The notes below the pieces were generated by a model. That model saw only the letters and a program-made list of their open reading frames with translations, had not been told where the DNA came from and made no database searches. Positions 1 to 64,000 of a stretch of DNA of 64,000 nt are shown piece after piece (positions within the stretch are counted from its first letter, which is position 1; each line of letters opens with the position of its first letter). This stretch comes from Vitrella brassicaformis CCMP3155 (taxonomy: Eukaryota; Protista; Chromerida), in the NCBI GenBank assembly GCA_001179505.1, contig CDMY01000656.1:1-64000 (forward strand), given 5' to 3'. A program made the translations under genes and the position numbers.

Positions 1-976
1 GGATGGATTCGCTCTCGCTTGTCTATCGCCCTCGCGCGTGCGACTAGCTTCTGTCTGCGTGGGGGAGGGAGGGGAGGGTTTGCGGGACTGGGGTGTGCTG
101 ATGGGGCGGGGATTGATTCCTCCTCCCCTTGAGCCTGTTTGAGTCTGCGTGCTGATGGGACTGTATTTGTATGAGTATCACGGACACACAGACGAGTGTT
201 ACGGTTAATGACACTTTCCCCCCCCAGAAGGAAAGAGAAATGTACTAAAGTGGGGAAGAAGGACTAGAGCTGTTGTGTGCATCCCCCGACCCACCTACCG
301 CCGGGGTTTCGAATATATGTGGAGGGGGTCACTGCGAGGAACAAGTTTGCCTCGAGCTTCAAATCCGTTCACGCGTTCGCGCGAAAAACGGCACCAAAAA
401 CCCACAAAATCGGTTCTTGGCTGTTTTCTCTCGGGATTCTGGTGCGTTCGCCGCGCAAGTCTGTGTGTGATTCGTCTGCTCTGTCCTCACGCAAGCGGCT
501 TTCGCTCTGCGCTTCGTCAAACACGAGAAGCAGCCACCGAAAGTTGACGCTGCCGTCAACCCAAATCACCACAATTGTGTCAATGCATGATACATTTCGC
601 TGTGCTGTGTTCACACGGAAGCGCGCATCGCTTTTCGTTTGATCAGAAAGAAGAACGGATCACTGAAAGGTTACACAGCCATTAACCATCAGTCACACAA
701 TGCATCGTTCATGGCACAACTTCGTTTGACTTTCACAGAAGCATGGGCGACCAGAACATCTGATCTCGAGTCAGCGATGTACATACGCACACGGCAACAC
801 CACGGCAAGACAAGCCAACCACACGAGGTCACTCCATACGCATCGGGCACCAGCGGCTTGAAACACCACCAAACACACCACAGCCAACCCCACACCACAC
901 CACCGAACACACCACAGCCGACCCCACAGCATACCACTCAACACCCACATCACATCCACACACCAAAACATGCCCC

Positions 977-3900
977 TCATGGCCGGTCCTGGCAGACGAA
1001 AGTGCGGGTTTGTGCCCTGTAGGGCCCTCGACAAATGAGGTCCTCAGGAAACAGACCCGCCCGCTGCTGCGCCCGAGCATCTGCCGCACGATGCGCCCGA
1101 CAGGACACTTGAAAAGCATTCCATCGCATCAGCGCCACCGACAGACACTGCCCCCAATGATTCATGACGCCCTCATGAAAAAATGCCCGATCTTCTGCAG
1201 AGCTGGCGGGTGGTGCCACGCGGCGTCGCGCCAGGCGGCGAAGCAGGGTGAGGGTCCCCTCACCCCAACGGCCGAACGTCTCCGCCGCAAGGGGGATGAA
1301 CGTGTAGCCCTGCTGCCGACAGTTGGCCCCATATTTACGGTCCTTCTCCCTCTCTCCCGACGCCGCCGCGGCACCTCCTGGCATACGGCTGTTGGTGCGG
1401 TTGACGGAGCGGTGGTGGGTGGTGGAGTTGTCGGGGCGGCATGGATGGCGCACGGTGACGTCGGCGAGAATGCCCTCGCCGTCCACCGTCAGAAAGAGAT
1501 CCATGCGCTGGCTGTTGGGGTCGGAGTCGGGTGGGGTGATGCCGAGGGAGCGAAGGGGGACCTCTGTGACGGCCGGAATGCCGACCTCCGCCAGGATGGA
1601 CTTGAAGACGTCCAGCAGAGTGTTGTGCTTGAAAAAACGCTCGGTCGTCGTCTGGTGGCAGAGGAAGAAGTGGTCACCCAGTGCGTCGACAGCCGCCCGG
1701 CACGTGCATGTGGACGACAGGTTGGCGAGGGGGAAGGGGAGGCCGAGGGTGACGGCAGTGGCCATGCGGTAGTGGAAGTTGTTCAAGCACTTGCGCTTGT
1801 CACCTCGGGTGTATCCGGGGATAGCCGATAGCCAGCCGGACGATAGAGGCCCCAGACAGGAAAGAAGGCGGCATCGATCGCGGCTGTCAGCGGGGAAGCT
1901 CTCAAAGAGGGTGTCAAAGTCCTTCTTCGCGAGGGCTTCGGAAATCTTCTGCTGCAGTCGGGTCTGCGGGCGTGCGACGAGCTGCTGGAGAGGGGGGATG
2001 GCGACACAGGGGAGGGATGTGGAGAAACCGATGCGGGCGGATGCTGCCGAGACGAGCCATTCCAGCTGGAAAAGAGAGGCTTCTGACTCGGGCATCCAGG
2101 ATTGCCCACGAAATCGATCCCACACATCCCCCACCGTGGCAGCCACAGACCCCAAATAGGCAGCCGGTGCCACGCGGGCAGAAGACACCAGCCCAAAGCC
2201 CCCCAACCGGATGGGAAGCTGCACTTGCCGGCGAGCTGACAGAGAGAGGGCGCCCGTCCGCTGAATGTGGGCAAAGGCCGCGACCTTAGCAGCGTCATGT
2301 GCACGGGCAGCCGCCAGGACTGACGGGGAGGGGGCGAGAAGGCGGCACCAATAGAGAAAGCGAGGCGACCCACAATACCGAAGGAGCAGGTTGGCCCCCT
2401 GCACCGCATAGTCCCCATCGTTGACAGCGAAGGCCACAACGGCGTCGAGGAGACGCTGATGGCTGGCGACGACCTCATTCACGGTGCGCTCCACAAAGGC
2501 CGGGGTGCCGATTGGGGCGGACAGCAAAATGATCCCTTCCGTCGATGCACGTACACCCCGACGCGTAATGGCCGTCGGCACGTCAGCAGCCGAGCGCCAA
2601 TGGGGAGACCACGCATGGCACTTGTCCAGCCGCAGCACCAGGTTGATAGCGCGGAAGGCTTCCTCGGCGGCCGTCAGAAAGGAGGGGACGGAGCTCTCAT
2701 CCATCCCCCCAAGCCCGTCATCCATAAACCCCCCCACTAGCGCGTCGGGGAAGCCCTCTTGCAGGCGACGGAGGGCTGGCTGAAAGGCGAGGCAGAACAG
2801 GAAGGGGCCCGCCACGTCACCCTGCTGCACGCCCTGACGACTGTGAACGGTCTCGACACGCCCGCCCTCCATCGTATACCACAAAGGCGCGGCCGTCCCA
2901 TAAAATTGCCAGAAAAATGCCACCATCGCCGGATGCTTGGCAGCGAGCTCGTCCACGATGCGCTGGCGGCTGATCTCGTTGAACGCATTGCGGCAGTCGA
3001 GCGAGAGGAGGGTGCGAGTGAGGGGCGGCCCATCGGCGTCCGGGCTGGCGGCGTCCTGCGTTTGGATGTAGGTCTGGGCCGTGCGAAAGAGCTTCTCCCC
3101 TCCGGCTGATGTGCCGACGGCAAACTGGTGGGGCCGGAACTCCTCCTCAAACTCCAGCTTATGTTGCAGGCATAGCGCGCGGGTCACCCATCGACGAAGC
3201 GCGTCGCCGATGGCGATCGGACGTACACCACCTCCCGGCTTCTCCAGGGCGAAGAGTCGAGCCGCTGCTAAGAGTTTGGTCACAACGGGGGGGAGGTCGC
3301 CGTCCAGCATCCGCTGCACGAACTTGAGGACGGGCACGGCGTCTGCGTTGGTGTGGGCCTCGCCGACAAGCACCTGAAGGTGCTCGTATCGCCAGCCGGT
3401 CGGTCCTGCGGCCGATCCACGTGGCGCGGTCTTCAGCGCAGCCAGGAGAAAGTCCCGGCTGGCCTCCAGGCGAGGGGCGTCGCCCGCCGGCGCCGCGGGC
3501 CGGACGACGGGGGCGGCATCGGGGTGGAGTGCCCGCAGCTGGTCGAGGCTCTGCTGAGTCGCTGCCGCGACAGGCGGCGATGTGAGACGGCTTGCCGCAC
3601 GAGAGAGCTCGCCGAGGCCAATAAGACGTGCTGCCGCTTCTCGCTTGACCGCATCAAAGGAAGGGGCTGCCTCGCCGTCGACAGGGCCCTCCCCAGCGGG
3701 CGCGTGGACGTGGCGGCCTTGCGGGGCAAACTGCCGTGCTTCGCTAAGTAGTCCCTCCCACTCGCCGCGCCAAAACCGGCCGAAACGGGCGCCCCACTTA
3801 CGTGCGCCGGCACCGTCGGCACCGCCACGGTTCATGGGGAAAAGCAGCAGGACGGGGATGTAGAGCAGCACCAGGCAGGCATTGTCGAAGTCGCCTGCCC

Positions 3901-6900
3901 GCGTGGACGACAGCAGCTGCTCCACAGCCTCTTTGACCTCTCGCAGGGCGAGCCGCGCACACTGCGGGAGCCGCTCGATGGTGCGGATGGCCCGCTGGAA
4001 GTCGGCGATGTGATCGGATTCTAACCGACCCGTCAGAAACTCCACTCCTGGGGCCGGCAAGGTCCGATGCGAGCGGTGCCAACGGCCGTCAGCAGAGCGC
4101 GTGGGGGGTGGAGGGGGAGGGGGACCGCCGCCATGCGGCCCACCAGGTGGGCCTCGGCCTCCTGCCGGCGGCTGACAACGGCGCCACTGCTGGGGCGGCC
4201 GACCGCTCCCTGTGAGCGGCCGACTCGTGCGTCGATCTCCTGCTTGTCGGCGACCGGCACCGCCCCCGCCATCAGCAGCATCGCCCGCCCCCCCAGGGCC
4301 ACCTTGCCCTGAACGCCGCGGGTCCTCTTCTTCGCGACGTCGGCGCTCCTCGGTCTCACCTTGTCGCCCCTCCTCAGTCCCACGTCGTCGCCCCTCCTCA
4401 GTTTCCCGTCGTCGCCCCTCCTCGTGTCCTCGCCTCTCCTCAGTCTCGCCTCGTCGCCCCTCCTCAGACCCACATCGTCGCCTCTCCTCAGTCTCTCGTC
4501 GTCGCCGCTCCTCGGTTTCACGCTGCCGCCGCGCCTCCTCGCCACAGCGTCCACGACAAAAATCGCCGCAGCTCAGACAAGGGCCGGTTCCTCTCGCCCG
4601 TCCGGAGCGACGCCTCGAAGCACCGCCCGCCGCGGTCCGTGGCGACTGCCGCAGCTCACGGTCTCGGCACCTCCTGGTGCCAGTGCGGCGCGGTTCGTCG
4701 GTACTGTTGGGGCCATGGCCACCTTCTCCGCCACCTGGCGGGTCCTCCTGGCGCTCCTCGGCCCCTTGTTGTCGTTGCGCCTCGGCCCCCTGTCGCCGCT
4801 GCGCCTCGGCCTCACGTCGTCGCCCCTCCTCGGCCTCCTGTCGTCGCTGCTCCTCGGCCTCACGTCGTCCTCTCTCGTCGGCCTCACGTCGTCGTCTCTC
4901 CTCGGCCTCACGTCGTCGTCTCTCCTCGGCCTCACGTCGTCCTCTCTCGTCGGCCTCACGTCGTCGTCCCTCCTCGGCCTCGCGTCGTCGCCCCTCCTCG
5001 GCCTCCTGTCGGCGCTGCTCCTCGGCCTCACGTCGTCCTCTCTCGTCGGCCTCACGTCGTCCTCTCTCGTCGGCCTCACGTCGTCGTCCCTCCTCGGCCT
5101 CGCGTCGTCGCCGCTCCTCGGCCTCCTGTCGGCGCTGCTCCTCGGCCTCACGTCGTCCTCTCTCTTCGGCCTCACGTCGTCGTCTCTCCTCGGCCTCACG
5201 TCGTCGTCTCTCCTCGGCCTCCTGTCGTCGCTGCTCCTCGACCTCACGGCGTCCTCTCTCGTCGGCCTCACGTCGGCGTCTGTTCTCGGCCTCTCGTCGT
5301 CGCCGCCGCCCCCTCGCCGAGGGGCCCGGCTCGGTGGTCCACGCGTTGAGGATATCCCTGGTGTCGTGCAGGCCGTTGGGAGGGGCCGTGTTGAAGGGGT
5401 CGAAGCCTTCGCGAGAGGCCATGTCAGCCAGGATCGCTGGCCGGCGTGGTGGGGCCCCTTCAGCAGCGATGAGCTCATCCAGAGACGGCTGAGGGCGAGC
5501 CGGGAGGGCACGTTGCGGCCGGGCTGGCGGGGATGCGCTCCTGCTGCTGCCCGAGGGGGAGACGACCGCCCAGTGAGCCCCCGAGTCGATCCGGCGGCGG
5601 CGGGAGCGACGGTGCTGGCCTTGCCGTGGGCGGCGGCGGCCTTGGCGCCGCTCGGGTCCTGCCTCCTCCCTGTCGATGCGCTCTGCCAGCGCCATGTCCG
5701 CCGCCAAAGCCGCCGACTCGTCTTGCAGCTCTTCGACGTCCATGGGGGCTCCCTCGCTGTGTGTGTCGGCCAGCCCGTTCTCGCCGTCGCGTGTGGGTGG
5801 CGGGGCGGGNNNNNNNNNNNNNNNNNNNNNNNNNNNNNNNNNNNNNNNNNNNNNNNNNNNNNNNNNNNNNNNNNNNNNNNNNNNNNNNNNNNNNNNNNNN
5901 NNNNNNNNNNNNNNNNNNNNNNNNNNNNNNNNNNNNNNNNNNNNNNNNNNNNNNNNNNNNNNNNNNNNNNNNNNNNNNNNNNNNNNNNNNNNNNNNNNNN
6001 NNNNNNNNNNNNNNNNNNNNNNNNNNNNNNNNNNNNNNNNNNNNNNNNNNNNNNNNNNNNNNNNNNNNNNNNNNNNNNNNNNNNNNNNNNNNNNNNNNNN
6101 NNNNNNNNNGTCGCGTATCACGATCGGCGCAGCGCGGCTTCCAACCGCCCCGACTCCCGGATCGCCGACATCGTCGGCCTCCACCCAGTCGTCGTGCGGT
6201 CGGTCAGGAGGCAGCATGGAGACGAAGTGGCCGGGCATGTAGAGCACATGGATGACGGGGCTGCCGTCGACACGTTGCTGTGGGTGGACGAGCAGCGTGA
6301 TTGCCACGGGGATGGGGGCCGCGGTCTCCAGAGACGCACGCTCGTGTGGCTGGCAGATCACGATGTTCGCCCCCACCACATTGGCTGCAGACTGCACCTC
6401 CATCTCACTAAGGCCTCTCCCCCGTCGGATCTCCTCGATGTAGGCGTCCGTGCCGATGCCCTGGGGCTGGAGAGCGGCGAATTCCCCCGCCCCGCTGCGC
6501 CGCTGAAGGTCGCCTACGAGTTGCCGGCGAAGTGCGGCCGGGGACGGCAGCTCTCCGCCGAGGCGGTCCGCGGGAGGCAGACCGTCTGTTGCGCGGCGAC
6601 GACGATGAGCTTGCAGCTGGCGGAGGATAGCTCGAAGCAGGCAGTTGTTCCCGTAGGCGCTCTCGTCGATGACACGGAAGAGAGGGCGCACCGCTGCTCC
6701 ACGAATCACCAGGGCGGCGCCATAGGCGATGAACTGGCGAAGCGAGGGGAGGATGCAGGGGAAGGACGCACCGGCCAGGCTCCCAAGCCGCTGCAGGTCC
6801 GCCAGGTCGAAGTCCTCTGGATTCGCCAGCCGTTGCCATTGCCCGACGTCGAGGCGCCACAGGCCTTGATGCACTCGCTGCATGGGGCGAGAGAACTCCG

Positions 6901-7549
6901 GCAGCGGCAGGAGCCCTTCGAGGTGGCCCGGAAGGGGATGGGCTTGTAGCGCCGCACGATGCCGCTGCAGGAGGTTCATCAGGATCTGGTGCCAGTGGAG
7001 GTGACCCGGCAGGTGGCTGTAGGGGCAGACGAGCGCGCCCGACCGGTCGCGGCGTGCCTGCCGCAGACACTCCCGGCAGATCCAGGAGTGGCACGCACAG
7101 GGGACCCGCTCGAAGGCGTCGGCCGGGTAAGCGTTGGAGCACCCGGGGCACTCGGGGTGGTCGGGGTTCGTCGGAGGGGGGGCGAGTGGATCGGCGGGGA
7201 TCTCGTCGAGGGAGTCCACGCCGAGAACGCACTCGGGGCAGAACGCCTGGCGGCACATCGGGCAGCGGGCGTGCTCGCAGCCGCGGCGCGCAGGGATCGC
7301 TTCCAAATGGCGGTGCCGAAAGGGTTGCAGCAGTCGCCGCCCGCCGAGCTGCACCACGCAGTAGCGGCAGATCTCGTGAATGGGTGGGTCCCGACGGCGC
7401 TGGCCGGGCACACGGCCGCCGGGGGGCGGCGCCGCATCGCCCCTGTGCACATTCACGAAATCCGGGAGGGGCCGCGCCTCGAAGCAGACGTCACATTGCC
7501 GAGTGTCCTCATCCTCACAGGAAGGTGACGGCGGTCGTTCGGCACTCAT
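977..7549 (-). CDS. Single-ORF polyprotein of a non-LTR retrotransposon: 2 RING-like Zn fingers, OTU-like Cys protease, E/R-rich helical repeat, reverse transcriptase, CCHC knuckle, restriction-like endonuclease
   Basis: Intronless 2190-aa ORF (spans one N gap). RT motifs RPIAIG, LDCRNAFN, QGVQQGDVAGPFLF, FMDD (2717-2728); CTC..GDHFFLCH knuckle (~1660-1720); RMDL..DVTV..EREKDRKY endonuclease motifs (~1340-1510); YGNNCLLRAI and YMPGHF protease motifs (6641-6660, 6221-6240). Confidence 0.93.
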   Translation of the reverse strand: MSAERPPSPSCEDEDTRQCDVCFEARPLPDFVNVHRGDAAPPPGGRVPGQRRRDPPIHEICRYCVVQLGGRRLLQPFRHRHLEAIPARRGCEHARCPMCRQAFCPECVLGVDSLDEIPADPLAPPPTNPDHPECPGCSNAYPADAFERVPCACHSWICRECLRQARRDRSGALVCPYSHLPGHLHWHQILMNLLQRHRAALQAHPLPGHLEGLLPLPEFSRPMQRVHQGLWRLDVGQWQRLANPEDFDLADLQRLGSLAGASFPCILPSLRQFIAYGAALVIRGAAVRPLFRVIDESAYGNNCLLRAILRQLQAHRRRRATDGLPPADRLGGELPSPAALRRQLVGDLQRRSGAGEFAALQPQGIGTDAYIEEIRRGRGLSEMEVQSAANVVGANIVICQPHERASLETAAPIPVAITLLVHPQQRVDGSPVIHVLYMPGHFVSMLPPDRPHDDWVEADDVGDPGVGAVGSRAAPIVIRDXXXXXXXXXXXXXXXXXXXXXXXXXXXXXXXXXXXXXXXXXXXXXXXXXXXXXXXXXXXXXXXXXXXXXXXXXXXXXXXXXXXXXXXXXXXXXXXXXXXXPAPPPTRDGENGLADTHSEGAPMDVEELQDESAALAADMALAERIDREEAGPERRQGRRRPRQGQHRRSRRRRIDSGAHWAVVSPSGSSRSASPPARPQRALPARPQPSLDELIAAEGAPPRRPAILADMASREGFDPFNTAPPNGLHDTRDILNAWTTEPGPSARGRRRRREAENRRRREADERGRREVEEQRRQEAEERRRREAEERRRREAEERGRREAEEQRRQEAEERRRREAEEGRRREADERGRREADERGRREAEEQRRQEAEEGRRREAEEGRRREADERGRREAEERRRREAEERRRREADERGRREAEEQRRQEAEEGRRREAEAQRRQGAEAQRQQGAEERQEDPPGGGEGGHGPNSTDEPRRTGTRRCRDRELRQSPRTAAGGASRRRSGRARGTGPCLSCGDFCRGRCGEEARRQRETEERRRRETEERRRCGSEEGRRGETEERRGHEEGRRRETEEGRRRGTEEGRQGETEERRRREEEDPRRSGQGGPGGAGDAADGGGGAGRRQAGDRRTSRPLTGSGRPPQQWRRCQPPAGGRGPPGGPHGGGPPPPPPPTRSADGRWHRSHRTLPAPGVEFLTGRLESDHIADFQRAIRTIERLPQCARLALREVKEAVEQLLSSTRAGDFDNACLVLLYIPVLLLFPMNRGGADGAGARKWGARFGRFWRGEWEGLLSEARQFAPQGRHVHAPAGEGPVDGEAAPSFDAVKREAAARLIGLGELSRAASRLTSPPVAAATQQSLDQLRALHPDAAPVVRPAAPAGDAPRLEASRDFLLAALKTAPRGSAAGPTGWRYEHLQVLVGEAHTNADAVPVLKFVQRMLDGDLPPVVTKLLAAARLFALEKPGGGVRPIAIGDALRRWVTRALCLQHKLEFEEEFRPHQFAVGTSAGGEKLFRTAQTYIQTQDAASPDADGPPLTRTLLSLDCRNAFNEISRQRIVDELAAKHPAMVAFFWQFYGTAAPLWYTMEGGRVETVHSRQGVQQGDVAGPFLFCLAFQPALRRLQEGFPDALVGGFMDDGLGGMDESSVPSFLTAAEEAFRAINLVLRLDKCHAWSPHWRSAADVPTAITRRGVRASTEGIILLSAPIGTPAFVERTVNEVVASHQRLLDAVVAFAVNDGDYAVQGANLLLRYCGSPRFLYWCRLLAPSPSVLAAARAHDAAKVAAFAHIQRTGALSLSARRQVQLPIRLGGFGLVSSARVAPAAYLGSVAATVGDVWDRFRGQSWMPESEASLFQLEWLVSAASARIGFSTSLPCVAIPPLQQLVARPQTRLQQKISEALAKKDFDTLFESFPADSRDRCRLLSCLGPLSSGWLSAIPGYTRGDKRKCLNNFHYRMATAVTLGLPFPLANLSSTCTCRAAVDALGDHFFLCHQTTTERFFKHNTLLDVFKSILAEVGIPAVTEVPLRSLGITPPDSDPNSQRMDLFLTVDGEGILADVTVRHPCRPDNSTTHHRSVNRTNSRMPGGAAAASGEREKDRKYGANCRQQGYTFIPLAAETFGRWGEGTLTLLRRLARRRVAPPASSAEDRAFFHEGVMNHWGQCLSVALMRWNAFQVSCRAHRAADARAQQRAGLFPEDLICRGPYRAQTRTFVCQDRP
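4790..5310. repeat. Coding minisatellite, 24-bp unit, encoding (RRREAEE/QR-like) octapeptides in the retrotransposon ORF
   Basis: About 20 variants of ctcctcggcctcacgtcgtcgtct; a more diverged second tract (RRRETEE) at ~4330-4530. Confidence 0.9.
5810..6109. other. Assembly gap inside the retrotransposon ORF
   Basis: Run of 300 N. Confidence 0.99.
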
Positions 7550-8068
7550 GCCTCAGGCCAGCGGCGATGGCGTACATGCCCGAGCGGAAGCGAGGGCATG
7601 CCCGAGTGAAGCGAAGGCGTCGTCACCTGAGTGAAGGCGTCCGAGGTTCAAATCGCCCCTCCAAGTGTTATCCCAAGGCGCCGGCTCAGTAGCAGGATCT
7701 GGGAGGATGCCCGTAGCGAGGGGGGGTCGTGGAGGTCGTTGGAGGGTACAGCCTCTGCAACTATAGCGGCCCGATGGCGTCTGACTTTGCCCAGATCCGC
7801 GTAGCACCCCGTGCGTGGCTTTTAGATGTTCTGTGGAGAAGTCCCCCAGCAGCTTGAGGCTATCGATGAACGAGCTGTGGCTACCCGTCAGCTGGCCGAA
7901 GACGCTCCAGTTGTTGCGCAGAGGCAGGTCGCATGCCATCATTGACCAACTGAAGGCGAAATTCGTTGGAAAAGAGCGATCGTCAAATGTCGCATGCGTT
8001 TACAAATTTGAGGCGACCCATTCACTTGACTCCAAGCATCCTAGGTCCCTGTCTGCGACACTGCAGAT

Positions 8069-9972
8069 ATGGGGGCTCTGATATTTCTGTGTTTTGCAGT
8101 GTCGCTTCTCTCAGGTGAGGACAAGAGAGGAGACGAAAGAGACGCCCAATGGCATTGCTCTCCGCTGTGTGGTGCAGCCGTCTCATCCCGTGATGCTTTC
8201 TGCGAACACCCCAAATTCTCTCTGCCTGTGAAGGGAGCCGGCACAGTCCACATCCACCTGTCGGCGGTTGTCAATCTTGCCATTGGGGCTGGGCTCAAAA
8301 TCGTCGATCACCTGAAGGATGCGCCCTTCTCGGGAGAACTGCAAGTGGAAAGCAAAGACGCTCCGCAAGGTAAGCGATTCCATGCAAACAGTCTTTGAAA
8401 CACTCGAATGTCTCTGTCTGTCTGTCTGTCTGTGGGTGCATGATTCCAGATTTGGTGACGTCAGCTGATCGGTTGAGTGACGAGTACATCCGAGGAGGGA
8501 AGTGGACCGAGACGGGCAAGACGATCATCAACGACAAGGGCAAGCCGGAGAAGGAGATGGTCTTCAAGAAGACAGAAGGCCTGACGGCTCTCCGCCAATG
8601 GAAAGGCATCGACGCCCTGAGCGAAGAGGAGAGCAGCGAAGGGTTTCCTGAGACATACTGGCTGGTGGACCCCTTAGACGGAACCAGCAACTTCGCGGGC
8701 GACGCCAAGAAGTGGATGGGGCAGGTCAGATCTTTCTCTTCTTCCCCTGACAAAGGCAAGCTCTACCAGGAGATGAAGAAAGTCCTTGCAGCCGAGTGGA
8801 CGGTCATGGTGGCCCTCGTCCACAAGAACAAGGCAGTGGCGGGGGTAGTCACGGTGCCATGGAAACGAGTCGCCTACTATGGCGTGGTCAAAGGTGGCGA
8901 TGTGGCCATCGACAGTCCTGATGGGAGGTTTGCCTGCCGCCTCGTGTACGGAGAAGGCCCATGGAGCGAGGGAACTGCGCGCAGGATGCATGAGAAAGCG
9001 GCGTCCAATACACCGCTGACGGCATACGGCGGCGGGTGCATTCAGGGTCTGGAAGCACCCCACATCAGGCCTGGCAGTCTGGTGCAGAAGATAGGGAGCG
9101 ACAAGAACCACAACGACGCCTACGACGCCTACGACTACTTCCTCTCACGCCATCCCAGCGGCCCGATGTTCAATTTCAGGGAGGTGGAGATCACCAAGCC
9201 CGGGGCAAAAGTGACGACAACGAATGTTCAAGAGTTTGGCTCATCACTGGTACCGTAGCGAGGCGGGTCTCGCTGGCAACGATCACAGAAAGCGAGCGTG
9301 TCTCCCCCTCCGACCGACGTGTGCAATTGCAGAAATTTTTGATGGTAATAGACCCTGAGTTGCTATGGTTCTACGACGGAGGCAGTGTCTCACGTCAGCC
9401 GGAACCTCGCTGTGGAGAGACAATGATCTGGTCGGCCAACCCGAAACTCTACGATGTGGTACGGACGGGCAAGACACATGCGCACTTACAACAGTCGACA
9501 TCGCATGGGCCCTGCATGCAGATCTATCCTCGGATCGCACCTTTGAAGGCATGGGACACTGCCGCGGCACACGCCATCCTCAATGCGGGAGGCGCCATGA
9601 TTTTGCGAGTCGACTGCGACAACGAGGGCAACCGGGAGTACGGCAAGGAGACGGGGCCCTTCAGCTTCACAGTGAGTGGGGAGGAGGTGGGCTACTCGCG
9701 GACAGAGGGGCCCGACCAGTGTGTCGCCAACACAAGGTGGGTGGGTCGGTGGAGATGGGATAGACAAAGACATCGGCGGGATGGCATGTGCATGTGCATA
9801 CGGCATGTGTCTCTTCAGGCACCATCAAGATGTCCCTACCCTCAAGACCAAGAAGGAGTTTCAGGACTACTTCATCGCCATGGGGCCACTTGATGTCGCT
9901 GGAAGCGGCAAATCCCTCACAGAAATGCTGTCCGGCCATTGCCTCAAAGACCCGAAAACACAACAGAAGTGA
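8069..9972 (+). CDS. cysQ-like: CysQ/inositol-monophosphatase family phosphatase (PAP phosphatase-like) with predicted signal peptide; spliced, 3' end uncertain (may extend to ~10240)
   Basis: LVTSAD, LSEE, YWLVDPLDGT, WTVMVALV; GSSL|KFLMV and YDV|IYPRIAPLKAWDTAAAHAIL are joined by GT-AG introns. N-terminus MGALIFLCFAVSLLSG. Confidence 0.85.
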
Positions 9973-10674
9973 ACAAGCTAACCAATCAAGCGAGACATAC
10001 ATATACCTGTCAATGTTGCCATGTGTCTCTGCAGGACGCCCATGACTTGCCTACAGCGGAAAAACACATGCGCTGAAGAGGACATGAGCCACCTGAACAT
10101 GAGCCACCTGTCTCAGTGCGCATCAGAGGCCTACGGGAGGACACCAGATGAAGGACACAAGAAGACCGCTGTCCGCGGCAACCCGAAGGCACACAGTGCG
10201 TCATCAGCTCTGGAGGTAAGCAGACCAGCACGGCAATGAAAGCATGTATGCGCAGCCATATGACGGACCGTGCCATGTTATGCGTGTGCAGATGCCCGTC
10301 GCCACTGCAGCTGCGGTGTGAGTGTCATTTCATTGACCGCGTGCAAGACAATTAAGTGACACGTCGAGAATGGACTAATGAGAGAGGGTGCGGCGCTCTG
10401 AACACGAAAGGACGTTGGTTGAATTGCTGAAGAGGTGCTTCCGTCCGTCCGTCCATCTGTCTGTCTGTCTGCATGTCTCCTTATGCATCGATTGGCATCG
10501 CTCGCTCAGGCATCCATCCATCCATCCATTTATTCTTCAGACAAAGGAAGGAACGAAAACCGCTCGCATCCATCCCTCACTCCCTCTCTCACTCACTCAT
10601 TCACTCTCAGCATGGATCAACACCAACACCAGCAGCCACACATTCGTCCCTTCTTCCATCCATCCATCCATCCA

Positions 10675-11507
10675 TCACTCGTCGAATTTCGCTTCGATGT
10701 GGTGCATGCCAATGGATCCGCCATAGAGGCTGGGTCGGGTCTTGCGCACCTTGGGTGCGGCGGCTGCCTCGGCTGCCTTGGCCTGAGCCTGGGAACGGGC
10801 CAGGATGGTCATGAAAATGGGGAATGCGAACGCAATGATGCCCGCAACCTGCAAGGCATGCGACAGACTCGGACAGAGACATTCCCTTTGTATGTGTCTC
10901 TTGTCTGTCTGTGTGTGAATGGTGACTTACGAGTATGCCCTCGTTTGGGAGAACGAAGTTGCCGTTGAGCTTCTTGGTGGTGTAGGCGGCCAGCGGGTTG
11001 CACCCCTGACTCACCTGCACTCATTGACCCCATTGATGAAGGGATTGGATATATGAAGACACCCAAGAGACACCCGTGTGGACTTACCGCTCCGGCGACG
11101 AGGGCCGCCGTTCCCATCAACGTGCCGATGCCAACAAAGCCGAACGTGCCTGCACTCGTGCAACAAAGCGAACACACAGTAAACCACCCCGTGTGTGTGT
11201 GTGTTGTGTTTAGTTTGGTGCCTGCGGCGATGCTCCATCCGGTGGAGAAGATCTGCGACTTGACCATGGGGAAGACGATGATGTTGGCGTAGGCGAAGAA
11301 GATGCTCTTGGTCCACGGCATCAGCAGACACAGCAACGAGTGAAGCACACCCTGTCGATGAAACCACACATCCATCCAAGCATGGTTTATTCACAGTCGT
11401 GCTGTGCTAGAGTGGTGTTTGTCGTGTGAGAGAGCGACTCACCGTCGCGTTGGCGAGGTAGATGCTGAAGATGTTGCCGTACCTGGTGGCCAGCCAACCC
11501 ACTGCGG

Positions 11508-11539
<32 letters not shown>

Positions 11540-12065
11540 TGGGAATGCATTCTATTGTGTGTGTGTGTGTACTAGGGAAGGTTGTGAGGCCGCAGAAGGG
11601 AAAGATGATGCCGAAGAATTTGCTGAGCTGCGCCGCCTTCTCGTCGCCATAGACGCCAAACTGGAGAGGGCCCGTGGGCATGAAGAACGACATCTGGACG
11701 ACAAAGACGAAAAGTGTATCGAGACGTCCATCCACAGGCACCCACGTACTCTGAACATTTCGATTGCGAAAAACGCGACGAACATGATGAAGGTGAGGCT
11801 GGTGTACTTCTGGAGCTGTGTCATGTCGCTGTGGTCCACAGCCAGAGGGGCCGGCCTCTCCACCAGCTTGACGCCAGCTGTATGCCAGCCACCACACCAC
11901 CACATTATATGGCGAAGCGCACACGCACACGCACAAACAGAGTAGATACCTTCCTGATCGGTGACGAGGCGCTGCGTCTCCGGTTCAATGTCCTCAGCTG
12001 CCGCACACCAGCCACACACCCACATGTGTGCCGAGGTACCTCGCTGCCTGCTCTCTCTCTCTCTC

Positions 12066-12098
<33 letters not shown>

Positions 12099-13188
12099 GA
12101 GACGTTCGAATTGCTTGAAAGGTACAAAGACGAGGGCGATGATGAGGCAGGCCACACAGACGATGCTGTAGCCCAGGAGGAGCGACTTGATGCCCATCTT
12201 TGGGTACACGCTCGAGTGCACGATCTCCATGATGGCAAACACGCCGGCGCTGAAGTCGTACGAGCCCGTCATCAGAGAGATGGCCTGGGGCGCACGTGTG
12301 GGAAACAGCAGGGCCACGTTCATCTGACCGACGGACAAAGAGACACACACACAGAGAGACACCAGTCGGAGCACCGGCGCCCGTGTCTCTGCCCCCTTGC
12401 AGCCATACACACGTACGGTAGTGGTGATGGTGCTGCCACCGGCAAAGGCCATGAGCAGCAGGCCGATCCAGTAGCCCAGCACAAAGGACTCGCCGGCAAA
12501 GGCGAGTGCGATGAAGCTGATGAGGAAGAGCACCTGGCCAGCCACGGCGTTAATCTTGGGGCCAAGCCAGTCGGTCGTGATGCCCCACGCCAGACCCGAG
12601 AAGAGCAACATCAGCACTACAGGTACCCAAGCCAGAGGGAGACGGACACCCATCATGTGTGTGGACTGTGATCTGTTTGGACTGCGTACGTGAGACGTCC
12701 CAGATTTGTCCAAAGACCAGCGTCTGCTCGTCGCAGGGCCCTGCCTCCACCTTGGCAGGTGGGCCGGACGGCGCGGGGCACTTCCACTTGAAGGCGCCCT
12801 CCTTGAGCAGCATCCCAACCAGCGGCAAATAGCCGAAGAAGGCGATGCCCGTCAACAGATTGAGCATTGCAAAGGACAGCAGAACCACTGCACACACCAC
12901 AGCCACCAACAGCGTCGCTGTGAGCACAGGGAGCCGAGCCACCCCGTTGCAGTTTGCGGACCTTACCGGTTTTGGGCACGCCGAAGGGAAGCTGGTTCTT
13001 CGCCATGTCGGTGTGCACCAGTTGAAGCTGATGGACGGAATTGGACAGCGAAAGCTGGAAGAGTAGACAGGAATTCCAACCTCAGCACCGTCAGGTGTCA
13101 GCGAGATGCATGCAAACCCGCAAGACTGGGGGCCAGAGACGCCGGTCAACGGTTCGTCAACGGTCGAGTGTGCGGAGCGCTTAACCAT
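10675..13188 (-). CDS. MFS amino-acid transporter, SLC43/LAT3-like (ApiAT-like)
   Basis: Many hydrophobic exons; LLTGIAFFGYLPLVGMLLKEGAFKWKC..CDEQ and GITTDWLGPK resemble SLC43 TM1-loop and MFS motif A; last exon ends ..HHIEAKFDE* at 10675. Confidence 0.72.
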
Positions 13189-13743
13189 CTACCTGTCCAG
13201 TAGGACAATGTCAACAGCCCCCCAATGCTCAGCAAAGAGCTCTCTCGAAATGGCTAATCTCAGCAGACCTCCGGCCCCACCTTGACTTGTGCATCTCGCA
13301 GGCACTCCAGATCTGCCAGACTACTGACGAGACAACGGATGTTTCGTCAATCGGCCAGCCTCTCCTGAGCGGCTGCCAGACGGCAAACAAGACAACGACT
13401 GATCTGCACACCCTCTCTCACCATCACAAGCACAGGCATTCGGCATCATGAGCCATGGAAGTATCTCTCTCGCATCACCACCCGAGCACACCACTGCCTC
13501 AGTGTCTGACCGCGTGTGTGGTTGTTGCATTTCCGCCGCACCGCACGTCAATCTGACTCACACACTGCAGTGCGAACATATTGACGTGCGGTGCAACAAA
13601 CCACCACAACACCCAGCCGGACACACCAGCGACAGCTGATGCTTGTACGCACAGAAATGGGCCGTTTGTTGACGCAGGAAATGAAAACCCATGCACGCAT
13701 CGCATCGCATCATCCACACACGACACTGAAGGGAACCCACCAA

Positions 13744-14952
13744 TCACGCCGCAGCGACTTCCTTGTTCTGCCTGGGCGCCCCTGTGGGCACCTCATCCTT
13801 GGGCTTCGGGATCAACAGATCCGACAAGCCTGAACACCGACACACACACGGACACACACACAGAGTGACGAGAGGCAACGGGTGACAGGTGTCGTGGCAT
13901 TCGCTCACCTTGCCGTTTAAGCTTTGGATCGAACCGGACCTCTTCTGTCACGTGCCGAGCTTCCAGCACCTGAATGCAACCACACAGAGGCCTTCAATCT
14001 TGCCAGCATCCCGTGGATGAATCCGCCCACCCACCCACTGACCTCTTTCTTCTCCGCCTCATACCGCCTTGCCACCTCCAGGTACACGTTGAACCCCTTG
14101 CCCTTCTGCTCCTTCTCGGCGTAGCGTTCCCGGTCCTCGTCCGTCATGAGCGGCTTGATGTCCAAAGGATGCTCCCACAACTCCTGATCAGGCGGCCGGT
14201 TGCCGGGGGGGATGTTGCCGGACTCGTCAAGCCAACCTGAGAAGAGAGCAGCACAGGAAGCCGTCCACTTGGTCCTTTTCTCTCCTCTCTGCGTGTGTGT
14301 GTGTGTGTGTGTGTGCGTCCGTGTGCCTTACTTTGCTTGATCAGCTCCAGCAGCGACCGATTTGGCCGCAGGATGTGGTGCACCTTGACATAATGCGTCA
14401 GCTGCGGCATCCGCGCCAGGTGGAGCAGCAGGCTCTGCCGTATGCTGCGCGTCACTCCCACATGCTGCAGCGTCTTGCCCTCGTCATAGATGGCGTAGAC
14501 GCTGGCCTTGACGCCGGGCGTGACGTCCGCGGAGGTGACCTTGCCGTCGGGGGTGAGGTAGGGCATCAGGGGGAGGGAGGAGAGGGAGGGGATGGAGACG
14601 TCACCGCTGGCCCGCAGCCGGTCGGTTTCGGCCTTGAGGCGCTGCTGCAGCTCGTGGTGGTATCGAGACTCCTTCTCCTTCAGCTGCTGCTTCGTGTACC
14701 TGACACAACACACGAACCAGAACAAGATCACCATCGATGCCATGAGTCAAGATCTATCTTTTGTGCTCACTCGCTGTCAACGGCAACCATCCTGAGCCTC
14801 GATGGCCTCCTCGAGAGGCCACTCTGGTGCTGCTGATGGGATAACGCGCCCCATCTTCTTGCAGCACTGAGAAGGAATGCATCAACGGAGATGGAGAGGC
14901 AAGACCAGATAACTGCTGTCAGCAAGCGGAGACCACAGTGAGGGGAGATCAT
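13744..14952 (-). CDS. GIY-YIG-like protein of the AtGrxS16-N-terminal/cyanobacterial type, predicted plastid-targeted
   Basis: SVYAIYDEGKTLQHVGVTRSIRQSLLLHLAR..RPNRSLLELIKQS|WLDESGNIPPGN..WEHPLDIK..VARRYEAE..VRFDPKLKRQG matches the family pattern as I recall it; leader MISPHCGLRLLTAVIWSCLSISVDA-FLLS. Confidence 0.78.
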
Positions 14953-15066
14953 CACGGGGAGGCGTGGCTGCTGTCGTTGCTTAGCTGGCCTTCGCGATCG
15001 CACTGCGAGCTTGAAGTTGCTGAGAGCAGCGAGTTTTCCATGTGCCTCTAGGGACAGATCCGTCTG

Positions 15067-15118
15067 CTGTGAGGTCTGTTTGTGCGATGGATCTGTGAGG
15101 TCTGTTTGTGCGATGGAT
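15067..15118. repeat. Two exact tandem copies of a 26-bp unit between divergent start codons
   Basis: ctgtgaggtctgtttgtgcgatggat x2. Confidence 0.9.
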
Positions 15119-18100
15119 CCATGTAGCAGCGGCTTGACGAGCGGCCGCGCGGCGCGTACTGCCGAGGAGGAGAGGCAGCCCAGCGCGGAGGTGGACCAAG
15201 AGGTGGACGGGCAGAGCCAACACACAGGAACGGGCCAGCAGGTGGGCAAACAAGAACATAATACCGGGAAGAAACTCGTGCGCATGCGTTCCACATGCAT
15301 GTGCTACGTCCTTGTAGGTGAACGCGGAAGGAGATCATTCCATCTACATCCCCCTCAGCGAGCTCCCCATGACATTTACACCGAGCGCTGCTGAATCATC
15401 GCCTGCAGGGACGTCAGCAGTAGATTCGGAGAGCCTCCCTGATGACGACATGGCTCAAGAGCCGGCAGCCACTCCCCCGGGAGCCGACAAGGTCACTTTC
15501 AGCTTCAAGCCTGCCGACGATATCGACGCTTTGGAGGACGGCCTCTTCTCTGACGACATGCAGACGTACATGGCGTCGGCACAAGGCGTCACGGCCAGCG
15601 TCGGCGAGCTGCCGGTCCTGAGACTCAACCCCAAGAGCCCTGAGTTCGTCAAGCGTGTCGCCTCTCGCTTGGCAAAGGATCGGGAGGCCTTCCGTCGCAT
15701 CCTGGCGCGTCTGGTGGATGACACCAACAAGGAGTGTCAGGTGGCCACTGCCGACATGCTCTACCGCCTCGTCTGCGAGGGCCTGCTGTCGTTGGTGGCC
15801 CCGTCGGACCTCATCCATATGGTGGAGGCGATCTGGGCGGTTGTGGGGGTGGACTTGGCGAGCAAGGGGGTGTTGGTCGAGTTCCGCGGTGAGGTCAAGA
15901 GCCTTGTCGCCTTCCAGCTCATCGAGACGCTGCCGACAGACAAGCCCTTGGCCCCTGTGGACGTGGTGGCCTATGCTAGAGTGTTTGTGATGCGATGCGG
16001 GCTCGAGTCGGCACTCAAGGTCGCCCCTGACGCGGCCACCGAGCTACAAAACGGCTTCCTGATGAACAACAAGGCCACCATTCGCCACTTGCTCGATATC
16101 ACGCGGAACAGCAAACAGATAGGAGTGGCGTCTGAGGCTGCGGCACTGCTCATGAAGCTGTACGCCACAAAGCCCAGCGCCCCCGCCGCCACAGCAGTGG
16201 AGCTGTGCAGCATGTTCGTCAAGAGTCTGCAGCTGCCGTGGAACGGGCAGGCCGAGCAGCCAGAGGGCGTAGCTAGCCTGTTTACGGTGCTTCTGGAAGC
16301 CACACAGCTCTGGAGCACAGGTAGGGCTATCCGTGAGACAGCGATTGATGGACCGGTGGATGTGTCCATGCGCGTTGGACAGGCAAGGAGGAGTGGTCTG
16401 TGGTGAGGAGTGCGCTGGGTTCCCACGTCTACTTGCACTTTGATGGCCTCGTCGACCTCATCACGCGGTGTGACCCATCGACGTACACGCGCTGGGCGGC
16501 CAGCCTCACCCTGGGCACCTTCATCTACGCTTCCCTCTTGCTCTGCACCAAGAAGAGGAAGGGTATGTGAATGCAACCAACCCACACACAGCCTGGCCTG
16601 GTCTCTTGTACCATCTCAATGTTTATGCCGCATGCACCGCAGGAAACGACAATGCGGCAGTCGCCACAATTTTCGAGATTGAGCACCAGGGTGTGGACAA
16701 GGTGCTTGCTTCCGCCCCAATGCCGATGGAGCCGCTTCGTCGTCTGGTGCTGGATACAGCGGCCAGGGAGGGGGTGCTGGCTGCTGCCAGCCTCGACAAT
16801 GCGCATGAGGCGGCCGGAACGCTGATCGCGATTTCCTTGCTGATCCCGGCCCGTCAGATGATAGGTCAGTCAGCCACACCACACCACACCACACCACACC
16901 ACATCGTCCTGTCCACACGCTGTGTGTATGTGTGAATGTGCAGATGTGGGGAAGGCCGCCAGCTTGATAGAGTCGGGATTTCCGTCGACGCTGGTTGCTC
17001 TTTTGGACATCTGCGAGTGCATCAAGCTCAGCGTGACACTGTGTCTGATCTGCCTCAAGTCCCTGGTCGCAAGAGATCGAAAGGTCAGCTCAGCTCAGCT
17101 CAGCAGCCAGCCCTGTAGCTACCACATCCGCCCTTCATCACATCGACCTTGTGGCGTGTGTGTATAGGTGTCAGAGACGGATGGGCTCGCGAAGGCCCTG
17201 TGTGGTGTGCTGCCCAAGGAAGCCCGTGGACAGCTCATCTACCCCCTCAAAAGCGCAGCCTTCTTTCGCGACGATGATCACGCGTCCGCTATCAACATAC
17301 TCAAGGGCCTCGTCAGGTATGAACAGACAGACGAGAGCTATGAGGCATTTGTGTGTACCCGCTTTTTGTTTGCGGCTATGGCAGGTCGCTGGTCGGCAAA
17401 ACAGGGCACAATCCCTTCACACGCCAGATACTGCAGGTAGCACTGTTGCAATATGAGCATCCACATCAACGAGCTGAGCTCAATCCACTTGCCTGTATCC
17501 ATCAGCTGGAGTCAGTCAGGACGATGCGCGACCCCAAGAGCAACCTCAAAATATCGCCAAAGGTAGGTGAGGGAGGACGCACACACCGTACCATGCACCA
17601 CACCATGCCCATCACCCAGCTATAGATATCGCCTGCCATGACTGTCTGCAGGTGGCGGCCTTCTTCGACTCGCTGGCACAGCAGGACAAGAGGGACAAGA
17701 GGGACAGCAAGAGCAAGGCGACTCAGCCGTCCATGTCGGATGCCCAGCTCGTGTCCAGGGACAGAGAGGCGCAGCGAAAAGCAGACGAGCTTATCGAGGA
17801 GGAGCGGCGCGAGAAGGCAACCAAGACCAAGAAAAACAACAACGACAAAGCCAAAAAGGGCAAGGCCCCCGAGTCGGCAATGGAGCCGTCAGGGCCCTCA
17901 CCAACGGCCGCATCGACCAGGTGGGAAGGAGAGCCACACGCATCACCACCACAGACCTCACGCAACATCTTTCTTCAATCCGTGTGTCTGTTGTGCGCAG
18001 GTCGTCGTCTGCGGTAGTGGAGGAGGACGTGGAGCCGCCTACTGCCTCCTCATCCATTGCCGACACGTGAGCAATCAACCAATCCACTTGACGCGATGTA

Positions 18101-20105
18101 CGCCACACCTTCATGGCATGTGTCACGACCGCTGCCGCAGGTCGGTTCCGTCGGTTGCACCTGCAGCGGATGGGGGGCAGCGAGAGCGATTGATCGAGCC
18201 GACAGCGAATGAGGAGAGCGACGACAACAACGGCGACAGTGACGACATGCTCATCAAGTCGGCGTTCGGCCAGCATGCACGACAGAAGACCTCCGACAGC
18301 CACAAGGCCAAGAGCGGCAGACCGGGCTTTCTTAAGGAAGGGGTTGCACCCACCCCTCACCCGCTGCCGCTGCCCCCGTCCCGCCCCTCCATCACGGCCA
18401 CTGAGAAGGGGCAGCGTCGTCGCGGCAATCTTCGCCTACCCACGGCCTCTTCGTCCCTCCCTGCGACGGAGCACCAGAACCACCGCACCAACACCAGCAC
18501 CAACAAGAAACAAATGGCGGCCCCTCCTCGATTCGGGCAAGGTGCGCTGGCTCCATTCGCCAAGGGGATGATCACGCCCAAGCCACCACATGGCAGTGGG
18601 AGTGGATTGATGGCTCGCGGACCACCTGCCGTCCCGAAGCGCCCCTCTCCACCACCTGTGTCCGTGGAGAGCGGTGGTGGTGGTGCGGGCAGCTGCCTGA
18701 TGTCGCTGTTTAGTGACGAGTCGCATCCGCCTCCCCGACCCCTCTCCCCTCCCCCTTGCCCCACCCTCCCGTCACCCCAAGAGCTGAAGACAGTCAACAC
18801 CGCCGGGCTCGCCGACCAGCAGCAGCAGCAGCAGCAGAAAGCATTCGAAGACGAGTGGCCGAGGTGAGATGGGTTGTGGCGGGCATTCATATGTACGGTG
18901 TGATCACCGTTCCGTCCGTTTTGATCTGTCTGTCTGTCTGTCTGCAGTCTCTCTGCTTCTTATTCGTCGGCCGATCCAGCACCGTCGTCATCGCAGCCAC
19001 CGGCCAATCCCCAGTACGTGAGACAAAGTAGACAGGTGCATCGCATGAAGTGCGGTATTCATCTTTCCGTGTCTATGCAGTTCCTCCCATGCTGTGGATC
19101 GTCCTTCCCCCGTGAGCCAAGATGGCCCATTCAGCAGCGACCTCGATGGCATCCCTCCGCTGCCACCGGATCCTCCCCCTCCTCTCTCCCCGCCTGGCTC
19201 AACCGCCCCTCTTCCCCTGCTATCGCCCTTGCGTGGCTCTCCTGATGTCCCTGCCGCTGCTGCTGCCGTTGCTGGGGGGCCGTCGTCTTCGTCGGCCGAC
19301 CCGTTCCATGACGACGACGACAATGATGGCGGTGATGACGATGACATGCATGTGCCTCCCCCGCCGCCAATATTCGAATGGGAAGAGGATGAGGACAGCG
19401 GCTACCATCCCCCAGCACCAGCAGCGCCAGCAGCAGCAGCGACATCATCGAGTAGTGCATCCATCCCGTCTGCTGCCAATGGGTGAGTGGGTGAACACGG
19501 CACAGAGAGGTGCCAGGGGGGGAGTCAATCGTGTGTGTGCTGTGTGTCTGCAGGTCTTCCGAGGGCCAGGTAGATATGTACCACTTGATGCTGCAGATGC
19601 AGCTCGAAATGCAAGCCATGAGACAACAGTGAGCCAGCCGAGAGGCAGCCACCAAACGAACCAAATGCCAGCCTTCTCCTTCGTTTCCCATTTCAGGCTC
19701 GCCCAGATGAGCGGCCAGCAGTCGTCGCAGCAGCCCCCATCCAGCAGCTCGTCGGCTCCTCCACCCCCTGCCCCTGCCCCTGCCCCACCCACCACTCAGT
19801 CTCAGCCAAGCGGCCAGTGCTGCGCGTGTTACGGCGAGCACGGCCCGGGCAGCTTCGGCTTCGTCCCCTGCAGGCATCTCTGTTTGTGCGCGCATTGTCA
19901 CCAGCAGTACAAGGCCCGTCACGACCAGAAGGTGGCGCGGGTGCAGCAGCGCAACCGCACCAGGGGCAAGAAGGACAAGCCGCTGCCGCTGCCGCAGTAC
20001 CGATGTCCCTACTGCAATGGCGATGCGGTGCACTCGGACACGCTCCCCAACCTCCGCCAGTGGGTGGAGCAGATTCACACGATCGACGAGGATGACGAGG
20101 GATGA
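15113..20105 (+). CDS. Large spliced protein: helical (ARM-like) repeat region, coiled/low-complexity middle, C-terminal C3HC4 RING finger (putative E3 ligase)
   Basis: First exon MDPCSS..GQQ| splices in phase to VNAEGD (15318); Leu-rich helical exons; EAQRKADELIEEE coil; terminal CCAC..VPCRHLCLCAHC..CPYC. That all exons belong to one gene is inferred. Confidence 0.68.
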
Positions 20106-20766
20106 GTTGACCGGTGGATGGACGGTGGGCTGCGGGTGGTCTGGGGCGCGGTTTTAAGTGTTGGGTGCTGTTGTGGAGTATCGGCTATAGGTGTCCATCA
20201 TCCATCCATTACGCCGTGACCGTTTTTGTCTTGCCGTGCATTGCTCTATACACATTCCATCGATTTCATCACTCACTGCATAGCCATTCAGGCCTATCTA
20301 TCTATGTGTCTATCTAAGTATGTTTGTGTGTATGTGTGTATATAGCCAGGTCTGTCTTCCGTGCTCGCACCTACTCGCTGTTCGTGTCGTGTGCATGTCA
20401 TGTGCACATTTGTCTAGCTCGGCTCGGCTCGGTCGCATCGCAGCGGCGCAAACGGGTTGATGGATGGATGGATGGATGGCGGACAGATATTATTGGATGA
20501 GGACACGTACGTGAGTGAAGCGACAAATTGACACGAACGAACATCTAAGCCTGCCGTGTGCCTTGCGTGGGATGCTTCTCTGAGACTCTCGGTCAGAGAG
20601 GCCGCACAATGCCACCAATGAGCTCGAGACACACACGGGGCATTCAGGGATTGTTCCCCTGACTCCAATCCATGACACCTGTGCCTAACAAAACAATAAA
20701 GGCCCTACTGACACCAGACACACAGATGGAGCACTCACCGACCGCACCTAAGCACATAGGTACGTC

Positions 20767-23700
20767 CTACTGTCCGAAAGCATGCCGGCGGATCAGACCA
20801 GAAGCGTGCACATGAACCGTCTCGTGGGCTGCTGACGCCTCTTCTGTCAGGGAAGATGCACCTTCCTTGTTCTCGGAGACCACTGCACTCACAGCCAAGC
20901 CAATTGAGACATGTGTATCCCGTTTGGCTTGGCTTACTGAATCTGTGCATTTCGTTCCAGACGTCAAAGTGCCGGTCGTCGTCGATGAGCCACACAAACA
21001 CGCCGCCCAGCGAATGAGAGTGCGCCAAATGCATCTGCAACATGGACCGTACAGCACTGGTCTCTGTCTCCGCATGAAATGGCCGACGCGTCGATCGATT
21101 GATTACCTTAGCAAGAATGGCCTTTTTGTCATCGTAGCCAACCCAAATCTTCGTGTTGGGGCTGTAAGTAGATAGCGGAGGAGAGACAGACACGCGAGCA
21201 TTGGGCAATGGTGTGCGTGTCTCTTTTCCCGTTTCTCCCCCTTTCACTGACTTGTAGACGTATGCAGTCTGTGTGGCTTCGTTGTAGTACTTTTTGAAGC
21301 CGTTCTTGTCCTCATAGTTGTCGATGATGTCCCACACTGACATGTGGCCCAGCTCAATCGTCGCTCCCGTCTGCTCACTCCCCTGCACACGAGCGACATG
21401 CAGGCAGCAACGCACAAGGCCGAGCGACAATGCAAACAGGCACACACACGTCTCTCGCACAATGCCTGACCTTGCCGCCGGCAGGCCATGGCTTTGGGCC
21501 GCTGTTGGGCGGGCGGGGCGCTCCTGTGGCCGGCTGGTACATGCCGTCATTGTTGGGCCCTGGGGACACGCCGTTCCAACTGCGGCCATACAGGGGAAGT
21601 CCCAGGGACAGCTGCCGGCAGACCCAAACAGGCGAACAGGGGACACAGACACATCAGTGCAGCCAATCAGACAGACGTTTGATAGTTGCGTGCGTGCGTG
21701 CCTTGTGGGGTGGGCATTTGTAGGTGTCCGTGAACTCCTTGACGATGGCGTCGATTGTGAGGCGGCGGAACTCAGCGGAGGAGGGGTCCCTGTCGTCGAA
21801 GCTGCAATCATTGCCAACCCACACAAGTAGATGGGCATGTGTCTCTGTGCAGCTTGACTGATCTGACAGACAGACGTACTGAAGTGGCGCTTGGAAGTTG
21901 GTGGTGCGCTCCCAGGACCCATGGATGTCGTAGGTCATGAGGTTGAGCGAGTCGAGCACATCGCACAGCTGAGTGTAGACCTTGGCCAGCGGGTCGTCGG
22001 GATTTGTGGTGCGCATCTTCAGCGTGATGCCGACCGCTATCGACAGCTCTTTGTGATCATTTGGGAACTTCCTGCATGTGTGTGTGTAAGGAAGGAGACA
22101 TGGAAGCTGTCCAAGTGTCCGTGTCTCTATTCTTCTTTCTGCTGACACGTCGAGTGCCTCGCGGAGCTCTTTGAGGTAGAGTACGTAGTTTTTCCAGTCC
22201 TGCAGACACGCAGGAACACAGGAAGACCGGCCTTATCCATCACTGCAGCCAGTCGAGTGCATCCACCCTTACATCTTTCCTGCAGGTGGGCTCGCCAGTG
22301 GCCTTGACGGCCTGTCGGCTGTTGGATCCGTCGTCTGCCTCAGCGCCACACGCATTCAGACCCGCGGGGTCGCCGAGAATCCAGTCACCACAGCAGGTGG
22401 GATACTCCCAATCGATGTCAAGACCTGTATTGAAACAACGCACATTGCGAATGTCTCCCCAATAGGTGCATACGGGCAGTGACTTGCCGTCAACGATAGG
22501 ATGATCTTCCACCCATTTGACGTGATCGGCGATCATTTTCTCGCGAAGAGCCTTGTCGGCCGAGCACTTGGAGAACTGGGCGGAGAGGGACCAGCCGCCG
22601 ACGGAGTAGATGAACTTGAGGTGAGGCTGCTTCTGCTTGAGGATCTCAAAGGCTTTCAGGTTGCCCATGCCTATGCAGGCATCCACGCATAGAACCAACC
22701 GGTTGATCAGCCTCTTGTTCGTGAGTCAATCAGGTTGCTAACCGGATTCCTTCCACGAGGGCATGCCAGGGAACTGCCCTTGGTAGGCGGTCTGGATGTC
22801 AGCATTAGGATCGGTGTAGCGCTGCATGACATGAAGGTGGCCCACACCGACCCCACGCAGAGACACAGACAGTTATATANNNNNNNNNNNNNNNNNNNNN
22901 NNNNNNNNNNNNNNNNNNNNNNNNNNNNNNNNNNNNNNNNNNNNNNNNNNNNNNNNNNNNNNNNNNNNNNNNNNNNNNNNNNNNNNNNNNNNNNNNNNNN
23001 NNNNNNNNNNNNNNNNNNNNNNNNNNNNNNNNNNNNNNNNNNNNNNNNNNNNNNNNNNNNNNNNNNNNNNNNNNNNNNNNNNNNNNNNNNNNNNNNNNNN
23101 NNNNNNNNNNNNNNNNNNNNNNNNNNNNNNNNNNNNNNNNNNNNNNNNNNNNNNNNNNNNNNNNNNNNNNNNNNNNNNNAAAGCACGTGTGTGACGCCGT
23201 CGAGGATGGGCTTCATGTCGAACGGCTTGAAATTCCGCGAATACGGCATCGAGTCATAGATGGCCCACTGGACCGAACACACACAAGGTGCGCTGCGCCC
23301 AAGTCGTGTCTCTCCCTTTCCGTGTCTCTGCGTACATTGCCGAAGTAAGCCATCACCCGCTCGATCGACGTCTTGGCACCACCTGCCACACAGACATACA
23401 CACACACACACATCCTCCCTGTCCCTCGCTCTGAGTGGCTGCGAGTGTCCCCCCGCACCAGACGGCTTTTCGCCTTCGAGCGGCGGCTTCGGTGTCGGGG
23501 CCGGCCCGCCTGTGGTGGGCACGGGAGGCCCCGCAGTTGTTCCTGGCTGCTGGGTCGTGGCTACTGGGGGTCTCGCAGAAACAGCCGGCTGACGTGTGGT
23601 CTTTTCTGCAGGTGTAGGCTCAGCCGTCGTCGGTTTCTGCGGCGGGGCTGTTGGCTCCTCGGTGGTCGGCTCTGCAGGCTCCCATGTTGGCACGACAGTT

Positions 23701-24176
23701 GCCTCGGTCCCCTCTCCACACCAGTGGTACGGCGACCCCAGCATGTCACAGTACCATTGGCTCCAGCCGTGGTAGCAGGCCCTCCTCTCTCCGTTCGTCC
23801 CATAGGCGTAGTTGCAGTTGTCGCACCTCTGGTTGGTGCATGCCCCTTCGGTGCAGTAGCAGGGGTCTTTCAGCTTCTCGTCCTTGTCGTCCTCGTGCTT
23901 CTTGCCCGCGCACCATGAGTACCCCTTGCCCTGACACTGCTGCTCACTCCAACCGCTGAAGCACACGTATCGGCCATCTGCGGTGCACAGAAAGACGACA
24001 GTTGGACCAGCATGCAGCTCAGCTGCAATCGCTCTTTTACCGTGCTCGAAGCGACAGTTGTTGCAGACGTTGTTTGCGCAGGCGCCCTCATTGCAGTAGC
24101 AGGCATCAACCTCACTGGATGAAATATCGTGGCTCAGGCAATAAAATGGCAACAGGATGAGCACGAGGGCCAGCAT
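20767..24176 (-). CDS. Secreted GH18 chitinase: signal peptide, two 8-Cys repeats, Pro/Thr linker, catalytic domain
   Basis: MLALVLILLPFYCLS; KFIYSVGGWSLS; intact DG|LDIDWEYP; LNLMTYDIHGSWE; WVGYDD; LGGVFVWLIDDD. Confidence 0.92.
22880..23180. other. Assembly gap within the chitinase gene
   Basis: N run; the matching stretch in the second copy (~55098-55162) is only ~65 bp, so gap lengths look like placeholders. Confidence 0.95.
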
Positions 24177-24323
24177 GTTGACGGCAGGAGAATCTCAGGC
24201 AACTTTTGGGAGAATCGTAGGGCAGGACGCAAAATTGGGCAGGACGTCACGGTGGCACCGGCCCCCTTGCCGCCCCCACCGCAGTAACTTGAAGGGATGA
24301 AATAAAAGTCCACTACGACAACC

Positions 24324-25956
24324 ATGTACCGCTTCTTCCTGGTCTGGTGTCTGGTCTTTCTCTCGACAAGCCCCATCCTTCTGCTGCTCTTCCAGCAGCG
24401 GGTGGCCTACCAAAGACGCCTCCTCAGATCGCACTACCCAGAAAGCGACACCCACGACTCCGACACGTGTGATGTGGACGCGACGCTGGAGTCCTTCCGG
24501 CAGTTCTACCTTCGGCCGCTCGTCTCCCTAGACCCGGACGACCCCCAGACCTACCATTGCGTGGCGGACACCGAAGGGGACGATTCGCTTCCTCCCGCAG
24601 AACAGTTCGCTCTGGACTCGTGTGGCGGGTGCGACAGGCAGCCGAGCCTGGCGCTGATGTTCCTTACGCGAGAAGGGCTGGAGGAGCTCGAACCTCTCTG
24701 GCTGGAATGGCTCTCTATGACGTCTTGTCCGCAGTGCTTCAGGGGCTACATTCACCGCAGCTGGTCGGACGTGCAGACCAGCCGGCCGTCGCATCCCTTC
24801 TTTGAGGAGGTCCCGAGGATCAGGGGTATCCGGCGGGGCCGTCTGCTGCCCGCCGAGAATGCGCTGGTCAAGGCAGCTTTGCGTCAGCCGTGCAACCAGA
24901 TGATGATCTTCCTGTCCCCGTCGCACATCCCCCTGACCCACCCCGATGTCGTGTACGACATTCTATTCGACGACGCGCTCGAGGAAGACGGCACTCTGCC
25001 CAGCAGCCGATTCTGGTCAGTCAGTCACAGTGGGACGTGTGACGTGTGTCTTGATGTGTGTGCCGATGTGTGGGTGTGGGTGTCTTGTTGTGGGTGGGGG
25101 ATCGATCAGCTATGCAGGCAAAGGGGAAGAGAGAGAGGACGACCGCATTGAGAGCAGAGATTATGAGGGGGCAGACAACAGCACCTTATCCTGCGGACAG
25201 GAAGACGACAACACCATTGGACACGGTCATGTCACCACACACAGCTCTGAGGGAGGGAGAATGGCCATTGGCACCAGTCATCACTCCCTCCCTCCCTCCC
25301 TCTCTCTGTGGCGGTGGGTGCGGTGTGTGCAGACGTGAAGCACCACCAGTGGCGTGCCTACAACCGCTACCACGCCATGATCGTTGCCGCCCAGGGCCTC
25401 GTGTACCCCTACGCCCGCAACCTGAGCATCTACCACTACCTGCCCGAGAAGGCCGCCAGCGACGAGTGGTACCCACACCACGTCCTCAGACGGGCACTCG
25501 GCAATGAAGCCATCTGGGAACAGGTATTATGGACACACACACGTGCGCTGGGCAGGTGAGCTGTCATTTCCCTCTCTGTGTGTTCAGGTCAATGGCGGTC
25601 TGACTGATTGGACGGGGCAGACCGACCCGCACCTCAAGGCCATGTACTGCGACACGCTCACATGCTGGAACCAGACGGACGGCTGTGGTCTGGGTGAGGG
25701 CGGCAAGTGCAGCCGCACCGGCCCTGTGTGCTTCGACACGCTCAACCACACCCGGCTGGCCGAGCTGATTGCGGCCCCCCCGCCCCTGTTTCTGCGCAAG
25801 GTCACGGCCAACACGGGGGTGGTGGACGACAAGACGGGCCATCTGATGGGGCGGGTGGCCGACATGGTCGTCGATATGATCAGAAGCCAACACGACAAGG
25901 CTGTTGGGCTAGAGAGTAGAGAGCAGATGGAGGGTGGGGCACCAGTGGAAGAGTAG
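24324..25956 (+). CDS. Core-2/I-branching (GT14-like, DUF266/BC10-type) glycosyltransferase, type II membrane protein
   Basis: N-terminal anchor; LALMFLT..LW..W..GYIH; AENALVKAAL..NQMMIFLS..HIPL; KHHQW..R.HA; SDEWY; LTDW; LFLRKV. Confidence 0.82.
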
Positions 25957-26418
25957 CTAGCGTGTGTGTGGATCAGATCGGGCGGTCTATCGGTTAGTTA
26001 TGTGTGTGTGTACTTGTCAGCCATTTGTGGCGCTGTGTACCTTCTGCTCTGCGTACTTGTACTTCTTTGGGTCTGTAGCTTTCTGTGTCACTCACTTTTT
26101 CTGTTCCTCTCTCTCTCTGTGTCTGTGCGTGTTCATTCCTATTTGGTTATATATCTCCGCGAGATAGGTATGTGCGTGTGTCTGTCTGCCTATTTCTTTG
26201 CACATCTTGCACATCCATCTGTGTGTGTCCTCGACTGCATGACGACAATTAACTCAAGCCCGCCCTGTTTCTTCGTGGGGTGTGCACCCTCAGTCTCTCC
26301 ACGTGTTATGTAATGTCATCAAGACGGCCGCCCCTCTGGCTGTACACCACACTCACACACCCACCTCTGCCGGCATTCGACAGACAGACAGACAAACATC
26401 ACTCTCTCACGAGAAGAA

Positions 26419-28465
26419 CTAGCTGCCACCTTCTCTGACAGGATCTACACCCACACTCTCGGCAGACTGGGCACTGCCCATCTTCTCTGCCCGCCTCCTC
26501 AGGAAAGCGTCGACATGTGTGGCGACAGCGTCGACGGCCTGGTCGATCGTCATGTCAGATGTGTCCACTACCACCGCATCACTGACACACACATTGCAGG
26601 AAAGATGAATGGGCAGCTGGATGGGGGGATGCATGTGTTGGGAGAGAGGAGAGAGAGTGTGTGGCTTACTGTGCGGCCACGAGGGGTGCCTCCGCCCTCT
26701 CTCTGTCCCTTTTGTCGCGCTGTTTCATGTCCTCCAGCACCTCCTCAAACGGCATGCCCATCTCTTTGCCCACAAACTCCTGAAACACACACACACACAC
26801 ACACACGTGTGCAGACGGCACGAGAAGGGGCAATGTGTGTGTGGTGTGATGTTGTTGCTCATTCACCTGGTGGCGCCTCTTGGCTCGCACGTCCACTCTC
26901 GCATCGACGAAAAATTTGAGGGGCGCCTCTGGGCACACCACTGTGCCGATGTCCCTGACACACAGGCACACAGAGAGAGAGACACACAGACAGCTGGATG
27001 GATGGACCGGGCCGGCACAGAGAAGCACACCGCGCCACGAGACGAGACGAGACGACACGCCACGCAGTCAGTTGAGTGTGCCATTGTAGGGGATGAGAGC
27101 CCCTCATGAGCTCGGTGAGCGAGGAGCCTCAGAATTAACAACGGCAAGCATCGATCTCTCTTTTTCGCAGGCAGGCACAACGATGCAACACACGCTGGTC
27201 AGCAGTGCTGCCCGCTGTTTGTGGCCTGCTCTCGGTGCCTCTGCCTGTCTGTATGGCTATCGTGCTCATCCTCATCCGTCAGACACCCCCCCCCCCCCCC
27301 CCCNNNNNNNNNNNNNNNNNNNNNNNNNNNNNNNNNNNNNNNNNNNNNNNNNNNNNNNNNNNNNNNNNNNNNNNNNNNNNNNNNNNNNNNNNNNNNNNNN
27401 NNNNNNNNNNNNNNNNNNNNNNNNNNNNNNNNNNNNNNNNNNNNNNNNNNNNNNNNNNNNNNNNNNNNNNNNNNNNNNNNNNNNNNNNNNNNNNNNNNNN
27501 NNNNNNNNNNNNNNNNNNNNNNNNNNNNNNNNNNNNNNNNNNNNNNNNNNNNNNNNNNNNNNNNNNNNNNNNNNNNNNNNNNNNNNNNNNNNNNNNNNNN
27601 NNNCCCCCCCCCCCCCCTGTGTGTGTGTCTGTGTGTGTGTGTGTGTGTGTGTGCTTGTACCTCCCGTCGATGATGGTGCCTCTGCATCCGTCTGGTGGGA
27701 AGTGGGCGAACCGCCTCTGCAGGTCCAGCAGGGCAGCACGCACACTCGGGTGCACTGAGATGCACGAAGCCGCCTGTAGTTGACGCCAAACACCACACAC
27801 ACACACCCATGGCATCAACGGACGGACACAGACATGCCACCCACACGCCACGCCACTACGCCCACCTGTGCGGCTTGGTCGCTCCGCAGCTCAGGGTAAG
27901 CGAGGTCGTCAAGAGTGATGGTCTCGCACAGCTGGGCCACCCTGCCGTCCTGGTCGAACGGGATGCCCCGACGGAGCGACAGGAGCCCCGCGGCACGATA
28001 CAGGAGACCGCTCTCGAGATGGGCAAGGCCATACGCAGCTGCACGACAGCGACAGCAGCAGACAACCATAGAGAGCTCATTGAGGAATCATCATATATAT
28101 GCACAACCACACACCAGCGGGGAACAGCATGCAGTGTGTTGTGTGTCGGTTTGCTCACTGGCGAGGCGCTTGGCCACGGTGCCCTTGCCCGCTCCCGCCG
28201 GCCCATCCACAGCGACAATGAAGTCATCACTCGACCCAGGTGCCGATTGTTGCGATGAATCAAACGAGTTGGCGGCACTCATCCGAGCCACAGATGACCG
28301 CCGCCTCAGCAACGCGGGACTCGGTGCGGGTGGGAGAGAGAGGGGGCCGCTGAAAGCCGAGATGAATGCGCGGCGGCTCGAAGGCAGTTTGGCGAGCCGT
28401 GATGATGTTGCCGGTGGTACTGAGAGCAGCCACACTGTGAGGCTAGCCAGGAGCGAGCCCTCCAT
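26419..28465 (-). CDS. cmk: Bacterial-type cytidylate kinase with predicted bipartite plastid leader
   Basis: IVAVDGPAGAGKGTVAKRLA; SGLLYRA; VRAALLDLQRRF; IIDGR|DIGTVVCPEAPLKFFVDA..RAKRR; RDKRD..APL; DTSDMTIDQAV. Confidence 0.93.
27304..27603. other. Assembly gap flanked by poly-C
   Basis: N run between C homopolymers, inside a cmk intron. Confidence 0.98.
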
Positions 28466-28964
28466 CTTGACGCATCAACGAACGCTTCAGGCAGGCGATG
28501 AGTCGCTGGCTGGTAGTTGGAGAGATAACTGACCAGATCTTCTGCAGGACACTTCCACCAAACCGCAAGGCCGGAAGGAACGGGTCTGGGACGACTTACG
28601 ACTTGGCTCCCTATGGCTTCAGCGGTTTCAGGGAGGACCCTAGTCTTTGGCTTCAAGCTCGCAGTTTTCTGAACTCCTAACTCCTTCTCCCTCTGCCAGC
28701 ACAGGACCTCAGCTGGAGTTCTGCAGTAGCCCGCAAGGCCCGACCGCATCGCACGCATTTCGCCTTTCCACCCATCGCCAGACACCCCAACGGTGCGGTA
28801 CCATGCATTCTGACTAAGGGACTGTCCAACGGACACTGACCGGTGCGGCTCTACCCATTGGTAAGCGAATGCACCCGCCAGGTGGGGGATTCCGCCGTGC
28901 ATGAGGGCCGGGAGGCCGAGGCAAGACGGGGTAGGACGTGTGGCGTGATGTTTTGTGGGTGCAG

Positions 28965-31821
28965 ATGTATCCGTCTGGTGTTCCTGGCGTGTCGTCGAGC
29001 ACTCTGCTGACCGGTCATGGGTTTCAGAGCGCATCGGCGGCTGCTGCCAACCGAGGAGGCCACCGCGGCGGTGCTGTGATGCGAGGAGGAGGTGTCGCCG
29101 ACCATCAGCGGGAGCATAGCAACCACCCTGACGACCACGACATGATCATGGACCCTGAGGTGAGAGAGGCGACCACACCTCATCTCTCCACATCCACAGT
29201 GCAGTCCTCTCTCTGCGTGTGGTGTGTGGTGTGTCTTGTGTCAGATTCACCGTCGCCCCCAGCAGCAGCAGCAGCAGCAGCATCAGCAGCAGCAGAACCA
29301 CCGTGTCCGCAACGCCGCTCACCACGCCGTGTACCAGGCCCACACGCACCGCTACGCCACCCGCCGTGTCCAGCAGCAGCAGCCCAACGGCAGCAACCAC
29401 CCCGGGCACAATGGCGGTGCAGGTGCAGGTGCGGGTGGGGGTGGTGTGCAAGCGTCGGTTGTGTCGAGTGACGTGATGATGTCTGTCGACTCGTCGATGG
29501 AGTCTTCCATGGCCCAGTCGCAGCAGCAGCAGTCGCTCGCGGGCATGGTGCAGCGGTCGGCACTGCCGCGCACCATCCCGGAGGACTGCACGGTGCGCTT
29601 CCAGGTCCTCACGCCACACGAGGCGGCTGAGCGGGGATTCGGTACGCGTACATCTCTCACCACAGGCATGACATCACAGACCACAGGCACACAGCACCTT
29701 CCTTGTGTGTGCGTGTGGTTCTTGTCCCTCCCTCCAGGTGGGTATGCTCACATCTCGGGGCGCACCTTCACTGCGACGATCCCTGTGGTGGGTCTGGGCA
29801 CCCCGTTGCGTGTGTTCGAGGGTCGCCGTGAGTTTAGCCAGTCGGAGCGGCTTCAGCTGCAGCTGTTCGAGGGGCGGCGGGCGGCGAGGGTGCAGCTCCT
29901 GCCCGAGTGGGACCGCAAGAAACTCCACGACCCCCAGTACTGCTCAGAATACGCCAAACAGATCTACGACGACCTAGTACGGAAATCGGCCCAGGTGAGA
30001 AAGAGCGAGGGAGGGAGGGAGGGAGGGAGGGAAACACACACATGGGTATGAGTTGTGATGTGGTGTGTGGTGTGTCTTGTGTGTCAGTTCCACTTGCGCG
30101 CGCGTCACGGCTACTTCGAGGGCGGTTCGCAGCCCGAGGTGAGTTCCGTGATGCGCACCATCTTGGTGGACTGGATGGTCGAGGTGCACAAGCGGTTCAA
30201 GCTCAAGCAGGAGACCCTACACATCGCCATCACCATCATGGACAGATACTTCGGTATGTACGCTACGCTAAGCTCTCTCTCCACACACACACACACACAC
30301 ACATCCCCTCTCCCACACCGCCACCGCCACCGCCACACACCCCTCTCTGTCTGTTTGTGTGTCTGTTGTGTGTGTGTGTGTGTGTGTAGAGTCGAAGGCG
30401 TTGCCCCGTGAGCATCTGCAGCTGTTGGGTGCGTCGTGTCTGCTGATCGCGGCCAAGTACGAGGAGATCTTCGCCCCGGAGGTCAACGACGTCGTCTTTG
30501 TCGCCGACAACGCATTCAGCGCACAGCAGCTACGCGACTTCGAAATGCAACTTCTGGACGTACTCAAGTTCAAACTCACCGTAAACAACCACACACACAC
30601 ACACGCCCCCCTCCCCCCGCCCCTCCCTCACACGTATCCACATCTCTCTCTCTCTCTCTGTGGTGCGTGATGTGTGTGTGTGTGTGTGTGTGTGTTCAGA
30701 CTCCTAGCGCGTTGACGTTTCTGAATCGGTATCGTGTGGTGATGGGGCTGGAGGACCGGCACTACTACCTGGCCATGTACTTCACGGAGCTGACGCTGCT
30801 CGATTACAAGATGCTGCACTGGCCGCCCCACCTCATCGCCACCGCCGCCATGTACCTTTCCAATCGCATGAACCGCATGAAGGGCATCGTAAGCACCTGC
30901 ACACACCGCCCACACAAAGAGAGAGGGTGGATGGATGGATGTGTGTGTGTGTGTGGATGGATGGATGGATGCATCCAGCACCCGTTGATGCAGCAGAGCG
31001 GCCTGATAGACGACCTGAACGAGTCGGTCATCAAGGACTGCGCTCGGCAGATCGTGGCGCTCGTCCAGGAACAGAATCAACCCACCAATCCTAACAAGGT
31101 GGGCACCCCACACCCACAGCACACACACATACACACATACACACATACAGTGTCCCCATCAGGCCATCCGGAGCAAGTTTGGCAAGGAGGAGTACCAGAA
31201 GGTCGCGGAGCTGGTCAAGATCGACTCGAACGCACAGCAGAACAAGGCCAAGCAGCAGCAGCCCCACCACCATCAGCACCCTCCTGCGCCACCCGCGCCG
31301 GCCGCCCAGCAGCCCAACCGACACAACCAGCACCACCACAACGCATATGCGCCATCGTACCACTCCTACGCCGGGGCGGCTGCTGCGGCTGCCGGGGGCC
31401 ACCAGTACCCCCACCGCAACCACTACGCCCAGTACCCCCACACCACACACGGGGCAGGGGCGGCACACAACCCGGTGAGCCAACACCAGACCCACTCCCC
31501 CTCCTCCCTCACCCCTCCCTCCACACACGTCTTCCTCTCTCTCTCTCTCTCTCTGTGTGTGTGCATCAGGGAGCTATGCAGGGGGTGGTTGAGGGTGCTG
31601 GAGGGGGAGGGGCTGGCGGCCACGCCAATAGCGGTGCTGGCAATGGCTGTGGCGGCGGCGGTGGCGGCGGCGGTGGTGGGAGCGGCACCATGGCAACGTC
31701 GGCGTTCCGGAAGCGTCGGCAGGCGACTCAGCTGGACCGTGACAGCATGGAGGACAGCGACGAGTTTCCCAACCGTGGCAACAAAAACAGGGCCTCACGA
31801 CCTTGCGCACCCGGCGCATGA
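28965..31821 (+). CDS. A/B-type mitotic cyclin with poly-Q/low-complexity termini; an upstream exon is possible
   Basis: DPQYCSEYAKQIY; MRTILVDWMVEVHKRFKLKQETLHIAITIMDRYF; LQLLGASCLLIAAKYEEIFAPEV; TPSALTFLNRY; YFTELTLLDY. Confidence 0.92.
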
Positions 31822-32335
31822 GTGCTCACACACACACAGCACACCCACACCCAGACACCCAGACACTCGTAGATAGAGATTCCCACGCACCTTCGATGGC
31901 TGCTGGCTCAGAGACAGACCGGATCTATGCATGTGCGTATGTGTGTGTCTTTTCTTTGATTTGGGTGCACTGACCTCGTCTCTTTTGGGGAGGGACTATG
32001 GGATGTCTTGTGCTTCGTGTGCCAGTGTCTTGTGCAGCCGAGTGGATGGATGGATGGATGGATGGACGGCCGGACAAGGGGTGCTTGTCTGTGTGTGTGG
32101 TGTGGGGAGTGGGTTGGTGTGTCGGTGCCAGCCAGCCAGCCCACCCAGCAGAAAGTGTCGCTCGCTCTCCCGTAGCTAGCTAGCTCCTAGCTTCTCTCTC
32201 TCCCCTCTCTCCCGATTGGCCTGCCTGCTGTGTGGTCTTGCGTCCCTTGAGCTGACTTCTGCCGCCCCACCAAACACACACACAGAGAAAGGGACAGGAA
32301 AGGACGGAGAGAGCGACACATGGCACCCACACCAC

Positions 32336-32635
32336 NNNNNNNNNNNNNNNNNNNNNNNNNNNNNNNNNNNNNNNNNNNNNNNNNNNNNNNNNNNNNNNNN
32401 NNNNNNNNNNNNNNNNNNNNNNNNNNNNNNNNNNNNNNNNNNNNNNNNNNNNNNNNNNNNNNNNNNNNNNNNNNNNNNNNNNNNNNNNNNNNNNNNNNNN
32501 NNNNNNNNNNNNNNNNNNNNNNNNNNNNNNNNNNNNNNNNNNNNNNNNNNNNNNNNNNNNNNNNNNNNNNNNNNNNNNNNNNNNNNNNNNNNNNNNNNNN
32601 NNNNNNNNNNNNNNNNNNNNNNNNNNNNNNNNNNN
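32336..32635. other. Assembly gap followed by poly-C
   Basis: N run. Confidence 0.98.
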
Positions 32636-33375
32636 CCCCCCCCCCCCCCCCCCCCCCCCCACATCTCCAACTTTGCTTTTGTCCCATTCTGGATACTCCC
32701 TCCCTGCCTCCCTGTGTGCCTGCCTTCATCGTGACTACATGCAATTCGGCTGCCAGCACGTAGCCATCGCTGGCCGGATGGATGGATGGATAAAGATAAG
32801 GAAAGGACCGGGGGGAGAGGGAGAGGGAGAGGGAGAGGGGAGTGGCTGGCTGACCGGGTGGTGTCTGTGGCCGATGTGTGATGTGTGTATAGCGTCTGCC
32901 TGTCCGTCGTCTGTTGGTGCGTGTGTGTGTGTGTGTGAATGGATGGAATGGCGTGGCATGGCGTGGCCGGCAGGGTGGCAGCAGATAGATGCGGGCATTG
33001 ATTGCCTTGGCGAAGAGAGGGCCATCGATGGATGAGATGAGCGGCACCCACACCGCACACGCGTGACACACACAGAGCCCCAAGTGCAGTGCACCTCTCT
33101 AGCCATGCGTGGGCGCGCGACTGCCTGCCTGCCTGCCTGCCTGCAGTGACCCGCTGTCCGTCTATCTGTCTGTCTGTCTGTCTGTCTGACCATTCGTCTG
33201 GTTTGTTTGTTCTGGGGCTGACTGGCTGCCATTGGACAAAAGAGACACGAGCGCACCTATACCGCTGAAGCAACGAGTCAACTGAGGGGAAAGCGCCTGT
33301 GCAGTCAGTCGACACACACCAATCTTCCGACCGACAGACACATAGAGATCCACACGCATACCCACACGCACACGC

Positions 33376-33617
33376 TCAGTCCAGCAGCACTTCAGGGTCA
33401 ATCGTGGGCACCAACTCGACAAACTGCCGCTCAAACCTCAGCCTCTCCTCCTGCGTGAAGTGCCACAAACTCTCACCATCATCGCCTTCAGCCTCGTGTG
33501 CCGCGTCGGGGGAGGCTCGCTGGTCGTGGGTAGTACTACTGGCAGCAGGAGAAGGGCTCATCAATGCCGATCGAACGTACCTGTGGTCACACGGCCAGAC
33601 AGAAGGGCGGACACCTG

Positions 33618-33650
<33 letters not shown>

Positions 33651-35463
33651 CTGTCTGCCTGACTTGATGTCGTTGGTGTTAGCGACCTCGCAGTGCCCCA
33701 TGAGTGCCTCCCCAAAGCTGATGAGCGTCTCGTCACTGCCTGCACCAAAACACACGTACAGCACCACAGTGACTGCCTGCTCAATGGTTGGCTGGATGAG
33801 AGAGAAAGCCTGCTGGCCGCTTCCCCCCACCGGACCGACCTACCGGCAAGGAATGCGGCCGCCAGGGCCTTGCTCTTCTGCAGCAGCTTCCTGTTGACAG
33901 TGTGGGCCATCTTGCCGCCCACAATGCTCGCAGCCGATCGATTCTACACACACACAGAGACACAACGTGAGTGCACATCGACGTGGTCACGAATGGGCGT
34001 ATACCTCAACGAGCACGCCCCTGAGGAAGCTGCCGATGGGGTGTTCCATGGGTGTGTCGCTGACGCGCGGATCGGCCAGGTCGACGAACGGGCGGAGGGC
34101 ATATGCGGGGTCGAAGAGCACCTGAGACTTTCTCCTGGGTGTCCCTGCCGCCAGGTTGACAACCACAGTCCCCTTGCGGAGAGACCCACGGAGGTCGATG
34201 GACACCTGATGACAGACACAGACACAGACCTTGTGTCTCTCCCCTTGTGTGCATTTGAGGCTTACTGCGTCCAGTTGGTAGGGAGGTACGGCGACAACTG
34301 TGTGCGTTGATGAAAGGGGAGAGGGATCACCTCACAGATGCGCGTAGGCAATGCATCCGGCTGGCTGGTTGGCTGGCTTACTCAGCAGGTCAGCGAATGC
34401 GGCCACCTTGGCGTTGTCAAAGACACAGAGGTGCAGACCCTTGACCAGCGGGCTGCCCTACCACAGACGCAAGACAGGACAAAAACCGTGAGGAACTAGC
34501 AGAGCACCCGGGCAGGCCCTTCCCTCCCTCCCTCCCTCCCTCCCCATCTCACCCGCAGCTCGTCTGCCCTCCGTGTGGACACAGCTAGGCACCTCGGCGA
34601 CGGCAGCAGCTCTGCACAGGCCAAACGACCAAGAATCTCCCAGTTCAGACACGCAGGCGCAGGGATTTATTCCATCTCTCGCACCAGCATGTCTCAGGTA
34701 TCTGAGTATCAGCCCTCCAACGCGCCCCACACCGATGAGCCCCACGCGGAGCGGCGAGCGTGTTGCCGGCTCAGGCGAAAATGACCTGCTCTCATCGTCA
34801 CCAGCGCCCCTGTGAGACGACGCACTGTCGGCCTCTGACTGACATGTGGGCCACGCAGGTAGAGACAGGTGCAGGCAGGCAGTCCCCCTTTTGGGGCTTA
34901 CGGAAGTGCCGCCCTGCAGGTGGGCTTTGACACGAAGGAAGAGCAGTATCAACAAGGCGACCTGGTACACCAACACCTGCACAGAGAGAGGACCATACGA
35001 GCCGACAAAGATACACCCATGCGGCGCATCCACAGACACGCACCTGTTCCACCACATCTGCAGCCAGCAGCGCCTGTTGGAATCGGGGCTCGGGAATCAG
35101 CCGCTCCACCCAAGTGGTCAGCCTGGCGGCCTCCAGCCTTTCGCGAGGCAGCAACTCCGACAAGGCATCGCTGAGAGCAAAGTGCATTGCATGCCTTCCT
35201 GTGTGCGTCTTTGTATCCATGTTGGCTCACGGTATGAGAGAGTGCCGCCTGGGCGATAGTGCGGCCAGCCGGGGTGACGACGCGGCCCTCTTGTACTCCA
35301 TGGCCATCATGGCCTCCGTCAGCGGCACGTCGGGCAGCGATATCCTCAGCTGCCTCGGCAGGGACCCTTCATTTATTCTGTCGCTTGTCGGTGAGCCAAC
35401 AGGGGAGATGGGGTCGGCAACAGGCTGCTGGGAGTAGGGGGTGGAGTGCGGCACGGCAGCCAT
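33376..35463 (-). CDS. NAD(P)-binding Rossmann protein, NOXRED1/pyrroline-5-carboxylate-reductase-like
   Basis: LRVGLIGVGRVGGLIL (GxGxxG); spliced VFDNAKVAAFADLL|VVAVPPYQLDAV|SIDLRGSLRKGTVVVNLAAG follows the P5CR N-domain pattern. Confidence 0.68.
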
Positions 35464-35559
35464 GAGTCCTCTCCTTTCACAACTTGAACCTTCAAGTTGC
35501 CGACGTGGGGGCGTGTTTGGGGGCCGCATGCATGCCGTCTCAGGTTGTGCCAGCGGACA

Positions 35560-37194
35560 ATGGCTCCTAAGAAGGCGGTCGCATCGGAGGAGGCGCCTCC
35601 CTCCCCTCCCCCACCAGCCGTAGAGCACAAATGTGGCGAGTTGAAGCTGCCGGTGAGTCACTTGAGACCTCAAGTGAGACGGCACATATGTCATTGAATG
35701 GGATGAACGGCTTCTGCATCGTGTGTTGCAGAGCGGTTCAGTGTATGTCGGGGAGTACCGCACCGTGGACGGCGTCAAGGAGTACCACGGCAAGGGAACA
35801 CTCGCACAAGGTTGTGAGTTCTTGGAGGGCGAGTGGAATGAGGGCGACCTGCTGCATGGCCGATATGCCTTCCAGTCCGGGGCGTCGTATGAGGGGCAGT
35901 TCTACCACAACGCATTCCACGGACAGGTGAGAGCAGAGCATGCGATAAATCTCACCTCACCTTACTGCAGCCACGTGTCTCGTTGTGTGTGCAGGGGATA
36001 TACACGTGGCCTGAAGGGAAGACTTACGAGGGCACATTTGCCAATGGGGCGATGGACGGCTGGGGCAGACTGACGCTCAAGACGCTGCCACAGGCGGCGC
36101 AGATGTCCACTTTTGAGGGGGTCTTCACACAAGGTACGTCGCACGCGTGTTTGTGTGTGTGTGTGCTGCACATGCTTGTGGTGTGGGGCACAGGTGCGTA
36201 TGACTCCAACTACGACCGGCAGCAGAGCCTGCAGGGCGACTTTGAAGAGGTTTGTAGGACCAGAGACGCAACAGACACCTCCCTGCTGATCGGTGTCTAT
36301 TGCATGTGTGTGTGTTGCCTGCAGTCGTACACATCCACCTGGGGCGGTTCTGCCCTCCAGGCACTCCAAAGAATCAACGACGCTCTCACACAGGCACCCA
36401 CCCAAGCACACACAAAGACACACGAAATACACATGAGTCTGGCTGGCATTCTGTGGCCCTCTCTGTCACACATGAATGTCAGGGCCAGCCGATCGATGGC
36501 TTTCTGCTGCCCAACCCACCAGCGGAGGGAGAGGGGGCAGATGAGCCACACCCGCAGGGCGATCACTCGACGGCCGTCTTCGCCCCTCCCTACCCCACAC
36601 AAGTACGCTTGCAAAGAGAGGAACATACATGAGGTGTTCTTGTGTGTGCAGGAGAGTCTCCGCGCTGATGGTGTGGCAGCTCTCTGCTCCTCGCCTGAGG
36701 AGGAGAGGGAGATCCACGTGCTCAGGGCCAAAGACGACGCCACGCACACTTGTACCACCCGACACACACTGAGAAACATGTGATCAATGTCAAATTGTGT
36801 CCGCCTCTCTCTCTCTCTCTCTCTTAAAGCCGCTTCCCAAATCCGAGCGAAGCAGTTTGTGGGCTGCGGGCAGGTGGAGAGGAGATGGCACACCCATGGG
36901 ACCACACATCATAGCAGTCAGGTGGCTGTGTGCACGTGTGCAGGTCGTTGAGATCAGTGTGCCCAGCAAGAACACCCATGTGGCGCTCGCCAACTGCAAC
37001 ACGAGACGTCAGCGAATACATGCTCTGTTGCGTCAAAAGGAGACACATACACACAGACGGGGTGGGTGCATTGGGTGGATGGCTGTCTGTGTCTGTGTGC
37101 AGGTCCGTTGCCCGATGTGGCTGAGTGGCGTGTGGTGTCGTTCTTCTGTGAGATGCCTGAGCAGGCCGCAGGGGCCCCCAAGAAGAAGAAATGA
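35560..37194 (+). CDS. MORN-repeat protein
   Basis: YVGEY..YHGKG, LEGEW..HGRY, YEGQF..FHGQ|G.YTW, YEGTF..MDGWG repeats; basic C-terminus ending KKK*. Confidence 0.85.
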
Positions 37195-38569
37195 ACCTGT
37201 GGGTGGACATTGATGCTCGTGCACAATTACTTACACACACCACCAGACACACACCGAGACACAAAAGCGTTATACATATATATGTTGGAGTCGCTGTGCC
37301 CACAGCTCAGCTCTCTTCTCAGAGACAAATGTAATGCCTCCATCCATCCACCAGACCGAAGAGAGTGCAAGACGATGGACAGAACCAACCTACACACAGC
37401 CCTCCCCTCCCATGGACACTGACCCCAAAACACATGTACTGTAGACAGACAGCAGGCGGCACACGAGGGCGGCACCGATGGTGAATTGGCCTTCTCTCTG
37501 CGCTACACTGCGTAGTACTATTGTACCTGGCCAGGGGGATGCTTCTCAACCAACCCATGGATTTGCGACGTATCAAGCACAATACGGGGCCTAAGACGCC
37601 CCTCGATGGTGCACAAGGGTCGATTGTGTCCGCCTCGCGTCGCTTTTCCTCCTCCGATCCGATGCTGCGAGCTCAAACTTAAAGGGTGGAGTGTGGGCGC
37701 GTTCTCTCTTGCGTGATTCACGCCATCTTGACCATATGGACGTCAGTCAAACTCGGGTGAGAGAAGAGGCCGGAGCCTGTGGGCCAATCAAAGCGAGAAG
37801 GGAAGCACGTGCGTTATGGCATGCACCGTCTGTGCGGTGCTGTTGTGGACGTCGCCCTGTGGTTGATGTTACGTTGTGCAGATGATTGCGTTGCGTGTGC
37901 GTGAGCAGCTCCTGCCGCAGCGAGAGTTCACGCCTCTGATCACAGCATGCCTTCAGATGAACCAGACTCAGGTACTTAGCCAACCACCGCAGTGACTCAC
38001 TCACTCATCCATTCAATGCATCCGTCCCTCACCGGCCGCTTGGTTGCTCTGTCTGCTGTCCATGTGCGCGTGCAGGTCGACACACAGATCACACGCTCTC
38101 ACAGATGGACTCTACTCAGCTGACAGCACAGGTGGGCGCCTGCAGGGTGCCAAGCAGCACACACAAACAACAACCACACAATGGCCTCTGTCATGCTGCG
38201 GTTGGTGTTGCTCTCGTGTGGTTGATTCGTTCCTCAGGTGGTGGCCAGAGTGAACCGGCAGCTCGCTGCTGTGTCCGACCATCTGGCCGAGCTGGCAGAG
38301 ACCATAGAGACCGCCATCGCACAGACAACACACGAGGGTGAGCCGATATATACCTAAGGGAGAATGGCACACCAACACACAAACACGGCCTTGTGTGTGT
38401 CTGTGTCGTTGTCTGTGTCGCAGGTGATGGCGTGAGCGATTCTGCTACACATGGCAAAGATGCCGATGGCCACGTGCAGGTGTGTGATCGACCACACGCA
38501 GGCACACAAATTGACACACACACCGAGCTGCCATATGCATTGCGTGTGTGTCTGTTTGCTGTCTGTCGT

Positions 38570-39906
38570 CAGGCCACATCATTGCACCTGACTGACATTC
38601 CCGACAGCCCCATGAGCGTCGTCCTGGCACTGTCCGACCTCACCGCCGTCGCCCACCTCAAGTCAACAGCCCGACCCATTAGAAATGCCCTCCGGCCGAT
38701 CGCCCGCCGCTTTCGGCTGCCGAAGGCCATCGAGCGGGCGGGGGTTAGCGGTGTGGTGCAGTTCGACGATCAGCTGAGCGACGGCGATGTGATGAAGGCC
38801 ATGTGGGTGGTGGAGGAGGGGGGCGAGGGCGGCTGGGGGGAGGTGGGCGACACACTCCGAGTGGGCGAGCAGTGCGGCCACTGTCAGCTGCCGGTCACTG
38901 TGGGTGCTGGAGACCTGCAGACATACGCCACCAAGGCGGTAAGCACGACACACAGGAGAGGCAATCGGTGAGCTGCTGGATGTGTGTGTGCGGATGTGGG
39001 TGTGTTGGATGCAGGACTTCTTGGCGCTGCCCCGTGTGTTTGCGCAGTGGATGCTCGTCGGCCGCCACGTCGTCTTCCGTCGCCCCACTGGCCAGCAAGA
39101 CGGCACACTCCAGCTGTTCCGCCATAACAACGATATCCGGATCATCCGCAACAAGCCCGGCTTCACCATCACACTCAACCCGCCCCTCCCCCACCCCACC
39201 CGCCCCGTCCACCCCTTCTCGCAGCACCCCTTCCAGCAGCACGCAAAGCCACACGACCCCCCAGTCAGCAGCCGCATTCTGTGGCAGCAGGGGGTAGGGT
39301 GGGTGACGGTTGGCATCAACAACGGGCCCGTTGACGCATCGGCGAGTTCCGTGCTGAAGAGGCTGCTGCTGGTTTACCGGGAGTTGGCTGTGGGCGGCTT
39401 CTCCAACTCGCCGACGGTGGTGGTGGACCAGTGAGTGGATGGACGACAGGCAATGGCAGGTCGCTCACGCTCTGTTTCAAACATGGATGTGTGTGTCAGG
39501 CGTGTGCGTGGCGACCGCATCATGACCCAATCGCTGCACACGCCCCTCGACGGATGCTCACACGTGATGCCATGGGAGCTGGCCGATGGGAGCTGTGCGC
39601 AGTCGCATGTGCTGACGATGTCGGACGACCCATTCATCGCAGGGATGTACTTTGTCATCCAACCAGGCAACAACCAGAGCGGTACGATACACATGTACAG
39701 CAGATCCTCATGCTGTCGTGTCGCCTGATCATCTGCTCTGCTCTTGTCTGCATGCAGCAGCCGTCGGCATCTTTACCACCGAGGCCGCAGCAGCAGGAGT
39801 GGCTCATGATGCGCCCTTCGCCCAGCGATTCCCCCTGACGGCCGCCATGGTGCGCCGCGCCCTCGGGCCCATCGCACCCATCGTCCTCGACGGCCAGGCG
39901 CCATGA
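38570..39906 (+). CDS. Uncharacterised protein with an F-box-like motif; additional 5' exons likely from ~37730
   Basis: LHLTDIPDSPMSVVLALSDLTAVAHLKSTARPIR resembles LxxLPxxxLxxILxxL..L..vs; the following exons have coding-like composition. Confidence 0.5.
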
Positions 39907-40697
39907 AGGTGAAACCAACTCACAATGAATGACAAGATGGCGCGTGTGCATATGTGAGTTCCTGTGTGCTGATGGATCTTGTGCAGGTGGTGTGCTGGCA
40001 GCCAGGCGGTGTGGCTGCGTGTCGCGTTGGGTACTTGCTGACGGTAGCGCGTGCGGTCGAAGGGACAGCGTGTGCGTGCAGAGCTTTCTCTGTGTGTATG
40101 TGCTGCATGAATGACTGGTAGAACCATCACAGATCCATCCATCCATCCATTTTGATTGATGCAACCAAACCCATGCTCTATCACTCAGCCAACCCCCCAG
40201 TGCACTGCACCCATACAGACAGATATGTACATTCCCCCAGTTCGTTCGTAAGCGACCGCCATACAGAGACGCAGGGAGGTAGACACGAGGCCCACGCGAC
40301 CCAGCACAACACGACTCACACGCGGGGAGCTAGACGGACAGACAGACAGTGAGACAGACATGGGAGCAAAGGGGAGTCAGCGGCGGGGAGAGTGGTATGT
40401 TTGTCGGCAGGCACATCAATTAATGTGTTGCTGACGGCAAGTGCGTACGACGCGAGCAGACAGAGACAGAGAGCGAGAGAATCGGCCAGCCATTCCGTCC
40501 GCTCGGTCGAGATGGCCTTACACCCATCCCATACACACATAAGCACACAGGGGTTATGCATCCCCGTGCAAATATAGCCATCAAAACGTGTGCATGTCCC
40601 TCCCTCCCTCCCTCCCTCCCTCCCTCCGTCCTCCTCTCCTGTGTGGCTATCTCCCTCCGTCTGTGAGAGCTTTCACCCGACCTCATTGTCAGCCGTC

Positions 40698-41458
40698 TCA
40701 TTTGATGGTCGCCGAGCCAGCCAGCGATGGTCGATGATACGACTGATTGCGATTCATGAAGCCCTCTCTCCCCCCCGCCCCGCCCCGCCCCGCCCCTACA
40801 CAGCCTGTGTCGGCGCTCCCTCCGCTCAACACAAGACAACACACACCAAAAACACACACGGGCACCCGACACATGTGCTTTCTGTACACCCTCATCTCAT
40901 CAGACGTGCAATTCCATGCATCAGACGCCTACACACCCTGTCTGTCTGTCTGTCTACGACACCTTAGCGCCCTCCCTCTCCCTCTCCCTCTGTCTCGCCC
41001 TGCCCCTTCCCCTCTCCCTCTCCCTCTCATCAGCAGTCTTTCCGTCATCACTCCCCTGCACCTGTTGCTGCAGCGCCGCCACGTCACCACCCTCGCTCTC
41101 TCTCCCGCCTGTTCGCCTCAGCCGCCCCACCGTCCGCCGCATCACGCGAGACGTCAGCTTGGAGGCAAACTGCCCCGCCATGTTGGGCACTCCGGGCGAC
41201 ACCGCACTCATCGCCGCCTGCACACACACATGCAAGGGATGGAGGGAGGGATGGATGGATGGATGGGTGCCTGGGGGGGTGGAAGGACGTGCCTGCATCC
41301 GTAGAAGGGCTTCGAGGCGCACGAATCGTCTCATGAGGTTCCGCCTGGTCCGCTCGTCGACCTGTGGGGATGTGTTGGGCTGCAGGATGGTCAGCAGCAC
41401 CTCCCGGGCAGAGAGCAACGCCCGCAGGTCGTCCTCATCAAGACTGCCGCACACACAT

Positions 41459-41490
<32 letters not shown>

Positions 41491-44400
41491 TGTGGTGTGT
41501 GTGTGTGTGTGATGTGTGGGCGCGTACGTGGTCATCTGCTCGACTCTGCTGGACAACGCGTTGACAACGCCGATCGGTGCAGTGACGGGCAGCAAAGGCA
41601 GCAGGATCAGATTGGCCAGCCAGCTGCGCTTATCTGACCAAATCGACACACACACACAATACACAGACCACACACACGTGCACACGACCTCTCTCTCTGT
41701 GTGTGTGTGTGTGTGTGCGTGTGTGTGTGTTGGCACCTGAAAAGGGTGCCGGGAAGAGCCCCGTGATCATCCTCACTGCCCTTGCAGGCACTGCCGTCAC
41801 GGTGCGGGCCAATGCGTCGGTCAGCCGGACCATCTCGTCCACTATCAACTCCTGCAGGGCAGGTGCCATGCCAACCCACGTCTCGTCTCTCTGTCTCTCT
41901 GTCTGTCCGCGACGTACCTGCATGTAGTTGCCCTCCGGTGCAAAGACGAGCTTGAGCATCTCCTCCGCCTGTTTGGTCAGCCCCCCTCTCCTCGGTCTCC
42001 TCCTGCCCGCCATGGCCCTTGTGGCGCTGACGGTGGTGGTGTTGCCTTTGCCGGCCGCTGTGAGTGTGTCGTTGTTGGAGTGCTCGGAGGGGTAGTAGTG
42101 CATAATGGGTGTGATCTTCTTGCGCTGAATCGCAAACCTGCCAAAGACACACATGAAGCGGTGGGTTGGAGGGAGGGGGAGGGGGAGCGGTGGTGGGGGG
42201 CTAACCCCTGTTCGTCGACATGGATGTGGTCTGCTGCGTCAGCATCGTCCTCTTCCTGGTCTTCGGGCGGTGGTGGTGGGTCGCCCTCCTCGATGGCCTT
42301 GCTCTTCCGCAGCACCTCGATCGGCCTTTCATTCCTCTATTTCAACACACACACCACACAAAGGTGGATGGCTCGTGAGGTAGGTGTGGGTGTGACTGTG
42401 AGTGTGGCGCTACTCACCTTTTGCCCCCTCCTGTTTGCGGCCGCCCTGCCCCCCTCTCCGCTTGGTGCTGACTCTGCCGCCGCCATATCCCGCTCAAGCC
42501 CCGTCACATCAAGCGTGAAAGACGTGTACCCGTCAATCAACTTCTGCACACGGTCCGCCTGCACGCACCGACACAGAAGAGATAGATGCACTACTATCTC
42601 TCTCTCTCTTATTGGAGGCTCACCCACCCGGAGCACGCCGTCGGTGCCGTAGAGGAAGGAGCGCAGCGCCTCCCGCACTCGGACGGTGTTGTCGCTGAGG
42701 AGTCTTTTGGCGAGGTAGGGCATGCACTCCTCGGTGATCTGGAAGGTGTCGTCCACCGTCAGACCCAGACCCTCAAGCGTACCAAACGCCCTGCAGACAG
42801 GTATACGTGTGTGTGGAGAGGGAGAGGGAGCGAGGGAGAGGGAGATGGCTTTGACGCATTCTGGGTATGGGGTTGTGGGATGTGTGTGGCCCACCTGAGA
42901 ATGAGGCCAAAGTAGTCAGGCACCCTCATAGTGTATTGCTTGGTGAGCTGCTCGAGCTCCCGGCCCATGCTCTCGATGTTCATCGACTCGGTGCCGCCCT
43001 ACACACACACGCACACACAAACACACACAAACACACACAAACACACACAAACACACACAGAGAGAGAGAGAGAGAGGGACAGACGCCGGCCTGTTGTGAC
43101 ATGGGGCCTGCTTCTCTGCTGAGGTGACGGGCTCACTTCGTGGAAAGTCTCGACGAGGTGGCTGACCAGCGGCAGGACGTCGTCTCTCATCTGCGGGTCT
43201 TCATAGACCTATGTCGACAGACACACACCACACAGGGGAAGGCGTCTCAAGCGGGCAGGTAGGGAGACTTTGGTGTGTCTGTCTGGCATAGCTGCGGACC
43301 TCCTTTGGAATGAACCCCAGTCTGCAGAGGTCCCCCAGGGTGGCATTGTAGTCCTTGGCGGACAGATGCGCAACGTACTCGACTACAGACACAATGGGAG
43401 AATATGGGGTGTGTGTGTGCCGTCTAGTCTATCTATCTCTCTCACCCCACCCAGTGCGAGCCTTTGGTCCTCCTCGATCTCCGTGACCAGGCCAAAGTCC
43501 AGCATGCACAAGCGGCCGTCCGGCGTCCGCAAGAAGTTGCCCGGGTGCTTCCAGAATATGTCAGAGAATGACACACACACGGGAAGGGTGTGTCAGCCTC
43601 TCACTCAGTCACTCCTTCATTTGCTCACCGGGTCGGCGTGCAGGAAACCGGTCTCCAGGAGCTGCACGAGATAGCAGTTGACCAAAGCCTTGACCAGCAA
43701 CATCCTGCAGCCATCCATCCATCCATCCAGGACACGACTCGTTCTTCTCACTGGACATGCCCTCTCTCTCTCTCTCTCTGTCTGTGTGTGTGTGTGCGTG
43801 TGTGTGTATGTGTGTGGCTGGGGGGAGGTGAGCGGAACTGACGATGAGGCTCGCTTCTGCGGGTCTTTGGCCTCCTCCTTCAGGTCGCTGAACTTGCTGC
43901 CTGAACACCAAAGCGCACACCCATCACATGTGGGGGGGCTCATGCCAGAGGTTTGTGTGTGTGTATGTGTGTGTGTGTGTGAGAGAGAGTATACCGTCGA
44001 TCCACTCTGAGACAAGGACGTGCTGAGTGGCATTATACACCTCCGGCACCACTATTGACCCTCCCAGCAGCGCGTTCCCCTGCACGAACGACCGAAACCT
44101 CTCCTGGTTGGCCGCCTCGCGCTTGTAGTCGAGCTCGTCGATGAACCGCTTCCCGGCGTTGTCCACCACCCCGATAATGGACCCCGCTTTCTTCTTGAGG
44201 CCGGGGACGATCCGCATCGTCACCTCCAAACCCTTCACACATTCACATTCCCCCGCCCCGCACACACACAGATGGATGGATCTGCCTGGCCTGGGTGTGC
44301 AGACGCGCGCACCGCACCCTTCGTATGACGAAAAGGTCGAGGGAGCACCGGCTGAGCAGGTCCGGCCGCTGGACCTTGACGGCCACTTGCTTGGTCCTGC

Positions 44401-46234
44401 CGTTGGGCAGCCGCCACTCGGCCTTGTAAACCTGACCCAATGACGCCGCTGCCACGGGAGCCCTGCACACACACGCACACCAAACCCGCACATGTGCGCG
44501 TGGTGCCCCGACAGACAGACAGACAGACAGACATGCATCTGTTCGTGTGTGGGGGGTTGGGCAGCTGCTGACCTGAATGCCTTTCTGTCGGTGAAGAACT
44601 GCTCTATGGGGCCGCCGAGGTTCTTCTCCAAGATGGCGATGGCCAAATCTGCGCAGAGAGAGAGATGCACACACACGGAAGCGTGTGTGGATGTGTGTGT
44701 CGTGGCTGTGTGTGTGTGTGTGTGGTTGCCTGAGGGGAACGGCCTGACTCGGTCCTGGAACTGCTGAAACTCATTGACATAGAGGGAGGGCAGGATGTCG
44801 GGACGCACTGATAGACCTGCACACACGCAATCCACAGACACACACACACACATGAGGGTGGGGTGTCTGCGCGTCACGTTGGTATGAGCTTGGTCAGTTG
44901 CTCTTCGTTCGACCCTGTGCGACTTTGATGAAGGCTGGACCGAGGTCAGCCACCATTTCCCTCAGCTGCACGGCGCGCATCGCCATGTTGTCATCCCACC
45001 TCTTGGACGATATGTCCTACACACATCCATCCATCCATCCATCCATCCATCCAGATGTATCCCCCGCACGGGGTACCTGCTGGAGCTGCCACACAAATCT
45101 CATGGACTTGCCGCCCACCGACATGACGCGGCTCGCCACCATGCGCGGCTTGCGAGAGTAGTGCGCCCGAAGCGCACCCACCTGCACACGACAGACGGCA
45201 GACACACACAGACAGACATCGTGAGGCACTAACTATTGCGTATGCGTGTGTGGGGGTATTCCCTCCCTGCGCACGTCATATTTGCGTGGCAGGTTAGGGT
45301 CGTCTCCCTCCCTCAGCCACCGACGGACGCTCTCGGCGTCGAAGCCGTTCGGACCACCGACGCCAGTACTGCTGCTGCTGGTGTTGCCGTAGCCATTGCC
45401 ATTAGAGATCTGTCTGCTGCTCAGTGACGTCACATTCGCGGCGAGCGGGTCATAGGAAGGGCCTAGACACAGCACACACACACACAGGGAAGGAAGCGTG
45501 TGTCTGTGTGTGTGGTTTGGTGTGTTCCGCTGACACAACGGACCTGTGCGTGTGCCTGGGTGCTGGTGTAGGTCGATCATGTCTTGGTCTTGGTGTGTGG
45601 GGCCGTAGAGCCCCGCTGACGGGGTGTGTGTGCGGCTCATCTCGTTGATGACGTACGCTATGGCCACCAAACCCAACACACTCGCACCTAAACACACACA
45701 CACACACAAAGAGAGAGAGAGAGAGAAATATCAACGTGCGAAGCGAGGCGTGTGTCTGTGTCTGTCTGTCCGGCTCAGCGCACCTCCGCCGCCCTTTGTA
45801 GCGATTTGCTTCATGACGTTGGTGACCGTCATGAAGTCCACCATCAGCGTGGAGGCATGGTCCACAGGAAACGCCCCCCGATACGTCTTTGGGTGTGGCC
45901 GGCGGGACTGGAATGTCGACCAAGGCGGGAAGGGCTGACGACTCCGCCGCACATCCACGTCAACACAGGGCGGAATGAGAAAACACGACGCCCGCGCGAT
46001 GATGCCAACGCACACGCACACGAGCACGAGCGGCACACACGGACATGGCCGCCTCCTCCTTCTCCTTCGAGCTGGTGGATAAGAAGAAGTTGCCGATGAC
46101 GACGAGCAAGCCCGCCTCTGCTGGTGCTGCTCCTGGTGTTGGTGCTGTGTTATTGGTGGCCGCACACATGCCCTGCTGCTGACAGCCGTGGCGGTGTAGG
46201 TGTAGGTGTGTGCGCCATGATCCACTGTGCCCAT
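40698..46234 (-). CDS. ABC1/UbiB atypical kinase (plastid ABC1K-like), many exons
   Basis: LGPAFIKVAQG|LSVRPDILP; AAASLGQVYKA; VAVKVQRP; ELDYKREAANQERF; QLLETGFLHADP|HPGN; MLDFGL; RAFGTLEGLGL. Start uncertain. Confidence 0.92.
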
Positions 46235-46314
46235 GAGATTTGTATGATGTGGAGATGCGGGCCGGTCAGAGATGAAGATGAAGATCTCACAAACAGCGGC
46301 GCTGACGCTGCTTC

Positions 46315-46349
<35 letters not shown>

Positions 46350-46501
46350 CCTGCCGATAGGCAGAACTGGTCTCTCAGATCTCTCCAGCTCGCAATTGAG
46401 CTAAGCTCGCAGTGTCCTCAGAGATAGATGCTCCGACGAGATAGATTCAGGCCGCCTAGGGTGCTGCCCGAAACCGCTGCTGCTGACGAGATGATTCACT
46501 C

Positions 46502-46910
46502 ATGCAGCACTCATCCATTCGGCTGATCAATGTCCATCGTCGGTGCACCGTGCTGCTGCGGCCATTCATTGGGCCGCTCTGTGCGCTCTGTGCGCCACGT
46601 ACACGCAGCCGTCAATGCCAGAGGTCAGCCTCTGGCGCAGCATACACACACACACACAGAAAGGCAGACAGAGATCAGATCTCCCTTGATACTCATGTGT
46701 GTGTGTATATGTGTTGTGTTTGTGCAGGTCAGGATGTGTGGCCGAAGCCCGTGTTTGTGCCGCCCGACACGGCGGCCCGTGCGGACGAAGAGCTGAGTGA
46801 CGATGACAGTGAGGCGGTCCTGCAGCCGCACAAGGCACTCATACAGGTGCGTGGGTGGGCGAGTGAATGAGCGAGCATTGGGGCAGCCGGCCGGGACAGG
46901 CAGCACACTC

Positions 46911-46945
<35 letters not shown>

Positions 46946-48113
46946 CATGGTGTTCGGAAGAAGTGGATGGAGTCGAGTGCAGTGCTGGCCAAGACCATCC
47001 TCAAGACGGCCGTCACCAACGCGAGAGACCCGAACCTTTGGTTGGTTATCCCTTNNNNNNNNNNNNNNNNNNNNNNNNNNNNNNNNNNNNNNNNNNNNNN
47101 NNNNNNNNNNNNNNNNNNNNNNNNNNNNNNNNNNNNNNNNNNNNNNNNNNNNNNNNNNNNNNNNNNNNNNNNNNNNNNNNNNNNNNNNNNNNNNNNNNNN
47201 NNNNNNNNNNNNNNNNNNNNNNNNNNNNNNNNNNNNNNNNNNNNNNNNNNNNNNNNNNNNNNNNNNNNNNNNNNNNNNNNNNNNNNNNNNNNNNNNNNNN
47301 NNNNNNNNNNNNNNNNNNNNNNNNNNNNNNNNNNNNNNNNNNNNNNNNNNNNNNCCCCCCCCCCCCCCCCCCCCACACACACGAGGGCGGCCCGGCCCCT
47401 GTCCCTTTGGCTGAGTGAGTGAGTGAGTGAGTGAGTGGGTGAGTGCGTGCGTGTGTGTGTGTGTGTGTGTGTAGGAGGCGTCATGTGCGTCGCGTTGACG
47501 TGATGGCGCCCTTCATGACGCCCACAGAGTTTGTGGTGGTGCTATATGCCTTCGCACGAGTCAGGTCAGGCCAGACAGACCTGGCCGCACGTGTGTATGT
47601 ATGTCTGTTTGCATCTGCGTGTGTGTGTCTGGTTGTGTTGTGTGTGTTGTGTGTGGTGTGTATGATAGGTATCGTGACGAGCGTCTGGTGCGGACGGTGT
47701 CGCCGTACATCCTCAAGCACATCGACGCCTTCACTGTCAGAGGTAACTGGTGGGTTGGGGGGGTTGGTGAGGGCACATACAACACACGTGTGTGGATGTC
47801 TGTGTGTGTGGTGCAGGTCTGTGCCTGGTGCTGAATGCGATGCGCAAGCTGGAGGTCCGGCGGTTCGACACCATCGAGCTCTGCGTGCAGCAGGTAGACG
47901 CACGTAACGTGCTGCAGACGCGCAAACGGCATCAGGTGTGTCTGTGTGTGTCCACCTTTCCACGCAGTTGTGTCTGCACATGGGTGAGTGCGGCATCCAC
48001 GAGCTGGCCCTCTCCGCAAACGCACTCGCCTTCTTCTACAGCTACCACACAGGGCAAGCACTCACACACACTTATACACAGAGCCATACCACCATTGTCT
48101 CTCTCTCTGTCTG

Positions 48114-48145
<32 letters not shown>

Positions 48146-50943
48146 TGTGTCTGCAGGTTTTGGCTGAAGCTGTTGAAGCGTCTGCCGTATGTGGCCACGC
48201 GGGCGTCGGCACAGCACGTCAGCATGATCGTGGGCGCGTTCGCAAGGCTCGACATCAGGTAGCCTGGCCTGTGACATTCATGGTAACATGCATACAATCT
48301 GTGTGTGTGTGTGTGTGTGTAGGGATGGGAACGCGCTGCTTCTGCTGGCGCGGGTGGCGTGCAACCGAATTGACGACTTCTCACAAGTAATGTGTGCTGT
48401 GTGAGATTCATTTATCAGTGTGTTTTATGTGTGCAGGAGATGCTGGCTGTGACTGTCAACGGGTTCGCCAAGCTGGACTTCAACCACCCCAAACTCAACA
48501 GATACTTCCAGTCGGCCGCCGACGCATACCTCGACAAAGTACGCAAGCATGGTTGTGTCTGCCACACACGCTCATCTGTGTGCATTTGTGTGTTTGTGTG
48601 ACATCAGGCTTTGGCAATGGAGTCGCCCGAAGACCAAGTGTCGGGCAGAAAGGTGTGTGGCCTGCATGTTTTGCGCACACACAGCCACTCAAGGGTGGAT
48701 GGATGGATGGATGGTGCCCTGCGCTGTGCTGTACTATGCCTGTGTGTGTGTGTCTGTCAGCACAACGTGTTTGACGTCCAGTCGCTCACGCTCATTCTCC
48801 ACTCGTGTGTCTGCCTCACTGGCGCACCCACAAAGGCACGTACACACACAAACACACACATGGCTGAATGGACACACACATCACGTCCCAACTGTATGAT
48901 GTATGTCTGCGTGCTGCAGCTGATAGAGAAGGCGCTGACGCTGCTGGCGCCGCACATGGACGACATCAACGGCTTCAAGCTCAAGAAACTCAAGCCGGTG
49001 GAAGTCACCCTCAGACTCATACACCCAGGTGTGTGGGTGGGGGGGGGAGGGTGCCTAAACCTGTGCCTGTGCCTGATAGCATGAAGTTGCCCCCGCGTGT
49101 GTGTGTGTGTGTCAAGAGTTCCGCGCGAAGCTCCCAAGGCCACTGAGGGACTTCCTGGACAAAATCAAAGAGGCAGAAATGAAAGTCCGCACACTCACAC
49201 GCACACGCACACGCACACACAGACGAAGAGGGTAGACATGTGTGTCGTCTGTCTGCAGGATGTCCGTGAGTACGGCAGCCGCTGGGCCTACGAGGTGGCG
49301 TGGACCTTCAAGCAGATGGGCGTCGAGATCGAGCGGCGCATCTTCGCCGACAGCTACTGCATGGACTTCTACCTCCCCCAACAGAAGGTCGTCATCACGT
49401 GTGCCGGTCCCTTCAGCTACTACCTCGACACCACACACCGCACCGCCTTCTCGAAGCTGCAGCAGCGGCTGCTGGAGGCACAGGGCTACAAGGTCTTCGT
49501 CCTGCCGTATTTCGAGTGGAACGAGCTGGCCACTCCGGAGGACAGAATGAGATACCTCTGGGCACTCGGTAAGGTTCCCCGCCCCCAACAGACAGGCAGA
49601 CACCGCAGTGTTGATCAGGTCGTAAGGCGGCAGCGTCGATCATTGAGGACACGGCTGATGTGGAGGGGCAGCAGCTGGGGGGCGTCGGGGAAGAGGTCTT
49701 CGGCAAGAGGGAAGACGACGACCAACAAAACACAGAGGTACGTGGGGCGACCCACCACGCCGCCTGTCTCATGCCTGTCTGCCTTGGTGTGCAGAGTTCG
49801 ATGCACCCGACCATTGTGGATGGCCTCAGTGATCTAAGCGACTTGAGCGACTGTAAGACAGCAGAGAAAGAGAGAGGGAGAGAGAGAGAGAGAGAGAGAC
49901 TTCTACACCCATCCATCCATCCATCCATCCATGGATGCATCTGTGTTTCTCCCTTCCTGATTCAGCCGGCGGCCTCTGGTCCGACAGCGAGGAGCCCCTC
50001 AACGCATCAGACAACGACGAGGCTGCCGGCACTGACGCCGACACCGACACCACCACATTCAAATCACTCACCAGGCAGCTCCGCGCATCAGCAGCCGAGG
50101 GAGACGACACGCAAGACGATACCGTTGATGCAGATGACTCCACAGACCGGCTATGGCACTCCCTCTCACGGAAGATCGAGAACACCCACGCAGTGTCTGT
50201 CAACAGCTCGACGGACTCACCATCACCACCATCTGCAGCCCGGCTGCCTGCCTTGTCGTCTCCATCGCGGCCGCCCCCCACCTCCCCATTCGCAGATGAG
50301 CCGGCAGCAGCAGACCCACAGCACCGGCGGAGGAATGGAGAGCGGCCGTTGAGTCCGAGCCGATTGGGCTCGATGTTCCTGGCCAGTGCGATGAAGACCG
50401 GCTCGCGAAGACGGGAGTGGCAAACCGCTACACAGGTTGATAGAGGATGTGGTGCTGGTGCCGGTGAGGGCGAGCCGGTTGATGCGGGTGACAGTGTGCC
50501 TGTGCGCGAGAGTGACGGGGACTCATCGGTGGAAGTTCGGACGGAGAGGCTGGACATCCCTGTGTCGAGATCCCTTGGTGAGTGACGAGCCCACACCACA
50601 CACCTCTCTCTTGTGTAGTGTACATCCGGCCCCGTGTGTGTGTGTGTGTCTGTTGGATCGATCAGCGTCCCAGCAGGAGCGGCTGCGTGTCGAACGGGAG
50701 CAGCAAGACAGTGACAGTGGCCCTTCCCAGCAGGAGCGTGAGTCGACAAAGGTGCCTCGCGGCCGCAGAGGCAGGAAAGCCATCGTCGGGGCGCTCGAGC
50801 AGCACTTCAAGGCAAGCTAGCTACCAAACCACACCACAGACAAGCGGTCAATCCAGTGTGTGTGAGTGTGTGTGTCGCAGGAGCCGAAGATCGTGTTCGA
50901 TGGGTCGAAGTTCGTCCGAGTGTATGAAGGCACAACACAGTAG
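46502..50943 (+). CDS. RAP-domain protein with helical repeats (FASTK/HPR-like organellar RNA-binding protein)
   Basis: Repeats such as LYAFARV, VGAFARLD, VNGFAKLDF; RAP motif MDFYLP..GP..TAFSKLQQRLLEAQGYKVFVLPYFEW; basic, acid-free N-terminus. Confidence 0.85.
47055..47354. other. Assembly gap followed by poly-C
   Basis: N run within the RAP gene. Confidence 0.98.
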
Positions 50944-51599
50944 AGGGTGGTGTGGGTGCAATGTGGTATTTGCTGCGGGCACATGGCGAGTGATTGAATG
51001 TGTACAGCGTGTGGCCTGTGACAGAATGGATGAGACGGTACGCGTTCGATTGGTCGACACATTACTGCACAGTGCATGCGAATGGACTCCTCATGGACTT
51101 ATGTGACGTGCCCGGCGAGACCAGAAATCATCCGCCACACAGTGCTGTCTGTCTGGCCAGCGATGATGAGACACCGGCAGGGCCTCCCGAGCCGCCAAAC
51201 TTATTTCCCCTCCTTCGTCTATCATCGTCAGTTCGTGAGTTGGAAATGGCACTGTGCAGTGGGAAGATCCCGCTACCCCAATCCATCTTGGAAGGGATGG
51301 TTTGGTTTGCCTCAAACCCAGCTGAAAGTTAAGCATTTCATGAGAGACCGACGGACTCTGCCTGTTCGCCGGTGGACAGTAAAACTTCAGGAGTGAGACA
51401 GAACGGCTCCAACCAAAAAGTTTCCCCCCTCCTCAGCCGTGTGTCTCAGGCTCGCTCAGTCGCGTTGTCAGAGTGGCGAGAAAGGGGGAGCGGGGCGGGA
51501 CCCCCCCCCGCTGTGAACTGGGTGGTGAACCGTGTGAACCGGGGGAGCAGCAGCGGTTTCAGGAGGCACCCTAGGCGTGTGAACCGGGGCGGTTCACAG

Positions 51600-52271
51600 A
51601 TGTACAGAAATCTCGAGCACTTGGTCAGACCGCCATACGAGTGCCCTCTGGATCCGGGAAACCTTCGCTACTTCCAGTGGCGTTATGGCGACGACAGCAC
51701 ACCAACCCTCACCTTTGATCTGACTGGCTTCATCTCGGCGGGCTATTTCCGCACCGTTGGAGACTTGAAGACGAGTCTGTACAACGACAGGCTGCTTACG
51801 GGCGCCACTGGCCCCGGTGACGTGCAGTTCATCGGCCATGAGAACGCTCAGGACAGTGACGCCATCGAGAAGGAGTTCGGCGACGAGTAGGCGTGCATGA
51901 GTTTGGTTGACCAGAATGCACTGCTCCCGGCAGAACACTACATACTGTGTGGCTGACTTGTTTGTGTGTGTGCAGGGGCAAGAGTAAGGAGAATCCCTTC
52001 ATCGTGAAGCTGCTGCAGCCACTGCCGAAGCGTACGTTGCAAACACGGGGTGACATCGAGACACTCATTTATGCGCGGCGCCCGTGTGTGTGTGTGTGAC
52101 CCTCAGGATCCGAGGTCTTCTCGCCAAAGGAGCACGTCGACACACAAGAGACTGCTGCCAGACACCACAGCTCTCCTGAGGGCGGTGAGGCGTAGAAGGC
52201 TGCAGCCTTTTGCCGTGCGTGTGCGCATTGCATTCGTGACTGTTCTGTTTGTTTGCCAACCAGTGCAGTGA
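51600..52271 (+). CDS. Small uncharacterised spliced protein
   Basis: MYRNLEHLV..TVGDLKTSLY..EKEFGDE| then GKSKENPFIVKLLQP; coding-like composition and GT-AG junctions; no family securely recognised. Confidence 0.45.
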
Positions 52272-52404
52272 CCGACAGAGACATTTTATATGGCAAGTCA
52301 TTTCTTTGTTGGCGCGGGTGGCATGCATCCCATCCGGGGCTGACGTGACGTGACAGTATGGCATGTGTGTGACATGACGTGGGCGGGGCTCGTGGAACCT
52401 TTGT

Positions 52405-53501
52405 TCAATATGTCGCTTCACTCACGTACGTGTCCTCATTCAATGAGTATCTGTCCACCATCCATCCATCCATCAACCCGTTTGCGCCGCTGCGATGCGA
52501 CCGAGCCGAGCCGAGCTGGACAAATGTGCACATGACATGCACACGACACGCACAGCGAGTAGGTGCCATCACGGAAGACAGACCTGGCTATATACACACA
52601 CACACACATACTTAGATAGACACATCGATAGATAGATAGATATGCCTGAATGGCTATGCAGTGATGAGTGATGAAATGGATGGAATCTCTTTAGAGCAAT
52701 GCACGACGACAAAAACGGTCAAAGCATCAAACACACCTAGGTAGGTGAGGCGTATAGTGGATGATGGACACCTATAGCCAATACTCCAGATAGCACCCAC
52801 CGTCGCGTCAACACTTAAAACCGCGCCCCAGACCAACCGTCATTCCAACGACCAACTCATTCCTCGTCATCCTCGTCGATCGTGTGAATCTGCTCCACCC
52901 AGTGCCGAAGGTTGGGAAGCGTGTCAGAGTGCACCGCATCGCCATTGCAGTAGGGACATCGGTACTGCGGCAGCGGCAGCGGCTTGTCCTTCTTGCCCCT
53001 GGTGCGGTTGCGCTGCTGCACCCGCGCCACCTTCTGGTCGTGACGGGCCTTGTACTGCTGGTGGCAGTGCGCGCACAAACACAGATGCCTGCAGGGGACG
53101 AAGCCGAAGGTGGCCGGGCCGTGCTCGCCGTAACACACACAGCACTGGCCGCTTGGCTGAGGCTGAGTGGTGGGTGGGGCAGGGGCAGGGGCAGGGAGAG
53201 GGGGTGGAGGAGCCGACGAGCTGCTGGATGGGGGCTGCTGCGACGACTGCTGGCCGCTCATCTGGGCGAGCCTGAAATGGGAAACGTACACATCTTGGCA
53301 TTTGGTTCGTTTGGTGGTGCCTCTCGGCTGGCTCACTGTTGTCTCATGGCTTGCATCTCGAGCTGCATCTGCAGCATCAAGTGATACATATCGACCTGGC
53401 CCTCGGAAGACCTGCAGACACACAGCACACACACGATTGATTCTCCTCCTGGCACCTCTCTGTGCCGTGTTTCCCCACCCATCCATTGGCAGCAGACGGG
53501 A
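52405..53501 (-). repeat. Third copy of the RING-gene 3' end plus downstream flank (direct repeat of ~57521-58620; inverted relative to ~19470-20520)
   Basis: Near-identical sequence by eye; homology begins at caat..tgtcgcttcactcacg and ends at ccattggcagcagacgggat. Confidence 0.9.
52857..53501 (-). pseudogene. 5'-truncated copy of the RING E3 gene (last exons, RING intact)
   Basis: CCVCYGEHGPATFGFVPCRHLCLCAHC..CPYC..DEDDEE*; no upstream parental exons. Confidence 0.7.
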
Positions 53502-54075
53502 TAGAGAGTGTATCGTGTTGGTATTCATGTTGGTGTTCTTTCCATGCTTGGAACCACTCGGCAAAGGTCTTTCTGTCGCGAGACCGTCAGCCGAAGAGGG
53601 TTTAGCGAATCAAGAGCAACAGACAGACATTTCACGCACACGCACAATGGTTCGATACTACTGATGACATCTGTGAGTCTGTGTATGCGCCTGTGTTTTT
53701 TCTCGCCGTTTCTGACACTTTTGAACATGGTTTGTCAGCGGAAAGACCTTCCTCTATCACCATCATAACAAGCACACGAGATCGTCTCGTGATTCATCTG
53801 CTTTTCAGCCAGCACCTATGATTCATCTGCTTTTCAGCCAACAGCAGCACTCCACAGTCAGGCTGAGTGACGGCACGATGCGCAGCGAGAAAGGACAGCC
53901 ATGCATGTGAGGCATTTTCCAATCCATAGCCGGAAAGCAATGCATGTGTGTGCGCATGTCTGTGTGGTGGCCCGTATGTGTCCTGGTCCGTGTCTATGGT
54001 GAAGTGACGCGACCGATCGACCGACGGACGCACCCAGGGCCATTAAATACCATCCGTTATCCGTCCCATTCACCG

Positions 54076-57000
54076 AAAGTTGCCTGAGATTCTCCTGCCG
54101 TCAACATGCTGGCCCTCGTGCTCATCCTGTTGCCATTTTATTGCCTGAGCCACGACATTTCATCCAGTGAGGTTGATGCCTGCTACTGCAATGAGGGCGC
54201 CTGCGCAAACAACGTCTGCGACAACTGTCGCTTCGAGCACGGTAAAAGAGCGACGTTGCAGCTGCATGCTGGTCCAACTGACGTCTTTCTGTGCACTGCA
54301 GATGGCCGATACGTGTGCTTCAGCGGTTGGAGTGAGCAGCAGTGTCAGGGCAAGGGGTACTCATGGTGCGCGGGCAAGAAGCACGAGGACGACAAAGACG
54401 AGAAGCTGAAAGACCCCTGCTACTGCACCGAAGGCGCCTGCACCAACCAGAGGTGCGACAACTGCAACTACGCCTATGGGACGAACGGAGAGAGGAGGGC
54501 CTGCTACTACGGCTGGAGCCAATGGTACTGTGACATGCTCGGGTCGCCGTACCACTGGTGTGGAGAGGGGACCGAGGCAACTGTCGTGCCAACATGGGAG
54601 CCTGCAGAGCCGATCACCGAAGAGCCAACAGCCCCGCCGCAGAAACCGACGACGGCTGAGCCTACATCCGCAGAAACGACCACACGTCAGCCGGCTGTTT
54701 CTGCGAGACCCCCAGTGGCCACGACCCAGCAGCCAGGAACGACTGCGGGCCCTCCCGTGCCCACCACAGGCGGGCCGGCCCCGGCACCGAAGCCGCCGCT
54801 CGAAGGCGAAAAGCCGTCTGGTGCGGGGGGACACTCGCAGCCGCTCAGAGTGAGAGACAGGGAGGATGTGTGTGTGTGTGTATGTCTGTGTGGCAGGTGG
54901 TGCAAAGACGTCGATCGAGCGGGTGATGGCTTACTTCGGCAATGTACGCAGAGACACGGAAAGGGAGAGACACGACTTGGGCGCAGCGCACCTTGTGTGT
55001 GTTCGGTCCAGTGGGCCATCTATGACTCGATGCCGTATTCGCGGAATTTCAAGCCGTTCGACATGGAGCCCATCCTCGACGGCGTCACACACGTGCTTTA
55101 CGCATTCGCCGACCTTGACAAAGACTGCAAACTGGTGAGAGATCGACCAGAGAGAAGCGGTGTATATAACTGTCTGTGTCTCTGCGTGGGGTCGGTGTGG
55201 GCCACCTTCATGTCATGCAGCGCTACACCGATCCTAATGCTGACATCCAGACCGCCTACCAAGGGCAGTTCCCTGGCATGCCCTCGTGGAAGGAATCCGG
55301 TTAGCAACCTGATTGACTCACGAACAAGAGGCTGATCAACCGGTTGGTTCTATGCGTGGATGCCTGCATAGACATGGGCAACCTGAAAGCCTTTGAGATC
55401 CTCAAGCAGAAGCACCCTCCCCTCAAGTTCATCTACTCTGTCGGCGGCTGGTCCCTCTCCGCCCAGTTCTCCAAGTGCTCGGCCGACAAGGCTCTTCGCG
55501 AGAAGATGGTCGCCGATCACGTCAAATGGGTGGAAGATCATCCTATCGTTGACGGCAGGTGACTGCCCGTATGCACCTATTGGGGCGACATTCGCATTAT
55601 GTGCGTTGTTTCAATACAGGCCTTGACATCGATTGGGAGTATCCCACCTGCTGTGGTGACTGGATTCTCGGCGACCCCGCGGGTCTGAATGCGTGTGGCG
55701 CTAGGCAGACGGCGGATCCAACAGCCGACAGGCCGTCAAGGCCACTGGCGAGCCCACCTGCAGGAAAGATGTAAGGGTGGATGCACTCGACTGGCTGCAG
55801 TGATGGATAAGGCCGGTCTTCCTGTCTGCTCGCGTGTCTGCAGGACTGGAAAAACTACGTGCTCTACCTCAAAGAGCTCCGCGAGGCACTCGACGTGTCA
55901 GCAGAAAGAAGAATAGAGACACGGACACTTCGACAGCTTCCATGTCTGTCTCCTTCCTTACACACACACACATGCAGGAAGTTCCCAAATGATCACAAAG
56001 AGCTGTCGATAGCGGTCGGCATCACGCTGAAGATGCGCACCACAAATCCCGACGACCCGCTGGCCAAGGTCTACACTCAGCTGTGCGATGTGCTCGACTC
56101 GCTCAACCTCATGACCTACGACATCCATGGGTCCTGGGAGCGCACCACCAACTTCCAAGCGCCACTTCAGTACGTCTGTCTGTCAGATTAGTCAAGCAAC
56201 ACAGAGACACATGCCCATCTAGTTGTGTTGATTGGCAATGATTGCAGCTTCGACGAGAGGGACCCCTCCTTGGCTGAGTTCCGCCGCCTCACAATCGACG
56301 CCATCGTCAAGGAGTTCACGGACACCTACAAATGCCCACCCCACAAGGCACGCACGCACGCACGCAACTATCAAACGTCTGTCTGATTGGCTGCACTGAT
56401 GTGTCTGTGTCCCTTGTTCGCCTCTTTGGGTCTGCCGGCAGCTGTCCCTGGGACTTCCCCTGTATGGTCGCAGTTGGAACGGCGTGTCCCCAGGGCCCAA
56501 CAATGACGGCATGTACCAGCCGGCCACAGGAGCGCCCCGCCCGCCCAACAGCGGCCCAAAGCCATGGCCTGCAGGCGGCAAGGTCAGACATTGTGCGCGA
56601 CACGTGTGTGTGCCTGTTTGCATTGTCGCTCGGCCTTGTGCGTTGCTGCCTGCATGTCGCTCGTGTGCAGGGGAGTGAGCAGACGGGAGCGACGATTGAG
56701 CTGGGCCACATGTCAGTGTGGGACATCATCGACAACTATGAGGACAAGAACGGCTTCAAAAAGTACTACAACGAAGCCACACAGACTGCATACGTCTACA
56801 AGTCAGTGAAAGGGGGAGAAAACGGGAAAAGAGACACGCACACCATTGCCCAATGCTCGCGTGTCTGTCTCTCCTCGGCTATCTATTTACAGCCCCAACA
56901 CGAAGATTTGGGTTGGCTACGATGACGAAAAGGCCATTCTTGCTAAGGTAATCATTCGATCGACGCGTCGGCCATTTCATGCGGAGACAGAGACCAGTGC

Positions 57001-59604
57001 TGTACGGTCCATGTTGCAGATGCATTTGGCGCACTCTCATTCGCTGGGCGGCGTGTTTGTGTGGCTCATCGACGACGACCGGCACTTTGACGTCTGGAAC
57101 GAAATGCACAGATTCAGTAAGCCAAGCCAAACGGGATACACATGTCTCAATTGGCTTGGCTGTGAGTGCAGTGGTCTCCAAGAAAAAGGAAGGTGCATCT
57201 TCCCTGACAGAAGAGGCGTCAGCAGCCCACGAGACGGTTCATGTGCACGCTTCTGGTCTGATCCGCCGGCATGCTTTCGGACAGTAGGACGTACCTATGT
57301 GCTTAGGTGCGGTCGGTGAGTGCTCCATCTGTGTGTCTGGTGTCAGTAGGGCCTTTATTGTTTTTTTAGGCACAGCTGTCATGGATTGGAGTCAGGGGAA
57401 CAATCCGTGAATGCCCTGTGTGTGTCTCGAGCTCATTGGTGGCATGTGTGCGGCGTCTCTGACCGAGAGTCTCAGAGAAGCATCCCACGCAAGGCACACG
57501 GCAGGCTTAGATGTTCGTGTCAATTTGTCGCTTCACTCACGTACGTGTCCTCATCCAATAATATCTGTCCGCCATCCATCCATCCATCCATCAACCCGTT
57601 TGCGCCGCTGCGATGCGACCGAGCCGAGCCGAGCTAGACAAATGTGCACATGACATGCACACGACACGAACAGCGAGTAGGTGCCAGCACGGAAGACAGA
57701 CCTGGCTATATACACACAAACACACATACTTAGATAGACACATCGATAGATAGATAGATATGCCTGAATGGCTATGCAGTGATGAGTGATGAAATGGATG
57801 GAATCTCTATAGAGCAATGCACGACAAGACAAAAACGGTCAAGGCCTAATGGATGATGGACACCTATAGCCGATACTCCACAACAGCACCCGAAGTCACC
57901 TCAACACTTAAAACCGCGCCCCAGACCACCCGCAGCCCACCGTCCATCCACCGATCAACTCAACTCATCCCTCGTCGTCATCCTCGTTGATCGTGTGAAT
58001 CTGCTCCACCCACTGGCGCAGGTTAGGAAGCGTGTCAGAGTGCACCGCATCGCCATTGCAGTAGGGGCATCGGTATTGCGGCAGCGGCAGCGGTTTGTCC
58101 TTCTTGCCCCTGGTGCGGTTGCGCTGCTGCACCCGCGCCACTTTCTGGTCGTGACGGGCCTTGTACTGCTGGTGGCAATGCGCGCACAAACACAGATGCT
58201 TGCAGGGGACGAAGCCGAAGGTGGCCGGGCCGTGCTCGCCGTAACACGCGCAGCACTGGCCGCTTGGCTGAGGCTGAGTGGTGGGTGGGGCAGGGGCAGG
58301 GAGAGGGAGAGGGAGAGGGGGTGGAGGAGCCGACGAGCTGCTGGATGGGGGCTGCTGCGACGACTGCTGGCCACTCATCTGGGCGAGCCTGAAATGGGAA
58401 ACATACACATCTTGGCATTTGGTTCGTTTGCTGGTGCCTCTCGGCTGGCTCACTGTTGTCTCATGGCTTGCATCTCGAGCTGCATCTGCAGCATCAAGTG
58501 ATACATATCGACCTGTCCCTCAGAAGACCTGCAGACACACAGCACACACATGATTGACTCCTCCCCTGGCACCTCTCTGTGCCGTCTTCCCCCACTCACC
58601 CATTGGCAGCAGACGGGATGGATGCGCTGTTCGATGATGCCGCCGTTGCTGCTGCTTGTGCTGGTGGTGCTGGGGGATGGTACCCTCTGTCCTCATCCTC
58701 TTCCCATTCGAATATTGGCGGCGGGGGAGGCACATGCATGTCATCGTTATCGTCATTGGCGTCGTCGTCATGGAATGGGTCGGCCGACGAAGACGAGGGC
58801 CCCCCAGCAGCGGCAGCAGCAGCGGCAGGGACATCAGGAGAGCCACGCAAGGGCGATAGCAGTGGGAGAGGGGCGGTTGAGCCAGGCGGGGAGAGAGGAG
58901 GGGGAGGATCCGGTGGCAGCGGAGGGATGCCATCGAGGTCGCTGCTGAATGGGCCATCATGGCTCACGGGGGAGGGACTGCATGCACACCGAAAGACGAA
59001 TACCGCACTTCATGCGATGCACCTGTCCGCATACTTTGTCTCACGTACTGGGGATTGGCCGGTGGCTGCGATGACGACGGTGCTGGATCGGCCGACGAAG
59101 AAGAAGCAGAGAGACTGCACACAGACAGACAGACAGACAGATCAAAACGGACGGAACGGTGATCACACCGCACATATGAATGCCCGCCACAACCCATCTC
59201 ACCTCGGCCACTCGTCTTCGAATGCTTTCTGCTGCTGCTCCTGCTGGTGGTCGGCCGTGTTGACTGTCTTCAGCTCTTGGGGTGACGGAAGGGTGGAGCA
59301 AGGGGGAGGGGAGAGGGGTCGGGGAAGCGGATGCGGCTCGTCACCAAACAGCGACAGCGACATCAGGCAGCTGCCCGCACCACCACCACCGCTCCCCACG
59401 GACACAGGTGGGTGACAGGGGCGCTCCGGGACGGCAGGTGGGCCGCGAGCCATCGGTCCACTCCCACTGCCATGTGGGGGCTTGGGCGTGATCATCCCCT
59501 TGGCGAAGGGAGCCAGCGAACCTTGCCCGAATCGAGGAGGGGCCGCTGTTTGTTTCTTCTTGGTGCCGGTGTTGGTGCGGTGGTGCTGGTGCTCCGTCGC
59601 AGGG
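54076..59604 (+). repeat. Inverted segmental duplicate of ~18459-24206 (whole chitinase plus 3' half of the RING gene, introns retained)
   Basis: Colinear reverse-complement similarity; left junction aaagttgcctgag matches 24194-24206, right junction tccgtcgcaggg matches ~18459-18470. Confidence 0.95.
54106..57287 (+). pseudogene. Second GH18 chitinase copy with a 1-bp deletion just after the catalytic motif
   Basis: gctaggcag (55700-55708) versus gctgaggcag in copy 1; reading changes from NACGAEADDGS to NACGARQTADP..GKM*. Confidence 0.78.
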
Positions 59605-59645
59605 ACGCATCCAGGGCCATTAAATAACATCCGTCCGTCCATCAA
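57965..59645 (-). CDS. 5'-truncated RING E3 copy, fused in frame to an ATG-bearing repeat motif (chimeric gene or pseudogene)
   Basis: ORF 59199-59645 reads MMDGRMLFNGPGC-VPATEHQ.., rejoining the parental exon frame; downstream exons and RING are conserved. Confidence 0.55.
59608..59640. repeat. 33-bp motif catccagggccattaaataacatccgtccgtcc; also at 60646 and 63327, and diverged at 54031
   Basis: Direct reading of four copies. Confidence 0.92.
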
Positions 59646-60467
59646 ATTAGTGTGACTGCGTTGATGACACTAGCTACCCACAAAAACGTGTGGCACACAC
59701 GCACACACACATGGACTGGTTCTTGTCTATCAGTCGTATGTATGGACAAGGGTCATCCTACGGTCAAAAATGGCAAAATGGTGACATTTTTGTTCGGCTG
59801 CGTAGCGTCGTCAGTTTTGCTGACCTGCCCCTCTCTCTTGGCACCAGTGTAGCCCACTCAAGGGTGCATTTGATGCGTTTGTTGGATGGGCCGGGCCATG
59901 CACACAGAGCGAAAGACGGGCCTGCAGAGATGACACTCACACACACAGGGGAGGGAGGGGGTCATTAACAGAAGAGCTTCAGAGAGCACCGCTCGACGGC
60001 TGTGCGTACCCAGTCGGATGCCGCGGTCAATCTGAGGCCCGGGAATCTCCCCTGACGCACTCATGGCTGCGGTGCACATGGGTCACAACACCCCACGCAC
60101 AGAACTCGTGATGTCTGGGAGTGCACACCAAGGCACCGTTCGCAGAGGCCAATGGGCGCATAGCAGAGCCCTCAGCAAGGGAAATCCTCTGACCGCCTAA
60201 GGAGCCTCCGCGTCTTGGCGCAACACGCCCATCTCGAGCTGCACACACAGACAGACACAGACAAAGAGAGAGATGCCAGCTTATGTGATCTTCTGGCTGC
60301 TCCTGGCTGCGTGTGTGGCCTTCCTGAGAGCCTCTCTGCTGCTGATCTGCGCGTTTGGGGCGTGTGCATCTTCCCTTCGCGCACTCTAAGCTCGCATCCG
60401 CTGCGATCGCTGCGGCGAGGCTTTTTCCCATTGCAGGGGGGCGGGGCGGCGGCTGAGGTGCTCATCT

Positions 60468-60491
60468 AAACCCTAATTATGCGTAGGGTTT
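60468..60491 (-). promoter_or_regulatory. Telo-box-like inverted repeat directly before AG|ATG (also 63069-63092)
   Basis: AAACCCTA-cgcataat-TAGGGTTT-AG-ATGAGCACC on the minus strand. Function inferred. Confidence 0.4.
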
Positions 60492-61145
60492 GCGAAATTC
60501 GTGAATGCGCGTGTGCAGCAGCACATGGCACGCATACCCACACACAGGTTTATCGTAGAGAGAAACAGCCGTCTGTGTGTGTGTGCGTGTGTGTGTGCTG
60601 GTCCGTGTCCATGGTGCAGTGACGCGATCGACCGACCGACCGACGCATCCAGGGCCATTAAATAACATCCGTCCGTCCTTCAAATTAGGGTGACTGCGTT
60701 GATGACACTAGCTACCCACAAAAACGTGTGGCACACACGCACACACACATGGACTTAAGACGCACACACACACACGAAGCGCATGAAGGACAAAACGCCC
60801 TAGCATGCAAGAGAGCGGGTGGATGCAGGCCGATCTATAGAGAGAGAGAGAGGGGGGGCTGTGTCTCTCCATGTCTCGATGGATGGATGGATGGATGGAT
60901 AAAGGGAGCACGCGCACGCATGCACAATGGGACACACGAAGGCACGACACGAAGCGATATCGATATGTACATACGACGGTGTGAAGACCAATCAATTGCC
61001 CGATGCAGCGGTGGTAGGTACCAAAAGGACTACAGCTACACACACAGCGACGTTATCTCTTTACACACACACATACACGAAGGAAGCGCACGCGCGACAA
61101 CGAAGGAGACACCACCAATGCGACGCATGCCGCCCACACACACTA

Positions 61146-62520
61146 TCAGGCTCCCATAAGGGCCTTCCGCACACCGACATACGATGAGCCACTCAGCAGC
61201 AGAGACCGGTGGCTGCGCTGGCCCTTGTCGAGCCATGACACTGACACGCCTGCCATCGTCACTGTGGTGCAGTTGGGCTCCTCAAGACAGATGCGCGTCA
61301 GCAGCATGGACACCTCCACCTGATCGATGACACACACACAGGGGGATGAGGGAAGGTTTGCTGCGATGCGCGACTGGCGTGCCCAGGTGGTATCTACCTG
61401 CTCTTGGAATGCCAGTTCGTTCCTGCCATGCAGCCGCCGGCAGGCGACGGACTTGCCGCATGAGACCTCCAGCTGCGTCATGTGGACCTCCATGCCTAAC
61501 CGTCCGATGCGACGGACCTGGCGTGACACACCTGATGGACCCCCCCCCCAACACACACACATGGCGAGAGAGGGTCTCTGTGTGGCGGTAAAGAGCTTAC
61601 TGTCGAAGTCTGTGCCGTGAAGGGCGACGCGCATCTGCATGGCCACTCCATTGACCGGCGCGCCTTTCTCCTTCAGGAACCGCAGATACTGATACATCGC
61701 CTCTCCCTTCCCCTGCACACACACACATACACACACATACACGGAAAGGTGTATGTTCCTCTCATTCCCCTCACCCCTTTGCTTGATTCGATGTGGTGGT
61801 CGCTGATCATGAGCCGTATGGGCGCGTTGCCGGCGGCCTCACGCGCCGCCTTGAAGGCCCTCTCCACCCACCCTGACGGGCCGTAAAGAACCGGGGAATT
61901 CTGTGGGTCCTTCTGCACATTGGAGAGCACTGCACACACACAAGGAGGGAGGGGAGTCCACATACACATATACTTCGTTGATCCCGGCATTCATTCGGGC
62001 GTACCGTCAGCAGCGACATCCATCTGTATGACATGGGGCATCGCGTCAGCGTCAGTATAGCGCCCCACCACCTCTCTCACATGCGTCAAGAGCGCCGCCT
62101 CACGCCGATGATGGTCCTTGCTGGCCCACCCCGGCACCCCTCGCCCCCACGTCACCAGAGGCATGCGCATCTTGAGGCCGAGTTCGGTGGACAGATCGGC
62201 CATTCGGTCGCAGAGGGAGAAGTCGAAGACGCCTTGCTGTGGCTGCAGGACGCCCATTGTGCCTGACAGAGAGACAGACGGATGCTTTGGTGTGGGGGTG
62301 ATTGTCCGTCTGTGTGTGCACATTGTGCAGATGTCGGCAGCAGGTTCGATTCTTCTGCCTGTGTCTGCAGGTAGGTGGGGTCTGTGAGCTGCCGTGGTGA
62401 GGTGACGGCAAAGCCCACATACATCCTCCGCCCATCGGCCAATGCGCGAACGCACACACACACACACACACACAGTAGATGCACGTTTGCGCGCCGCACA
62501 GACACACACACTGGCATGCA
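61146..62520 (-). CDS. GH10 (xylanase-fold) protein with substituted catalytic residues; 5' exons unresolved, possibly to 63066
   Basis: RALADGRRMYVGFAV; QPQQGVFDFSLCDRMA; THVREVVGRY; MDVAAD; WVERAFKAAR..LMISDHHIE; GAPVNGVAMQ; MTQLEV; ICLEEPNC. Confidence 0.78.
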
Positions 62521-63823
62521 GACTGGGGGCGGCACTGAGTGAGAGAAAGACGCCTACAGAACAAAGGTGCAGGCGAGAAGCTGAGTGCGTGTGTTCCAAG
62601 ATAATGTGACAATGGGCTATCAAGCCTTACCAAGCAGAGGGAATGAGGTTGTGTGTGCGGGTCATGAGGGGAATCCCAAGTTGGTCAAAAGGTATCCCAC
62701 CTCGGGAATGACGAAGTAAAGACCATATAGGTCGGTCTTCATCGCAATCGCATCTCCATCACCAGCATACAAAAAGTCTGCTACAGGCCCTTGACGTCCT
62801 TGCCGATTCCTTGAGGTCCTTCATCCTTTTCCTGAGCCGACAAGCGCACAGACAGAGAGAGATGTCAGCTGGAGGGCCTTGTGGCTGCTCCTCGCTTCAT
62901 GTGTGGCCTCTCTATGTGTGAGCCTCTCTGGTGCCCTTTGTGTTTTGGGAAAGGCATGTGCCGTTAGCGACCCCTAGCACCACTCAAGCTCGCAACTGTA
63001 AACGCTCTCTGATTTTGAGGGCTTTTTCCCATCGCAGGGGGTCGGAGCGGCGGCTGAGGTGCTCATCTAAACCCTAATTATGCGTAGGGTTTGCGAAATT
63101 CGTGAATGCGCGTGTGCAGGATTGCGCAGGACTCAAGAAGGCGCCTTCCCACACACGGATGTGCGCAGGGGTGGGCTGTGTGTGCAGAGAGGGAGGGAGG
63201 GGGCGTGCTCTGTCCCTCTCTCTCTCTCTCTCTCTCTCTTTCTGTGTGTGTGTGTGTGCGTGTGTGTGTTTGTGTGTGCTGGTCCGTGTCCATGGTGAAG
63301 TGACGCGACCGACCGACCGGCGGAAGCATCCAGGGCCATTAAATAACATCCGTCCGTCCTTCAAATTAGGGTGACTGCGTTGATGACACTAGCTACCCAC
63401 AAAAACGTGTGGCACACACGCACACACACATGGACTAAAGACACACACGCGCACACACGAAGCGGATGAAGGACAAAACGCCCTAACCTGCAAGAGAGCG
63501 GGTGAATGCAGGCCGATCTATAGAGAGAGAGGGAGAGAGGGGATGTGTCCCTCCATGTCTCGATGGATGGATGGATGGATAAAGGGAGCACGCGCACGCA
63601 TGCACAATGGGACACACGAAGGCACGACACGAAGCGATATCGATATCTACAGACGACGGTGTGAAGACCAATCAATTGCCCGATGCAGCGGTGGTAGGTA
63701 CCAAAAGGACTACAGCTACACACACGGCGATGTTTTCTCTACACACACACATACACGAAGGAAGCGCACGCGCGACAACGAAGGAGACAACACCAATGCG
63801 ACGCATGAGCCCCACACACACTA

Positions 63824-64000
63824 TCAGGCTCCCATGAGGGCCTTCCGCACACCGACATACGATGAGCCACTCAGCAGCAGAGACCGGTGGCTGCGCTGGC
63901 CCTTGTCGAGCCATGACACTGACACGCCTCCCATCGTCACTGTGGTGCAGTTGGGCTCCTCAAGACAGATGCGCGTCAGCAGCATGGACACCTCCACCTG
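63824..64000 (-). CDS. 3' end of a second GH10-like copy (continues beyond the window)
   Basis: Nearly identical to 61146-61322 (QVEVSMLLTRICLEEPNCTTVTMGG..ALMGA*). Confidence 0.8.
   Translation of the reverse strand, partial: QVEVSMLLTRICLEEPNCTTVTMGGVSVSWLDKGQRSHRSLLLSGSSYVGVRKALMGA

Follow-up and report, generated by a model that had tools for sequence, protein, structure and literature searches.

The window, a stretch of 64,000 nucleotides from the genome of the coral-associated chromerid alga Vitrella brassicaformis, contains a near full-length, coding-intact copy of a non-LTR (LINE) retrotransposon of the restriction-like endonuclease (RLE) type on the reverse strand. The Vitrella genome comprises 72.7 Mb in 1064 scaffolds (PMC4501334). 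The copy occupies positions 726..7717, as homology to paralogs ends at ~7717 and ~726-730 and the contigs of other copies part from the window copy at 7717; its length is ~6.99 kb as assembled and ~6.72 kb if an assembly gap is given its true size of 33 nt. Comparison with other copies delimited a 5′ UTR remnant (7550..7717), which is shortened, i.e. C871, C326 and C707 have at least 220 nt of extra 5′ UTR. The 3′ UTR (726..976) has a conserved terminal stretch of ~45 nt (726-772) ending in ...GTGAAAG(TCAA), and no poly(A) was found in it. The single ORF (977..7549) has 2190 codons as assembled, 100 of which are X from a run of N, and ~2101 codons with the 33-nt gap. From the N to the C terminus, it encodes RING-like finger 1, RING-like finger 2, an OTU fold, a linker, the reverse transcriptase (RT), a CCHC zinc knuckle and the RLE.

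The RT core (2606..3244; Pfam RVT_1, E 1.5e-12) contains the active-site motif FMDD at 2717-2728 and is preceded by a conserved N-terminal extension beginning at ~4081; in PDB, the sequences closest to it are those of R2 proteins (E 4e-5). Behind it are a CCHC motif (CTC..x9..H..x3..C; 1658..1708), which is located ahead of the endonuclease, and the RLE motifs (RMD...ADVTV...EKDRKY; 1331..1510), which align to the RLE segment of R2 with a weak domain match. The endonuclease is of the PD-(D/E)xK-type RLE, and neither an APE endonuclease nor RNase H was detected in the ORF by Pfam. The description of the element as CRE-like in an earlier, sequence-only reading was not confirmed, i.e. eight copies each have an unrelated 3′ flank and the N-terminal fingers are not of the C2H2 type. 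The linker between the OTU domain and the RT N-terminal region (4082..6199) is ~700-850 aa in size, disordered, rich in Pro, Arg, Glu and Gly, and poorly conserved. It contains 23 copies of an ER-rich 24-nt coding tandem repeat (4753-5303) and, based on paralog comparison, a conserved short motif (5339-5452).

An assembly gap of 300 N (5810..6109) separates the OTU domain from the remaining ORF, and C871 and C749 also have gaps as well as apparent duplications. These features would fit an artefact, either a host gene of its own that a scaffolding gap has fused to a retrotransposon as its apparent N-terminal part, or a functionless passenger fragment. However, the gap flanks are 33 nt apart in four of four paralogous copies (C707, C749 twice and C871), three of which can be read through in one frame. 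Moreover, X5, an independent contig from a marine-sediment metagenome run with 98-99% identity on both sides of the gap, connects 5809 to 6110 through exactly 33 letters that keep the frame and contain no stop. Thus, the 300 N are a placeholder for ~11 Pro-rich codons, and the gap hides no gene boundary, a concern that the sequence-only reading had raised. Because the 33-nt bridge in X5 is very G-rich on the forward strand, a sequencing drop-out accounts for the gap.

The domain order of the window ORF is repeated in C707, C381, L024, L056 and L058. L024 (metagenome, 2350+ aa) and L056 (other assembly, 2236 aa) are independent unbroken ORFs, and in L058 one in-frame stop separates the head (the two fingers and the OTU domain) from the RT. 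Of 1.8 billion proteins searched exhaustively, only six matched the head, i.e. four Vitrella gene models on element copies and two metagenome proteins, one of which is a full-length head-to-RT ORF and the other a short head-only contig. dN/dS was 0.29-0.33 in the fingers and 0.31-0.42 in the OTU domain, compared with 0.10-0.14 in the RT, 0.24 in the RLE and 0.39-0.51 in the linker. Across six lineages with 30-50% identity, the Cys/His pattern of the fingers as well as Asn302-Cys303 and His441 of the OTU domain are invariant, and this conservation exceeds chance. The head is kept by purifying selection in these six lineages. The two unbroken ORFs, the restricted occurrence of the head and its dN/dS of ~0.3 all argue against the artefact, which is refuted as far as present data go and which we consider extremely improbable. 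Altogether, two RING-fold fingers and an OTU-fold domain almost certainly share one ORF of the element with the RT.

Finger 1 (aa 13-111; 7217..7513) was delimited by structure searches and invariance and contains two disordered insertions. The residues C19, C22, H35, C61, C64, C96, C99, R100, C104 and C107 are invariant in six lineages, with Cys19 encoded at 7493-7495 and Cys107 at 7229-7231. Among the top 50 matches in the VIA structure search (model range 13-111), almost all were RING or U-box proteins with Z 4-5, scores that are weak and uniform for both fingers and that the tool itself grades as non-decisive; Foldseek also returned RINGs, with E 0.17 or weaker, and aa 87-107 gave a sub-threshold match to Pfam IBR_1. 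The conserved ligands exceed the requirement of a RING, and a long insertion separates the third and fourth ligands. In characterised RING E3s, an aliphatic residue in the first CxxC, a Pro and an Arg are the E2-contact or 'linchpin' positions. Finger 1 keeps an aliphatic residue (V/L/I) within the first CxxC as well as CPxCR, in which the Pro follows the seventh ligand and the Arg directly follows the eighth. Finger 1 is, thus, predicted to be a RING fold with features typical of E2-binding RINGs; that it is a working E3 is conceivable, if somewhat doubtful.

Finger 2 (aa 124-191; 6977..7180), which was supported by phmmer, VIA and invariance, has its first Cys, Cys134, at 7148-7150 and contains eight ligands that are invariant in six lineages (C134, C137, C151, C153, C158, C161, C175 and H187). 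In phmmer against PDB, it matched the RING of NOT4 (E 0.005), whose first six ligands have the spacing of those in finger 2, and VIA returned the RINGs of HHARI and RNF144A (Z 4.2-4.4, range 124-191). It is without the linchpin, and is predicted to be a second, less canonical RING-fold finger. The tandem RING-like fingers that had been read from the sequence upstream of the RT were, therefore, borne out in codon positions, structure matches and invariant ligands. Two ligand assignments had to be corrected: finger 1 has an additional invariant CPEC pair (Cys104 and Cys107), and finger 2 ends its ligand set with His187 in an invariant 'WH' rather than with the unconserved His of 'CPYSH'.

The OTU domain (aa 263-450; 6200..6763) was modelled by AF2 with pLDDT 70-90, and the head models, which are based on shallow alignments of six sequences, have a mean pLDDT of 63-65. 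All top 50 Foldseek matches were OTU domains (OTUD3, E 2e-5, TMt 0.72). VIA aligned 138-150 residues to Otu2 (Z 14.2) as well as DUBA and OTUD3 (Z 13.8), and atlas searches by shape and by language-model features returned OTU clusters. Using hhalign, GNNCLLRA of the element was paired with DGNCLFRA in a cellular OTU of Vitrella. Asn302, Cys303 and His441 are invariant across six lineages; in the AF2 model, helix 303-321 begins with Cys303 and strand 441-446 with His441, a predicted placement that corresponds to OTU/papain topology. The codons of the retained Cys (6641-6643) and His (6227-6229) are those of the OTU-like domain originally proposed. A third catalytic residue was not seen at the usual positions of the OTU domain, i.e. 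the Cys-3 position (Asp of DGNC) is unconserved and the His+2 position is hydrophobic, and the usual residue is therefore missing. The sequence-only reading had pointed to HMM and structure searches as a check; structure searches gave OTU and RING/U-box folds, but no Pfam or PDB sequence profile for OTU or RING reached significance for the head, and the identification is based on predicted structure, motifs and conservation. In total, these observations support that the domain is a predicted, highly divergent OTU-fold cysteine protease domain.

Alternatively, the head could be non-enzymatic, with fingers that bind nucleic acid or a target site as in R2-type elements and an OTU domain that is a pseudo-enzyme for binding ubiquitin or a protein. 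RLE LINEs normally bind DNA through zinc fingers at the N terminus (PMC4640811), and the missing third catalytic residue, the OTU domain falling below every HMM threshold and the low finger Z scores would agree with such a head. However, a pseudo-enzyme would not be expected to keep Cys303 and His441 without exception in six lineages that share 30-50% identity, finger 1 retains CPxCR and the aliphatic E2-contact position, and the structure searches gave RING/U-box rather than C2H2 or Myb folds. We consider a non-enzymatic head unlikely and catalytic activity of the OTU domain probable.

We suggest that the element probably carries a cis-linked ubiquitin 'writer/eraser' head, which is the best explanation overall. 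The OTU domain would be an active deubiquitinase-type thiol (iso)peptidase travelling with the RT, and would remove ubiquitin, or a modifier resembling it, from nearby host proteins or from the protein or RNP of the element itself. In this way, the very long, repeat-rich polypeptide may be shielded from turnover through ubiquitin, also where the ubiquitin had been added by its own RING. During retrotransposition, finger 1 would recruit host E2~Ub to mark proteins of the host or of the element, and the two would form the writer/eraser pair; that they act together as a coupled editing unit is rather unlikely, if still plausible. Deubiquitinase-type proteases are present on other transposons, for which a role in transposition has been argued (PMC2836005, PMC4067079, PMC13405545).

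The giant single ORF, in which a long, poorly conserved linker joins head and RT, and the short motifs conserved within this linker (5339-5452) would also be compatible with an OTU domain that is mainly a polyprotein-processing endopeptidase, in which a cut in cis frees the RING-OTU head from RT-RLE and deubiquitinase activity is secondary. Arterivirus PLP2 and the tymovirus protease are models for such processing, and viral OTU/papain-like proteases unite both roles. Moreover, the in-frame stop in L058 already splits head and RT and, thus, the two can be separate products. However, no conserved Gly-Gly or LxGG-type processing site was found in the linker, RLGG motifs occur only inside the OTU domain and in the RT thumb, the latter shared with L024, and no 2A-like peptide was found in the ORF. 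Finally, the nearest structures are the cellular deubiquitinases Otu2, OTUD5, OTUD3 and OTUD1 and not viral processing proteases. A mainly processing role is, in our view, improbable, and we favour the writer/eraser head.

No description of a RING and OTU pairing in such retrotransposons was found in the literature, and the tandem RING plus OTU architecture would in this respect be new. The novelty is narrower than initially held because Ulp1, Josephin and one OTU have already been reported on LINEs. The Ulp1-bearing RLE LINEs NeSL and Utopia (PMC4640811) similarly have a single ORF with N-terminal zinc fingers and a clan-CA protease before the RT and CCHC and RLE behind it, and the protease is likewise a cysteine protease that belongs to the hydrolases of ubiquitin-like modifiers. 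By contrast, the protease of the Vitrella element is OTU-fold, the fingers are RING-fold rather than simple zinc finger motifs, the element is without target-specific insertion, and it is hosted by a chromerid alga instead of nematodes. R2 (PDB 9nl3 and 9dou), the best solved sequence relative of the RT, shares the C-terminal arrangement of CCHC and RLE, and its endonuclease motif (...D...DVTVR...) is similar; however, it binds DNA through C2H2/Myb domains at the N terminus, has 28S rDNA as its sole insertion site and is without protease or RING. In Dualen/RandI elements, a Josephin-related cysteine protease (PMC9977147), also present in a Haematococcus ORF2p (preprint PMC13405545), is likewise a protease of a deubiquitinase family that forms part of a LINE polyprotein with RLE, but Dualen adds APE endonuclease and RNase H, and RINGs are unreported. 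An ORF2p-like protein of Symbiodinium necroappetens, also a myzozoan alveolate, has an OTU deubiquitinase domain N-terminal to the LINE RT (2026 preprint PMC13405545); compared by description only, it is set among 2A-like peptides and has a second RT fused C-terminally, and RING fingers are unmentioned. Ginger1 DNA transposons and Helentrons also carry an OTU cysteine protease, whose catalytic residues are retained from family to family and for which a ubiquitin-pathway role in transposition has been suggested (PMC2836005, PMC4067079), but these are DNA transposons without a RING partner, and their OTU is recognised by Pfam PF02338. The best structural matches, the cellular OTU deubiquitinases Otu2, OTUD5/DUBA, OTUD3 and OTUD1 (Z 13.5-14.2), have only 15-18% identity to the element, which is without their acidic/amide third residue at Cys-3 or His+2. 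Finally, A20 unites OTU and ubiquitin-ligase activity on one polypeptide, but its ligase zinc finger is of a non-RING type.

The retrotransposon at window 726-7717 on the minus strand carries a single ORF, 977..7549, of 2190 codons, 100 of which fall in the N run (5810-6109) and translate as X. Re-checked on this ORF, the codon positions that the sequence-only reading had given for the Cys and His residues of the fingers and the OTU domain were correct. That reading also allowed that the N-terminal part might be a separate gene joined across the N run, i.e. that the union of the head (finger 1, finger 2 and an OTU-fold domain) with the reverse transcriptase (RT) is an assembly artefact. In four paralogous copies (one on contig C707, two on C749 and one on C871), the matches to the gap flanks lie 38-40 nt apart, and 33 nt remain between the flanks after removal of unaligned flank bases; three of the four read through the gap region in a single frame. 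Moreover, a contig from the marine-sediment metagenome run X5, which differs from 5310-5809 and 6110-6574 at 9 and 3 positions, respectively, bridges the gap with exactly 33 letters that are in frame, free of stops and extremely G-rich on the plus strand. Contigs from the organism's own sequencing runs stop exactly at 5809 and resume at 6225, as expected of sequencing drop-out in so G-rich a stretch. The 300-N run stands for about 11 Pro-rich codons. Because the 33-nt in-frame bridge is present in paralogs as well as in the X5 contig, we conclude that head and RT are one ORF, and the artefact is refuted. The assembly of this family is nonetheless unreliable: the copies at L020 (C871) and L021 (C749) are broken by N runs, and their OTU-linker segment is apparently duplicated.

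Homology to other copies stops at about 7717, where the contigs of these copies part from the window sequence, and at about 726-730. The 5' UTR shared by the copies on C871, C326 and C707 is at least 220 nt longer than the one here; thus, the window copy is slightly 5'-truncated with the whole ORF kept. The 3' end reads ...GTGAAAG(TCAA), is conserved and lacks poly(A). Only 4-5 nt from it lies the natural end of an approximately 415 bp repeat (308-721) that has at least 25 copies elsewhere in the genome at 85-91% identity; it matches no Rfam family, does not resemble the LINE tail and might be a non-autonomous retroposon. Window 1-226 has 99% identical stretches on C221, C254 and C243 and represents either a segmental duplication or a further young repeat. 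On the other side, an inositol monophosphatase family ORF (8395-9258, plus strand; Pfam E 2.8e-10) begins about 700 nt beyond the 5' end of the element; C312 carries a sequence 75% identical to the upstream stretch at about 7833-8498, whose overlap with the ORF is limited to about 100 nt.

Pfam recognised RVT_1 in the ORF (E 1.5e-12), the best PDB match to the RT was to R2 proteins (E 4e-5), and FMDD, a CCHC knuckle and the endonuclease motifs RMD...ADVTV...EKDRKY are present. The element is thus an RLE-type non-LTR retrotransposon of the R2/CRE/NeSL/R4/Hero supergroup. Site-specific insertion is typical of CRE, R2, NeSL and Utopia elements. Here, a comparison of eight copies showed mutually unrelated 3' flanks, which argues against target-site specificity and led us to reject CRE-type insertion into spliced-leader genes. 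In addition, an Rfam search of window 1-12000 found nothing, with no sign of an RNA-gene target. The earlier description of the element as CRE-like is not confirmed, and its nearest database proteins are unnamed. A Dualen/RandI element with an extra APE was likewise rejected: Pfam detected no APE or RNase H domain in the 1610-aa C-terminal piece or in the proteins P0003 and P0059. The Vitrella genome contains at least 58 RT matches but only about 21 head matches, in keeping with the many 5'-truncated copies and the lack of LTRs that mark such elements. The published assembly (72.7 Mb, 1064 contigs) holds 632 kb of LINEs (PMC4501334), listed in the supplement of the genome paper as 'LINE' only (PMC4501334).

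To characterise the head, we compared its 480 aa with 1.8 billion representative proteins in an exhaustive phmmer search, which returned six proteins only, all of them from copies or relatives of the element. The OTU-like domain of the sequence-only reading stands by predicted structure but not by HMM: the Pfam OTU model PF02338 had no match in any of six members, even at E 10, and the family profile searched against PDB sequences found no OTU, and no RING at threshold. By contrast, an AlphaFold2 model built on a six-sequence alignment (pLDDT 70-90 over aa 270-450) gave a Foldseek top 50 consisting entirely of OTU proteins (OTUD3, E 2e-5, TMt 0.72). In VIA-align, the closest structural match was yeast Otu2 (Z 14.2, 148 residues aligned, rmsd 3.1), followed by OTUD5 and OTUD3 (Z 13.8 each) and OTUD1 (Z 13.5); 138-150 residues were aligned in the OTU matches, covering nearly the entire target domains. 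ESM-Atlas shape and feature searches also returned OTU and otubain clusters. With OTU rather than Ulp1 in the structure matches, a protease of the NeSL/Utopia Ulp1 (C48) type was rejected. The predicted structure thus has the alpha/beta fold of the OTU superfamily.

In this model, Cys303 begins a helix (303-321) and His441 begins a strand (441-446). The predicted catalytic Cys lies in GNNC303LLRA, a motif of the (D)GNC(L/F)(F/Y)RA type at a helix N terminus, and hhalign aligned AYGNNCLLRAILRQLQ with KPDGNCLFRAFADQIT from a Vitrella OTU protein of cellular type (E 0.014). His441 would be the catalytic His on the C-terminal beta strand; measured back from where the alignment ends, its position fits that of the catalytic His in OTUD5 and OTUD1. 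Asn302, Cys303 and His441 are invariant in all six lineages that bear the head. The usual third catalytic Asp/Asn was not apparent at Cys-3 or His+2 in the alignment of the six lineages: Cys-3 is G/G/G/D/D/D and not conserved, and His+2 is V, M or hydrophobic in the lineages compared; the third residue may lie at another position. A predicted complex of the domain with Vitrella ubiquitin scored 0.16 (mark 0.34), which bears on ubiquitin binding in neither direction; the ubiquitin chain was limited to residues 10-76, as an intron follows about codon 9 in each ubiquitin unit of this genome. A rival explanation is that the head is a non-enzymatic binding module.

For the fingers, the model of aa 1-200 (pLDDT 65; 60-85 with disordered insertions) matched almost only RING and U-box proteins in Foldseek, but weakly (E 0.17 or weaker), and VIA-wide gave RING/U-box Z scores of only 4-5 (finger 1, aa 13-111; finger 2, aa 124-191); on their own, these model-based scores are not decisive for a RING fold. 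The Pfam matches on the ORF were limited to RVT_1 and a sub-threshold IBR_1 (aa 87-107), and RING/IBR models stayed below their gathering scores (IBR_1, 21.3 bits versus 27; zf-RING_4, 8.4 bits versus 27). Finger 2 has the ligands C-x2-C-x13-C-x-C-x4-C-x2-C-x13-C-x11-H, all invariant, the first six spaced as in the NOT4 RING (phmmer E 0.005). The candidate ligands of finger 1 are C19, C22, H35, (H58), C61, C64, C96 and C99, with C104 and C107 in addition. Judged from the sequence, the spacing is that of a putative eight-ligand cross-brace, with ligands 3 and 4 of finger 1 assigned with uncertainty.

Across the six lineages, C19, C22, H35, C61, C64, C96, P97, C99, R100, C104 and C107 of finger 1 and C134, C137, C151, C153, C158, C161, C175, P176, W186 and H187 of finger 2 are invariant; in L024, L025 and L056 alike, the first CxxC and His35 appear once the reading frame is followed upstream beyond the called start. 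The His of 'CPYSH', previously proposed as the last ligand of finger 2, is not conserved, and His187 takes its place. In characterised RING E3s, an aliphatic residue in the first CxxC and the CPxCR motif mark E2-contact and linchpin positions. Finger 1 has the predicted E2-contact and linchpin residues, with C-x-(V/L/I)-C at its first pair and CPxC-R100 invariant; of these positions, finger 2 has the Pro after ligand 7 only.

The order head, linker, RT and RLE recurs in six lineages that are 30-50% identical to each other: A (window copy, C707 and C871), B (C278), C (L024, a metagenomic ORF without interruption, to which the Vitrella genome has no close copy), D (C381, C785, C54 and C671), E (L056, a 2236-aa ORF from another assembly) and F (L058, where a single stop divides head from RT, both in one frame). 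In this distant lineage (L058:129-8351, GCA_029979685.1), gene calling missed the head and predicted genes on the minus strand in its place. Between copies, dN/dS (Nei-Gojobori) was 0.29-0.33 for the fingers, 0.31-0.42 for the OTU domain, 0.39-0.51 for the linker, 0.10-0.14 for the RT and 0.24 for the RLE, which indicates purifying selection on the head in propagating lineages. We conclude that the RING-RING-OTU head is a real and well conserved feature. Reference annotation lists the copies as unnamed or uncharacterised proteins, one being labelled a C2H2-type domain protein; annotators should be aware that the OTU and RING domains here are invisible to Pfam.

The linker contains a 24-nt coding tandem repeat (4753-5303; 23 copies of an Arg/Glu-rich octapeptide) that is much longer in the window copy than in those on C707 and C871. 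Little else in the linker is well conserved, but lineages A, B and D, and partly C, keep the short motif SLDELIAAEG ... LADM(A/T)SREG(F/Y)DP (5339-5452), a candidate site of processing or of interaction. The marine-sediment and microbial-mat metagenome runs X5, X7-X9 and X11-X14 contain the head in near-identical form (as much as 0.68 of the words sampled; 98-99% identity in the X5 contigs), suggesting that Vitrella-like organisms are present in these habitats.

Retrotransposons are usually held to carry only the necessities of copy-and-paste. Accessory proteases of the ubiquitin/SUMO-hydrolase type (Ulp1, Josephin, OTU) recur on them and, to our knowledge, none has a demonstrated function. 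The present element is a sharper case, in which the RT is fused to a candidate ubiquitin ligase and a candidate deubiquitinase that are long conserved under selection and of a size suited to assays. A candidate OTU (iso)peptidase would shield the element's protein or RNP or edit ubiquitination of the host nearby, and would pair with an E2-recruiting RING. Otu2 is a ribosome-associated deubiquitinase. We tentatively propose, while considering it rather unlikely, that the head is a self-contained working ubiquitin-editing unit, in which finger 1 would use a host E2 to ubiquitinate host targets or the element, and the OTU domain would erase ubiquitin from the RNP or from ribosomes stalled on the long, highly charged, repeat-rich ORF, so that the element would escape surveillance by the proteasome or ribosome quality control. 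If true, this would be the first E3 and DUB pair known on a LINE; if active, it would be a LINE manipulating host ubiquitin signalling, as many viruses do.

Alternatively, the OTU domain could be a cis-processing protease of the element's own polyprotein. However, neither an NPGP 2A-like peptide nor LRGG-type cleavage sites were found in the ORF or in L024. RLGG occurs twice in the ORF, within the OTU domain and within the RT thumb; only the thumb copy is conserved, recurring in L024. The thumb sequence LPIRLGGFG (about 2200-2215, aa 1775-1790; LPLRLGGLG in L024) resembles the ubiquitin C terminus LRLRGG and is probably a common LINE thumb motif.

Among distant RT relatives on large eukaryotic contigs (about 26% identity), P0018 and P0024 (L057:2001-8771) have a sub-threshold Pfam OTU match at aa about 1780-1860, on the C-terminal side of the RT; P0013, another distant relative at about 26% identity, has a sub-threshold zf-RING_2 match N-terminal of it. 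Ubiquitin-type accessory domains may thus be recurrent in this RT group. NeSL and Utopia carry Ulp1 proteases (PMC4640811), Dualen a Josephin-related protease (PMC9977147), and the DNA transposons Ginger1 and Helentron OTU domains (PMC2836005, PMC4067079). The sequence-only reading treated tandem RING plus OTU on a CRE-like element as not known to be described, and neither RING fingers on a LINE nor RING and OTU together were found described in the open-access literature. N-terminal DUB domains on ORF2p-like proteins are reported in a 2026 preprint, of the Josephin type in Haematococcus and of the OTU type in Symbiodinium (PMC13405545). Altogether, the theme of a LINE with an accessory ubiquitin-family protease is known, and the tandem RINGs are the unusual part.
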